A stretch of 62,781 nt of DNA, counting the filler, from Globobulimina sp. (Eukaryota): the NCBI GenBank assembly GCA_003354225.1. It is 31 parts of 31 records of this genome, joined end to end, with 100 filler letters (N's around TTAATTAATTAA, not from the genome) between each part and the next. Parts side by side here need not be neighbours in the genome. Positions count along the whole stretch, not along the records: positions 22,322 to 24,250 come from PIVH01010492.1; 30 more parts are not named here. The stretch is one strand, 5' to 3'. Both the position numbers and the translations under genes were made by a program. The notes under the pieces are model-generated. The model had not been told where the DNA came from. It ran no database searches and worked only from the letters and a program-made list of their open reading frames with translations. Shown one piece after another: positions 1 through 62,781 of the stretch (positions are counted from its first letter, which is position 1; each line of letters opens with the position of its first letter).

Positions 1-136
1 ATGGGAAAGGAGATGAGTTTTGGAACGATTTAATAAAAAAGGATAATACTGAACGAAAAACACTTAATTAAATCTTACAAATTAAAAAAAACAAATCATA
101 AGAAAACAAAAATTAAAGAAAAAATGAAATCGGTGA

Positions 137-1930
137 TCAACTATAATTACTTGAGTTGCTTGATATTTTCCGAATATTTTGTGCAAGTTCATATCGATTA
201 TATGTGTTTGCTTCATTGATGAGTAATTGATAAAAATTAATTTTCGTATCTTGATTCAAACCACGAACACAATTTATTGCATTCTCAAACCAAACCTCAT
301 CAAATTTATTCTGTGACCGAATCATTTCTCGATATTTCTCCATAAATAACAATATATTCACGGTCTGCGATTCTGTGCTTTGCCGCGAGCTCTTACACCG
401 ATTATTATTATTATTCATATTCATATTATATCCATTCTTGACATTGAACTTATTATTTCCATTCATAACAATATGATTATCCTCCTTTGCCATTGTATTT
501 ACAATTTGCATCACTTTTTTCTTCTTTTTCTTCTTCTTCACAGCAACGCCATTGCTTAATTTCTGTTTCTTTGTTGCTGGCTCATTGATCAATATCGGCG
601 GCGATGACGACAATGAATTGCTATTACTGTGGCTATCATTGCTTTTCTTCCGTTTCATTGGCAATATTTGCGTCTGTCGCACATTTTTCCTTTGCCTATT
701 TTTTGCACTCTCAATGGCTTTGCGAACATCAGCTGGTTTTCTCAATATTTTCACCGTTTTTATTTTGGGTTTCGGTAATATCGGTTTCCCCATTTTATTG
801 ATATCTTTTTTTATGATATTTACTGGTTTTGTTACGACTTTCTTCTGTTTCAAGTTAAGTGGTGGCGGCGATGGTGATTTTGCTTTCATTTTTATTTTCT
901 TCTCCTTTTCATCCTCATCCGATTTGTGATTATTATTTTTGTGCTCCATAAGTCCGGAGATATGTGGCAGTGACAAAGCAACTTCTTTTTCGAACTTTGA
1001 CTGTGATTCTTTGGCTTTTTCCAACTGCACACATTTATTATTATTATTATTAATTTTATTTCTGGGCTGCACTGTCGATGGAAACGGTGATTTTTTGCGT
1101 CGTTTTTTAAAAGGATTCCCGCCCAAATTGGTAGGTTTTAGATTATGCAAAACCTGACAACTTAACCAATCCGGCGATTTTAGCAATGAATGTTTATATT
1201 CTGCCATATCTCTCCCCTTTTTCTCATCAAATTCTTCATAAAACTTGCTGCAGATTTCATTTTTCGTCCATATGGACTGTGCCGTTCGTCTCTTGATATC
1301 CAACACTTCCTCGATCGGCAACAATTGGTTTGACTTCAATTTGCTTTCAGTTTCGAGATATGACTTGGTTTTGCATTTAATATTTTTATTTCTATATTTA
1401 CTAATCTTTTCTTGTAAAAATACAAAGGATAACGATAGCGCATAATTATTATATTCCGTTTCTGTATCGAATGGATTACGAAATTCATCTTTTTTGAAGA
1501 CACGCAACTTCTCCGTATACGTGGTATAATTTCCCATATTATTATGAAGCACAACATGTTGGCCATCTCGCTCTTTTTGCGAAAATATCAATTTATAGTT
1601 ATTTTTCCACGAATTAAAGTCATTGCTGCCATACACTGACACCCGGTTCCTTATAAATGACTCATTGAAAGCACCCAGAAAATTGTTACTATTATCCAAA
1701 TCGGGCACATTTTTCGCAAACTTGGTCAATAATTTGTTCTCCGCTTCCATTTCAACCAATTTTGTATCAAAATTATCAAAAGAATCCGTACGCATATTAT
1801 TATACTGCATATTAGTTTTATTTTTAGTTTTCTTTTCATTTCCAAACACTTTCAGTCTTAAATCACGCATTAACTCAGCAATATTTCCATGCATTAATTC
1901 CAAATCTGACTTTGTCAAATTATGTTTATG
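137..1930 (-). CDS. Hypothetical eukaryotic protein, Lys/Asn-rich low complexity, probably 5' partial
   Basis: 593-aa ORF reaching the contig edge, with poly-K/poly-N tracts and NLS-like basic clusters. No domain recognised. Confidence 0.55.
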   Translation of the reverse strand, partial: HKHNLTKSDLELMHGNIAELMRDLRLKVFGNEKKTKNKTNMQYNNMRTDSFDNFDTKLVEMEAENKLLTKFAKNVPDLDNSNNFLGAFNESFIRNRVSVYGSNDFNSWKNNYKLIFSQKERDGQHVVLHNNMGNYTTYTEKLRVFKKDEFRNPFDTETEYNNYALSLSFVFLQEKISKYRNKNIKCKTKSYLETESKLKSNQLLPIEEVLDIKRRTAQSIWTKNEICSKFYEEFDEKKGRDMAEYKHSLLKSPDWLSCQVLHNLKPTNLGGNPFKKRRKKSPFPSTVQPRNKINNNNNKCVQLEKAKESQSKFEKEVALSLPHISGLMEHKNNNHKSDEDEKEKKIKMKAKSPSPPPLNLKQKKVVTKPVNIIKKDINKMGKPILPKPKIKTVKILRKPADVRKAIESAKNRQRKNVRQTQILPMKRKKSNDSHSNSNSLSSSPPILINEPATKKQKLSNGVAVKKKKKKKKVMQIVNTMAKEDNHIVMNGNNKFNVKNGYNMNMNNNNNRCKSSRQSTESQTVNILLFMEKYREMIRSQNKFDEVWFENAINCVRGLNQDTKINFYQLLINEANTYNRYELAQNIRKISSNSSNYS

Positions 1931-2030
1931 NNNNNNNNNNNNNNNNNNNNNNNNNNNNNNNNNNNNNNNNNNNNTTAATTAATTAANNNNNNNNNNNNNN
2001 NNNNNNNNNNNNNNNNNNNNNNNNNNNNNN
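1931..2030. other. Artificial contig linker (44 N + TTAATTAATTAA + 44 N); first of 30 identical linkers spaced about 2.03 kb apart
   Basis: Identical 100-nt spacer with stops in all six frames. It recurs at 3961, 5990, 8019, 10048 ... 60755, and contig lengths fall monotonically from 1930 to 1927. Confidence 0.99.
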
Positions 2031-2191
2031 TCTTTTATTGATTGAGCTAATTTAATCTCTCCACTTCCGAGCGCCTTTATCGCATCAAAATAATCTATAT
2101 TGTTTTTGTCACATGCGTTTATAAAATCATAAACCTTATCTTTATCATACCCGAAACCGATTAAAATATATATTGCATCAACTCTTGTCAT
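2031..2191 (-). CDS. Small hypothetical phage-like protein, 3' partial
   Basis: MTRVDAIYILIGFGY..., preceded by the RBS AGAGGGGGAGTGA-ATG. Confidence 0.6.
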
Positions 2192-2241
2192 TCACTCCCC
2201 CTCTTCGGCTTTATCGACATAACACTTCTTTTGTCAACGGC

Positions 2242-2397
2242 TTATAAGTTATTAGCCATTTCAATCATTTTATTAGCAATGCATATCAATTCATCCTGTG
2301 TAACTTCTAAATTGAAATGACGATCGCACTCTTCAGTTAATATAAAACCGGTATTGCTTCTGTTCTTTTTTATACTAAAAATTCTGCCAACTCTCAT
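2242..2397 (-). CDS. Small hypothetical protein (51 aa, MRVGRIFSIKKNRSNTGFILTEECDRHFNLEV...)
   Basis: Read manually (below the ORF-track cutoff). The ATG follows the upstream stop (TGA TA ATG) with a GAGGTGGAG RBS. Confidence 0.6.
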   Translation of the reverse strand: MRVGRIFSIKKNRSNTGFILTEECDRHFNLEVTQDELICIANKMIEMANNL

Positions 2398-2400
2398 TAT

Positions 2401-2637
2401 TCACTCCACCTCTTCGATTTTTTTCAGGCCACCATAAACCATTTTGAAAATCCACTTGGTAATGTCATCTTTGTCGAATACTTGGTTGCCTATTTGGATA
2501 TTTTTATTATTACCCGCATAGCCAATATATACTGAAAGGGGTGTTCTTGCTCCTGACTCTATTGTAATATTTATGTTAAATTTATTGACTTTTTTCACTC
2601 TTCTCACCTCTTTTGGACATAATGTTTGTTTTGTCAC
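2401..2637 (-). CDS. Small hypothetical phage-like protein (78 aa)
   Basis: The GTG start overlaps the upstream TGA stop (GTGA), indicating translational coupling. Confidence 0.6.
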   Translation of the reverse strand: MTKQTLCPKEVRRVKKVNKFNINITIESGARTPLSVYIGYAGNNKNIQIGNQVFDKDDITKWIFKMVYGGLKKIEEVE

Positions 2638-2909
2638 TTTAGAAATTCTTTTCTATCGATAGATTCACAATTTCTTACGCATTTTTTTGACATGTAATAT
2701 GCTAAACTACCACAAGCGTCTACCACATCGTCCCAGTCATTATATTTTGTTGTGCTTGGACCTTTCGGCACTTTTGATAGACATTCCATAAATATTTCAC
2801 GCCTTAATTTCTGGTCGACTTTCCATACCTCAAAAAGTGTCTGTTTTCCTGATTCACTACATGATGTAATTGTTAGCAGTAATGATATTATTATTATTAT
2901 AATTTTCAT
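2634..2909 (-). CDS. Putative lipoprotein (91 aa)
   Basis: ATG at 2909 after a GAGGAG RBS gives MKIIIIIISLLLTITS-C, a signal peptide with a lipobox-like Cys. Further Cys residues follow. Confidence 0.6.
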   Translation of the reverse strand: MKIIIIIISLLLTITSCSESGKQTLFEVWKVDQKLRREIFMECLSKVPKGPSTTKYNDWDDVVDACGSLAYYMSKKCVRNCESIDRKEFLK

Positions 2910-2951
2910 TTTATCTCCTCTACCATGATACATAATCATTCCTTTGTCACT

Positions 2952-3119
2952 TCATACATCTGGCAAAATCACCGGAATAATTATTAAAGAGAACCCACAA
3001 ACAAGCCATAAAATCATAAAAAGATCATGCATAAATGTTGGCTTCTCCCCATTCTCAGATTTAGAAGATTTTACCGATAGTATCATAATAAATCCAAGTA
3101 CTATACTTGCTATTTCCAC
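2952..3119 (-). CDS. Small two-TM membrane protein (55 aa, MEIASIVLGFIMILSVKSSKSENGEKPTFMHDLFMILWLVCGFSLIIIPVILPDV)
   Basis: Read manually. The GTG start is the last triplet of the 26-nt repeat, and there are two hydrophobic segments. Confidence 0.6.
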   Translation of the reverse strand: MEIASIVLGFIMILSVKSSKSENGEKPTFMHDLFMILWLVCGFSLIIIPVILPDV

Positions 3120-3158
3120 TCTCTCCCCCTTGTGCTTTTAATAAATTCATTTGTCGCA

Positions 3159-3398
3159 TTAGTTATCTCTTATTATTTTGGCCATTTCAAGTTTTACATC
3201 AGAAATTACTCTATCTTGGTTTGACTTTAATTGTTCATATCTAATAGTCATATTTTGTATATCTTTCATTAGGTGATCTTTTGTTGTAGTTTTATCTTCA
3301 AGCAGTTTAGCTAGATCATTTTTGAAATAACCGCTTAAGTATTTCATCCTATCACATATTTCAAGCCATTCATAAAATAACGATTCTAATCCTTTCAC
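3159..3398 (-). CDS. Small hypothetical coiled-coil-like protein (79 aa)
   Basis: GTG start supplied by repeat copy 3396-3421. Confidence 0.65.
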   Translation of the reverse strand: MKGLESLFYEWLEICDRMKYLSGYFKNDLAKLLEDKTTTKDHLMKDIQNMTIRYEQLKSNQDRVISDVKLEMAKIIRDN

Positions 3399-3408
3399 TC
3401 TCTCCCCC

Positions 3409-3567
3409 TTATGCTTTTAATTTGAAAAACTTTTCAAAGGGGTCTCTATATACGGTAATAAAATCACCCCTGTCAGTTTCGAAACTTACATAATTATCGT
3501 TTATTCCGACTATTTTTATATTTTTATACCCTTCATAATCCCCGGTATCAAATATGTCTATACTCAT
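3409..3567 (-). CDS. Small hypothetical protein (52 aa, MSIDIFDTGDYEGYKNIKIVGIND...)
   Basis: The likely start is the ATG at 3567, at the end of the variant repeat. Its TAA stop lies inside the next repeat copy. Confidence 0.65.
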   Translation of the reverse strand: MSIDIFDTGDYEGYKNIKIVGINDNYVSFETDRGDFITVYRDPFEKFFKLKA

Positions 3568-3586
3568 CTCTCTCCCCATTGTGCTT

Positions 3587-3733
3587 TTAATAAATTTCTT
3601 TTTTATCATGATTAAAGCATTTACCGAGCCACATATTCCAGACACTGAAATACTTTTTCCCGTCTTCTATATACACTGATCGATAAGTTAACGGCAATAA
3701 TTGTTTTAGGCACCAGATTATTCCATTTTTCAT
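3587..3733 (-). CDS. Small hypothetical protein (48 aa, MKNGIIWCLKQLLPLTYRSVYIEDGKKYFSVWNMWLGKCFNHDKKEIY)
   Basis: Read manually. It has a GGGG RBS and its stop lies inside repeat 3565-3591. The KQLLPLTYR...VW.MW.G.C pattern recalls small phage hypothetical proteins (from memory, unverified). Confidence 0.6.
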   Translation of the reverse strand: MKNGIIWCLKQLLPLTYRSVYIEDGKKYFSVWNMWLGKCFNHDKKEIY

Positions 3734-3744
3734 TTTTAACCCCA

Positions 3745-3879
3745 TTATTTTTTAATTCCGTTAGGATACTTCATACACTTCCCATATATTTTTAGCCTTT
3801 CTTTGCAGTAGCTTTCGTCCGCTCTGAAGAGATCGCATATTATACACATTATCCCAGGACACCAACAATTTTCTTTCAC
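3745..3879 (-). CDS. Small Cys-rich protein (44 aa, MKENCWCPGIMCIICDLFRADESYCKERLKIYGKCMKYPNGIKK)
   Basis: GTG start supplied by repeat 3877-3902. Six Cys, including CxC and CxxC. Confidence 0.55.
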   Translation of the reverse strand: MKENCWCPGIMCIICDLFRADESYCKERLKIYGKCMKYPNGIKK

Positions 3880-4060
3880 TCTCTCCCCCTTGTGCTTTTA
3901 ATGGTGCCGGTCTTTCCCGGCTGTCAGGTTATTAAGTTGGCCCGTTCACCGTATTACCTCNNNNNNNNNNNNNNNNNNNNNNNNNNNNNNNNNNNNNNNN
4001 NNNNTTAATTAATTAANNNNNNNNNNNNNNNNNNNNNNNNNNNNNNNNNNNNNNNNNNNN

Positions 4061-5989
4061 TGCTATTTTTCCCTCCCTCAAGAATAGATATTAAATTGCG
4101 AGTGAATTTATTAAAAGCAATAATTAGATACATAAAGCAAACGAGGAGGGATTTAATAAGAAAATATAAGAATGGCAGCTGTAAAAAAATGGGACCACGA
4201 CCCAGATATAATCCATATGATTAAGAAATATTTAATTTATTTTATTTTTATTTTTAATTTTTATCTATTATTTTTATTATAAAAAACAAAACAAAACATA
4301 ATAAATATTTACATAAATGGATAAATTAACGAATATGATGTATTGTATAATGAAAAATAAATTGATGCTTTCTCTTTATTGGGAATTGATTGGCTGTGAA
4401 TTCTATTCACGTAAAATCGTAAAACGTCCGTATTAATTAATATTTTCACTGACAATTAGTATGATTTGTAAATATTTATAATAATATGATAATAATCATT
4501 GATTTATTAATGTTTGTTGTATAACACGAGTTTTCTGCTACAATTAATCAAAAATTAAATATGTCCATCAATCAATAAACTTATTTTTTTACCCATTTTA
4601 CCAATATACCATTTTACCAAAATAATGTATTAATTTATTTTTATTAACATAGAAATTAAAACTTTACAATTAATAATATGTGTATCATTATTTTTAAAAT
4701 ATATCAAATTTATGGAGCAAGAATACCATATTTAATGCAAGATGAATGAAAATGAAATGATTTGAGATACCCATACAAAGTGCGGCTGTAATCAATAGTT
4801 TAATATTAATGCAACAATTATGTGCTATTATATGTCGACATGGTGATACGTTTGTAAAGAGGTTAAACGCAAAAGCTTTCTCAAAATTGTTGAGATATAA
4901 TAAAAATAACGCGTTATACCATAAAAAACAGAACTTAATTAAGCAAATAAAGCCATATTATAATAAAATAAATAATGAGTCGGACATTAAGAATAAATTA
5001 AAACATATCCCAATGGATAAGAAAAATGATAATATATTATGGCGATGGTATATTAGTTCGATAGAATTAGGATCAATGGATTCGAAAACGTTTATATGCG
5101 GAGACTTTGTGCATAGGTTTCCGTATAACTTTGTACCTGAAACAACTCCGAAATCAATAAAATTCATCGAATATACCAACATGTGGAAGGATGAGATGTT
5201 GAAAGACAATAATTTGTATTTCGTACCTGATGGCTCTGTATATTTTTATGATAGAAACCCGAAAAACAGAATATTCGGCACCGGAGGATGTGCGATGGTA
5301 ATTTATCACGGAAATACAATAATTGATACCATCACTTTGCCGCTGAGTGTGCGAACACATATTAATATCATGGAATTTTATGTGTTATTACTGGCATTAC
5401 GATGGATAAACGATGTAAATAATGCAAAATACGTAAAAAATGTCGAGGGTATTTCTATAATAACTGACAGCCAAAATTGCTTAAATATATTGGCGCAAAA
5501 TAACACACCAAAAGATGACGTAATAATTGCGTTATATATTGAGGCAAATACTGAAATTCAAAAGATTGCAAAATCCGAATATATTGATGATTTTATCAAA
5601 TTTTTTTGGGTCCACAGTCATTCAGAATCAACAATGAATGATATTGTTGATGAATTAGCTAAATGTGCGGCGGGAATGGTGAAGTTATTCTTTACCGAAA
5701 AAATTGAAGATAAATATGATGACGGCAACCAATTAAATGATAGTAATCAAATTAATATCAACCAAAATGAAATACGCGAAAAAGAAAAAGATTTATTTTG
5801 TGATAAAAACCAACATATTTAGGGCGGCGATCATAAGTCATGGCTTAATCCAAACAGTTTAATAACTTTAATTGCATATTCAAAAACTGCTATTTTTCCC
5901 TCCCTCAAGAATAGATATCAAATTGCGAGTGAATTTATTAAAGGCAATAATTAGATACATTTATTAAAGAAAATACAAGAACGGCAGTT
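4061..5989 (+). mobile_element. Degenerate non-LTR retrotransposon fragments (ORF2 C-terminus, AT-rich tail, RNase H region, second C-terminus copy)
   Basis: 4063-4224 reads LFFPPSRIDIKLRVNLLKAIIRYIKQTRR..., a LINE ORF2-like terminus. 4061-4133 recurs at 5888-5960, and an RNase H ORF lies between the copies. Confidence 0.75.
4809..5822 (+). pseudogene. Retrotransposon-type RNase H domain ORF (fragment)
   Basis: RNase HI motifs YFVPDGS, INIMEFYVLLLAL, IITDSQ, FWVHSH and NDIVDELAK. No RT domain is in frame and the flanking frames are broken. Confidence 0.8.
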
Positions 5990-6089
5990 NNNNNNNNNNN
6001 NNNNNNNNNNNNNNNNNNNNNNNNNNNNNNNNNTTAATTAATTAANNNNNNNNNNNNNNNNNNNNNNNNNNNNNNNNNNNNNNNNNNNN

Positions 6090-8018
6090 GTCGGGTCAGA
6101 AGTCGCATAATTCACAGCAACTATCTCCACATCAAACACATTGACTGCACCGAAACCATTACTCCAACCCAAATACGCCTCCTCTGATTTAGCTAATATA
6201 TCCTCTCCAATCCCTTCTAATGCTGCTATGTCCAAATCCGTATAATATATCTCCGCCTCCTCCAATTCACTATTGTTCGCATAGCAAAGGTTCACTGTCA
6301 CATTAAAATCATACCAGATCCCATCCAACCTATAATCATAATCTCTGATCAACACTTCGCTCTCTTCCTCGCCCGTCACTAACCTTCTTTGTGTTTTTCC
6401 TTTCTGGAACATATATTTATCAAATTCCGATAAAGTAACCACATCATCGCCTTCTCCTAACCGCCGCGAAACACTCACCGGCTGAGTCACATCGCCCATT
6501 AATGGATTACAAAACAACTGTAAATTATCGCTGGATACTCCATCGCCAACAGCTGCATTCTCCGCATATGACTGTCCAGCAAATATCATATAACATGTTC
6601 TGATCACACTTCCGTCCGTCAATGCTGTAATATCCACAACCGGCAACGCTTTGTCTTGCGTTAAACTCATAGTCTCCAACGCAAAACTTACGCCGTTACC
6701 AGCCACTTCTATCAAATTTAAGTCAAATAACTGTACAAATTGCTTTGAAGCCACATGCGTTTTACCTCCGAAAAAATATAAATAATGGTTTTCAAACAAC
6801 AACAACCGCGCATCCAGCAACCCGCTTTTACCAAGGTACCGATGTCCGGAAGTAGGCACTGAGGACGTCATACCGGTCCAGAAGCCCAATTCAGTTTCGT
6901 CTGCAGGTACTGGGAATACTCGAATATCATTAAAAAAAACCTTTTTATTGAACAACTCGTCCGCGGGATCCAGCATTCCAGAGACAACAATAAGATGTTC
7001 AGAATCATCATCTTTTCGCCAAAATAAACACATGGATCCATATCGCGCTTTATCTAATTTCCAGCCATTCAGCTCAGTCACAGGTCCGCCATTTAATAAT
7101 TCATCATCAAATTGAAAAACTTGTATATCAGCCACAGCGAGTCCAGTGGCTGAGGAATTACCACCGATTGCATATACTCTAAGATTCTGTTCATCGATGG
7201 CTATGCACGGATTTTTAATGCCATTTTCGGGCCAATCATTAGTCTGAAACTTTAACTCACCATTTTCATCGTAAACCTTATGCGGTCAGAACATTGCGTA
7301 GTTTGCAAACCCATTTTGTTGCAGTAACAGAATAATTACATACCTCCAAACTGCCAGACATTACGACGTGGTTTGCCAATGCATTTGAACCGTGTTGCCT
7401 AAAAAAGCCAGTTTCGATTTCTTCAAAATTAGCTAAACCCTCATTGCATATTGTATTCACCGCGGTTTTCATACTCGCAGATTTTGCTAATCCAGCACCT
7501 AATAAACAACTATTTGGATTTGCGTCGGCTTCAAAATCTTCATAATCAAAAAACCCATCGTCGTCTACCAGTCTTCGACGATTATCCCCATTACCAACAG
7601 ATATGTTGCTTAACTCACAATTATTGCCAGCTCCGTTATAATAGATCCCACTAAAAATAATCTCAAAACTTGTGTTTGGATTTAACAGCGCGCTCTCATT
7701 AAACAGCAACGATTTCGTTCTATTAACCACAGCCTCATTCGGAGGAATACTAATTAGCTCACTTTCGCCCAATAACTCTCCCTAAATTAGTGTATATTTT
7801 ATAATAATATACAAAATAAAGATAACAAGTTATAACTTAACATCTTCATAAATTTCAGCAAAGAAACCAATCGCATTCGAGCAACTATGCCAAATCGTCA
7901 ACGGCAACGCGGAAATTTCAAACATATATAAAATACTCTCTGGCGTTTCATACGGCACAGTAAGGGTAAATCCGTCAGGAAGCACCGTAGCAATTCCAGC
8001 CAAATCCTGGCTCACTGT
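6090..8018 (-). CDS. Large extracellular-type protein with kelch-like beta-propeller blades; spliced, partial at both ends
   Basis: Phase-0 introns at 7841-7782 (60 nt, GTTAAG..CTAAT..TAG) and 7310-7277 (34 nt, GTTTGC..CTGAC..AAG) join three ORFs in frame. Kelch-like strands VYAIGG, LIVVSG, LYFFGG and YMIFAG. Confidence 0.65.
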
Positions 8019-8579
8019 NNNNNNNNNNNNNNNNNNNNNNNNNNNNNNNNNNNNNNNNNNNNTTAATTAATTAANNNNNNNNNNNNNNNNNNNNNNNNNN
8101 NNNNNNNNNNNNNNNNNNTTCTCCCGTTAGCTCGTTTAAATAAAAAGTTATTCAAACTCTCTCATACTTGAAATATTATTTGTGTTTATAATTATAGTTT
8201 TAATTAGTTTTATTAATTTTATATATACTTTTATATCTTTTCGTTCTTTTGGCATATAAAATTAATGCTGAATACTCAAATGGTTGTTTAAACGTTACAT
8301 ATAATTGGGTTGTTTGTCTGTATAAATTATATTTTGTTATACTTGTGTGTAAACAAACAGAGTTCATTTCAAAAAGGCAACGTTTTTACGAAAAGAGCCA
8401 AATGGAGAAGAGTATGGGCTGAATATACCATTACATAAAAGTTTAGACAGCTGCGAGAAGGTTAGACAAATTCTCCATTAAATATTACAAATATGAAAAA
8501 AAAATTCTATGATTTCTTTACATAAATCATTTTCAGCAAATCAAACATTTTTTAACTCGAGCTGACAGCCAGTAATCTA

Positions 8580-9369
8580 ATGGCTCCTTTAAAAGCTTGG
8601 TTGAAGAAAGAAGATATTTACGACAACGATCTATATGACGTTTTATCATCATATGGCATCAGAGAAGCTCCTAAAGGTAACATTCACGTTGCTACGTAAC
8701 CCAACAACACCTACAAATCTACATTAATATTTCTTACCAATACAAGATTTCAAAAAAATAACCCAACGCAAATGGGATGACATATGGCGCAAATGTACAG
8801 TTGAAAAATTCAAGGAATTAAAAGACCAAACCTCACGAAACAGATTACAAAAGAAAATGAAACGGTTAGAAGCGGTTTGGAGGAAGGAATCTGGCATAAA
8901 AATGACATCGATCAAAGGTGCCAACAGGAAAAAAAAAGGAAGCCCAAATCAACCGCGCACCAAAAAGAAAACCAAAATTAAAGCAAAAACATATCATAAA
9001 TCAGCACATAAAAATAGCAAATCAAACAAGAAAAAATCCGTTGGGTCATCCCATTCAAATAGAAATAAAAAAAAACGTGGCGGTCCATCTGATTTTTCAT
9101 TAAAACAATTTTTACAAAAAAATGGATGCTATGAATTGGAATTATGTAAAGCGTTACAACGAAGAGGTATTAATTCAGAAAAAGATATTGGAAATCTGTC
9201 AGAAAATGAGTTTGATAAAATTGTGAGGAAAGTGAGAGTGGATAGATTTGCGCAGTTAAAAGATACAGCGGCTCGTAATAGATGCGATAAAATACTTGTA
9301 ACGTTTGAGAAAATCTGGAGGAAAAAAAGTGGAAATAAAAAAACAAATTTAAAGAATTATGCGCGATAA
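8580..9369 (+). CDS. Protein with two copies of an about 85-aa helical (possibly SAM-like) domain separated by a Lys-rich linker
   Basis: Exon 8580-8676, intron 8677-8746 (GTAACA..CAAG) and exon 8747-9369 give a continuous frame with a clear internal duplication. Confidence 0.75.
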
Positions 9370-9630
9370 AACTGTATATTGTTTGGTGTTTAATTTGTGA
9401 GTGTTGAGTTTAAAATGTTTTTTTACGTTGCGATTACTGTTTAGTGTGTTGAGAAATTATCCACAATCTCCTTCAAGCAACTCGGGCTCCCTTTAATTAC
9501 GCCGTAATCCGATCCGATTGTTCCTTTTATAACTTTAATTTAGTAAGTGGATACGTTAGAAAATGTAGCACTCCATACAGATATTACTAGTGTCATTCAT
9601 GCATTTTATTATTATATTTTATTGCTATTA

Positions 9631-10047
9631 TATTCTATCGGTGATAATGCAGATGGACAACAAGGTAATGGAGGAAATGAAGACCTTGCAAAAATAACAA
9701 AAATAAAAACATTTAATTGAAAAAGAAATAAAAAATATTGTTACTGGTGGCGGTTGGAATGGTGTAGCAGCATATATTTTATTTGATGATGAAACCTATG
9801 AATGTTGCGGTTATAATAAAAAGGGTGTATTAGGTGTTGGCCATTATAATAATATCAATATATGGCATCAAATAAAAGGTATGAAAATTAAAAAAAATAT
9901 TTGCAGCACCAAATGGATCAGTACATTCATTTTGTATTTCAAATGACAATAAATTATATGCTGTCTGAGAGAATTATGCGGATCAATTTGGTATAAAAAC
10001 AAATGAAGAAAATAATAAATGGACACCCATTAATACAACATTATCGA
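9631..10047 (+). pseudogene. RCC1-repeat pseudogene fragment
   Basis: YSIGDNADGQQGNG, CCGYNKKGVLGVGH and LYAV*ENYADQFG match RCC1 repeat motifs, with in-frame stops and frameshifts. Confidence 0.6.
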
Positions 10048-10147
10048 NNNNNNNNNNNNNNNNNNNNNNNNNNNNNNNNNNNNNNNNNNNNTTAATTAAT
10101 TAANNNNNNNNNNNNNNNNNNNNNNNNNNNNNNNNNNNNNNNNNNNN

Positions 10148-10296
10148 GTGAATATTGTCGTGTTTGAACAATATGATGATGGACATGTCATTGAATACAA
10201 GTCTGAGGTGTCTCCATTGCCGATATTCAATGATATTTCCCCTATAATGCATTTAATGCATAATAGTACGATATATGTTATTAGATAGGTTGCCAT
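10148..10296 (-). CDS. Secreted protein N-terminus, 3' partial
   Basis: MATYLITYIVLLCIKCIIG is signal-peptide-like and the frame is open to the contig edge. Confidence 0.45.
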
Positions 10297-10347
10297 CTTT
10301 TAAGTAAAGTAATTAAAATCCTCAAACCAAGTCAACATCTAAGCAAC

Positions 10348-11031
10348 ATGGCAGATGCTGAAGAAATTGCTGGCCAAGCATACATTTTGTATGTAAAAGA
10401 GAAAGGACACCAACCTAAAAATGCGTCTCAATTAATAAATTTTTGCAAATTCCGTAAACCGCCAATTGTTGGCGTAAAATATTCGACCGCCAGAGGTGTA
10501 GTGTCTAATCCACCCGATATGAATAAAGTGAATGATGAAGAAAAGATTGAACATGAAAATGAAGAAAACAATAAAATTGTAAATATAGATTCAGAAAATG
10601 CGAATGAGAATGATAATGAGAATGAGAATATATTTGTATCCAACCAGGCAGAACAAAATAAAACAGAAGAAAAGAAACAAGGAATGGCTCCCGCATCAAA
10701 TCCCTATTTGGATGCATCAGTGACCTATAATTTTTTGACAGCAGATGAATCTCAAAAATTTATAGAAAAATATGAAAAACCTAAAACAAAAAGTAACATT
10801 GCCAGTGCATGCGATCAATTTCGTGATAAAATGGGCTTTAATCCGAGGAATGCAATACAATTTTTAGGATTTTGTGAGCAGAATAATATAAAGTGTACTT
10901 ATTCAGAATGTAGTCAATACATTCAATTTATAAAGAAACAGAATCCAGAGGAAGAGAGCGATAGCGATGCTGAGTATGATGAAGAGGAGGACGGTGATGT
11001 TGGTTATGGAATATATGATTATCAAAAATAA
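10348..11031 (+). CDS. Hypothetical protein with a duplicated P.NA.Q...FC module and acidic tail
   Basis: Complete 227-aa ORF. GHQPKNASQLINFCK aligns with GFNPRNAIQFLGFCE. Confidence 0.7.
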   Translation: MADAEEIAGQAYILYVKEKGHQPKNASQLINFCKFRKPPIVGVKYSTARGVVSNPPDMNKVNDEEKIEHENEENNKIVNIDSENANENDNENENIFVSNQAEQNKTEEKKQGMAPASNPYLDASVTYNFLTADESQKFIEKYEKPKTKSNIASACDQFRDKMGFNPRNAIQFLGFCEQNNIKCTYSECSQYIQFIKKQNPEEESDSDAEYDEEEDGDVGYGIYDYQK

Positions 11032-11207
11032 TTAATGTAAAATTGTAAAAATGTATTATATTCGTTTCGCTTTTAATTTTATAGTTAAATTCCAGTTTTT
11101 TTTAATCATAAAAACATGAAACCTCTGCGATAAAAGCTGTTCTTTGATAATTTACATTTTTTAAAGTTTTGAAGTTTTTTGCTAAAGTCAGTGTTGTGTA
11201 TCATGAA

Positions 11208-12076
11208 ATGGAAACATTTTTAGAGTACACACGTATTATTGCATCAATCGTACTTTGTATTTGGAATGGAACTTTATTTTTATTTTTTATATTCAAATCA
11301 TTGAAAACTGAAACCAAAATATATACTCCAATCTTAGTATTTTCATGTATCGCGTTTGGTGGTTGGTTTATATCTCATATGTTATGGTCAATCAAATATA
11401 TTCATTATCCGAATCAAACTCACATGTTATTAATTGTTATAGGCGCACTATTATTTAATATATCGGTGTTGTCTTTTTATATCGTCTATGTATTATGGAG
11501 TTATTCAACATTTCAAAATTCAGTATATGCTATAAATAAATGTGTAATTATTCTTCATTTATCCATTGCAATATTCCTATCTGTATCGGGTGCAATGGGT
11601 TTTTTTTTAATTCACGTATTTAAACATGATAGTTTATCGTCATTATTATCAGCTATCTTTGTATTAATATTTTTAATTGGGATGTTTCTTCTTTTAATAT
11701 CTATGAATAAAAAGTTGTATGCTATGTTTAAACGTTCTGTCATTGAATCTAACAATACAATGCATGATCGGCAAGAATCAAACGCATTAATTGATGTTAT
11801 TAAACGAATCAGTGTATTATTAGGATTTTATACATTTGTTATTGTAATTTATATGATTGAGACTGCAATTTATGGCTTGTTTTTTAGTGATTCCACTTTG
11901 TTAGCTATTATAGATTGGTTCTTATATTCAATTGCTGTGCTTGCAAGTACAACTTGTACATTTTTAACATTTAAGATGAATGAACAATTATATTTAATAA
12001 TATGTCGACAATGCGATACAAAATGTATTGTATTGTGTAGTAAAATTGCACGAAAACAAGAACCATCAATACCAAC
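11208..12076 (+). CDS. Seven-transmembrane (GPCR-like) protein, 3' partial
   Basis: About 7 hydrophobic segments followed by a Cys-rich helix (CRQCDTKC..C). ATG at 11208. Confidence 0.65.
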
Positions 12077-12176
12077 NNNNNNNNNNNNNNNNNNNNNNNN
12101 NNNNNNNNNNNNNNNNNNNNTTAATTAATTAANNNNNNNNNNNNNNNNNNNNNNNNNNNNNNNNNNNNNNNNNNNN

Positions 12177-13017
12177 TCATCTGCGCCAATCGCAATTCTC
12201 CCACATAATAATCAAACTTTTCAGAGCCAAACATGATTTGGAAAAAAGCGCTCGAATCAATGACGGGAATGATGTCTTTCATCCCATCCGCGCCGCCAAT
12301 GTCGTATCGTTGCCGCAATTGCGGGTCAGACAAGACCTGATACGCTGCGCTGAGTTCTTGGAACAGTTTGTGATATTTCTCAGCTTCATTCGGGTGTTTA
12401 TCTGGATGCAAAACACGCGCTTTCTTGTAATAAGCGCGTTTGATGTCTGCTGCCGATGCATTGCTATCAATGTCCAGCAGGTCGTAATACGCAGTGTCTT
12501 TGACGGTGACTGCCGTTTGTTTCTCTTCTTTTTGCTGATCGTTTCCATGCTGTTTGTCCAAGATATGCTGTGCTTCTTTTTTCAAGTCATAAGTGTACCA
12601 TTCCCGTTTGTTTTGGTCCCATTCCTGGTTCGCTTTGGATTTCTTGATGGCTGCGGGTGTGTTGATAACGCCGCGTCCAATTTGATAGAGACCGGTGGCG
12701 ATTCCGCCGACTGGCAAAGCGACCGCGGCAATGAGACCCAGACCGAGGCCTTTGCCGAAACCAGAAAGTCCGCCTTCCCGAGCACCTGCGATTGGCGCTG
12801 CGATGGCCGTGGCCAGGCCGGCTCCAATGCCTTTGCCTACGTTTTGGAGGCCGCTGGATAAGCCGGCACTGAAATCTTTTGGTTTACGAGTGGAAAAGAG
12901 TTGGAATGATTGATCGTCACCGTTGCCGCCATTCTCCAGTGCCAGAGCGCCGGTGGGGTGGTCGTACGCAGAAGGGACTGTTTGATTGTCCTTCTCTTCT
13001 TTGTATGGTTGGGCCAT
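12177..13017 (-). CDS. DnaJ-domain chaperone of the DNAJ-X type (ATJ10/Djp1/Caj1-like), 3' partial
   Basis: J-domain KDTAYYDLL...LHPDKHP...FQELSAAYQVLSDPQLRQRYD, followed by FQIMFGSEKFDYYVGEL. Gly-rich N-terminal region. Confidence 0.9.
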
Positions 13018-13179
13018 GGTGTTACTGCAACTTCAAACGTTTTTCATCGCTATAAAAAGGAGCAAATAATTCGATCATAATTCAAAACACAGCTACCTGA
13101 TGAAAGAGAATTTCGATCAGAAATATCCAGCGAATACAATTTAAATTTAAGCTACTACTAATATCCAGCTACTACTAAT

Positions 13180-13430
13180 TGTGAATTTTTTTCACGTAAA
13201 ATCGTAAAACGTATGTATTAAATTGTATTTTCAGTGACAATTAGTTGATTTGTAAATATTTATAATAATATGATATTAATCATGACTTAATAATGTTTGT
13301 CGTATTTATGGATCGAGGAAATTATATTTAAGTAATTTGGATAAGAATGAAATGATTTGAGATCTCCATACAAAGTGCGGCTGTAACCAATAGTTTAATA
13401 ATGATGCAACAATTATGTGCTATTATATGT
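13180..13430 (+). repeat. Internally deleted dispersed copy of the retroelement region in contig 4061-5989
   Basis: 13180-13305 aligns to 4395-4522 and 13306-13430 aligns to 4710-4835, with long identical blocks such as GATTTGTAAATATTTATAATAATATGATA and CCATACAAAGTGCGGCTGTAA. Confidence 0.88.
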
Positions 13431-14205
13431 GCATGTTACCATACACATATTTAATAATTCCCTTGTGTGAAAAGTAGTAGCGTGAGTTTTTGAGTGTGTC
13501 TGTGCGGCACTATAGATTTAAATATCAGCTGTGCGGCATATATTTCAGTCGCCAGTTCCCATTGATATTTGGGTTCACCATTTATTGGATGGACACTTTG
13601 GAATGTCCCGCTGTTGTCTATGAAGGCAAGTGGAATAGAGCGGGATTTAAAGGAAGTGTTTCTGTCACTGATGGCTATATTGTTTATTATTGTGGTTCAT
13701 ATTCGCGTCCATATTCATTTGGGAATATTTTTGTTTCCTTAAAATTGAATTAAATATTTGCATACTTTAGAACATCGAGTTGCTTCTCCAAAAACTTAAT
13801 AAGGAACTAGTTGGACAGAGGTAGTGTGTCCAGAACAAAGTCTTAAAATGCTATTTTCTGCTATACAGTGTATACATAATTATTAGTAAAAAAAAAAGTA
13901 CGTGAATCAATACAAATGAATCACTGCGAATTAAAAACTTAGCCGTAAACAAAAAACGTTCGCAGTGATTCAAATCAATACAAATATATACAAACTAAAG
14001 GTTGTAAATCGGCAAAAAAGAAATTAATTTGCCTCTTATTTCTTTAGTGTACTCTATGCCGTGCCTGTGGATGTGGCCACAAATAAAACAATAAATGTAA
14101 CAGTTNNNNNNNNNNNNNNNNNNNNNNNNNNNNNNNNNNNNNNNNNNNNTTAATTAATTAANNNNNNNNNNNNNNNNNNNNNNNNNNNNNNNNNNNNNNN
14201 NNNNN

Positions 14206-15185
14206 GGCCTGATATTTGGTTAGAAAGTAATTCGGTTTCCGCGATTTGGCGTCGTTCGGAGTGGGCCGCACAGTCTCACTATTTATCCACGCATAGAATT
14301 TCTTCATATGCGGTATCGATCTGTGGATAGAAAAAAAAAGTGATTTATACATGGATGCATTCAAAATGTCAAAGTCCGTAACTTTTGTAGCAGCGCAGTG
14401 GAATACATATAATCAAATTTAATATTGTAATAATCCCATTTCACGTCGCTTGTAATTGGATAATCCGCCCAATATCGAATATGTTCCGCTTGTTCCGAAT
14501 GGAATTTTGTCTCTGGCACATTGGCAGAGCGGTAATACCAAAACAAAAACTGTACGAAATGGCAAAGTCTGACAATTAGAAATGGCAAACATTCATATTC
14601 ATATAACATACATTGACGACGATAGTTTGTCCATCGACTTCCAACTGATCGGAGGACCATTTATTGATTTCAGCGTAAAACTGATCCGCAACCAATTGTT
14701 GCTGCGGTCTTTTTGCTGATAAACAGGCTTGGAATGCTTTTGTAATCTGCGCTGTTGGGATTTTCTCGATTTTATCCCCTTTGCGAGTGCCATTGGCCGT
14801 GGATAGTTTGGGAGTGATCTGTGGGAAAAGCGCTCCTTTGGTTGCATTCAATCCATTGCTGCCTTTGGTGTTTAATGATTTCCCTTTTGTTGTTGTTCGT
14901 TTCTGCAATGTTTTGTGTAAGAAATATCCAGAAATTTCAATTAGATTTTTTTTTAAATGCAATATGGAATATGGTAACTTTATGAGCTGACGATAGGCGG
15001 ACCACAGCAGTTGATATTAATGCCATGGCAGAGACTGTTAATCCAACTTTTTGTGGAACACTCAATCGCGTCACAGCGTTGTAAGCATTATCAAAGTATG
15101 ATGGTTCTGTGTTGGTTGTTTCTTTGTTTGTAGGTTCACCTTTTAACCGTTTAGTCCGTGTGGTGCGGGGTTTTTGTGTTGTCAT
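14206..15185 (-). CDS. Multi-exon hypothetical protein with an N-proximal TM segment, 3' partial
   Basis: Intron 14978-14903 (GTTACC..GCAG) is in frame. Further plausible introns at about 14611-14549 and about 14381-14321 join the four short ORFs. Confidence 0.55.
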
Positions 15186-16234
15186 GATTTGAAGTTTGAA
15201 GAAAAAAGCTTGATTTTGAAGTTTTTTTTAGTTAACTACCGTTATTTTCGTGTACGGATTTTGTGGTAGCGATCATTAAAGGAGGCATGCTATTTAATTT
15301 TTGAATAACGCCAATTATATTAGTTTTAAAATGGAATATAACTCCGGATTTACTAGAAACACTATCTAGCAAATTAATTTTATATAAATGTGAAATTAAA
15401 GTAACACAAATTGCGTAATTAAATGCGTAATAAATATGTACAATAAACATTAATTATTGGAAGAGGAGAGTCATAGGCATAGGCACTGCAAAATCTGTAT
15501 AAAAAATACATGCAAAATATGCATTATATAAATGCGTACAAAAAACTAAACTCCCAAAACAGTATTGAATATTAACAGGTATCAACGAACAGGTATTCCC
15601 AACGGTTCTCATTGGCGAATTTCTTATTTCTATTTATATTACAAATTAAAAAAAGATGTGCATATTTCTATTTATATTATGTATATTATCATAAACATAA
15701 ACACAACATACTTCTGACTGCATATGGTATGCCTCGATGCGCCCAATATCCACCAACAGGTTGCAATCGATTATGATGCATATTCGCATTATGCATAACA
15801 TGATAATTATTTGTATACACTGTACAATCATTTTGCAACAATCGATTTGTGTTCAAAGAATATGTGGGTTTATATACATTATTCTTTTGTACATTGTGTC
15901 CGCAATTGCTGACATTACAAAGCTGTGCTAATTTTTCTCGTAATTTATTAATTACTGCTTTCCCAACACCGGTATGTCGATTATGTGCATTTCGTCGTAC
16001 CGTCAATATCCATTCATTTATATTCAATGAACGGTCTAATTTGAAAAAATAAATTTGTAATTGCGGACAGGATATAATTGTGCTACTATTAATCAATGGC
16101 ATTTCTTTCGTATTTGAAAATTTGACAGTTGCATNNNNNNNNNNNNNNNNNNNNNNNNNNNNNNNNNNNNNNNNNNNNTTAATTAATTAANNNNNNNNNN
16201 NNNNNNNNNNNNNNNNNNNNNNNNNNNNNNNNNN

Positions 16235-17798
16235 CACATCTTCCTCTTTTAAATGAAATATATTCGCCACACTCTTTGTAACATCACCTTCTTTGTCTCC
16301 TTCTTTATTATAACTACGAAGTCCAAAATAAAACAACGCAATAAACGGTGTCCAATCCGCGTCACTATGCGTCGCGTCACACATTTTAAACGCTGCACTT
16401 AAGCCTGATTTCAATTCACTTTCTGGATATAAACTGTCCCCAACATTGTCGCCATCAACATCACCAACACTCACATCTTCTTTTTTGTTTTTTATGCGAG
16501 TGCTGCGTCTCTTTGGTGCCACCTCCTCCTCATTTTCCTGCTCCTTATCCTCAGCGGCATCGCCATTCATAGCTTCCTCATATTTGCGTTTGCGACCACG
16601 CTTATTTTTCGGTGCTGGTTTTGCATCGGATCCACTCTCCGATGTTGAGGCAACGCTTGGTTTGCGACCTCTTCTTCGCACGGTTTTCTTCTGTTTTTCA
16701 ACCGGCGATTTCTGATTTTTTGCCTTTGCGCTCCGCAATGAACTTTTTCTCTGTTTTTATAGCGTTGTTATAACGTTTTTGCTGCGCAAAAATATAGTTT
16801 GTTACATACCACATTCGCAGCTTCATCGATATTGCTTTTATTGTCGTCATCAATTGGTTCTAATTCGGGTGCTTCGGAGGTATCCATTTTCTTTTTACGT
16901 TTTGCACTTTTGGTGGTTTTGGCGGCTTGCTTTTTTTTGATGGCTTTTTTCCGTTTCTTGGTGGTTTTGGGCTTTGCCGGTGGTTTGTTATCGGTGTTGT
17001 CATTGTCGTCGTTGTTTGCATATTGCTGCCTCAATGCATTTTTTTCTTCGTAATCTAAGGCAGTTTGGGCCGCATTGACGCCGCGTTCTTGGCAAATTTG
17101 TAAATGAGTGGTGTTTGCATTGTCCATTGAATCTTGGAATGACTCTAAGTCCTCATCTTCAACTTCCACACAAATCCGATCGCGCTCGTCGGGGTCCCAT
17201 GGGATGACATTTACCAATTTACAATCGTTGCTGTGGGTTATTTAAGTGTGTGTGGTTGACATGGCATGATTTTCAAGTAAGGGTTTTCAAAGTTTTTTTT
17301 TTGTTGACATAATTTTATAAAATTGTATGTAATATAATTTACATACATTTCGCCACTATAATCACCAAACCATTTCACTCTGATTGTTTTCTTTGATTTT
17401 TTGCTTTTACGTCTGCGGGAATTGGTGCTCTCAATCTCGACCTGACCAGGCCACCATGGAAAATCTTGATATTTGGCCCATACACAATCGCCATCTTGAT
17501 ATTTCTGGTTGGGATTCCCTTCAATATTTACGATGTCTTGTTCTTGAGACAAATCTTTGTTGCTTGTGTTGTTTCGTAATTTGTTTTTATAATCCTCTTG
17601 TTGTTCTACATCGGATGTTGCCATTTCTGATGCTTCTGAGGCTTCAGATACTTCATCGTCTTCTTCCTTTTCTTCTGCTTGTTCTTGTTCGGTTTCTTCC
17701 ACTTCGGGCTCTGGTTCTGGCTCTGACTCTGGCTCTGGTTCTTCATTTGTTGATTTCTTGGATTTAATACGCGATGAACGACGTCTTACTGTTGACAT
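16235..17798 (-). CDS. PWWP-domain chromatin protein, multi-exon, 3' partial
   Basis: YQDGDCVWAKYQDFPWWPGQV...IRVKWFGDY. Intron 17346-17231 is in frame, and there are acidic and basic low-complexity tracts. Confidence 0.85.
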
Positions 17799-18263
17799 TG
17801 TACAATTACTTGGAGTTACCTGAGACAGTTTTTTTGCGAATTTGCGTGAAATTTGAAATTTGAAAAAGCAATGCACGAACTGTAATAAGTTGACGAATCA
17901 AAACATTCAGATTTATCTCAGGGATTATATGTGTTCACATTTCGGAGAATTTTGTTCGCATTTCTACAGACGAATGATCTGTACACAAAGATTTTGCAGT
18001 TTTTCTTGCCTAAGTTGTTTAAGATAATGAATTTTGTTGGTCGTTTTACGAAACCATATAAAAGGTTATTTGAGAAAGACGCGGTCGATAAGCAATCGGA
18101 TGGAATATTATTATTATATGCACCAATTTTTGCATTGATACTCGGTATATTGCTACAAATAAGNNNNNNNNNNNNNNNNNNNNNNNNNNNNNNNNNNNNN
18201 NNNNNNNTTAATTAATTAANNNNNNNNNNNNNNNNNNNNNNNNNNNNNNNNNNNNNNNNNNNN

Positions 18264-19352
18264 CATGTTATCAATTTCGATGACAAAATTACAATAAAAA
18301 TATTACTCTGTAAATAATAAATATTTTTATAATTTTGGAAAAGGAAAAAGGTAATGAATAAAGTAAAAAGTGGTCAAGATGGAACATTGGGGCGTAACGC
18401 AATAAAACATTGGCTTTGGTTGAGTTCTGAATATAATTTAGTTAAGGAGAAAAATCACACAAAATACAAATTTATAAATGATTTTTACAAAGCAAATGGA
18501 TTGAAGAGACAAAATTTTTTAAAATACTATAATCGCTTTCAAAATACTAAAAATACAACCTCTTTTTTACCACAGAAAAGAGGACCTAGATATAAAATAA
18601 AAAGAACAGTTCCTTTTATTGAAAATAAAGCTATAATGCTTAGAAATAAAGGACTTAATCGCTTTGAAATATACACCGAATTAGAACAAAAATATAAAAA
18701 ATTTGCACCTAAACCATCAACAGTATATAATATTTTTAAACGAAATAATTTAAATAGGTTAAAACCAAAAATGAAACAAAATAAACGAAGGATTATAAAA
18801 CAAAAAGCAGGTGAGTTAGGACATATTGATTGCTATTATCTCCCAAAAGGAATTATTGAAAGCAATTCTAAACGATATTACCTAGTTGCAATCGTTGATT
18901 CTTGCACTAGGATTGCTTGGATAGAGGTTGTTGAAAATATAAGATCTTTGACTGTGATGTTTTCCGTTTTAAAGATGTTTAATATGATAAAAATGGAATA
19001 TAATATAGGTTTTTCTGAAGTCTTAACAGATAATGGATCAGAGTTTGGTTCTGGGAAACTGGCTAAAAATAAAGATACTAACCCGTTTGAAAGAATGCTA
19101 TTTGAGCTCGGAGTTAAACACAGATATACGCGTCCATATCGTCCACAAACAAATGGCAAGGTCGAGCGATTTTGGAAAACAATAAATGATGACTTGCTTG
19201 ATGAGGTCGTTTTTGATAGTATTGAGCATCTAAAAGACGAGGTTTTGCAGTATGTTGTGTACTATAACGAAGCTCGTCTGCATCAGGGGATTGATGGTCA
19301 AACTCCTGCTAATTTTTTGAAAAATCTGTCATCGAAATAGTTGACTTGTACA
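18264..19352 (+). mobile_element. IS481-family insertion sequence (left end clipped by about 4 nt at the contig start)
   Basis: Right IR 19327-19352 (TGTCATCGAAATAGTTGACTTGTACA, ending in ACA) matches left IR 18264-18285 (CATGTTATCAATTTCGATGACA) at 17/22 positions. Confidence 0.85.
18354..19340 (+). CDS. IS481-family DDE transposase (rve integrase core)
   Basis: GELGHIDC, VAIVDSCTR, VLTDNGSEF, TRPYRPQTNGKVERFWKT and YNEARLHQG motifs. 328 aa, single ORF. Confidence 0.92.
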   Translation: MNKVKSGQDGTLGRNAIKHWLWLSSEYNLVKEKNHTKYKFINDFYKANGLKRQNFLKYYNRFQNTKNTTSFLPQKRGPRYKIKRTVPFIENKAIMLRNKGLNRFEIYTELEQKYKKFAPKPSTVYNIFKRNNLNRLKPKMKQNKRRIIKQKAGELGHIDCYYLPKGIIESNSKRYYLVAIVDSCTRIAWIEVVENIRSLTVMFSVLKMFNMIKMEYNIGFSEVLTDNGSEFGSGKLAKNKDTNPFERMLFELGVKHRYTRPYRPQTNGKVERFWKTINDDLLDEVVFDSIEHLKDEVLQYVVYYNEARLHQGIDGQTPANFLKNLSSK

Positions 19353-19421
19353 GGAATGACAGGTGGATAGTACAGAATAATAATGTTACAGTGAAAAGTG
19401 CAAATATTATAGGAAACAAAA

Positions 19422-20147
19422 ATGATAAAAGTAAAAAACATAAGTAAAAGTTTTGATGACATTGTGGCAGTGGATAATATTTCTTTTTCTGTGAAAGCAG
19501 GAGAGATAGTTGGTTTACTTGGAGCAAATGGTGCTGGGAAATCTACGACTATGAAAATTCTGTCAACATTCTTGAAGCCCGATTCTGGTACTGCTGAAAT
19601 TTGTGGTTTCGATATTTTAACTCAAGATTTAGATGTTAGAAAAAATATTGGATATATCCCAGAAGGCGTGCCTTTCTATCCCGAAATGTCTCCAAGGCAA
19701 TTGTTACATTTTGTTGCTGATGTTAATTCTATGAAAGAAAATAAGGAGGCAAGAATTGAATCTGTAATAAAAATGACTCGTTTAGAAGGTTCAGTTAATC
19801 AAGCTTTTGCAACTTTATCAAAAGGCTTCAAACATAGGCTTGGGCTGGCTCTTGCGATATTACCGAATCCTTCTGTGTTAATTCTTGACGAACCAACTGA
19901 TGGACTTGATCCGAATCAACGCCATGAAATGAAAGATTTAATTTTATCACTTTCAAAAGAAAAAAAAGCAATTATAATTTCTACTCATTTGTTAAAAGAA
20001 ATTGAAAATATATGCTCGAGAGTTTTGATAATTGATAAAGGGCGTCTTATTTGTGATGAAAAAATAACAGACTTAAAGAAAAAATCTTCAGATGGAAATC
20101 TTGAAGAAATATTTAGAAAAATGACTTCTGAAAAGGATATAAAATAA
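19422..20147 (+). CDS. ABC-2 type transporter ATP-binding protein (GldA-like)
   Basis: Walker A GANGAGKST, signature LSKGFKHR, Walker B LILDEPTDGLDP and H-loop ISTH. Confidence 0.92.
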   Translation: MIKVKNISKSFDDIVAVDNISFSVKAGEIVGLLGANGAGKSTTMKILSTFLKPDSGTAEICGFDILTQDLDVRKNIGYIPEGVPFYPEMSPRQLLHFVADVNSMKENKEARIESVIKMTRLEGSVNQAFATLSKGFKHRLGLALAILPNPSVLILDEPTDGLDPNQRHEMKDLILSLSKEKKAIIISTHLLKEIENICSRVLIIDKGRLICDEKITDLKKKSSDGNLEEIFRKMTSEKDIK

Positions 20148-20192
20148 TGTGTGAAAAATTTGATCCTATAATAAATATTTGTAAAAGAGAGA
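20147..20192 (+). CDS. Start of a probable ABC permease (GldF-like), 3' partial
   Basis: TAATG stop/start overlap. MCEKFDPIINICKRE resembles the I.KRE N-terminus of ABC-2 permeases. Confidence 0.5.
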
Positions 20193-20292
20193 NNNNNNNN
20201 NNNNNNNNNNNNNNNNNNNNNNNNNNNNNNNNNNNNTTAATTAATTAANNNNNNNNNNNNNNNNNNNNNNNNNNNNNNNNNNNNNNNNNNNN

Positions 20293-20707
20293 AAGGAATG
20301 GTGAAACAAAGACTAAAATCACAGCTATTGATACCTCAAATGGTCCCATCAATAAACCATTGGAGAATCCATGGTCCGCACAATATAAACAGAAACAAGC
20401 TCAATTACAACAACAGAAACGGTTGAATGAATTGACAAAAAAGCAACAGCAACCAATTGCAAATAATAATATGTTTGATATGATGCAAATGATGAATGGA
20501 ATGAATAATAATCAACAAAATAATAACAATCAATCAGGATTTATGAATGGAATAAATAATAATCAACAAACGTATGTGGTTCAATTGAGAGTGTTGAGAG
20601 CTATGGGATATAATGATGAACAAAAAAATATCAATGCATTGATTGCAACTGGAGGCAATGTTAATGCTGCAATACAATATTTATCCGACAACAACGAAAC
20701 AAAATAG
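20293..20707 (+). CDS. C-terminal fragment ending in a ubiquilin-type UBA domain
   Basis: TYVVQLRVLRAMGYNDEQKNINALIATGGNVNAAIQYL, preceded by a Q/N/M-rich linker. Confidence 0.8.
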
Positions 20708-20768
20708 TCTCAAAGTTATAAATTATATTAAAAGTGTTTTATTGACAAACGCCAAGTTGTAGTTAGTA

Positions 20769-21268
20769 TTATAAATTATGTTTATTTCTACATTGCTTTT
20801 TTTGATGTCGATTACGAGTGGAGTCATCCTTAAATTTGCATGAGAATGGTTTTTCTTTATAATGTATCCGATTTATATGCCTGTTTAAATCACCGTTCCT
20901 GGAAATTGATTTCTTAGTATTTTGAAGAATTTCTTTTGTATGCGTCCTTTCGTGTGCTTTCAACCTCGTTGTTGCAGTAAATCTCTTTGAACAATAACCA
21001 CAGCCATATTGACCATCATTTGTATGTATCTCACTAATATGCATATGAACTCTGAGGTGGCCCTGCTGTGCAAATGATTTATCACAACCATTACATTTGA
21101 ATTTGAGAGTATTTCATTTAACTGACATTCTTTCATTATATCAATGTTATACATTGACAATCCTCGATTATTCCAATAATGTTTAAATTCTGGAGCATTC
21201 AAGAATATATTCAGATGCTTCTTCCATTTACATTTCGCTGCTTCACGAAGTTGTGAGATGGACTGCAT
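20769..21268 (-). pseudogene. C2H2 zinc-finger gene, frameshifted and degenerate
   Basis: CGYCSKRF...HERTHT and HINRIHYKEKPFSC remnants, split across two frames with incomplete fingers. Confidence 0.6.
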
Positions 21269-21341
21269 TGAAAATCAAAATATCGAGAAAATGTCTAAAA
21301 TAACATCAATTTAAAAGTTTCATGAAGTCGATAGTTCGCAC

Positions 21342-22221
21342 CAGACCTTTGCATGACTCAGTCACGACTTACTTCACGACTCGCGACTTAAATCATAAAA
21401 TGGTGACTCAGTCGCGACTAAGTCGCGACTTAAACTCAATTTCAGTAACACTTAAACTCAGTCATAATAAACACAAAAAACACATAACACATCAAAAATA
21501 ACAAAAAACACACAAGTCCAACACACATCTGCTATAATTCAAATAATGTATACATGAATTACATTGCCCGGCTCGTACCAACTTGGAGGTTGTGTGTTAT
21601 CACGAACCGCGGGAATTGAATTATCGAGCTCGATTCAATTCCCATTATATATGTATAAACCATCAGCTATTGGTGTTGAAAAACACCTGGTAAAAAATAA
21701 AATCATTATTTATGTTTAATATAATTTATTTAATTTTGTTTTTTCCGTTTTGTTGTCTCATTTAATTTCCATCTCGATACTAAAAATGTCAATAATGACA
21801 CTTTACGATTACTTAATGACGTTCTCTTCTCATCGACTATGATATTGCTAATACTAAACAAGCACTCCGCGGGTGCTTCAGACGCTTGGATTGATAAAAT
21901 AAAAATCGCCAAACGAGATAATACTGGCAATTTATTTGCTGTCCTTTCTGTTGTCCAATACAGTAAAGGATTGTCATTATATTCATTTATTTCCTTTTTT
22001 GTAAAGGACTCTTTCAAATATATTTCAATTTCATCGACATCTTCAATTTTTGAGTCACTTTCATCATCCTCATCAGAGTCACTTTCATCAATTAATTTAT
22101 CGATATCCAGGCAAACTTGGCTGAATCTTTTTATTGGCAAACTTGGCTGAATTTGTTCAATAATATCATCTTTTTAATCCTCGTTTGCATGAAATACAAT
22201 TTCAACATCATTATTTAATGT
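21342..22221 (-). mobile_element. hAT DNA transposon 3' portion with subterminal repeats
   Basis: hAT dimerisation-domain ORF followed by a cluster of GACTCAGTC and CGCGACTTAAA motifs (21352-21464). Possible terminus at CAG 21342. Confidence 0.6.
21730..22140 (-). pseudogene. hAT transposase C-terminal dimerisation domain
   Basis: DEIEIYL...NPLLYW...LPVLSRLAIFILSIQASEAPAECLFS...KRTSLS. The conserved ER is EC here and the upstream frame contains a stop. Confidence 0.85.
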
Positions 22222-22321
22222 NNNNNNNNNNNNNNNNNNNNNNNNNNNNNNNNNNNNNNNNNNNNTTAATTAATTAANNNNNNNNNNNNNNNNNNNNNNN
22301 NNNNNNNNNNNNNNNNNNNNN

Positions 22322-23137
22322 AAGAATAAATCCTGTTTGTTGTATAAGAACAACCCAATGTGGAATAATAAACTAAATAAACTGTTCGAACTATTAACAA
22401 GAAATGAGGCGGCTATAATGATCCAAATATTGACCGAACACATTGGTCTGAATCATTATTACCATCGAAAAAATTATTCGAATGCAGCAGTCCTACGCCA
22501 AATAAATACAAGAGATCATTATAATGATATTATTTATAATAATAATGATACCAACGGGAATCTGGACAGTATTTTAAATATCCGTGGTATCCCGTTATTG
22601 GAACCCATAGATATTAATCCATTAAACCGTACCAATCACAACCATCACATCCCATCAGCCATTGACGACGTTTCGCCAATGGATATTGATGATGATGATG
22701 CAAAACTCAGCATCGAACCCAGCGCATCGCCTACACCAAATAATGATATAAATATGTCCGATGACTCAATCAACAAAGATCCCGAACGTGTCCATTCACC
22801 GTATTGTGATCATTGTAATCAACAAATCGAAGATCTCGATCACTTTTTATTTAAATGTCCTGAATATAGCTCAATGCGGTCCATATTTCGAGATAAATTT
22901 TATAAATTAGACGAGCGATTAAAAATAGAATCCAACCATTTTATAATTAGCATCATATTATTCCCATACCAAATTAAAGACCTATCAGTAAGCAAACAAT
23001 TATTAATTTGGAAATTATTAATTAAATACATAACGCAAACTAAACGGCTACGTATTAACTATGATCCAATTCCCCTAAATAACCCAAACCCTCAACAACT
23101 AACCACTAATACCAGAAAAAGAATGCGATTATTTTAG
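22322..23137 (+). mobile_element. Non-LTR retrotransposon ORF2 C-terminus (post-RNase H region with CCHC zinc knuckle), 5' partial
   Basis: LTRNEAAIMIQILTEHIGLN...SPYCDHCNQQIEDLDHFLFKCPEY...IILFP...LIKYITQTKRL. Confidence 0.85.
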
Positions 23138-23550
23138 ATAGGATACCCAACACCAAACCAATATTGCTCTCATCCCTCATCATATGTTCTATATCACCAA
23201 CCAATGTTTGAGTAAATTTGGTAACAAACTCGCCAAGGTGACATATAGAAATAAGCATAGAAACAAAAACTGGGAAAAAAACATTATAATAAAACAAATC
23301 AACAAAATTGGAAGATGAAGAAGTGAGTTACCCTCTGGTAACTCGATTCTATTTTCTGCTCTTCCCGGAGGGAAGAAGCATTACAAAGTGTGCTGTTTGA
23401 TAAAAACAGACTTAATGACCTTTTTAATTAAATCATTATTACCAAATTATTCCTACACAATATCGATCAGCACAATATATTAATATGGCACTATCTCCGC
23501 ACACAAAGTACAATCCTCAATATTAAATAAATTACGCATACCATTAACTG

Positions 23551-23932
23551 ACCCACAACGACCTTGCTCGCTTTGCTCGCCAGCCGTTGTGGGGACGCCA
23601 CCATTCATCGAGGAAAATAATAGCAATGTATAACCGAATTAAAATAACCCACAACGACGTCACTCGCTCCGCTCGTTAGCCGTTGTGGGGACGTAGCCAA
23701 CCATCAAACAAAAATAAACTTGATGCAAATTTTTTTAATTGAAAAACCCACAACGACGTCGCTCGCTTTGCTCGCTAGCCGTTGTGGGGACGATACCAAC
23801 CACCGATGACCTAAGCCAAAGACCAAAAACACCAAACAATCAAACTTACAAAACCAAATACGGACCAATAAATTCATACAAGACTAACCCACAACGACGT
23901 CGCTCGCTTTGCTCGCTAGCCGTTGTGGGGAC
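23551..23932 (-). repeat. Array of four 46-nt palindromic repeats (23551-23596, 23647-23692, 23746-23791, 23887-23932) with distinct 50-, 53- and 95-nt spacers
   Basis: Plus-strand consensus ACCCACAACGACGTCGCTCGCTTTGCTCGCTAGCCGTTGTGGGGAC. Copies 3 and 4 are identical, and the 9-bp IR CCCACAACG/CGTTGTGGG is invariant in all four. Confidence 0.93.
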
Positions 23933-24021
23933 ATCCGCCATAATCATCGTACTCAATTAAAAACGGACTTTATTAGAAACCGCCAATCTGAATAAATCAA
24001 ATAACAACAAAACACAACCTT

Positions 24022-24100
24022 CACGCTCGCTCCGCTCGCTATCCATTCACCACGCTCACTGCGCTCGCTATATACTTACCACGCTCGCTACGCTCGCTAT
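24022..24100 (-). repeat. Three tandem 29-nt-period copies of CACGCTC(G/A)CTNCGCTCGCTAT
   Basis: Copies start at 24022, 24051 and 24080 and share the hairpin core of the 46-nt repeats. Confidence 0.88.
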
Positions 24101-24808
24101 CTTAACCACTGTGAGTCCTAAGACCAACTACCAACAACCTGAATAGTATCTAATCTTTCAATCAATCAATTTATTCTTTATTTATTCTCTATGGGTCGAT
24201 AATAGCGAGTTACTCGCTAGAAGACTGTCTTTTTAGTCGTTGATTTTGACNNNNNNNNNNNNNNNNNNNNNNNNNNNNNNNNNNNNNNNNNNNNTTAATT
24301 AATTAANNNNNNNNNNNNNNNNNNNNNNNNNNNNNNNNNNNNNNNNNNNNAGAAAAAGTTTAATGTAATCTTAATCGGATTATATTCCTACGCCTTAATG
24401 TAAATCTGACGGTGTGCATGTTAATAGGGACAACGCCTTTAAACGTTTCATATCGTCCCAAATATACACTAGAGTTCAGTTGAAATATTGTACAAAACAC
24501 TTTCACACAAAGACTGCTTTCACATTCAATTCAAAAATTAACAAAAAAATGGATGAATGAGATTCAAAAATGCACAAATCGTAACATTGAGCAAACAAAA
24601 AAAATAAAGTACCAAAAAAATGAAAAAAAATATTTTCAATTTTATTTGTTTTATTATATATTAAATCATCCATCACACAAAAAATCAACCAAATTAACCA
24701 AAACAAAAAAAAATACACTTAAACTTACCGTTCCTTTCAATCAAACACAAAAAAATAATCAGAGCACAATAAACAAAGTTAATATAGATATAATTTTTGT
24801 GTTAATGT

Positions 24809-26279
24809 TTAATTTTCATTTAATCCACAACTTGACACTGAATCACTATGATTGCCATTTTGTGTATTCACCGGCGGCAACGCGGCCATTTCAATGTTAT
24901 ACGTTTGTCCGTCTCCCGGTGTTGCATAGGGCTGCGTTTGCAAATCAATTTTTTCATCCTTTTTCTCAAAATAAGACGGCCGTTTATGTAAAACGCGGGT
25001 CATCATCAATTCTAACTTATCGTTGCTATTCTTCTGCCAATACGAATCATTGCCATCCACGAACTGATAACAATGGTAACAGAGTTTAATAAAATAATAC
25101 AGCGCCACCACAACCGGCGTAAATATCACAATGCCTAAGAACAGCGACAAAAACAGTGAGTTTGCGATATCATCGAAATTAATGCCAATAAAACCTATCA
25201 AAATGGCCAAAATGCAAAAAGCTTCAATGCGATTATTGCGAATATGTTGGAATGGATACAACGCCAAATGAGCAATCAAAAAAAAGATTAATATCAAACA
25301 TAACACTAAATTGCTATAACCGCCACCGATGAAGGACAACGTGACAAACATTGTGATTATAAATCTGCGCAAAGTTATCACCGCCTCCCAGTACCAATAC
25401 TCATTCTTGTAGCCCTGCACTAATTTGTTATACTCATTCATTGTGGAATAGCGTTGCTCGTCGAGTTGGAGATACAATTTCTTATAAATGGACACGAAAA
25501 ACAAGAACAAAATGATCATGATCACCAACGACACACTCCAAGAGGCGCCGAAACATTGTCCCTCGAAATAGAAATGCACCCATTTCTCCGCTCCGTCGTG
25601 GCGGACAAAGTGTGTACAAGTAATGAGCTGCAACAATACACGAAAGATCAGACCGATTATGATGATGCCAATGCGTCCAAAGGCGATGGCCACATACGGC
25701 TTCGTGCAATATTTGTTGCCGCGGCAACAGCGGCCTTGATGGCAAAAGCCGTAAATCAAAAATAAAGAGAACACCATCAAAAAGGGGAAGATCAGGATCA
25801 TGAAGATCTCGCTAAGCGCCGTGGTGTAGGGAATGGCGCAAAAGCCCGCATTCGTGTCGTTGTTCCCATTGCTTCCGACTTGATCGTCTGCGAAATTGAA
25901 GTTGAAAAAGTTGACAATTGGCGATAAATAGGCGCGCGAACCGGAAGTGTTTAGTATTTCTGCATAGCCTTGAAAGTAATAGACGAAGATTTGGAAAATC
26001 AACACCGAATTCGCCACATACGAATCCGCCACGAAATAACTGAATTGCATCTCTGTCTCGTTCTGTTTCTCTTTCTCTTTTTCTCTCTGCTTTTTTGTGC
26101 CGTAGATATCATCCGATTCACTCTCATAATCGTCGTCGTCTTCTGGTGTCTGGGTGGCAGTGAATGGGTCGTTGCGGTGCCGAATAGTATGTAGCATAAT
26201 GTCCAATGGCTTGGCATCGAAAAATGATAAATATAACACTAAGCAAAATGCAATGGCAAAAATGCCAATTAAATAATAC
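24809..26279 (-). CDS. C-terminal multi-TM (TRP-like/7TM) region of a large protist membrane protein, 5' partial
   Basis: Multiple TM helices, plus YKNEYWYWEAVITLRR and YPFQHIRNNRIE motifs typical of this protist membrane domain. Confidence 0.7.
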
Positions 26280-26620
26280 NNNNNNNNNNNNNNNNNNNNN
26301 NNNNNNNNNNNNNNNNNNNNNNNTTAATTAATTAANNNNNNNNNNNNNNNNNNNNNNNNNNNNNNNNNNNNNNNNNNNNCAATTAAGAATGGTTACAACA
26401 AACTTAATGAGTTCCGCTTTCAAAAGAACAAAGAGCTAGCCGATCTAAAAAAACAAGTTGTTGATCGACTTGTTGCCGACCTATCAAGCCCAAGTAGCGT
26501 AAAAAATATTGCCCTAGACAGCACTGCTGTATGTTCTAAGTTTCAATCCATTAACGACTGTTTAAATGATAATGAAAAAATAATTATCACTAATGCAAAA
26601 AAATCAGACCCTTTCTTAAA

Positions 26621-27664
26621 TCAACGCAGTGTATTACTTTCATACAAAGTATATAACCGTTGATATTCAATGGCGTGCTTCCTCCAAAGCCCTCTGAATT
26701 TATGTGGACAAATTGGATTTGCGCTGCGATACAATAAATAAACTTCAATATCCTTATTATTCTCGAACGACAAATAATTATTAACCACAAAATCAAAATA
26801 TTCCTGGAATAGATATTCTAAATCAAAGGGAAGTGTTTTATTTTTGAATATTATGTATCGATTCGGAATCATTGTCAATGACCAAAATAAAATAAAATCG
26901 TGCATTATGATAATTCTTTGTTTTCCATTTACATACTTTTGTGTCATACTTTTATCCATAAATTTGTGTAAATCCACAACATTGCCAAAAAGGTATGGTT
27001 CACATTGCTGCATAATGTCGATATTTAGTACGGATTTATTGTATGAGTAATATCGAGGCATTCGCTGATATGGATAATCTAAATCTCGTTCGGCGGTTAA
27101 ATAATGTTTATATAATGAATTATTTGGTATGCTATAATTATTTGATATTATGTCACTAAATATCGCTGCAAATGTATCAGACAAATATCTGACAATACTA
27201 TCTCCTAAAAAAATAAATAATGTATTATTCAACATATCCAATACATTGGTTTCCGATAAGGACAAAGTAAATTTGTCATTCAGTTTATCATTAAATTCAT
27301 AATAATTTTGAAGTGATAATTCGTTGATCAATTCATCAAATATTAGTTGATGACGGTACTCTGTCACGTTAGATATAAAATTATTTGGTTTGGTTTGGTG
27401 GTTGCGTCTATTGACAATACTCGAATTGGAATGGTTGACAATTATATTTTGTATACTTGACTGGTTGTAATGAAAACCAATGGAGGAAAAGATAAAACAA
27501 AATATTACCAATATACCGAATGCTGCAAAACGTATTAAAAGCTTGCTCGTTCTCTTCTTCTTGTCTTTAAGTTGGTTTTTTAGTGCAACTGTGGGCGGTG
27601 AAGGTGCAGAAGGTATACGTTTCTTGTCTCGTGTCATGAGGTCGTGCATGGCCTGGCTGGCCAT
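26621..27664 (-). CDS. Type II membrane SGNH/PC-esterase-like protein, possibly C-terminally truncated
   Basis: Single N-terminal TM and an FIFLGDSIVRY motif. No DxxH is seen before the stop. Confidence 0.6.
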   Translation of the reverse strand: MASQAMHDLMTRDKKRIPSAPSPPTVALKNQLKDKKKRTSKLLIRFAAFGILVIFCFIFSSIGFHYNQSSIQNIIVNHSNSSIVNRRNHQTKPNNFISNVTEYRHQLIFDELINELSLQNYYEFNDKLNDKFTLSLSETNVLDMLNNTLFIFLGDSIVRYLSDTFAAIFSDIISNNYSIPNNSLYKHYLTAERDLDYPYQRMPRYYSYNKSVLNIDIMQQCEPYLFGNVVDLHKFMDKSMTQKYVNGKQRIIIMHDFILFWSLTMIPNRYIIFKNKTLPFDLEYLFQEYFDFVVNNYLSFENNKDIEVYLLYRSANPICPHKFRGLWRKHAIEYQRLYTLYESNTLR

Positions 27665-27809
27665 GATTTGACTGGAAAAAGAATATCGAGAAAAGATATA
27701 TTTTGATAAAAACTAAGTGCAAATATGTATATAATGTGGATATATCGTTTAATCAAACACACTCAAACTACCCTCTGATTATTATAATATAGTTACATAA
27801 ATTAGTTTT

Positions 27810-28308
27810 CTATCGTTTGAGATCTGATTTCGAATTCGTGTTAGCCACATTGATGTTAATTGTTGTATCCAAATTAGTTTTTGAATTTGATTCTTGTAGA
27901 TGTACCAGTTCCAATTCTTCCAAAATAACATCATATTGTGGTTGATCATGAATTAAATGTGTTTTTTGTTGTAATCTTTCATTCCATACAACTTTCCAAT
28001 TTGATCGTATATCAAATGGAGTAGTTATATTATATTTAATTTTCTCCTTTTTACAACGAAATTGTTTCAGAAATTCATAAAAATGGGCCCTCAATAAATA
28101 CCATACTTCGTCATATGCATCGTCAAATATTTGATCATGTTTTATTTCTAATTCCCCCGACATTGGATTATTTTCTTGCAATTGTTTTACATGTTTCCCC
28201 GCAATTATTTCTTGTTTCATTTTGGTTGCAATGTTCATCAAACCTTTCCTCATTATACCGCTCACATTGATGCATGTTTCGCTATCTTCAGAATCAATGT
28301 AATATGCA
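27810..28308 (-). CDS. RGS-domain protein C-terminus, 5' partial
   Basis: CINVSG..R..L...IFDDAYDEVWYLL matches the RGS helix 6-8 pattern. Confidence 0.7.
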
Positions 28309-28408
28309 NNNNNNNNNNNNNNNNNNNNNNNNNNNNNNNNNNNNNNNNNNNNTTAATTAATTAANNNNNNNNNNNNNNNNNNNNNNNNNNNNNNNNNNNN
28401 NNNNNNNN

Positions 28409-29104
28409 AATCCATTTTTTTTGGATTGTTGTATGTGTTATTTTTTGATGTCTCATCAAAATGAGTTAATGTTAGAAAATATGCACCAGTTAACAGAGCT
28501 GACAGGAAAACTATTACTCCGAATTGTGCATGCTATCCAACAGAATGCGTTCATTCCTGTATTTCAGCTTCATTACATATTAGGAACTCTATATCATTGT
28601 ATTTCATTGGAATATATTAGGAAGTCTGTTCCATTGCGTCATGAGCTGGGAAATTCGTCGGACTTTTTCTTCTGGTGTTTAAGAGAGAGAGTGGAGTTTC
28701 TCAACACAGAGAAAGCAAATGGTTTTACCATATTAAAGCCCACTGTGATTGCATTTGTACCTTTGCTATATTTCTATTTAGGAAGGAATGCATTGGAAGA
28801 AAAACAATATCAAATTGCTATAAAATTGCTTAAAAAGGCCAAAGGTTTAGGAGGTGATATGGTAATAATTGACAATAATTCCGACAAATTAATAAAAGAA
28901 AGCCAAACCAATTGGAAAAGACAAGAATGTAGTTATTGTAAAATAAAAGAGAAAACATTGAAAAGTTGTATAGGATGTATGATGAAATTTTATTGTTCTC
29001 GCCGGTGCCAAAAGAAGCATTGGAAACTGCAACATAGAGATAAATGCAAACAAAACTGGCAAAGTAAAATGTATTTAATCAATCGTCAATGGAAACATAC
29101 TTGA
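28409..29104 (+). CDS. MYND zinc-finger protein with TPR-like helix, 5' partial
   Basis: CSYC...KSCIGCMMKFYCSRRCQKKHWK.QHRDKC. Confidence 0.85.
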   Translation, partial: NPFFLDCCMCYFLMSHQNELMLENMHQLTELTGKLLLRIVHAIQQNAFIPVFQLHYILGTLYHCISLEYIRKSVPLRHELGNSSDFFFWCLRERVEFLNTEKANGFTILKPTVIAFVPLLYFYLGRNALEEKQYQIAIKLLKKAKGLGGDMVIIDNNSDKLIKESQTNWKRQECSYCKIKEKTLKSCIGCMMKFYCSRRCQKKHWKLQHRDKCKQNWQSKMYLINRQWKHT

Positions 29105-29340
29105 TTTTATGGGACTTTTACCATGAATATGATGCTCATGGCCACGAAATCCATTCCTTTCATTGATCCCATAAATAAAGTGTTTTTAGCTGATAATATT
29201 TGAAATATGTGTTGACTGAGAAATAATAAATTGTTGATTGAGGATTGCTTGCCAGCTGCGTGGATTAATAAGTTAGTTTCGTAGTATGTCCTCAGCTGTT
29301 TCATTTATTAAAACTTAACTCTAAAAACTTTCAGTGCTTA

Positions 29341-30087
29341 ATGGCTACCCATATCTCGTTAGTTGACTCATTGATCACAACCTTTGATGACGACCAGAAA
29401 TATGACAAAAAAGATGCAAGCACAGTCACAGTTACTTATTGGGCAGGACGGGGATTAAGCGAACCAATTCGTTTATTATTAGCTGGAATTGGTGTGAAAT
29501 TTGAAAATATTTTCCTGCAAAATAAAAAACAATTTGATGACTTAAAATTATCCCAAAAATTAGCATATAATCAAGTGCCGTTGGTTCAAATGGATGGTTT
29601 AAATTTGGTTCAATCTGGTTCAACCTTCAGATATATTGCGAATAAATATAATTTGATGGGTATAAATGCAAAGGAAGCGTATTTAATTGATTTGATATGT
29701 GAAGGATGTAAAGATGCGAGATCCACAGGAAAATTAACAAAGTTTCCATGGGGTGGCGATGTAAATGATATTTTACAAAATTTTAAATTTGAACGATATT
29801 TTAAACGATGGGAACAAATATTAACTCAAAGTAATAATATTGATGGATATTTTGTAAAATCTGGTAAATCTGCAGCAGACATTGCAGTATTTGAGGTATT
29901 GGAATTTTTAGAATTGATAATCGGTACAAATGAGTTTAATGAAAGAATGGATTCATATCCAAAATTGTTAAGAAATTATAAAGTGACCAGAAATTTAGGT
30001 GATATCCAATTTTATATTAAAAACAAAAGAAATCATTTGCAATGGAAACAATATGCTGCCACAGTTGATAAAACATTAGGGAGATAA
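29341..30087 (+). CDS. Glutathione S-transferase (Tyr-type, alpha/sigma/mu-like)
   Basis: VTYWAGRGLSEPIRLLLA, NQVPLV..DGLNLVQS and SAADIAVFEVL. Confidence 0.92.
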   Translation: MATHISLVDSLITTFDDDQKYDKKDASTVTVTYWAGRGLSEPIRLLLAGIGVKFENIFLQNKKQFDDLKLSQKLAYNQVPLVQMDGLNLVQSGSTFRYIANKYNLMGINAKEAYLIDLICEGCKDARSTGKLTKFPWGGDVNDILQNFKFERYFKRWEQILTQSNNIDGYFVKSGKSAADIAVFEVLEFLELIIGTNEFNERMDSYPKLLRNYKVTRNLGDIQFYIKNKRNHLQWKQYAATVDKTLGR

Positions 30088-30643
30088 CATGTACATCGTA
30101 ATTTATTAATTATAATTATTTGTAATCATTCTAAAAATAGCTGGAAAATGCTTTTTTTTACTCCAAAGTTTTTTAATTAAATTGCACGCGACATCTATAA
30201 TTCATGGACAACACGCGAACGGTTGAAAAACTAATAATTCTATTAGATTACAGTCAAGCTGTATTAGCGAGATCATATCACGCAACTCAATTCGAACCAG
30301 GACAACACTTAGTAGCAATACCCAATGAAATCCGTAANNNNNNNNNNNNNNNNNNNNNNNNNNNNNNNNNNNNNNNNNNNNTTAATTAATTAANNNNNNN
30401 NNNNNNNNNNNNNNNNNNNNNNNNNNNNNNNNNNNNNGTCTTGCATTTCTTGTCTTGTTCTTGTGCATAACAGACATTATTGAGGAGCTATATATGTTGC
30501 TATTGGATGGCACACAAATATTTATGGTATGCTATACTGCGACATTCTCAGTATCAGTATCAGCAGTGCTTTGAATAAGTTTTTTAGTTTTTGCCAAAGC
30601 ATCATTGCCGAGGATTGCATCGTTACCAAGCACAACATCGTAT

Positions 30644-32366
30644 ATGAGACATAGAACAAACCAGTCAATAAGAATGCCACTAACAAATCAAAAAAATCCG
30701 AATACACATCATTCTCAAAGTGATAAATGCCTCAAAAGAAATAACATTACCACGCAAACTATATTTACCGTATTTTTATTTTTGCTTATCATTATTATGT
30801 TGTGTTATTTTATATTTATTGATAACAAAGAGCCCAATTCAACCGACAAAAACACAAACAATATTACTGAAATTCCACGAAGTGCAGAAGATGACGCATT
30901 TAAAATAAAATATTTTGATGAAAAACAAATTGAAAATCGAATTATTACCAATATTTTATTGGATAAACCAATTTATAGACCATCTGAAATATTATACTTG
31001 ACAGCCTTTTTATTCAATGGTGTATCTATGATGCCGTATAGCAAAGATAAATGGGAAGATATCCAACTGCAAATCATAGACGCTACAGATATTGTAATGG
31101 TCGATCAACGCAGAAGTGTTGATGTAAAAAATTCAATCATGGCGTTGCAATATCAAATCCCTTCGCATTTAAAAGGTGGTGAATACAAAATTAAAATCAA
31201 GTATAACCGATATAAATCGAGCGGTGTCCGTAAATTTCAAATTTTAAATTCAAACAACAAAATGAATCCAAAAATAAGAAAACAAGTTGAATTTTTAAAA
31301 ACAGCTTATTCGGCTGGCGAGCAATGCGAATTTAAAATATTATGCACTGACTGCAGCAGTAATATCTTAATTACATCAATTATTGCTAAAGTTGATGATG
31401 TAGTTATTTATAAATTAGATGTGTCAGCATTAACGTTATCTTATGATGTGGATAAAAATGATGACAATATTCAATCAGTATCGGTTAGATTTAAAATGCC
31501 AGACATTATTGATGCAGGTAATGGTAATATAGCAGTGACGTACCAGCAAGATTCAATTATTGAGACGTTAACCAAGACCATTCCCATTGCACTCAATTAT
31601 TTGAATATTTATGCATATCCAGAATCTATAAAGTAAAACTATTGTCGGTGCCTATATTGTCGGTGCCTATAAAGTAAAACTATTTAAAAGAGAATTGTTG
31701 ATATCCACCATTAATATTGATGTCGATGACATTAATAAAGGATATAACACTGCCTTCAATATGAAAGATTTAGCATATAATCATATTGGTATATTAAGAA
31801 TGACAGTTTTTATCAATATTGGTAATGATATCGCCATTGCAGAAAGGTTAATATTCCGACATTCGAATTCTTTCATTCAGTTTGAAATGGATATTGAAGT
31901 TATATCGGACAGTGACAATATAGAAAGTATGCAAGTAAACAAACCTTCAAACAATAAAAATGAAATAATTGCGTCTCCATCGGATGGTATTCAAGTGAGT
32001 ATTTATTCGTATTTGGTGGACTCAAATGATTTTAATAAAAAAGCAATTAGTGTCAAAGGGAATGTTTTTGTGAGTGATGATTCCTTGTCCTCCATTATTG
32101 ACAATAGATTGTTACCGCCAAGATTACCATCATTAGTTTTATTTGAATCGGAAGTGGATCATTTAGAGGATGCTAATGTTTACTTACCCTATGCCTCTGC
32201 ATCAGATTCAAATGCGGATACAATGAAACAGGCCAATATTTATATTGATTTGTTGTTAGGTACTCAAGGATGGAGAAAATTTGCATATAAACATGTTGCT
32301 GAAACTTTTGAAACATATTCCGGTGATGATTTAGAAAAACGGGAACGATTATTTGCAGTCAAACAA
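30644..32366 (+). CDS. Membrane-anchored alpha-2-macroglobulin-like (MG2-domain) protein, interrupted at 31626-31690, 3' partial
   Basis: N-terminal TM, MG2 motif LLDKPIYRPSE, then AERLIFR and DLLLGTQGWRKF. The frame break coincides with short duplications. Confidence 0.7.
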
Positions 32367-32695
32367 NNNNNNNNNNNNNNNNNNNNNNNNNNNNNNNNNN
32401 NNNNNNNNNNTTAATTAATTAANNNNNNNNNNNNNNNNNNNNNNNNNNNNNNNNNNNNNNNNNNNNTTCCTGAATAATGAATGTAATGAATGGTTCATTG
32501 TTTTTTGAGGATTTGATGATAATAATTTTGAACTGTTGTGAATTTGAGTATTAATGATTGCAAAATCACTTGTTTTTGAGTCAGCGTCGTTCATTATGTA
32601 TACTCGCCTCAGAAACAAATGTTACCAAAGAGATGTGAGTGACATTATCACTGCAAAAGTTTTGTCGAGATTGTACTGTCTATTAAAGTTTCAAC

Positions 32696-33439
32696 ATGTC
32701 ACAAAAAAAGCTTATTGTTAATAAGTTAGAAAATAATTTAAAATTCGGACCACCATCAGGTAAAGTGGCAAAATACAGAAAAACACCAGTTTATACAAGT
32801 ATTGATCATCCAATTTATGTGGATTGGTTAGCCGCCAAATACAATGCGAAAGAGAATAAAATACAGATTAATATGCGGGATGTCGAAGAGAAGAAAGTGG
32901 ATAATATTAATGATAAACATGGTGATATATTTAGTATAGATTTTAAATTAGGAATGACAATATGTCCAGGTAAACATCAAGATTTTGCAGCATCTGGATG
33001 TCAGTGGAAAAGAGATTTAATAATTGATTTGAAACAATTGAAAGAAAAGTTCGCTACGGATGTTATTGTTTCACTATTAAGCGAGAATGATTTGAAAAGA
33101 TTGAAAGTTGAAAATTTAATTCAACAAATTGAGAAACATAAAATGAAAAGTTATTGGTATAACATTCCAGATTCAGCAGTGCCAAAAGATATAGATTTAT
33201 GGAAAAAGATGGTGATTGATGTAGCCAATGAGTTAACAGTCAATAAACAAAATGTGGTGGTTCATTGCATGGGAGGATTGAATCGAACTGCACTGTTTAT
33301 TTTAAGTATATTGAAATATCTACAAATAATTGATGATAATACGGTTGATATTGGTGTCAATTGGTTTAGAAAATCACGTAAAGGCGGTGGTGGTAATGGA
33401 CCACAAATACTGTTCGTCAAAAAATTAAAATTTGAATAG
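32696..33439 (+). CDS. CDKN3-like dual-specificity protein phosphatase
   Basis: P-loop VVVHCMGGLNRT, IPD acid loop and N-terminal LGMTICPGK...WKRDL..DL. Confidence 0.85.
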   Translation: MSQKKLIVNKLENNLKFGPPSGKVAKYRKTPVYTSIDHPIYVDWLAAKYNAKENKIQINMRDVEEKKVDNINDKHGDIFSIDFKLGMTICPGKHQDFAASGCQWKRDLIIDLKQLKEKFATDVIVSLLSENDLKRLKVENLIQQIEKHKMKSYWYNIPDSAVPKDIDLWKKMVIDVANELTVNKQNVVVHCMGGLNRTALFILSILKYLQIIDDNTVDIGVNWFRKSRKGGGGNGPQILFVKKLKFE

Positions 33440-33643
33440 TTTTGCAAGATAAATTTTGAACAATAAATCCGAATATAAGTTTGATTATTGCTCTTTTATC
33501 GAACCAGCCTCGAAATCTCATAACGTTTTTGGGCATATTCAAGTTGTGTTGTATAAAAATTAAAACGAACAACTCCTAAACGCAAACGATTTATGTACGC
33601 TGTTGTACTGCGCAATTAAAGTGTATAAATGTTAGAGTAAATG

Positions 33644-34394
33644 TTAGGTGCATTTCCTATGAACTATAGAAGGACCATTCTCATCATATTGATCAGACGT
33701 TATCCACATATCATCGAATGTCGACAATGAACCTAAAATAGAGCCACCGATCCAAACAGAATATTTCCTCTCAGGCGGTGCAATTACTTTGATTGCCATT
33801 GCGGGTGGCACTAATTTTACCATTTCATTCTCCAACCTTTCAGCAAAACCATTAAACATTGATGTTCCGCCACTTACAACAATATTCTTACATAATTCTT
33901 CCTGTATTTCTGCATCACATTTCATTACCGAATTAAATATTAAATGATGAATGCCTGGGTCAATGCCATGGCCATCAACAATATCCTTTGCAAATAAACT
34001 TGGTTTAAATAATATTTCAGGTGCTTTAAATCTACATATCCCGACAGTTATAATCTGTCCATCTGGCAACTCATATTCTTCCTCAATATCCGAGCATTTA
34101 TTCGCAAATTTTATACACTCATTCTCATAATTCCCAGCAATATATCCTAACTTCTCTTTAATATCGCGAACAATTTCTCTTTCAGCTGTGGTTGTGAATG
34201 AATATCCCTTCTCACCTAACAATTTCATAAAATACTGCGTTATATGATAACCGCCCAAATCTAATTTTATTACCGCATTATCGAGTGCATATCCTTCGAA
34301 AATGGGTACAATAAAACATGTTTCCCAGCCACAATCTAATATAATTCCTGTGGTCCGCCCCGATGCATACATGGACAAAGTACACTGATTCGCA
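33644..34394 (-). CDS. Divergent actin paralogue, 5' partial
   Basis: [55 protein letters not shown] and GPSIVHRKC. Confidence 0.93.
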
Positions 34395-34494
34395 NNNNNN
34401 NNNNNNNNNNNNNNNNNNNNNNNNNNNNNNNNNNNNNNTTAATTAATTAANNNNNNNNNNNNNNNNNNNNNNNNNNNNNNNNNNNNNNNNNNNN

Positions 34495-35801
34495 AACTCG
34501 GAGAAGAAGACCGCCATTGTTTTTTTGTAGGTACTTATACACCTCAGCCAGAAAATGAATTGCATTTAATTGAGTTCATAGAAGAAACCAACGAGATTGT
34601 TACACGAAATATATTCAACCACCCGAATGAAATATATTCCATCTCAGCATGTCCTACCAATCCATCACTGTTATTCACTACACATCGTGGTGGATTTATG
34701 GACAACATCCTCAAAAATACACCCACAAAAACACCTCAATCAGAAAAAAATGATCCAGACAACAAAGCAGAACCAGTCGACAACAAAGTTGATGAAAAAG
34801 CACAGCCACCGCCACAGCAACACGTAACAGACAATCCATACTTATACAAAGCCACATTATGGCGCTTAATGGGCGAGGATTCCTCGGATAACTTAGACAA
34901 TGATTTAAACGAACAACTGAACGAAGATGGATATAATGTTTAGTTTATATTAATTTTATTTATGTGTAAGGATCCATATTAGATATAATTGTGATGTGTG
35001 TGACAGATAAATTCATCCAATTCAAAGAATTTAAAGTTGCAGGAAATGTTCACATTGCCCAATCAAAGCGTAGTATCCAATATAAACCAACAAATCTCAA
35101 CGCATACCGTATTGTGGGACAGTTTGGGCGTAGGTTCCCATATAATGTCGTTGGCGGATAATTGCATACAATTTTGGCGGTTTGGCGATAAGTACAGCAG
35201 CATTGTGGAGGATAAATGTATTTATGATGCGGACAGATTGGAGGGCCTAACCTCAGGTTGCTGGGACTTGCATTATCCGAATAGATTTATATCGGTGAAT
35301 AATAAGACCATTCGAGTGTGGCAGGCCAAAGATTTAAAAGAGATTCAGACCATTGAAGATGCGCATAAATCATGTATTTTGTCGGTGGATCATAACCCAA
35401 ATAAGCCGTATCATATTGTCACATCATCACAGGATCGGACCATCAAATTTTGGGATTTGCGGAATAGCAAACAACCACTGAAGATATTGTCGAATCATTC
35501 GCATTGGATTTGGTGTGTGAAATACAATCGGTATCACGACCAATTAATAATTTCTTCTGGCTCGGACTCCAATGTGTCACTTTGGAATATTGTGAGTGTG
35601 TCCTCTGCGCCGCTCGGTGAGTTAGAAGACAATTCCAAGGAAGAAGATAAGTTAATAAAAACATATAAGGAACACGAAGAGTCAGTGTATTGGAGCTCGT
35701 GGTCGGCAAATAATGCCTGGGTTTTTGCGAGTTTGTCCTATGACGGAAGGGTTGTTATTAACCACGTCCCTGCGGCGACAAAATATAAAATATTGCTATA
35801 A
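34495..35801 (+). CDS. EIPR1: EARP/GARP-interacting WD40 protein (TSSC1/EIPR1, plant DWA2), 5' partial
   Basis: FFVGT...ENELHLIEF, HSHWIWCVKYN.YHDQLIISSGSDS.V and EHEESVY..WS..NAWVFASLSYDGRVVINHVP..KYKILL. In-frame intron 34938-35006. Confidence 0.88.
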
Positions 35802-36522
35802 ATTAATTATAAACCTTGTCCTTCATTGTTTTTCTCGCTGTTGATAGATACCTACAACTTTCCTCATGTCGGCAACGCCACATTAGTAGATAGCATTTGT
35901 TTGTTCGCGGATGAAATAGCCACACTATCAAAACTTGGGTCTGGTGATGTGTTTAATTATACTTTACTTGAAAGGTTTTCACAGAAGAAATCAATTAAAG
36001 ATTTCACCTAATACACAAGCAAGAAACACGAATAAATAGTATAAACAAACAAGAATACAGGCCCTTTTATTTTGGGGCGAAAAACCAATGAACAAAGGTA
36101 AATAAAAATATTGATTTCTTAGTGTTTTGAAGCTCTTATAACTAGGTGGTGTGTGGTGATTTTGTGCTGTAATTTTTTGTATAAACTGTTCGGCAGCGGC
36201 ATCGTCATCAAGGTTTGCAAAATATTTGATGTGCGAAATAAACGACGGTAAATATAAATCCAATGAGAACAATATTGAATTCGCCGCGATTGCGGATAAA
36301 ATGATGCATCTCTTTTCATCGGTGTTGCCGTTGTGGTTGTGCTTTTCGCGTTGTTCCATTTCCTTTTGTTCTAACTCGAGTGCAAGGAAGAAATTGCTGT
36401 AATTGGTTTCCATGGCAGTTTTNNNNNNNNNNNNNNNNNNNNNNNNNNNNNNNNNNNNNNNNNNNNTTAATTAATTAANNNNNNNNNNNNNNNNNNNNNN
36501 NNNNNNNNNNNNNNNNNNNNNN

Positions 36523-36999
36523 ATACGTATTATACAAAAGTGACTCATACATTGTGTATCGAACGAGTATCCAAATAATAATCGTTATGATAAGCACTAT
36601 TTTAGTGATGGAGGAGTGAAGAATTTTATGTATTGTTTTGGATTTATTTGTAAAAAGTGTATTCAAATAAGTGTTGTTGACATCCATTTTATAGTCGAAG
36701 ATCGGTTGATATGTTTCTCGCAAATCTTTTGTAAATGCCGATGTATCGATATCTTCCACCGCTAAGATGTTGTGCAGTTTGTTTAATTGTGTATCATTCA
36801 AATATATATCCTTGTGAATTAGATAGGTTTTTAAGATATTATCGATGCCACCAATTGCAGCTATGATATCCAATTGTTTTCGTTTATGGTTTCGGCCATG
36901 TTTCAATTGTTTTTCATGCATTTCGTGCAATGTTTCTTTGTTAACAATTTTCTTCATTTCATGTAGCATCTCTTCCTCCTTTACATCATTCCCACTCAT
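36523..36999 (-). CDS. Hypothetical membrane protein, 3' partial
   Basis: Open from the ATG to the contig edge, with a TM segment near the end. Confidence 0.5.
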
Positions 37000-37104
37000 T
37001 TTCGTGCTTTAAAATAACAGCTTTGACCGAGATAATGGTATTTGTTAAGTTTTCCTGTCGGATTGTTTTTTTACTCACTGAATCACTACAACTTTCGACA
37101 CATT

Positions 37105-38450
37105 ATGCCGCCAAAACGATCCACAAAAAAACACAATGAACATAAATCTAAATCCACTCCATCTAAATCACCGCAAGCGATAAGTCCACTAAAACACAGG
37201 TCTAATTTCTACTGTTTTTCGTGTTATTGTTAACAAATTGTATACCACACATACACATTAACAGAGCAAACGGATCCAAAATCGACTACATTGTGAATGC
37301 CCGCGATGTAATGTCATTAAAATTTGTGCGAACTGCTTCCGATTTGGACAGTTTGGATGGCTTTTTTTCTCCAGTTTACGTGCATCAGTTATTCACCAAC
37401 GAGAAGATAATCGGTTACAAAGATTTGCAAATCCGCGTCTTTTTCAGTCAACCCGCACTTCACTGTTATATTGAGATTGAATACAAAGAAAAGCTAAAAC
37501 ACGACGACACCACCGATATTGTGAAAGAATTTCGCAAATGGATTAAAGCCGGATTCACACAAAACAAACAGCAATTTGTTAAAGTTCAGTGCAAGGATTA
37601 AATAAACGAATAAATATGAAACAAATAAAATAAAAAATAAAATAGAAACTAGATGAAGAGTTTACACCTTTTGGGGAGTTACACTGCCAATTTATCAAAG
37701 GAGATATTGACAATAATTCAGAAGATAACGATGTTGGCCTTGACCTTGATGTGGATAATAGATATGATTTAAGTTTAGGCGCAGCTGAAAAAACTGGCAA
37801 ATCTGAATCAAAATATTACAAATATGTAAGGAATAGGAACAATAAACGAAAATCAATAGACGATGGGAGTGATTATTCTCAATCTGGCAATGATGGCGAC
37901 GAGGATAATGAGAGCAGTGTTGAATTAGTTGAAAGTGCACAAACAGGTTTGTAAATATATGTAATATCTATCCATTTTAAGTAAAAATTGAATAAAAATT
38001 CAAGAAATATCTCCGAGGAATGCGAGATTATTACGACGTAAGCGCAGAATCAGTGAATTAAATAATTCTAAAGAAGAAGAAGAAGATGGTGACAGCGACA
38101 GTGACAGTGCCGCTTTGTATCGACAACCACGGAAAAGACGCAAATTGAATGAAAGAACATCATCATCAGAGAGCGAGAGCGATTTAGAAGATCAGAAAAA
38201 AGATTGTATCCAAGGCAATGACTGCGATATTTCAAATACAAAGAAATCTATATTAAATAGCAAATTTTCGTATGATAATGACGGGGAAATACACGAAATC
38301 CGTGTTGGCTCATTTTGTGATGGCGGGATGAGAGCCTTTCATCTGCGATTGCAGTTTTTTGTGTTGTTATACATTGAATCTTCGAGTTTTTTGGATGTGA
38401 ATGATTTTATATGGGAAGTGATGGTTATTTATCGTCGCTATGAAGGCTAT
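37105..38450 (+). CDS. HAT1: Histone acetyltransferase type B catalytic subunit, multi-exon, 3' partial
   Basis: Hat1_N motif FSPVYVHQLF.NEKIIGYKDLQI, then FTPFGE and FHLRLQFFVLLYIESSSFLD..D..W. Intron 37200-37264 is in frame, with two more at about 37584-37645 and about 37948-38003. Confidence 0.88.
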
Positions 38451-38550
38451 NNNNNNNNNNNNNNNNNNNNNNNNNNNNNNNNNNNNNNNNNNNNTTAATT
38501 AATTAANNNNNNNNNNNNNNNNNNNNNNNNNNNNNNNNNNNNNNNNNNNN

Positions 38551-39194
38551 GATGTGGTTGGGTTGTTTGTTGGTGAAGGTGTGGGCGATGAAGTGGTTAA
38601 GGTTGGAAACGTTGATGGTTTTTTAGTTGGATTATGTGTTGGATTACGGGTTGGAAATGATGTTGGCGATGGGGTTGGAGGTGAAGTTGGTGATGGCGTT
38701 GGAGAAGGGGTTGGAGACGGTGTTGGTGATGGTGTTGGAGAAGGCGTCGGAGATGGTGTAGGCGATGGCGTTGGTGATGGAGTTGGAGACGGTGTTGGGG
38801 ATGGAGTGGGGAGTGGAGCGGATATACTCTGCAGGCACTTGGTATAGGCTCTGTTGGCACAGTTTGTGTCCCATGCAGTGAGGCAACAATATGAATCTAC
38901 ATTACATACTTGAGATTGACAAGTTGTGTCAACGCTGCAGCCGGTGGTTGTTTTGGCGACTGTGCACTCACAACATGTACATCGGATTCTGGCTCTATCG
39001 GCACATGTCTGATCCCAAGCAGTGGTGCAGCAGTATGAATCGGCTCCGCAGACGTTTGATTGACATGTACCATCAGTGCTGCAGCCTGTGGAAGATTTGG
39101 CTGTTCTACAGCTGCAACATTCTGAAGTGGTGGTGTGTATGTAATACGTTGAAATTAGTATGGTTGATAAAATGGTAGTGATAAGTAGTGACAT
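38551..39194 (-). CDS. Secreted protein with two Cys-rich repeats and a PTPS mucin-like stalk, 3' partial
   Basis: Signal peptide, two copies of CC.C...GCS.D.TCQS.VC..DSYCC.TAWD..CA.RA...C, and a (PSPT)n tract. Confidence 0.85.
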
Positions 39195-39237
39195 GATCTT
39201 TTAACGTTTTCAGTGAGGCATCTGCAGTGAGTAGATA

Positions 39238-40449
39238 ATGACGAATCTGAAACCAATGAAATTGGAGAACCCAATACAGGAAACTGAGGAAAGAATATCA
39301 TATAAAACATGCAAGCATAATGAACTGATATTTAAGTCTTGTTATAAATATGTTGATTTTATTACAAATATTATGATAAAAGAGATAAATAATATTAATG
39401 ATTATAAATATATTACACATCTAGATATCAATCATATTGAGTTTATGTGGTGTCAACAATGCATTTCTGTATTTTTGAGTCATTCAATGTTTATTAATCG
39501 ATTCAATAAATATATAAAAATGGTGTTAATATTCATTCAAAAAGGCAGTGAAGTGTTTTATGAAAATATACATGGATTTCAAGTGTTTGTTGGAATATTA
39601 ATTTCATTCTTAAACTATCCAAAAATTTTAAAATTAATATTCAAAAAATATTGGAAAGTATTTTTTGAAATTTTTTATTTTTTATTAAAATTGATTGATA
39701 AAAGTGGAACAAAATTATTTGGCGATATAAATGCAACAAAACCTGAATTGAAATCTATAACTTGTGATATGCATATTGTTCAAATGTTTGCTGAAGGTCT
39801 ATGTATGGTGATTAATGACATGATTTTGTATTTCACTCCAAAACAATGGAAATTTGTTTTTGTGGAATATCAGTTGTTGTACTTCCTGTGTAATGTTGCG
39901 TATTTTAAATATATATATATACAATGTTTGTATCCTAATTTAGATGAATCGCATGTATTAGATTGGGACGGAAAAATAGTGGATAGATGTGTTTATATGG
40001 AGTTGTTTTATATTGCTTCTGGATGCAAATTTTTTTTTGAGAATGATCGTTATTGTGATCCTCTACGGGTATTCATGGAAAGCGGTGGATTCGTTATGCA
40101 TATTGAACCAGAATCGAGTCAGTTGTATACTTTGTTAAATAATACATTTTTGAGTACAAGCATGCAATTGAAAACCCATCATAAATTTAAAAGAGATTGG
40201 TTTAATGCACATAAACACATTAACCAATTGCAGGAATGCCATTGCCCAAAATGTACTAAAATCCAGGTGTTTGAAAAGAATATTCCTTTCAAGAAATGTG
40301 CAAATTGTCGTGTAGTGGTTTATTGCAGTAAGAAATGTCAAAAATATGATTGGGCGCGAGGTGGACATCGATCACAATGTAATAAACTGAAAGATTTCAG
40401 ATTAAAAGCATGTGTTCATTTAACTTTTAAGAAGAAGTTCAATCAATGA
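39238..40449 (+). CDS. MYND zinc-finger protein
   Basis: C-terminal CHCPKC...KKCANCRVVVYCSKKCQKYDW...HRSQC. Confidence 0.85.
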   Translation: MTNLKPMKLENPIQETEERISYKTCKHNELIFKSCYKYVDFITNIMIKEINNINDYKYITHLDINHIEFMWCQQCISVFLSHSMFINRFNKYIKMVLIFIQKGSEVFYENIHGFQVFVGILISFLNYPKILKLIFKKYWKVFFEIFYFLLKLIDKSGTKLFGDINATKPELKSITCDMHIVQMFAEGLCMVINDMILYFTPKQWKFVFVEYQLLYFLCNVAYFKYIYIQCLYPNLDESHVLDWDGKIVDRCVYMELFYIASGCKFFFENDRYCDPLRVFMESGGFVMHIEPESSQLYTLLNNTFLSTSMQLKTHHKFKRDWFNAHKHINQLQECHCPKCTKIQVFEKNIPFKKCANCRVVVYCSKKCQKYDWARGGHRSQCNKLKDFRLKACVHLTFKKKFNQ

Positions 40450-40610
40450 TTAAAATAATATTTAGTATGCTTTTTCTTNNNNNNNNNNNNNNNNNNNNNN
40501 NNNNNNNNNNNNNNNNNNNNNNTTAATTAATTAANNNNNNNNNNNNNNNNNNNNNNNNNNNNNNNNNNNNNNNNNNNNTTAAAAAAAAACAAAAAAAAAA
40601 AGCACAAATG

Positions 40611-42506
40611 TTATATTGTTTCATCAAATGTATTATTTTGAGGGTTGCCAGTTCTTAACGGCGGCACAGCATTTATAGAAAATTGTGAATTTATATGTTT
40701 GGCAGAATCCTTATGATTCTCATTCAACTCCTTCGTTAGCTCCTCTTTTGATAGACATTTGGGCTTCGCATAGATGCACATTATACACACACAAAATAAC
40801 CAATCAAATAGAAAACAACAACAGATATAACATACATACATTAAGTCCGGGCCACCAATTAACTTCTTTGGCAATGGACAATACAGCGGGAACCAATGAA
40901 GTCCGTATAATAAATGTATCGACCAACACCGCAACAACCATAATAAAGCCAGTCTGGTTTAAAGACGTAATTTGCGACAACAACAAGCCGCAAAAGGCAA
41001 TGCCCATTATAATGCCCGCTGCGGTGATAATGGAACCTGTTTTATACACACCGCGCACAATGGATTCATGCGTAGGCACTCGACCCATGACCCGATACTC
41101 ATAGATTCGCGCAAATAAAAATATGTCATAATCCAAGGCTAAGCCAATTAAAATGGTCACTGTCATCACTGGTATTAACCAGTACAAACCATCGGTATTG
41201 GCAAAGGCTTCGATATTTAACGAGGACAACAGACCGTGTTCGTACACCATCACTGCCAAACCGTACACAAAGGTCATCGGCACTGCGATGGTGATGAATA
41301 AGCGAAATGGCACAAACACGGATTTGAAGACGATTCCCATTAAACAAAACACAAAACCTACAATGCAGCCTAATACAATGGGGAAGGACGAATAAATTTT
41401 CTTGACACTGTCCACTTCGTCGATGCTGCCACCGGTTATATAACAGTCATAGCCGTATTTATCGCAAGCACTGCATAAATGTTTCAAACTGATTGGAAGT
41501 TAACGTTTCAAAATATACAATACCTCGACAACCAGCCACGGAAATCAGACACAAAATCGATGGCATGTTCGTAATACGGGTCAAACACAGTCGTCATTTG
41601 GTAATAAGACGACGAGTTATCATCAGATATCTTATCATCCACTAAATACTGATACGCCTCATCGATTTGCTGACATTTAAGAGTCTCACAGGTAATATTA
41701 TTAAGCCACAGCGCCTCCGTAATCACAGAGCCTTCGGCTATCCCATTGATGCTGTTACTGCCCAGAAAGCCAATCCCTTCGATGGTTAACTCATAGCCGC
41801 CATTATGCGTCGACGTAGACACTTCTTTCCAGACATCCTGTATCAAATAACCAGTCTCATTGATATACGCCGAGTACTTCACCGACGAGATCGGTTCTTG
41901 CGACTCCTTCTTAAATATCAATATGTACCACGGCGCAATGAATCCGGCGCTAAAATCAGTCACCACCGACTTATACGTGCTGTAATAGGACGAATCGCGG
42001 GGAAATATCAAGGTGTCTGCTAATTGCTGCTTAAAACTGGTAAACTGCCATCCAATGGGCGCGATGGCGGCGTATACAACGACGCTGATCAGTATACTCC
42101 AGGGACAAATGGTCGATTTGCTGCCGCAATGATACCAACATTTCTCGCACGGATCGTTCTTATTCACCGCTGCGTATAAATCGCCCTCTTCGTCAGAGTC
42201 AGAGTCAGAGTCCGTATCTGCCACGTTATGGATCACTAGATCCTGGACACCATTCTGTGCGTTGACAAGCAATGGCTCGCTGGCCGATTTCCAACACAAT
42301 GACTGCTTATTTGCATTCACCTCATCGTTACAGCCGCAGCAGAAGCGTTGAAATGGACAGCCGGCCCAACCAAATTGACTGAAGAAGTACGGGAATATCA
42401 GCAACAGCGCCGGCGTCAGGGTCAGATTTACGATTATGGTGCAAATGATGGCTAAGCCCGCGCCCAAACCGACAGATTGTAAAACTTGCATTGGGTAAAA
42501 TATTAA
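40611..42506 (-). CDS. MMPL/RND-family transporter, spliced, 5' partial
   Basis: ILIGLALDYDIFLFARIYE, TGSIITAAGIIM and VLVDTFIIRTSLVPA...NWWPG. Frame changes at about 41523 (GTATTG) and about 40839 (GTATGT) fit short introns. Confidence 0.85.
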
Positions 42507-42606
42507 NNNNNNNNNNNNNNNNNNNNNNNNNNNNNNNNNNNNNNNNNNNNTTAATTAATTAANNNNNNNNNNNNNNNNNNNNNNNNNNNNNNNNNNNNNN
42601 NNNNNN

Positions 42607-43141
42607 GTTTTACATTTGTTTTCACATTTTTTGCTTTTTTCCGCCTTTTTTTTAATTGAGGTTTATGAGAAACCGATGCATATATTTGAGGTAACAAATA
42701 TTTTGAATTTGAACTTGATTGTTTGATTGGAAATGGTGCACTCTTTGATTTTCCATATTGGGCAAATGCAATGGTATGCGGTATACGTACTTGTTCTAAT
42801 TCGAATGCATTAATTCTATTCGCTTCATGATCAGCTTTACCATACATTTCAGTGTCAAATAGCGGTATTGGCACAGATTTATGTTTTTTACATAATGTTG
42901 GATTATTTTTTAAATGTTTTTTTTTCTTTTTTTTATAATAATTCATTTTGTGTTTTTGATTTGTCGCAATTTTATAATCATCGATAGCAGAAAATTGCAG
43001 TTGAGAAAGATAGTCTTTTTTTGTACATTTTATTGCGGAAACCAGACTTAACACTAAGTCATCCATTTCAATTTGAGCAGACACATTTTGTTCCTCTGAA
43101 AATACATTTTCCAATTCTAATTTTTGTGGATCAACAGTCAA
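42607..43141 (-). CDS. Hypothetical basic protein, 3' partial
   Basis: Long open frame to the contig edge. No domain recognised and the start is uncertain. Confidence 0.35.
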
Positions 43142-43389
43142 TCGAAGGGATCGTATTCTTTTATTTGTTTTCTGTATATTTTTTGCTGTATATATGTGAG
43201 AGTGCTTTTAAAGGAAAGATTATCTACGCACAGAAACTTCATTTTCTTGCTCGATAAGTGATGATTCAGATTGCATTATACTTAAACTGGCCCGTCTCCC
43301 CGTTGACATTATACGTATGAAAGCTTACTGTAATATTAATAGTAATAACTACACTTCAACAAAAGTTCAAAACTTGGTAGCTTTCAATC

Positions 43390-44481
43390 ATGGTGCCACT
43401 ATTTCAACTATTGCTCATTCTCCTCGTTCGAAGTACAAAATCCGTGAGTTGCAATGGATGTGCTTGCCTTACCCAATCAACAGGAAATACATGTTCTTTA
43501 AAGTTAAATAATATCTATTGCGCACATTGCGAAATAATTCAATGTAAAAACATTGTCCACATCACAGCTGTAACACATCAGATACATGTCATTCCAGCAC
43601 ATTGACATGTCAAACCGGTCTGCCATGTATAATCATATGCAGTGCAGCTAAGGCCTGCGAAAATAGAATAATTGACGGCTCCACGGCAACACATGTCACA
43701 GTATATTGCTCTCAACAGCGTGCTTGCAAAGGTGCCTCTATCCGTTGTGGCACTGGTGATTGTTTGCTGGACTGCACAGGTAACGCTACTGATATTTGTC
43801 TATGGTCACAAGTTAGTCGTAACATTGAAACTCGCAGCTTCCAATGTGTCGGCAACCAGTGTGATAAACTCAACCCTCCATCTGAAACAATTGAATTTTC
43901 TCCATCTCCAACTATGGCACCAACTTTATCGCCAACAATTGCTCCATCACAGTCACCTTCACAACCACCTACGAATGCACCTAGTTCAACACCTACAAAT
44001 GTTCCATCATTTGCTCCTACATTGCCACCTTCCATATCAACATATGCACCGAGCATTGCTCCATCTGGTTCACCATCACAACCACCCACAATATCACCAT
44101 CTGTAGCACCGAGCGATGCGCCTTCATTCTCGCCATCATTGGCTCCATCGGCCGCACCTACTTATTCACCGTCAGATGCACCGAGTGATGCTCCAAGCAT
44201 TGCGCCCAGCATTGCACCAACATATATTCCAACCATTGCTCCATCATTAGCGCCTAGTTTAACACCATCACATTCACCGTCACAACCACCTACAACCGCT
44301 CCTAGTTTAACACCTACCAATGTCCCCTCATTAACTCCGACATTCTCACCAAGTTTTACTCCAACAATAGCGCCCAGTTTAGCTCCTTCTGGATCACCAT
44401 CGCAACCACCTACTTTGGCACCTTCTGCGGCCCCTTCGTTAGCTCCAAGTTCTGCACCGAGTGCTGCGCCAACTGTCATTG
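43390..44481 (+). CDS. Secreted Cys-rich protein with a long PT/PS (APS/APT) repeat stalk, spliced, 3' partial
   Basis: Signal peptide MVPLFQLLLILLV, an intron between the 43390 and 43602 ORFs, C-x5-C modules, and a GTATGC donor at 44482. Confidence 0.75.
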
Positions 44482-45138
44482 GTATGCTTGTGTTCTAATG
44501 TGATATTAAAGTATAAAATTAATATACAACTAAGNNNNNNNNNNNNNNNNNNNNNNNNNNNNNNNNNNNNNNNNNNNNTTAATTAATTAANNNNNNNNNN
44601 NNNNNNNNNNNNNNNNNNNNNNNNNNNNNNNNNNGGAGTTTTGTAGATGTAAAGCGAAATTAATTTGAGCTGTTTCTAATACGCAGTTGAGTCTATATAT
44701 GTCCAAAATTTCGTTGTGACCCTCCGCATTGTTGGTATCTGATCTGAGGTGCCTTTGTGTACATATGATTGGTGTATGTGTATGTTGGTTTGTGTTTGCG
44801 TTGTTGTTATGTATGTTTGTATTATTTATAAGATTATCTTGATTGTGTTGCTTATGTCCATTGCTGCTGACTTTGCCTCGGTTGTGCCAAGCCTCTAAAT
44901 TCTTTCTTGAATTTTTATGTTGCGATTTCTTGGCTGGTCTTCCCCCCTTATTCTTCTTTGCAGGCTTTGGATTGGTTATGTTCAATGAATCACCAACCGG
45001 TATACCTTCCTTTAGTGTGGCACCATACACTCGTTTCATCAAAAACTAAATCAAAACCTAAGCCTTACATTACTTCCCTCATTTCTTCGTTACTCAGCTG
45101 CAGCAAACTTACAGCAAACGTACATAAAACCAATTCAA

Positions 45139-45681
45139 ATGTCAACAAATAAATTAAATAGAGAGAAAATCCTCACTGCATTAATGAAAGATGGAGCCAC
45201 AAAAACAGAAATCGGTGCATTTATTTTGGCAATTTTTGATATCAAAAAAGATGCCTCGTTTCGCGCGAGTATTACAAAATTATTAGTACAAGCTAAGAAA
45301 GTTGGAATATTAAAACGTGGAGGCAATGCGTCAAGATATCTTATTTGTGATCCTGCCAAATATGAATCATTTAAAGCTGTTAAGTTAAATCCAATCAAAG
45401 TCGCAGCCAAAACAGCCAAAGCATCAACGTCAAAACCATCAAAAACACCAAGTACCGACAAACCAAAACCAAACCCAAAGAAAACTGCTGGCACTAAAAT
45501 AAAGCCACCAAAACATTCACCGCAATCAAACGAAGCAGCATTACATCAAAATCCATTTACATGTCATGGACCAAATGATGATGGATATAATGAAAAATTA
45601 TGTGCACCGGCTATTACACCAATCGATACAGCAAAGATTGCAGCTGCATTGACAACATTTGCTCCAACTATTACTGTATGA
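45139..45681 (+). CDS. Putative linker-histone H1/H15-like winged-helix protein with K/P/A/S/T-rich tail (probably continues after an intron)
   Basis: ILTAL.KDGAT..EI..FI....F.ASITKLL....K.G.L...G...RY fits the H15 pattern loosely, followed by AAKTAKASTSKPSKTP. Confidence 0.45.
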   Translation: MSTNKLNREKILTALMKDGATKTEIGAFILAIFDIKKDASFRASITKLLVQAKKVGILKRGGNASRYLICDPAKYESFKAVKLNPIKVAAKTAKASTSKPSKTPSTDKPKPNPKKTAGTKIKPPKHSPQSNEAALHQNPFTCHGPNDDGYNEKLCAPAITPIDTAKIAAALTTFAPTITV

Positions 45682-47014
45682 AATATCTTCTTATTTGTAT
45701 ATTTAATGTGTTTGCTTGATGATTGAAATTGTTTTTGGTATTTGCGTGTTAGTTGTAAATGTTTTTGATGTTTGAATGTTACTTTAATCACATACAAAAT
45801 CATAAATATATGCAGGCAATTATTGATCCAGAGGCCAATCAAAATTTAAAGACAAATCAAAAGCGATTTAGAGCATATAAATTTGCCACTGCTCAATTAC
45901 AAGAAGACGATCGCTATGCTCCTCGTTATATATATCCATCAAAAACATAAACTTCCACCTGTAATATTACAACATATCAATTTTTTATTTCCTTATTAAA
46001 TATAATTATTTAAATATTAATATCATTATTAAATATTAACTTATTATCAATACTTACTATTTATACTTGTATTATTATGTATTATTTTCATTAAATTAAC
46101 TTGGTTTGCACTGTTAACAATTGTTTGTATGTTTTTTTTCATTTTTTATGTCGTCATTGTCATTCTAAAATATTATTTGTTAACAGTGTTATTGTGTTTT
46201 TTTTTACATTTTATTTGATTGTTATCCAAACTTTGACGCTGAATAATAAATTTGTGTTGGCAGTCTGTTGCGCATAATCCAGTCATAGCATCTTCTCATT
46301 GCCCATTGCCATAATCCATGTCGTTATCACGCCGACAAACCTTTGCCTGACGACAGCATGCTTTTAAATAGTTTGTAAATTTGAGCAAGTCAAAATTTAC
46401 TTTGTAAAAACATGTTTCGATCATGACAACTAATGTTTGTCTTAAGAATGAAATGGTATTTGATTATTGTAATACTAATATATATGTAGTCAAACAAAGA
46501 AGAATTAATTGAATTGAAGCAATATTTGGGTGGACACCAACACTCTGGAAATGAGAAACGTTNNNNNNNNNNNNNNNNNNNNNNNNNNNNNNNNNNNNNN
46601 NNNNNNTTAATTAATTAANNNNNNNNNNNNNNNNNNNNNNNNNNNNNNNNNNNNNNNNNNNNTTCACCCTGAATGGGTTCAGCGATCAGGCCTGGAGTTT
46701 GTATATGTATTTTCTGTAAAACGAACCAACAGACAGGATTTGCCCACGCCACTGTCACCGATTAATAATATTTTCAATAAATAATCATAATCATTGTATT
46801 TATGTTTCCAACCTGACATAATATATATGTATATATATGAATTGGAGGTGGATGAATTGACGTATGTTGTTTTGGTACACTTTTGGAGGTTTTTTTAGGT
46901 AAAGCACGAGTTTTTTTTCTTCAAAATTAGCCAAATCATCATCATCATAAGTGACTCATCCTCATCGATAAGTCGAATAAGATCAAACATAAGTGACTCC
47001 ATTCAATCTGTCGT

Positions 47015-47812
47015 ATGCTAAATAATCCCAATACAATTGAATCAAATTCAAATATCACAGCAACCACAAATCTCACATTACCGCCATACCCATTTTTTTA
47101 CGATTTCCCCAATTTAAACCTAGCGCCAAATACACAAAATGCCGCGATTAGTAATGTAAAGCTTTTCAATTTAAATGTAACTTCACCGCACCATACAAAC
47201 TCGAACAACTCCAACGTAAACAACGCCAGCAACGCACCATTTAAATTAACTAAATTGGAGCAAGACATACAAAACAAAATTAAGCAATTTGTAAAAACTG
47301 ATTCACATATTAATTCTGGTACAAATAATGCGAAAAAATTTAAAAAACTCAGAAAGAAATATCAAGTGACCAAATATCTGAGCAATAATATCCAATCTTT
47401 ATTCCATACGCAATTAAAAAAACAAAAAACTAAATCTGACACTAAATATGTGTTGAAAACTGCTGCTAAAATCAAAGGGCCGCTAAACGATTACAAACAA
47501 TTACCACAGGCAACACCTACAAATTTAGAAATTGTTGGCAATACACGAAGTAGCTCAAATATCGATAAAAGTTGGAAACGAATCGTGTCGCATCGACGGT
47601 GCAAGGCAGGGAATCGCGTGGCAGTCATAAATACGATAAACTATGACGGAAAAAGTGTGACTGTCAAAGTGTATGGCGTTGTGAAGAAAATATATTGTCA
47701 TTATATGACGGTTGTAGTTCCCACAAATTATGAAAGAAAAGAATTCATTGAAAGGAAAGTGTATCTTTTTGATATTAAAAATGGTAAACAAGTTATTTTT
47801 CGAATTAATTAA
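47015..47812 (+). CDS. Hypothetical basic protein (265 aa)
   Basis: Complete ATG-to-stop ORF with a beta-rich C-terminus. No family recognised. Confidence 0.45.
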   Translation: MLNNPNTIESNSNITATTNLTLPPYPFFYDFPNLNLAPNTQNAAISNVKLFNLNVTSPHHTNSNNSNVNNASNAPFKLTKLEQDIQNKIKQFVKTDSHINSGTNNAKKFKKLRKKYQVTKYLSNNIQSLFHTQLKKQKTKSDTKYVLKTAAKIKGPLNDYKQLPQATPTNLEIVGNTRSSSNIDKSWKRIVSHRRCKAGNRVAVINTINYDGKSVTVKVYGVVKKIYCHYMTVVVPTNYERKEFIERKVYLFDIKNGKQVIFRIN

Positions 47813-48929
47813 TTAATGAGATGATTAATTGTCGATTAATTGGCAAAAATTATCTGATTATGTAGAAACGATATCTGATTAATCAGCAATATTATTGATT
47901 ATTATGTGGACCGATGAACGGCATCTTATTAATTATTCACTGCGATTACGTACAGTAATTTAATTTGCATATTGGTTTAGTATCACATTGCAAAATGGTC
48001 ACACGATCAAATTTCAACACTGCCTTTGTCAACAATGTTGAGTTGTGGTCTTGAGATAATTTTGCAATGTCTTATTTGTGACCCGGTTGCTTTGTTATTC
48101 TTTGTAGTGTGTTGATTTATGATATGTTTTTTATCGGAACATTTTAACTGATTTTCACTTAAATAAATCCTTTTGGTCGAGAATTCTCGTAGTAGATCTA
48201 AACAAAACATCGTTTCCGCAGAAATTAACTCATTTAACTAAACTGTTTTTTTCTGAGAAGAGCATGACCTAATGGCCAAAGGCAAGAAGAAATAAATGAT
48301 GAACACTGTCAAAACGTTAACAACACAAACAACACAAACGATCACACACAAAACACAAAAAGACGTTAAACACAGCTAGGCGTCCAAAAATGATCAATTA
48401 ATTATAAGATCGATACATAAACTAAAGAAAATACACAAAGTTCAACATAAAAACAAACCTACAATTTTTGCATAATGATCATTTTTGGCATTTTTCTATG
48501 GAATTAAGCAAACAAACAATAGATAGATACAGTACATGACATGACAATTAACACAAAAACAAACAGAGGATAGAGGCGAGAATATAAGACNNNNNNNNNN
48601 NNNNNNNNNNNNNNNNNNNNNNNNNNNNNNNNNNTTAATTAATTAANNNNNNNNNNNNNNNNNNNNNNNNNNNNNNNNNNNNNNNNNNNNAACAACATGT
48701 TGGATAAATATAGTTGGTGTCATCGGAGAAATTGCCGACAGCAACAACCGCCATGGAAGATAAGATCCAGAATACATCCACAACGGCAAAGTCATTTTGA
48801 TTCAAATATGAACAATTTCTATCAATAAAATAACGTTTTTCTTGCATATTTGCACAGCTTTAAGCTTTTTAAATATATTGATTTTGTCAAGTAGGCAGTA
48901 GGCTTTTCTTAGGAAAACTTTTCTGATAA

Positions 48930-50618
48930 ATGGGAATTAAAATGGCGCTTTTTCATGTGCATCTTATCATTTTCTTTCTGCTAAGTATAAGTGTGTCAGA
49001 TTCATCACTTATTACGCTACATGTTAATGACAATAGTAATAGTTCATCTTTTTGTGAATTATCTTTACAAATTAAAAATGGTATCATTTACCTGATTACA
49101 TTGTTTACTGTGCACACATATCATATGTATTATGTTATGTATGTTGTATTGAATAAAACAGAACTACACAAGTTTGAAATAAATTCGTTTGAATCGTACA
49201 ATATTGAAATAGATAAGGATTCATATATTTTGTTAAATAAATGTAATTCAGTTAATAATATTGGAGGCACACAATTTGTAATTGATTCGTATTGTAATTA
49301 TTGTATACGTAATTATGAATGTTTTATATTTGATGTTTATAGTTTGGTTTTGTTGCATTATATCAATTTAATTAATTCATAACAAAAACAAGAAAAACAA
49401 AAACAAACAGGAAATAAATGTAAAGCGTGTACTGATCGGTTACGATCATTGTTATCATCAAACTCAAACATAACGACAACAGCAACCACAACCACACCGA
49501 CACCGACACCGACAATAAAAACAATAAAATCAGACGAAACATTTTTTGGTCGGCAGTTTTATGGCATACCAATTATGGCATATTTTGCATTTTTATTTGG
49601 CATTGTATGCATTGTCTGGATATGTTGTATTATTGCATTGTGTATTGGTTACCGCAAAAGACACAAAGCCATCAAAGCAAAAGGCGCAAATATAAGAAGA
49701 AAAGGAAAAGGAAAAGGAAAAGGAAAAAGAAAAAGAGAAACAAAAACGGTATCTAATGACAAGAAAATGGATAATTTGGATAAACCATCAGCTGCAAAAC
49801 AAATTAATTCTTTATCGGCGACACCAAATTCAAAATCAGATCAAACCACACAGCATATTACAAATATACAACAGCAAGTTTATACATACAATATTAACAA
49901 CATTAACAATAATAATAATTATCATTCACCAAAAACAAAACCAAAACCAAAACCAAAACCAAATATTGAATTACAAATAGTAGAGCCTCCAAACTCAAAC
50001 TCAAAACCAATGGGCATGATTTTACCAACAAATGTATTGTCAAAACAGAGTTCCATTGGAAGCCAGAAATCGTACCCATCGGACAATGATATTATATTAC
50101 AAATGGAACAGGACTGGGCCTCGGAGAATGGAACCAATATATTTGATTCTTCGCCATTAACTGATATGGATCACCAACTCATTGAGTTGAATGCCAGTAA
50201 TCCAAATATCAGATTTAACTCATTCAATACCAATACCAACACAGCCACAACTACTTCGAACAAAACTATTCCTATCATATATGCAAAAACATTCGGATTA
50301 ATGCCTGCGGCCAATCCCATGGCAATTCGTACGCGTCCCATTGATGAAAATATATTTGATATCGACGATGAGGAAAGCCAACAAACCACAAATACTACAC
50401 ACTCCACACTCAGTACATACCAACAAACAAATATATCATCAAACATATCAGAGAGTAGTCATAATTATTATCATTATAAAACAACAAATAATAAGAATCC
50501 ATTTAAAATAAATGCAAGATTGAGAATGAAAAATGACGAATCCACTCAATCCAATCAATCAATACGTTTCCCAAAGGAATCAATGCCATTTCCACATAGA
50601 CAAGAGGAAAAAAAAGAA
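48930..50618 (+). CDS. Single-pass type I membrane protein with a low-complexity cytoplasmic tail, spliced, 3' partial
   Basis: Signal peptide at 48930, Thr-rich stalk, TM FAFLFGIVCIVWICCIIALCIGY and a basic stop-transfer segment. Confidence 0.65.
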
Positions 50619-51211
50619 NNNNNNNNNNNNNNNNNNNNNNNNNNNNNNNNNNNNNNNNNNNNTTAATTAATTAANNNNNNNNNNNNNNNNNNNNNNNNNN
50701 NNNNNNNNNNNNNNNNNNTGAATTAATAAAATAAAATAAAAATCTTTCAGTTTGGTTGCTAATTTTTTTATTTTTTTTCTATTTTCGGATTTCTAACACA
50801 AATATATTGGTCACACTCTGTTTTATTCGCAAAAATCTAAAAATATTTTTTTATCCTTACAAATAATAAAAAACAATGTTAGAAAACAGGAAAAGAAAAA
50901 ATTAGCTCCACCGAATACTAAATAGCACTTTCTGATTCACCATAGAAATCACCACAAAATCACCATTTTGACGTCATATCATCCTTTATATTGTTGATTG
51001 TTCTTAATGTACATTTCTGGTATGAATTATTCAGTGGTTGGATTATCAGTCATCAGTGCAGTAGTTAGCGGTGATATGCTTGGTTCTGAAGTTGATGCAA
51101 ATGTTGGTCTATCCCTGGTTGGTGTGACATTTCTTTTTTTTCTTTCAGTAAATCTTTTGCGAAACAACATTTTAGACGAAACAGAGTGAAACAGTTTAAT
51201 TTTGAGAAAGT

Positions 51212-52646
51212 TTAATTTTGTTGAAAGAATTGATGCATTTTATCATGCAATGTTTTTTCATCATATTTATGATATTTGCCTCTATCTTTTGTAAATTCAA
51301 TATTTTTAAACTTGCCAACAAATATGCGATACATCGGCAACACGATATCAATATTCCTATTAATTAATTCTAACCGCAAATTGGTATCAGGCACACTAAA
51401 AAAAGACTGTGTATTCAATTGTAGCTCAAACTCTTTATTAAATCCTGCAAATCTTTGTTTTATTGGTTTCTTTTCTTTCGATGATAAATTTGCTGCTTTA
51501 TCTGTAAAAAAATCCGTACGCAATTTACTTAAATTTATATATTCCTTCACTTTCTCCCACGTCGCCTGCTCATATCTTGTCTTATATTTATTGATATCAT
51601 TCTGCAGCGACACCACAACCTGTTGACCGCAGGCAATCTCCAACTCCGTGTCGCCGATTGTACGCACAATATAATGCAAATTATTTAACATAAATATCGC
51701 TTCCAATGTCTTTTTATTCGCGCCGTACTGCACCGATTTCAATTTTATATTATGCCGCAATGCTTTGACGATATCCACCAACGTCTTCTCAATCTGTCTC
51801 TTCCTCAAATCGCGTTTATCATTTTCCTGCCGATTGTTATTCACCAATATCTTCATCGGACTCACACTCTTTTGAGTGTCATACAAATGTTGCAAAGCCT
51901 CCCTATACTCATAAACGCCAAACATCAATTTCACCGTTTCGATGGTTAAGGGGTGATAGCCGCCGTCAATGCGCACATTTTTGCTTTCCGTATGTTGATG
52001 GATTTGGCGGACCCGCTCTTCCAACGTCGACGCACAATTTAGATACAATTTATCGCCCAAACGCGCCAAATGAGCCATGCCCCGCTTATCCATATTGATA
52101 TTTATATCCATCTCATACGCATTGTCGTTGTCATCTATGTCTGGCCCATAGTCTTTGGACTGATTCAATATTTTATCAAAAGCAGGATATAATTTCATCC
52201 AACAATCCACCAAAGCCAACTTGACCAATATCATATTCTTATGGATCGAGTCATTGATAATGGCCGCTTTGGCCGTGGACTTCGCAGTGATTTTGGCGGC
52301 TTCTTCGAGTGAAATATTGGGATTGGTATGCAACGCATTCATTTGATTGAAGGACACCCTCCGTTTGTCCAGCCCGCCTTTGCTGATCTGCGCATTGCGG
52401 GTCACGGCCATAATATCCTTGACACTCAGCACGGTCTCAACCGCTTCAATCATTAACTGCAGCGGCTCCGAGATCACTTCATTGAAAAACTCGTCAAATT
52501 CCAGCAAAACCTCATTCTTCACGTCCAAGATGGTGGAACATAAATGCCTCTCCAACTGAAACAGAGAGAGTCCAATGTGCAAATATAAGATTATCGGATG
52601 TGATTCCGACTTTATATCAATTAATACGAGATCCGCTGCGATGACA
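51212..52646 (-). CDS. EXO70: Exocyst complex component Exo70, 5' partial
   Basis: AIFMLNNLHYIV, YEQATWEKV, IKQRFAGFNKEFE, SVPD.NLR and FTKD..KY.KY. Confidence 0.9.
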
Positions 52647-52746
52647 NNNNNNNNNNNNNNNNNNNNNNNNNNNNNNNNNNNNNNNNNNNNTTAATTAATT
52701 AANNNNNNNNNNNNNNNNNNNNNNNNNNNNNNNNNNNNNNNNNNNN

Positions 52747-54596
52747 AGTATATATCATGTAAAACATGCTTGCGTTATTTAATTCCGATACTGATATATA
52801 CACAAACCATCAACATCTGAAATTACAATTTTGGTGTCAGACTTCCACAGAAATATACATCCAGTCACACTCTGCGTGCCCTGTAATGTCGAACTCACTG
52901 TAAAAGTAATACTGTTACACCCCCTTTTCAGGGGCAATTTGCTCAATATTTCGCAGGTTGGCCGCAATGTTTTGCGGAAATATCCCATCGTCCCATCACT
53001 TAATAACACCCCTTTCGACGTAATGTCAAACACTTCGTCATCTTCCTCCTTCTCCTTCTTCTCCAGCACTCTCTTCTTTTTCCTCTTCTTCTTCTTTCTT
53101 TTCTTCTTAAACCAACTCCAATACCAACTGTAGTCATTGGCGGATGCTGCGCCTGCACCCTCTAAATCTTCTGAAGCATTGTTGTCGTCGATGGCGATGG
53201 ACAAATTATGGTGTTTCTCCTCTTTCTCTTCCTTTTTGTTCAATTTCTTGATAGCTCTGTCCGTCAATGGTCTGCCAAACGACAACAACGAAAATAACAT
53301 TGGAAAGGCAATCTTTGCGGGATACAGACGGCCGCCATACAAAATAATCAAATTCTTATCGAAAACCATGGAGGGATTGGTGCAAAATTCATTGTATGAA
53401 ATGCGATATTCTTCGAACAGTTTCTTGTTTTTTTCCTCTGAATCAACGCTGAACGCAAACAATTAATGTACAGCAAAGTGGCACGGAGGCAATGCGAAAG
53501 AATATATATAGGAGAAATACCTCAATTTGTGCCCACACAAACTCATTTTGACATGTTCGATCATGACATGTGTCCCGGAAAAGTTGTCAAAGTGTAAGTC
53601 GCCTTCCACAGACTCTATGTTGCTCTCATTGTCCGTGCCAGTTCCAACCGACTCGTTATCCGTAGCAGTGGCACTGTCCAGTATTAAATCCTTGGATAAC
53701 ACTTCGCGATCCTCCAGGAAAGAGCTCGTGGCTGATAGTGTCGGAGAGGTCAAGTTGTTCGGCATCTCAGTAGAATTATTACTAATTTTATTGTCCGGCA
53801 GAGGCACTGCAATCGCTGCATTGCCGCTTTTTAGTGGCAGCTCTGCTGAAACGGCGTCAGTTAACTTATCAACGTCTAACGGTTCAGTGATGTCTAGCGA
53901 CTCGGTGGTGGCCTCACTGATATTTAATGACGGCATTTCATCCATTTTTATAGGCGATTTCGCTGCGCTCTCTGCTCCGGTCATGATTTGTGACAAATTA
54001 ATGTGTTTTTTATCTGTTTCGGTGGAGGTTGTTGATGGTTTGAACGAAGGTATTGTGATATTTTTGTTTAGCGGTTTGATGATTGGCGAAGTTAAGGATT
54101 TTTTATGTTTTAAGGGTTTGTTGGTTGGGACGACAAAGTAAGCCTCGCCTTCGATGCCCAGCTTCATTTGCAAATTGTCGATGTGTTTGTCATTGATGGT
54201 GACGGAGACGTTCACTTCATTGGAACGTAATAGCTGCAATTTGCCAAAGCGTACATGAAAGGGACTGCTGATGTAATAGTCCTTGGTCGCATCTATGTCG
54301 TCGCCGAAGTCCTCGATGGGATACTTGGCGGTCTTCGCGTGGGAGGTTATGGATGATTTGTAATCTCCGTCTAAACATCGCGGACGTGAGTTGGGCGGAT
54401 GTTTGATGACTACGATGTCGATGGCACCGGATAAGGTGGCTTGGTTGATACCAAATGCACTGTTTATTTGCAAATATGTGCGATTTGTTTATGGTTTGTT
54501 TAAATTGGATGACGGGACGTACTCAAGCGCTTTGACTCCAAAAGATGACACTCCTGTCATCACAGAAGAGGTCAGATCTTTTACAAGCGTCGCCAT
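52747..54596 (-). CDS. PAH1: Lipin / phosphatidate phosphatase (Pah1/Ned1/Smp2), multi-exon, 3' partial
   Basis: NLIP domain (INQATLSGAIDIVV, SPFHVRFGKL, MKLG.EGEAYF), middle SLCG, and LNS2 domain KIVISDVDG cut by an intron. Confidence 0.93.
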
Positions 54597-54773
54597 GATG
54601 AAATGTAGAGATTGATTATTTAAAAAAGTAGCAATGAAAAACTGTGCTTTTTTAGAAAAATAAGTAAAGGAACNNNNNNNNNNNNNNNNNNNNNNNNNNN
54701 NNNNNNNNNNNNNNNNNTTAATTAATTAANNNNNNNNNNNNNNNNNNNNNNNNNNNNNNNNNNNNNNNNNNNN

Positions 54774-55475
54774 GGCGGATACACCGGGTTATACTGCCGC
54801 GAGACTAGGAACTGGATGCCATAGTTTTGTAAGGCCAGATTTAGTAACACCGCGGGACCGGTTAAGAAATAGCCGCGATGGCCGCAGACATTTACACCAC
54901 GGTCGGGCTCATAGCCTCCAATCATCCATAATAACTCGTGATGATGTCGTAGTTTGTCGGCGGGATTCAAGCGCAAATTGCCCACTTTTTTGATTAAGGC
55001 GTTGTCTTTTTCTTCGTTGTTGGAGATTGGCACTGAATCTTCGACAATGTTTCCGATGGTATGTAATAATGCATCGCGGGCAGCTTTTAATTCTTTTTCT
55101 GTTTTGGTGGATTGTTGCTGTTCAATGTCTTGCTGTTTTTTTGCATTTTTGAATTGTTGGAGTTGTTCTTGTTCCGATTCGTTTGGTTTTCGTTTTTCCT
55201 TTCTCTGTTTTAGAATTATTGAATAAATTATTTACGAAAATTCAGGAGAATTCGAGCGAGAGGGTTTAATTAACTGTGTTTTCCATTATTTTGCCAAATT
55301 TGATGGACATTTTACGTGCTTCTTTTCGTAAAAGATCCAATTTTGAGATTTCTTTTCTCCATTCATTGTCTAACTCTAATACTTGAGAAACTATTTTAGG
55401 ATCTTTAAAGCGTCGAACTTGGGATTCTTCCACAATCTTTGGATTCTCCCGAAGCAAGGCAATCGACAAAGGCAT
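54774..55475 (-). CDS. SARS1: Cytosolic seryl-tRNA synthetase, spliced, 3' partial
   Basis: NPKIVEESQVRRFKD..V..V.ELD.EWR coiled coil, IGNIVEDSVPISNNE and RGVNVCGHRGYFLTG..VLLNLAL. Confidence 0.93.
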
Positions 55476-55564
55476 TTTTTTCTGATGTACTGAAGTAAGT
55501 GTTTAAAATAAATGTCAATCAATCAATCATGAATCATACTCTATGTCTTAAATAAATGGGATTA

Positions 55565-56252
55565 TTATTGCTTTCTTCTATTTTTTTGAAAAATGTTTTT
55601 ATCTATTTTTTTGTACCATTTTTCAGTAAATCGTCTTTTAGAGTCCTGTTTATATCGAATTAATATATGTGTATCATTTATATCGGCAATCCATCCTTGA
55701 ATTTCTGCATTTTTTCTTTTAATAAATATTGTTTTTCCTCGTGCAAAGCGTGTTGATGATGTGTATTTTGGTTCAAATTTCAGAAATCCATATTTTGATT
55801 TATACTTTCTGCGTTTTGACGATTTAGTTGCGTTCTTTTCATTCCTTTCATCGATCAATGAATTCTAAATGTCACACTGTCATCAAATCATATAAAAATT
55901 GATTCATATATAGAGCATTAACTTTAATTTCTTTTTCATTTTCCAATTTGGGTCTATTTCCTCGGTTTTTTGTAATTTGTGATGCATTTCTACGTAGTTT
56001 ACCAACAGTTGCAATTGATTTTTTATCATGGACTTTTTTTTCAAATTCACGTAAAAACAAATCATCACTGTCTGACTCTGACTCCGTTTCTGAATTATTA
56101 TTTTGTAAATCAATTTGAACTTTTTTTTGAAACTCATTTAAAAACAAATCATCATCTTCTGACTCAGTTATTGTGTCATTATTTTGTAAATCAATTTCCA
56201 TATCATCATCATTATTGTGATTGAATTGAGTTTCTTGATCACTTATTTCCAT
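55565..56252 (-). CDS. Hypothetical protein with a duplicated acidic motif, probably two exons
   Basis: IDLQNN..TESE..DDLFL.EF.KKV occurs twice, and two adjacent ORFs are separated by an intron-like segment. Confidence 0.45.
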
Positions 56253-56480
56253 TTCACTGATATCCTCTATTTATTATTTGAGTTTGACGGTAGTTTGCTT
56301 AGGTTTGTGTCACGTGGTTTGTGTAATGTAAACAAAATAATATACACCTGTTCCAATCTCAACATTTTGACCAAACATATTCATTGCATGTGCTAGTATC
56401 GATCATGCAGCAGAAACGAAAGGATGTGATGTTGAATATAAACTTAAAAAAAAACTTTCTCTGTTTGTGACTTTGGCTGC

Positions 56481-56700
56481 ATGGCAGAGCAATACATTCC
56501 CGACACAGAATTGATAGTTTGGATCGGTGGTCCTTGTGTTGTTGTTTTTGGTTTTATCTGGTTGGCCACTTGTTTGGTTCCCTCTAAACCAACAAAGTCA
56601 AAAGCAAAAAGAAAATTCGTTAGAAAAGACAGTGGCCATCATTTCTTCGATAGAACAGGTTCAATTTATAAGTCTAAATTTGAATTTATAACGTATCCAT
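56481..56700 (+). CDS. Small TM protein N-terminus, 3' partial
   Basis: ATG, then a hydrophobic helix and a basic stretch. Confidence 0.4.
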
Positions 56701-56800
56701 NNNNNNNNNNNNNNNNNNNNNNNNNNNNNNNNNNNNNNNNNNNNTTAATTAATTAANNNNNNNNNNNNNNNNNNNNNNNNNNNNNNNNNNNNNNNNNNNN

Positions 56801-57077
56801 TGGAATTAGTTATAAACCAAATATATGGATTGCAATCTGTTTGTTGTTTAAGTATATTGGTAGATAAATTAAATTGCCATCTATAATATCGCCATATTGG
56901 TAGTATAAACAAGCACATTGATGCGGTCATTGCATAGTTTATGTAACTGAGAGCATACGGATCATCAAAATATTTGTCTGCAATTTGTACTGTTTCACCT
57001 AATGCTATGCTGGCGATGCAAAATGTAATTATTGCCAATTTTGCAATGTGTCCTGTTTTACGTTTTGTTGAAATCAT
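56801..57077 (-). CDS. Membrane protein N-terminus, possibly a DMT/SLC35-type transporter, 3' partial
   Basis: Two TM helices around FDDPYALSYIN. Confidence 0.45.
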
Positions 57078-57128
57078 TTGCAGCGATTTGCTTACTACTA
57101 CTGACTAGTGAGTTTTTTCCATCTGCAC

Positions 57129-58424
57129 ATGAACACAAAGTTTGAAGTTTGCATTGTTGGAGCTGGAGGAAATGGATTATGCGCAGCACATCATTTGCAT
57201 GAATTAAACTTTGAGAATATAACAATATTCGAAAAGACATCAAGAACTGGTGGCATATGGCATTACGAATCAGACCCAAACTTTCCTAATCCATTATATT
57301 ACAGTTTAACAACCAATTTGCCACATCGTTTGATGCAGTTTCCAGATTACGATTTTCCAAATCATCAAAGCATTGAAACCTACCCTCACCACACAGTCGT
57401 ATTACAATACATTGAATCCTATGCCAAACATTTTAATCTTACTAAGTTCATTAAATTTAATCACGAAATCATAAAAATTATTCCACTCTCATCCACTGCT
57501 GATACAAAATGGAAAGTCAGTTATTTAAATCATAAAAACAGAGCAATGCAAACAAAATTATTTGATGCAGTCCTTATTTGCAATGGACATTATGAAAAAC
57601 CGTATATTCCATCAATTTGTGGTCTACAAACATCTAAAATTAAGTGGATGCATAGTCTTTATTATCGATATCCAGATAAACACCAATTTGATAACAGAAC
57701 CATAGTAATTGTGGGGAATGCAGCATCCGGAAAGGATATTGGCTATGAAATATTTGTTAACTGTGAAAATTGTAAAGTTTATCATATTACGCATACAACC
57801 AAAAAACTTTCGAAAACAGTGATTCATAAACGATATATTTATAAATTAAACATTAAACAATTTATATCGGAACATTTTGTTTGTTTTGATGATGATGAAA
57901 TTATTAAACCTGACTTAGTTATATTTTGTACTGGTTATAAATTTTATTTTCCTTTTTTGGATAATACGGAATTTAATCAACATTCAATTATAAAAAATTC
58001 TGAATTTGGTTGCAATGGATATTGTGTGGATGGTTTATTTGAGCAATTATTTGTGCCCAATTTACCGACATTATTTTTTGTAGGATTGTTATACGTCGTT
58101 GTTCCATTTTTGGTGTCTTATTTTCAGTCAAAATGGATTGCAAAGATATTGTATGATGTAGAATATGTTAAAAATGCAAAATATGGGGAGTGGAGATCAC
58201 AATTTATGCCATCAACGGAAAAAATGAATGAGTGGATCATAAAAAATAAGCAAAATTCAGGTGCACGCTCTCAGCATGTTTTCCATGTGGCTCAGTTTGA
58301 TTATATGTTGAGATTATCAGTGTTGATGAAACAAGAAATTCTGCCCGACGCAAAAATTAAAAAATTGAAAAATAGCTATGTTCAAAAGCCAATAAAACCT
58401 GAATATATTCAATCAAAATTGTAA
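57129..58424 (+). CDS. Flavin-containing monooxygenase (FMO GS-OX-like) with C-terminal SKL
   Basis: FAD motif VCIVGAGGNG, FEK...GGIW, YYSLTTNLP, FDAVLICNGHY, HSLYYR, NADPH motif VGNAASG.DI and IFCTGY. Confidence 0.93.
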   Translation: MNTKFEVCIVGAGGNGLCAAHHLHELNFENITIFEKTSRTGGIWHYESDPNFPNPLYYSLTTNLPHRLMQFPDYDFPNHQSIETYPHHTVVLQYIESYAKHFNLTKFIKFNHEIIKIIPLSSTADTKWKVSYLNHKNRAMQTKLFDAVLICNGHYEKPYIPSICGLQTSKIKWMHSLYYRYPDKHQFDNRTIVIVGNAASGKDIGYEIFVNCENCKVYHITHTTKKLSKTVIHKRYIYKLNIKQFISEHFVCFDDDEIIKPDLVIFCTGYKFYFPFLDNTEFNQHSIIKNSEFGCNGYCVDGLFEQLFVPNLPTLFFVGLLYVVVPFLVSYFQSKWIAKILYDVEYVKNAKYGEWRSQFMPSTEKMNEWIIKNKQNSGARSQHVFHVAQFDYMLRLSVLMKQEILPDAKIKKLKNSYVQKPIKPEYIQSKL

Positions 58425-58520
58425 CAAAACATTTGTTTTCTTTGCTTTTTATTTCATATTCTGAGTGTCTATAACGTATATTTAAGCACTAAATATTATC
58501 TCCCGTTGTCACTGAATATC

Positions 58521-58727
58521 ATGCAAGCAGTGATAGCTGCCGCTGCTATTATTTATGGTATGCAAGCAGTGATTGTAGTAACGTGAATCTTTGAATGTGT
58601 TTAATTAAATTATCTTTGAATGTGTTAATTCAATATAGGCTTAGTTCATCGAAAAAAAGTGATAGCTGCCGCTGCTATTTTATTATGGTATGCAAGCAGT
58701 GATAGCTGCCGCTAGCTGCTATTATTT
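58521..58727 (+). repeat. Irregular tandem repeats of ATGCAAGCAGTGATAGCTGCCGCTGCTATT
   Basis: Full or partial copies at about 58521, 58560, 58658 and 58690, running into the contig end. Confidence 0.75.
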
Positions 58728-58827
58728 NNNNNNNNNNNNNNNNNNNNNNNNNNNNNNNNNNNNNNNNNNNNTTAATTAATTAANNNNNNNNNNNNNNNNN
58801 NNNNNNNNNNNNNNNNNNNNNNNNNNN

Positions 58828-60754
58828 GTGTCCACCTTCTTTTTTTGTGACACCACCAACACAACATTTACAACGACACCATTTTCTTTTATAACGTTTT
58901 CCAATTTCACTTTGTCCAATTTCGATTACAAAAAATAGAAATGAAATAAAGATTATATAAATAATTATAGTATCACTTAAATCAAATAATGCATTCATTT
59001 TAGTGGACCATTTCAAGACAATAACAGATACTCGAAAATATAAACAAATTAATGGTATGATAATTGCAACAGCAATAACGGCAACAACAATTCCCTTCGA
59101 TAACACTTTAAGCAAACATGCTGTAAATTTTTTAAAGCATTTTTTAAAGCATTTTTTAAAACGTTCCGTCGATGCAACAAAACCAATTCCAACACACACA
59201 ACGTAAACAATGGTAAATATATTTGTAATGTTGCTTGTTGCAATAGAATAATAACAATCATCCACTGGTTTGAAGACAACACCACAAACAAATGCTAAAA
59301 CTACATTCAACATCATAATTTTCTCCAAAATAAACCATAATATTGTTCTTCTTCTGCTTCTCTGTGTTACTGTTACAGAATATGAGATATTGATTTTTCG
59401 GATAAGTAAATAACCGATACACGAGGTTGTCCAAGAAAATATTATTATTATTGCTATATACTCATCACCAGAACAAGCAGGATATTTATTCATTATCCAC
59501 AATGTTTTTATAACAATTACTAAGATTCCGGCTAACGCTCCAGCAGTAAATACAGCTTTTAATCTCGTTGCCCACCCTTTAAATTTTTTGGCATTATCAA
59601 CATCCTTTTCATCAAATTCAGCATCATCAATCCTTGGAACATAAGCGACATTCGTGGCCAGTCTGCCACAACTGCATGAAATAAAAATTGATACCAATAC
59701 CATTGGTACAAATGTAATAAACCATATTAAATATGATGGCTGTATCTTGTCACTTACATTGGCACCAAATACACTTTCAACTGCATTTTTAAATGGATCT
59801 GGACAACAAACAGAACTAATATGCAATGTCACTGCGGTTGTCAGTATATCACTTAATGGCACGCAACCTAAAGGTGTGGTGCCTGATATATTCCATGGTC
59901 CACCTACCAACGCATTATTTTCTGTAAAATCAGTAATGCTCATCAGTGATATATCATCAGTGATGTTCATCAATATATCCCATACTTTACCTAAATCAAA
60001 AACAAATGTATAACCCAAATACAATGATAATTCAATTTTAGTAATTTTAAATGATGCCTGCAATGAATTTGGTCCGCATTCATATGCATTGGATGGACAT
60101 ATTGACGCACTCAATTCTGGCATTTCAACCCTAAATGGAATTATTAATTCTGCTCGAAGCCATGCAGCAAAGATTTCATATAACGCAGCACCAACAACGA
60201 GTTGCAGACTCAAATCAAAGCCCAATTCAATGGGATCACAACTATTTAAAATATCATTGCCTTCTTCACCAATTCCAAATGTCTTAACACATTCTTTTTT
60301 TGTTGTTTCAGAAACTTCAATCTTTCCCGTATCCCAACTATGAAAATAAATGCCTGTATAAATCCAATAACCGACCTCAAATTCATGGCGAAAAATACAA
60401 TTAACACCACTATGGATCTGAAATGGTATTGTTTTTATGGATGCATCCATTCCAATAAATGGTCTGATTATTAATGGTATGCCAGCAATGTATGGGGTAA
60501 ATGTTTTGCTCCAATCCAATATTTTTGCCCACGTCACAGTTAATTCAGCAGATATCTTGACGTCAAACCATGCTTTTGCTTCAAAAAATCCTTCAATGGA
60601 GAATTCAATATCGGTTTGACCATCGGCCAAATCAAAATAAAATTTAAAATTTAACCATACATCAAATTCAAATCCATATCCCCAATCAACATAAATCTCC
60701 CCTGAACCACTGACAGTAATATCGAGATCGCCGCTATTTCCACTTTCTTCAAAA
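58828..60754 (-). CDS. Large membrane protein with a beta-rich/Cys ectodomain and multiple TM helices, partial at both ends
   Basis: More than 600 codons open, with about 7 TM segments in the C-terminal half and a 12-nt tandem encoding FKKC repeats. Confidence 0.6.
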
Positions 60755-60854
60755 NNNNNNNNNNNNNNNNNNNNNNNNNNNNNNNNNNNNNNNNNNNNTT
60801 AATTAATTAANNNNNNNNNNNNNNNNNNNNNNNNNNNNNNNNNNNNNNNNNNNN

Positions 60855-61553
60855 TACCAAGCTGAATTATCACCCAACAGTGAGACCAGCAGCAGCAATA
60901 AATCTGAACCACAACAAGACGATATATCCAATTCATCCTTTTTGCTCTGTCGGATTACAATATTTTTATATGCACTCGTTTCCATTTTAGTGATAAAGTA
61001 TTTCCCCAATCCAGATAGGAGTCATATTAATGCAGCGTGGGAATCATGGTTTAAATTATTTATTTCCGTCAATATCATTGCATGTATCATTGGAATGGGC
61101 GGTGCCTACGTCAATAAAACACAATTGCTGTTTGTCTGTTGGGTGTTATGCACAGTTTCGATTTGCTTGACTGCCTTTTTGCTGCTCCCATATATATTTA
61201 ATAAAGAGAATGGCGTGGAATATGAAGCAACTTCGCGATGTCATGAATGGATGGCCGGCGACGAGAGATTCCCCCAAAAGTATACTTTGGAGCAATGTTT
61301 GGATAATATGAAAACTCAGTTGTTATGGACTGTTATTGGACTCTATGTTATTTATTCACTTGCGGCTGGATTTGGTATTCATATCATAAGAAATACTCAA
61401 ATTTATCTGCAAAAATGTGTAATGATAAATCAACCCGCAACAACGGACAGTAATGACGATACACAGAGTGATATTTCAAATTTGAGCGGATATCAAGAAT
61501 TGATTGATCCGCACAATGATTTTGACATTGAATTGAAACATAAAAAAAAATAA
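60855..61553 (+). CDS. Four-TM (tetraspanin-like topology) protein, 5' partial
   Basis: Four hydrophobic helices, with two Cys in the loop between TM3 and TM4. Confidence 0.5.
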   Translation, partial: YQAELSPNSETSSSNKSEPQQDDISNSSFLLCRITIFLYALVSILVIKYFPNPDRSHINAAWESWFKLFISVNIIACIIGMGGAYVNKTQLLFVCWVLCTVSICLTAFLLLPYIFNKENGVEYEATSRCHEWMAGDERFPQKYTLEQCLDNMKTQLLWTVIGLYVIYSLAAGFGIHIIRNTQIYLQKCVMINQPATTDSNDDTQSDISNLSGYQELIDPHNDFDIELKHKKK

Positions 61554-61667
61554 AAAAAATCCCTTGTGCTTCTAGTTCTCGTGCTGGTAATTTGAGTGCA
61601 AGGATATAGTACTTTGATTTTGAGCTGATTCATGACACAATTATCGAAACATTGAATATTTAAAATA

Positions 61668-62781
61668 TTAATTTGTGGCTGTATGACTATAATCATATAT
61701 TTGAAGTTTTTGATTGTTTGTTGTTGGATGAAAAGTGCAAGCAAGTCTGCCGGGATCTGTTTCTATAAGTTTTTGTAAATTTTGCTGTCGCTGATTTTCC
61801 CAGTTTTTCATTCTCAAATGGATTGGTGTTGCATCATGATGCGTATTTATAATTGTATCGGATTTATACAAGTTTGGTGTAAAAGAACACTGTTTTTTAA
61901 TATTTGCTTCAATGGCGGTGTCTGCTAATCCTTTGGCAATTTGATATCTAGTTTTTCTGATTGTTGCATCAGTGAACAGTTTATCAAATATAGAATCTGT
62001 TGCACATTTTGCTATCTTCTCTGTTTTCTTTTTCTTTATTTGTTTGTTGACTGCTTTATTTTCATTCAAATTATTTTCTTGTTTCGATGATGGTATATTC
62101 GGAGTTACTCGTTTTTTTGGTTGAGAAAGTCTGTCAAATATGTTTTTATTTGGAATGGATTTATTTACTTCGTTAACTTTAAACAGTTCGTTTTCTTCTT
62201 CAATGTGTAGCTTTATGCAACTTTTTAGTTGTATAATTTCTTGTTTTTTACTTTTGTTAATTATTTTTTTTTGCATATCTACATATTGATTTATTGGACC
62301 AATGTATTCTGATATATTTATATCATTTTTACTCTTTATATTATCTTCTGTTTTGATACTATCACTTTTTATCTCCATTTTGAGCATTTTTTTGTGTGAC
62401 AATATTGTCTGAGATTTTTTAGACATATTTTGCCTGCTTTTCTTGTATATTTTGGTATGAAATGCAAATGTTGCTGTTTCATCCAAACTAAGCAAGTTTT
62501 TTGAAGTTTGCTTGGATGGTTTTGATGATGAAGGAAGATTGATATATTTTATAATATCATCATTCGTAATGTTGTGCTTGAAAGTTAAACGATATATATT
62601 ATAATTTCGGTTAATTTGTTGTAACAATTTTGAGTGTTTCGGATTTAACACGTTTTTGCATTGTACAAATAAAATCCAATCAGTTTTAGATTTTAATGGA
62701 CGCGTTTTTCGTTTTGCAATTTGTTGTTTTCGTTTATTGTATGTTTGTAGCAATTTGCTATTTGTCTTCAATTTGTCACAT
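61668..62781 (-). CDS. Hypothetical Lys-rich protein with C[ST]F.P repeats, partial
   Basis: IFDRLSQPK, IFDKLFTDA, CSFTPNL and CTFHPTTN resemble repeats seen in protist cytoskeleton-associated proteins. Confidence 0.5.
   Translation of the reverse strand, partial: CDKLKTNSKLLQTYNKRKQQIAKRKTRPLKSKTDWILFVQCKNVLNPKHSKLLQQINRNYNIYRLTFKHNITNDDIIKYINLPSSSKPSKQTSKNLLSLDETATFAFHTKIYKKSRQNMSKKSQTILSHKKMLKMEIKSDSIKTEDNIKSKNDINISEYIGPINQYVDMQKKIINKSKKQEIIQLKSCIKLHIEEENELFKVNEVNKSIPNKNIFDRLSQPKKRVTPNIPSSKQENNLNENKAVNKQIKKKKTEKIAKCATDSIFDKLFTDATIRKTRYQIAKGLADTAIEANIKKQCSFTPNLYKSDTIINTHHDATPIHLRMKNWENQRQQNLQKLIETDPGRLACTFHPTTNNQKLQIYDYSHTATN

Follow-up and report, generated by a model that had tools for sequence, protein, structure and literature searches.

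The palindromic repeats interspersed at positions 23551-23932 of the Globobulimina sp. DNA analyzed here are, as overlaps among related copies show, part of the 3'UTR of a non-LTR retrotransposon (LINE) with reverse transcriptase (RT), RNase H and a CCHC knuckle, within which they almost certainly constitute a tandem. The array is real, yet more ordinary than first proposed, and has no standing as a CRISPR-like system. Comparison of its copies shows that the 46-nt hairpin has been under purifying selection while the spacers drifted. The LINE copies, full-length as well as truncated, also have at their start the last 24-31 nt of their own 3' end in inverted form.

The window, by which we mean the whole stretch of 62,781 nt that was analyzed, is a chain of 31 contigs of ~1.9 kb each and not continuous DNA. 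The 30 linkers between them, each of 100 N with a six-frame stop, begin at 1931-2030 and recur every ~2029 nt, and the contigs on either side of a linker are not genomic neighbors. Because the window is built of N-linked contigs, the real context of the array is 22322-24250 only, namely a single contig (G000:C10492, locus L001) with linkers on both sides that carries the 3' part of a LINE on its plus strand. The sole long plus-strand ORF of this contig is the end of LINE ORF2, and neither an HUH nor a tyrosine-recombinase gene, considered as possible neighbors in the original prediction, is found on the contig; cas genes are equally absent from its 1.9 kb, which hold LINE ORF2 and UTR only.

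This ORF, located at the contig start and ending at 23140, encodes the C-terminal ~266 aa of ORF2 including the stop codon (22337-23140, plus strand), the part lying 3' of RNase H according to the overlap chain and Pfam. It contains the codons of a C-terminal CCHC zinc knuckle (C-x2-C-x8-H-x4-C; 22805-22858, plus strand), with a Pfam zf-RVT match at E 0.007 that is below the cut-off. The upstream overlap chain L001-L006-L233, with 85-88% DNA identity, reaches RNase H and RT (in L233, RNase_H at E 8e-8 and RVT_1 at E 5e-31), the link from RT to 3'UTR being composed of overlaps between different copies and not of a single contig. A complete ORF2 of ~1450 aa with APE, RT and RNase H is present in relatives at 36-41% identity; the APE domain is seen in relatives at 38-41% identity (L095, P0005), the N-terminus of the window's own family not having been recovered. 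The element is a putative I-group-like LINE. Two word-indexed searches retrieved no protein homologues, and HMMER on the full library returned 77 relatives, mostly unnamed; named reference elements of LINE clades such as I, Ingi, Tad1, R1 or Loa did not come up in these searches. The library proteins closest to the RNase H region, P0001 and P0002, are labelled as bacterial-bin proteins and come from 1-2-kb contigs; they are probably eukaryotic LINE fragments mis-binned as bacterial.

The 3'UTR that follows ORF2 is ~1.2 kb long. It contains a conserved block with two stem-loops on the sense strand (23308-23420, plus strand; RNA fold z -4.3), which is identical to L005 at 111/113 positions (98%), compared with 122/169 immediately upstream; this 113-nt block is a candidate RNA signal, without match in Rfam. 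The last 71 nt of the contig (24180-24250, plus strand) are the start of the 3'-terminal conserved region, 99% identical to L010, which in sister loci extends a further ~100 nt and is completed by a terminal stem-loop, poly(A) and a target-site duplication. Among 28 poly(A) ends, the target duplication lies inside the recovered locus in 7, six being of 10-13 nt and the seventh, found in a tandem copy, matching over 18 nt. The remaining 21 include many on short contigs, but also some short copies that plainly have no duplication. Truncation points do not cluster at the hairpins, with the exception of L049. The array is a constant piece of this LINE 3'UTR that is found at dispersed loci. With APE-type LINEs bearing RNase H the element shares the RT, RNase H and terminal CCHC knuckle of its ORF2 (with APE known from relatives), the poly(A) tail, variable 10-13-bp target-site duplications and 5'-truncated copies; it differs from them in the 3'UTR array of antisense-folding hairpins, in the extra 3' ORF of family B and in the 24-31-nt terminal inverted repeats.

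The geometry originally reported for the array was verified on renewed measurement. Four 46-nt repeats, all of which form the hairpin on the minus strand, lie at 23551-23596 (repeat 1, with an AAA loop, a first-position type kept in all three copies), 23647-23692 (repeat 2, with a GGA loop and G-C changed to A-T at the foot of the core), 23746-23791 (repeat 3) and 23887-23932 (repeat 4, with the same sequence as repeat 3 and missing at the matching L003 site). The gaps between them measure 50, 53 and 95 nt, and the 9-bp inverted repeat is indeed invariant across the four in the alignment. Overlooked earlier were three additional short cores with GGA, GCA and GTA loops, arranged as a 29-nt tandem at 24022-24099 (minus strand) and identical in L004 at 70/76 positions. 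The core pattern is matched 8 times in the window, where 0.46 would be expected by chance and none of 100 shuffles reached 8, and 7 of these 8 sit in the 3'UTR of the array, each on the minus strand. Genome-wide, the exact stem pattern occurs at 9 sites on three contigs (4 in L001, 2 in L003 and 3 in L004), the reversed pattern used as control giving 0 sites. An assembly artefact is unlikely, for the three assembled copies differ among themselves. Contigs of run X1, which may be the source sample of the genome itself, match parts of the array with 0-4 differences and reveal one further array variant, no X1 piece spanning the whole array.

Other repeats of the window include four 34-nt direct repeats at 3119-3912 (spacings of 279, 170 and 311 nt), as well as 24-nt repeats, a 12-nt coding tandem and four copies of ~120 nt (58521-58713, 38602-38818, 43907-44458). 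A weak palindrome at 13916-13973 matches the hairpin model on both strands with E 0.11, probably by chance.

Identity between copies of the array amounts to 89-100% in the repeats (93-100% over best-matching pairs) and 71-79% in the spacers, with 72% at third codon positions (106/147) and 96% in the terminal region. Repeats and spacers thus compared, 134/138 and 74/100 positions are identical, respectively (Fisher p 1e-7), the repeat pairs in this contrast being best matches; strict register gives 41/46 for repeat 2. Family B, the RT of which is 73% identical in DNA and 76% in protein, retains the hairpin at 36/42 nt with respect to repeat 1. Several changes keep the pairing: stem A-T to G-C, the substitution of G-C by A-T in copy 2 (already recognized in the original prediction together with its GGA loop, and verified here), tandem G.A to G-C/C-G in family B and changes involving G.T. 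Two-sided changes affect 4 pairs among 13 distinct rows, a count that was reached in 41 of 500 shuffles; such covariation, reflecting about four inherited events, is suggestive when taken alone. Selection very probably acts on the pairing of the antisense strand.

Under RNA parameters the antisense strand gives the better predicted fold in 18 of 18 long hairpins, and under DNA parameters it does so in 17 of 18. With RNA parameters it is favored by 2.1-8.9 kcal/mol and the entire hairpin with its inner core is recovered; with the DNA parameters of ViennaRNA it is ahead by just 0.4-2.2 kcal/mol, the hairpin of L012 prefers the sense strand and the inner core is often missed. Such predicted folds cannot discriminate between DNA and RNA for this hairpin. 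All 15 aligned loops are of the form GNA, AAA or GNNA with a C-G closing pair, and the open-loop pattern has 164 matches in the genome versus 71 with the reversed control; among the first 100 of these matches a hand count gave 75 GNA and 8 AAA, many of them being copies from a small number of families. In PMC3201870, GNA loops closed by C:G are described as very stable in DNA, and AAA and cGNNAg loops are cited among stable DNA mini-hairpins. The 15 loops are of the same C-G closed types as d(GNA), d(AAA) and d(cGNNAg) mini-hairpins; they differ from those known examples in lying inside a 42-46-nt stem with tandem G.A pairs, within a retroelement. The proposal that structure is selected in a strand-specific (antisense) manner, with loop types compatible with single-stranded DNA, is supported by these fold and alignment data.

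We lean toward the view that the hairpin acts as single-stranded DNA in the first-strand cDNA, which we regard as somewhat probable, because a LINE bearing RNase H has its antisense strand as single-stranded DNA during reverse transcription. The RNase H of the element would strip the RNA template from the cDNA, of which the 3'UTR would be the part synthesized first and made double-stranded last. There, a C-G-closed GNA, AAA or GNNA loop on tandem G.A or G-C pairs would form a very stable mini-hairpin, which may shield the exposed strand or bind a protein, be it ORF1p, ORF2p or some host factor that takes part in making the second strand. Alternatively, the hairpin at the same LINE site might act in antisense RNA, for instance by signalling the termination or processing of antisense read-through transcripts. 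A T-rich run follows each long hairpin on the antisense strand, and the RNA parameters, as seen above, yield the full hairpin with antisense ahead throughout; tandem G.A pairs are stable in RNA as well. RNA loops prefer GNRA or UNCG, however, and these are found in none of the 15 aligned hairpins, which have triloops and GTCA or GTTA tetraloops. Moreover, Rfam contains no family matching below E 1 (the sole match was a chance snoRNA at E 1.6, with 0 matches in 15 loci). We thus consider a function in antisense RNA unlikely. A ribozyme or known RNA was also dismissed, Rfam having given no match of note.

Across the genome, 18 long hairpins are present on 12 contigs, all in antisense orientation and all in LINE 3' regions with the exception of C880. 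On the latter (L108:1271-1447; G000:C880), a complete long hairpin and part of another lie directly beyond the stop of a host gene, adjoining a different small repeat, with no recognized LINE sequence there. Family B has two copies of the hairpin, one 9 nt 3' of the ORF2 stop and the other near the 3' end, and between them an extra ORF (ORF3) of ~240 aa (L073:195-581, L013:1-520, L110:255-617, L071). No Pfam family was found for this ORF3 or for the ORF1s, and BLAST detects no similarity between the ORF1 of family A and that of a distant family. Weak relatives of ORF3 at 23-24% occur on L122-L125, and Atlas matches to ORF3, all below 0.9, serve as leads only. An ORF sharing the contig with one of these relatives (L122:1938-2492, minus frame) resembles, we presume, bacterial glutamyl-tRNA reductase, so that contig is possibly a chimera or contamination. 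A third subfamily has the terminus in common, and its recovered stretches lack the hairpin. The hairpin is accessory in the two related families that carry it and not a core need, because the abundant, more distantly related LINE family has a ~190-nt 3'UTR without hairpin.

The short core, by comparison, is present in several unrelated repeat families of the genome. Further repeat families have hairpins with GNA loops (L017, L019, L021, L023, L028, L029, L030, L035, L037, L141, L142), some of them in tandem or beside microsatellites, and presumably resemble non-autonomous elements of Helentron type. Clusters of the short GNA core are also seen antisense and upstream of two-ORF elements (L184:985-1020, L192:245-295, L182, L191, L194, L208); judged by motifs, the second ORF of these elements resembles a Penelope-type RT, for which there is no Pfam match and Atlas matches are unnamed. 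Beyond this genome, the long-hairpin pattern has 0 exact matches among metagenome and viral contigs, and none of 113 pattern matches in metagenomes was confirmed as a related locus.

Bacterial REP sequences and the hairpins of IS200/IS605 are strand-specific, imperfect and thought to be active in single-stranded DNA. The terminal hairpins of Helitrons and Helentrons are alike in being strand-specific, imperfect and thought to act in single-stranded DNA; unlike all of these, the present element has no HUH gene or TC/CTRR ends and moves by target-primed reverse transcription. The unit could nevertheless be a captured rolling-circle end of Helitron or Helentron type that is carried by the LINE and still recognized by RepHel. 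Consistent with such an origin, the genome has Helitron genes (23 matches, 20 above cut-off), the short core and other GNA hairpins, often in tandem, recur in many other repeats, a long hairpin occurs once outside recognized LINE sequence and Helitron ends, as defined in PMC4344730, bear hairpins. The confinement of the long hairpins to LINE 3' regions, apart from C880, and their uniform antisense orientation speak against it, as does the lack of 5'-TC and 3'-CTRR ends around the unit. The hairpin was also found on none of the Helitron contigs examined, a weak test given that these are internal fragments without element ends. Capture of a rolling-circle end hence appears less likely still. The unit itself was rejected as a Helitron or Helentron terminus, the TC/TT start and the hairpin followed by CTRR not being seen around it and RepHel being located elsewhere in the genome.

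The repeat might also be a duplex palindromic site for protein binding, or a stem in sense RNA, with its inner fold being incidental. Its outer 9-bp stem pairs on either strand, sense RNA of the repeats folds at -16 to -26 kcal/mol, and the half-sites of a dimer can change in concert. The invariant G.T and the G.A/G-C core, on the other hand, pair on the antisense strand alone, the loop varies between 3 and 4 nt and one hairpin copy has a 7-nt insertion in its arm, which makes this reading quite improbable.

The array has 4 repeats in L001, 2 in L003 and 3 in L004. The claim of unrelated spacers holds within the window, where none of the 3 pairs is significant (p 0.08-0.61), and fails across the family, in which sister spacers align. 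Neighboring spacers are 81% alike in L003 and 74% in L004, and remain significantly so after trimming of the 12 repeat-adjacent nt (z 7.0 and 4.2, p 0.0005; 36 pairs in the trimmed test). Spacer 2 of the window (23693-23745) is a homologue of the spacers present in the tandem units of L003 and L004 (p 0.0005, trimmed), and spacer 1 (23597-23646) appears to be the decayed rest of a ~100-bp unit, aligning with sister spacers at p 0.002 when untrimmed and at p 0.09-0.14 after trimming. The 95-nt stretch (23792-23886) does not align to sister spacers in the trimmed test. It had been suggested to have lost one repeat, which was rejected: a covariance model with filters off matches nothing in it, and it corresponds to homologous unique UTR sequence in the sister copy L003. 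Because neighboring spacers in sister copies align end to end, the comparison shows that the array was built from a ~100-bp unit that was duplicated in tandem and in places lost again, leaving 2-4 repeats per copy. End-to-end alignment of spacers as duplicates of a minisatellite, which persists after trimming, is what the original prediction had named as evidence against itself, and it takes away the basis for a CRISPR-like, cassette or recombination-site array.

CRISPR arrays are alike in having palindromic repeats and spacers of similar size, but here the spacers are decayed duplicates, leader and cas context are lacking and the setting is a eukaryotic LINE UTR. The arrays of attC sites have an integrase and cassettes excised precisely between hairpins; an integron cassette array was rejected, since no integrase is found on the contig and the spacers are duplicates. 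There is next to no chance that spacers or cassettes are gained at these hairpins, for although repeat and spacer sizes fit and the hairpin pair of family B flanks its ~240-aa ORF, the spacers are paralogous and inherited in register from locus to locus, all 13 matches of the contig DNA are to LINE copies and neither a recombinase nor a cas-like ORF lies on the contig.

A second feature of these LINEs is the short inverted repeats at their two ends. In 8 loci with differing flanks (L126, L127, L128, L146, L148-L151), the start of the element is the reverse complement of the last 29-31 nt of family A. The 5' ends of this family consist of the inverted piece, followed by a common 5'UTR and then a long ORF1, the junction between piece and 5'UTR varying by a few bases among copies while both sides are conserved; these ORF1 ends and the RT part are on separate contigs, none of which joins them. 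Further copies with the inverted piece include L236 with L098 (G000:C31), L102, L010, L011, L045, L050 and L064. In the distant family, contig C31 has the inverted piece, ORF1, ORF2, 3'UTR, poly(A) and an 11-bp duplication all present, and L102 carries the piece on a copy truncated within ORF1. Five of the 7 copies with target duplication start with the inverted piece, at differing truncation points; of the other two, one has the first six bases of the piece (also found in the hairpin arm) and one has no piece. The inverted piece matches the 3' variant of each subfamily, including a private 1-nt deletion in L061, and in the distant family it corresponds to that family's own 24-nt end. The terminal inverted repeats are independent of the hairpin array, because the hairpin-less family has them too. 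Lone terminus pieces of 30-31 nt without poly(A) are also found (L129:1972-2004, L130:11-41, L152, L156, L157, L172), those of L129 and L130 with a local duplication of 8-10 nt. The base preceding the inverted piece is T in 31 of 32 rows, compared with 33% T in the flanks, rows with T-rich flanks having been removed beforehand and one row being a 3' end read backwards. In families A and C the end of the piece falls within or right next to the loop of the 3'-terminal RNA stem-loop, as it does in one of the two distant-family ends folded.

These junctions suggest priming at both target nicks, with the second nick priming on the RNA 3' end; alternatively, the inverted piece could stem from snap-back of the cDNA or from a repeat that is transcribed. 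In the case of priming at both nicks, the second nick would prime via its terminal T at the A with which the tail begins, and its product would be a 24-31-nt copy of the RNA 3' end, with synthesis halting in the loop of the stem-loop at that end. This piece would then be joined to the first-strand cDNA wherever the latter ended, and the short terminal inverted repeats would thus be newly made at each insertion. The hairpin arrays of two families, very stable as single-stranded DNA, would meanwhile protect or mark the cDNA for as long as it is exposed and lacks its second strand. Tentatively, at somewhat under even chances, we propose for this LINE lineage such a combination of two-ended target-primed reverse transcription with cDNA-guarding hairpin arrays in two families.

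L1 twin priming reportedly leaves inverted element sequence at the 5' junction. Inverted element sequence is likewise found at the 5' junctions formed by R2 snap-back, according to PMC11371274. In contrast to both, the inversion here always involves the extreme 3' terminus, breaks off close to where the terminal stem-loop has its loop and is frequently carried by full-length copies. Penelope-like elements, which PMC8557442 describes as having a GIY-YIG endonuclease, pseudo-LTRs and a hammerhead and as often carrying an inverted copy of the 3' end at the 5' junction, with examples of inverted 5' copies given in PMC3846280, share this last property with the present LINEs. Unlike them, our elements have a LINE-type RT with RNase H (APE in relatives), poly(A) and a short inverted piece of nearly fixed length. 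Assignment to the Penelope-like elements was rejected on the domains in the ORF2 of relatives and in L233, and Rfam detected no hammerhead in 15 loci. The DIRS group, characterized in PMC7192593 by a tyrosine recombinase, long inverted repeats and an internal complementary region, was also rejected, as Pfam on the full ORF2 gives APE, RT and RNase H only. LINEs are described as having no terminal repeats in PMC8557442. The 24-31-nt inverted repeats at the ends depart from this textbook trait and reduce the fit to the textbook LINE form, leaving the RT/APE assignment unaffected.

Our literature search, in which subscription journals and Repbase reports were thinly covered, found no LINEs with short terminal inverted repeats; within the same coverage it found no account of the hairpin motif in retrotransposons, and an earlier description of either is possible. 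Since signals in a 3'UTR usually function at the RNA level, a LINE cis-element under selection in the cDNA strand would represent an uncommon kind of regulation. How the second strand of LINEs starts and how their 5' junction is closed is still an open question according to PMC11371274. LINE 5' junctions with an inverted 3'-end copy of fixed length would be a direct sequence record of the junction-closing step, and this fixed-length piece offers a simple biochemical test of 5' junction closure. What is notable, once the array is understood as a tandem, is the apparent selection on a hairpin of DNA type in the cDNA strand, together with the short inverted repeats at the ends of these LINEs.
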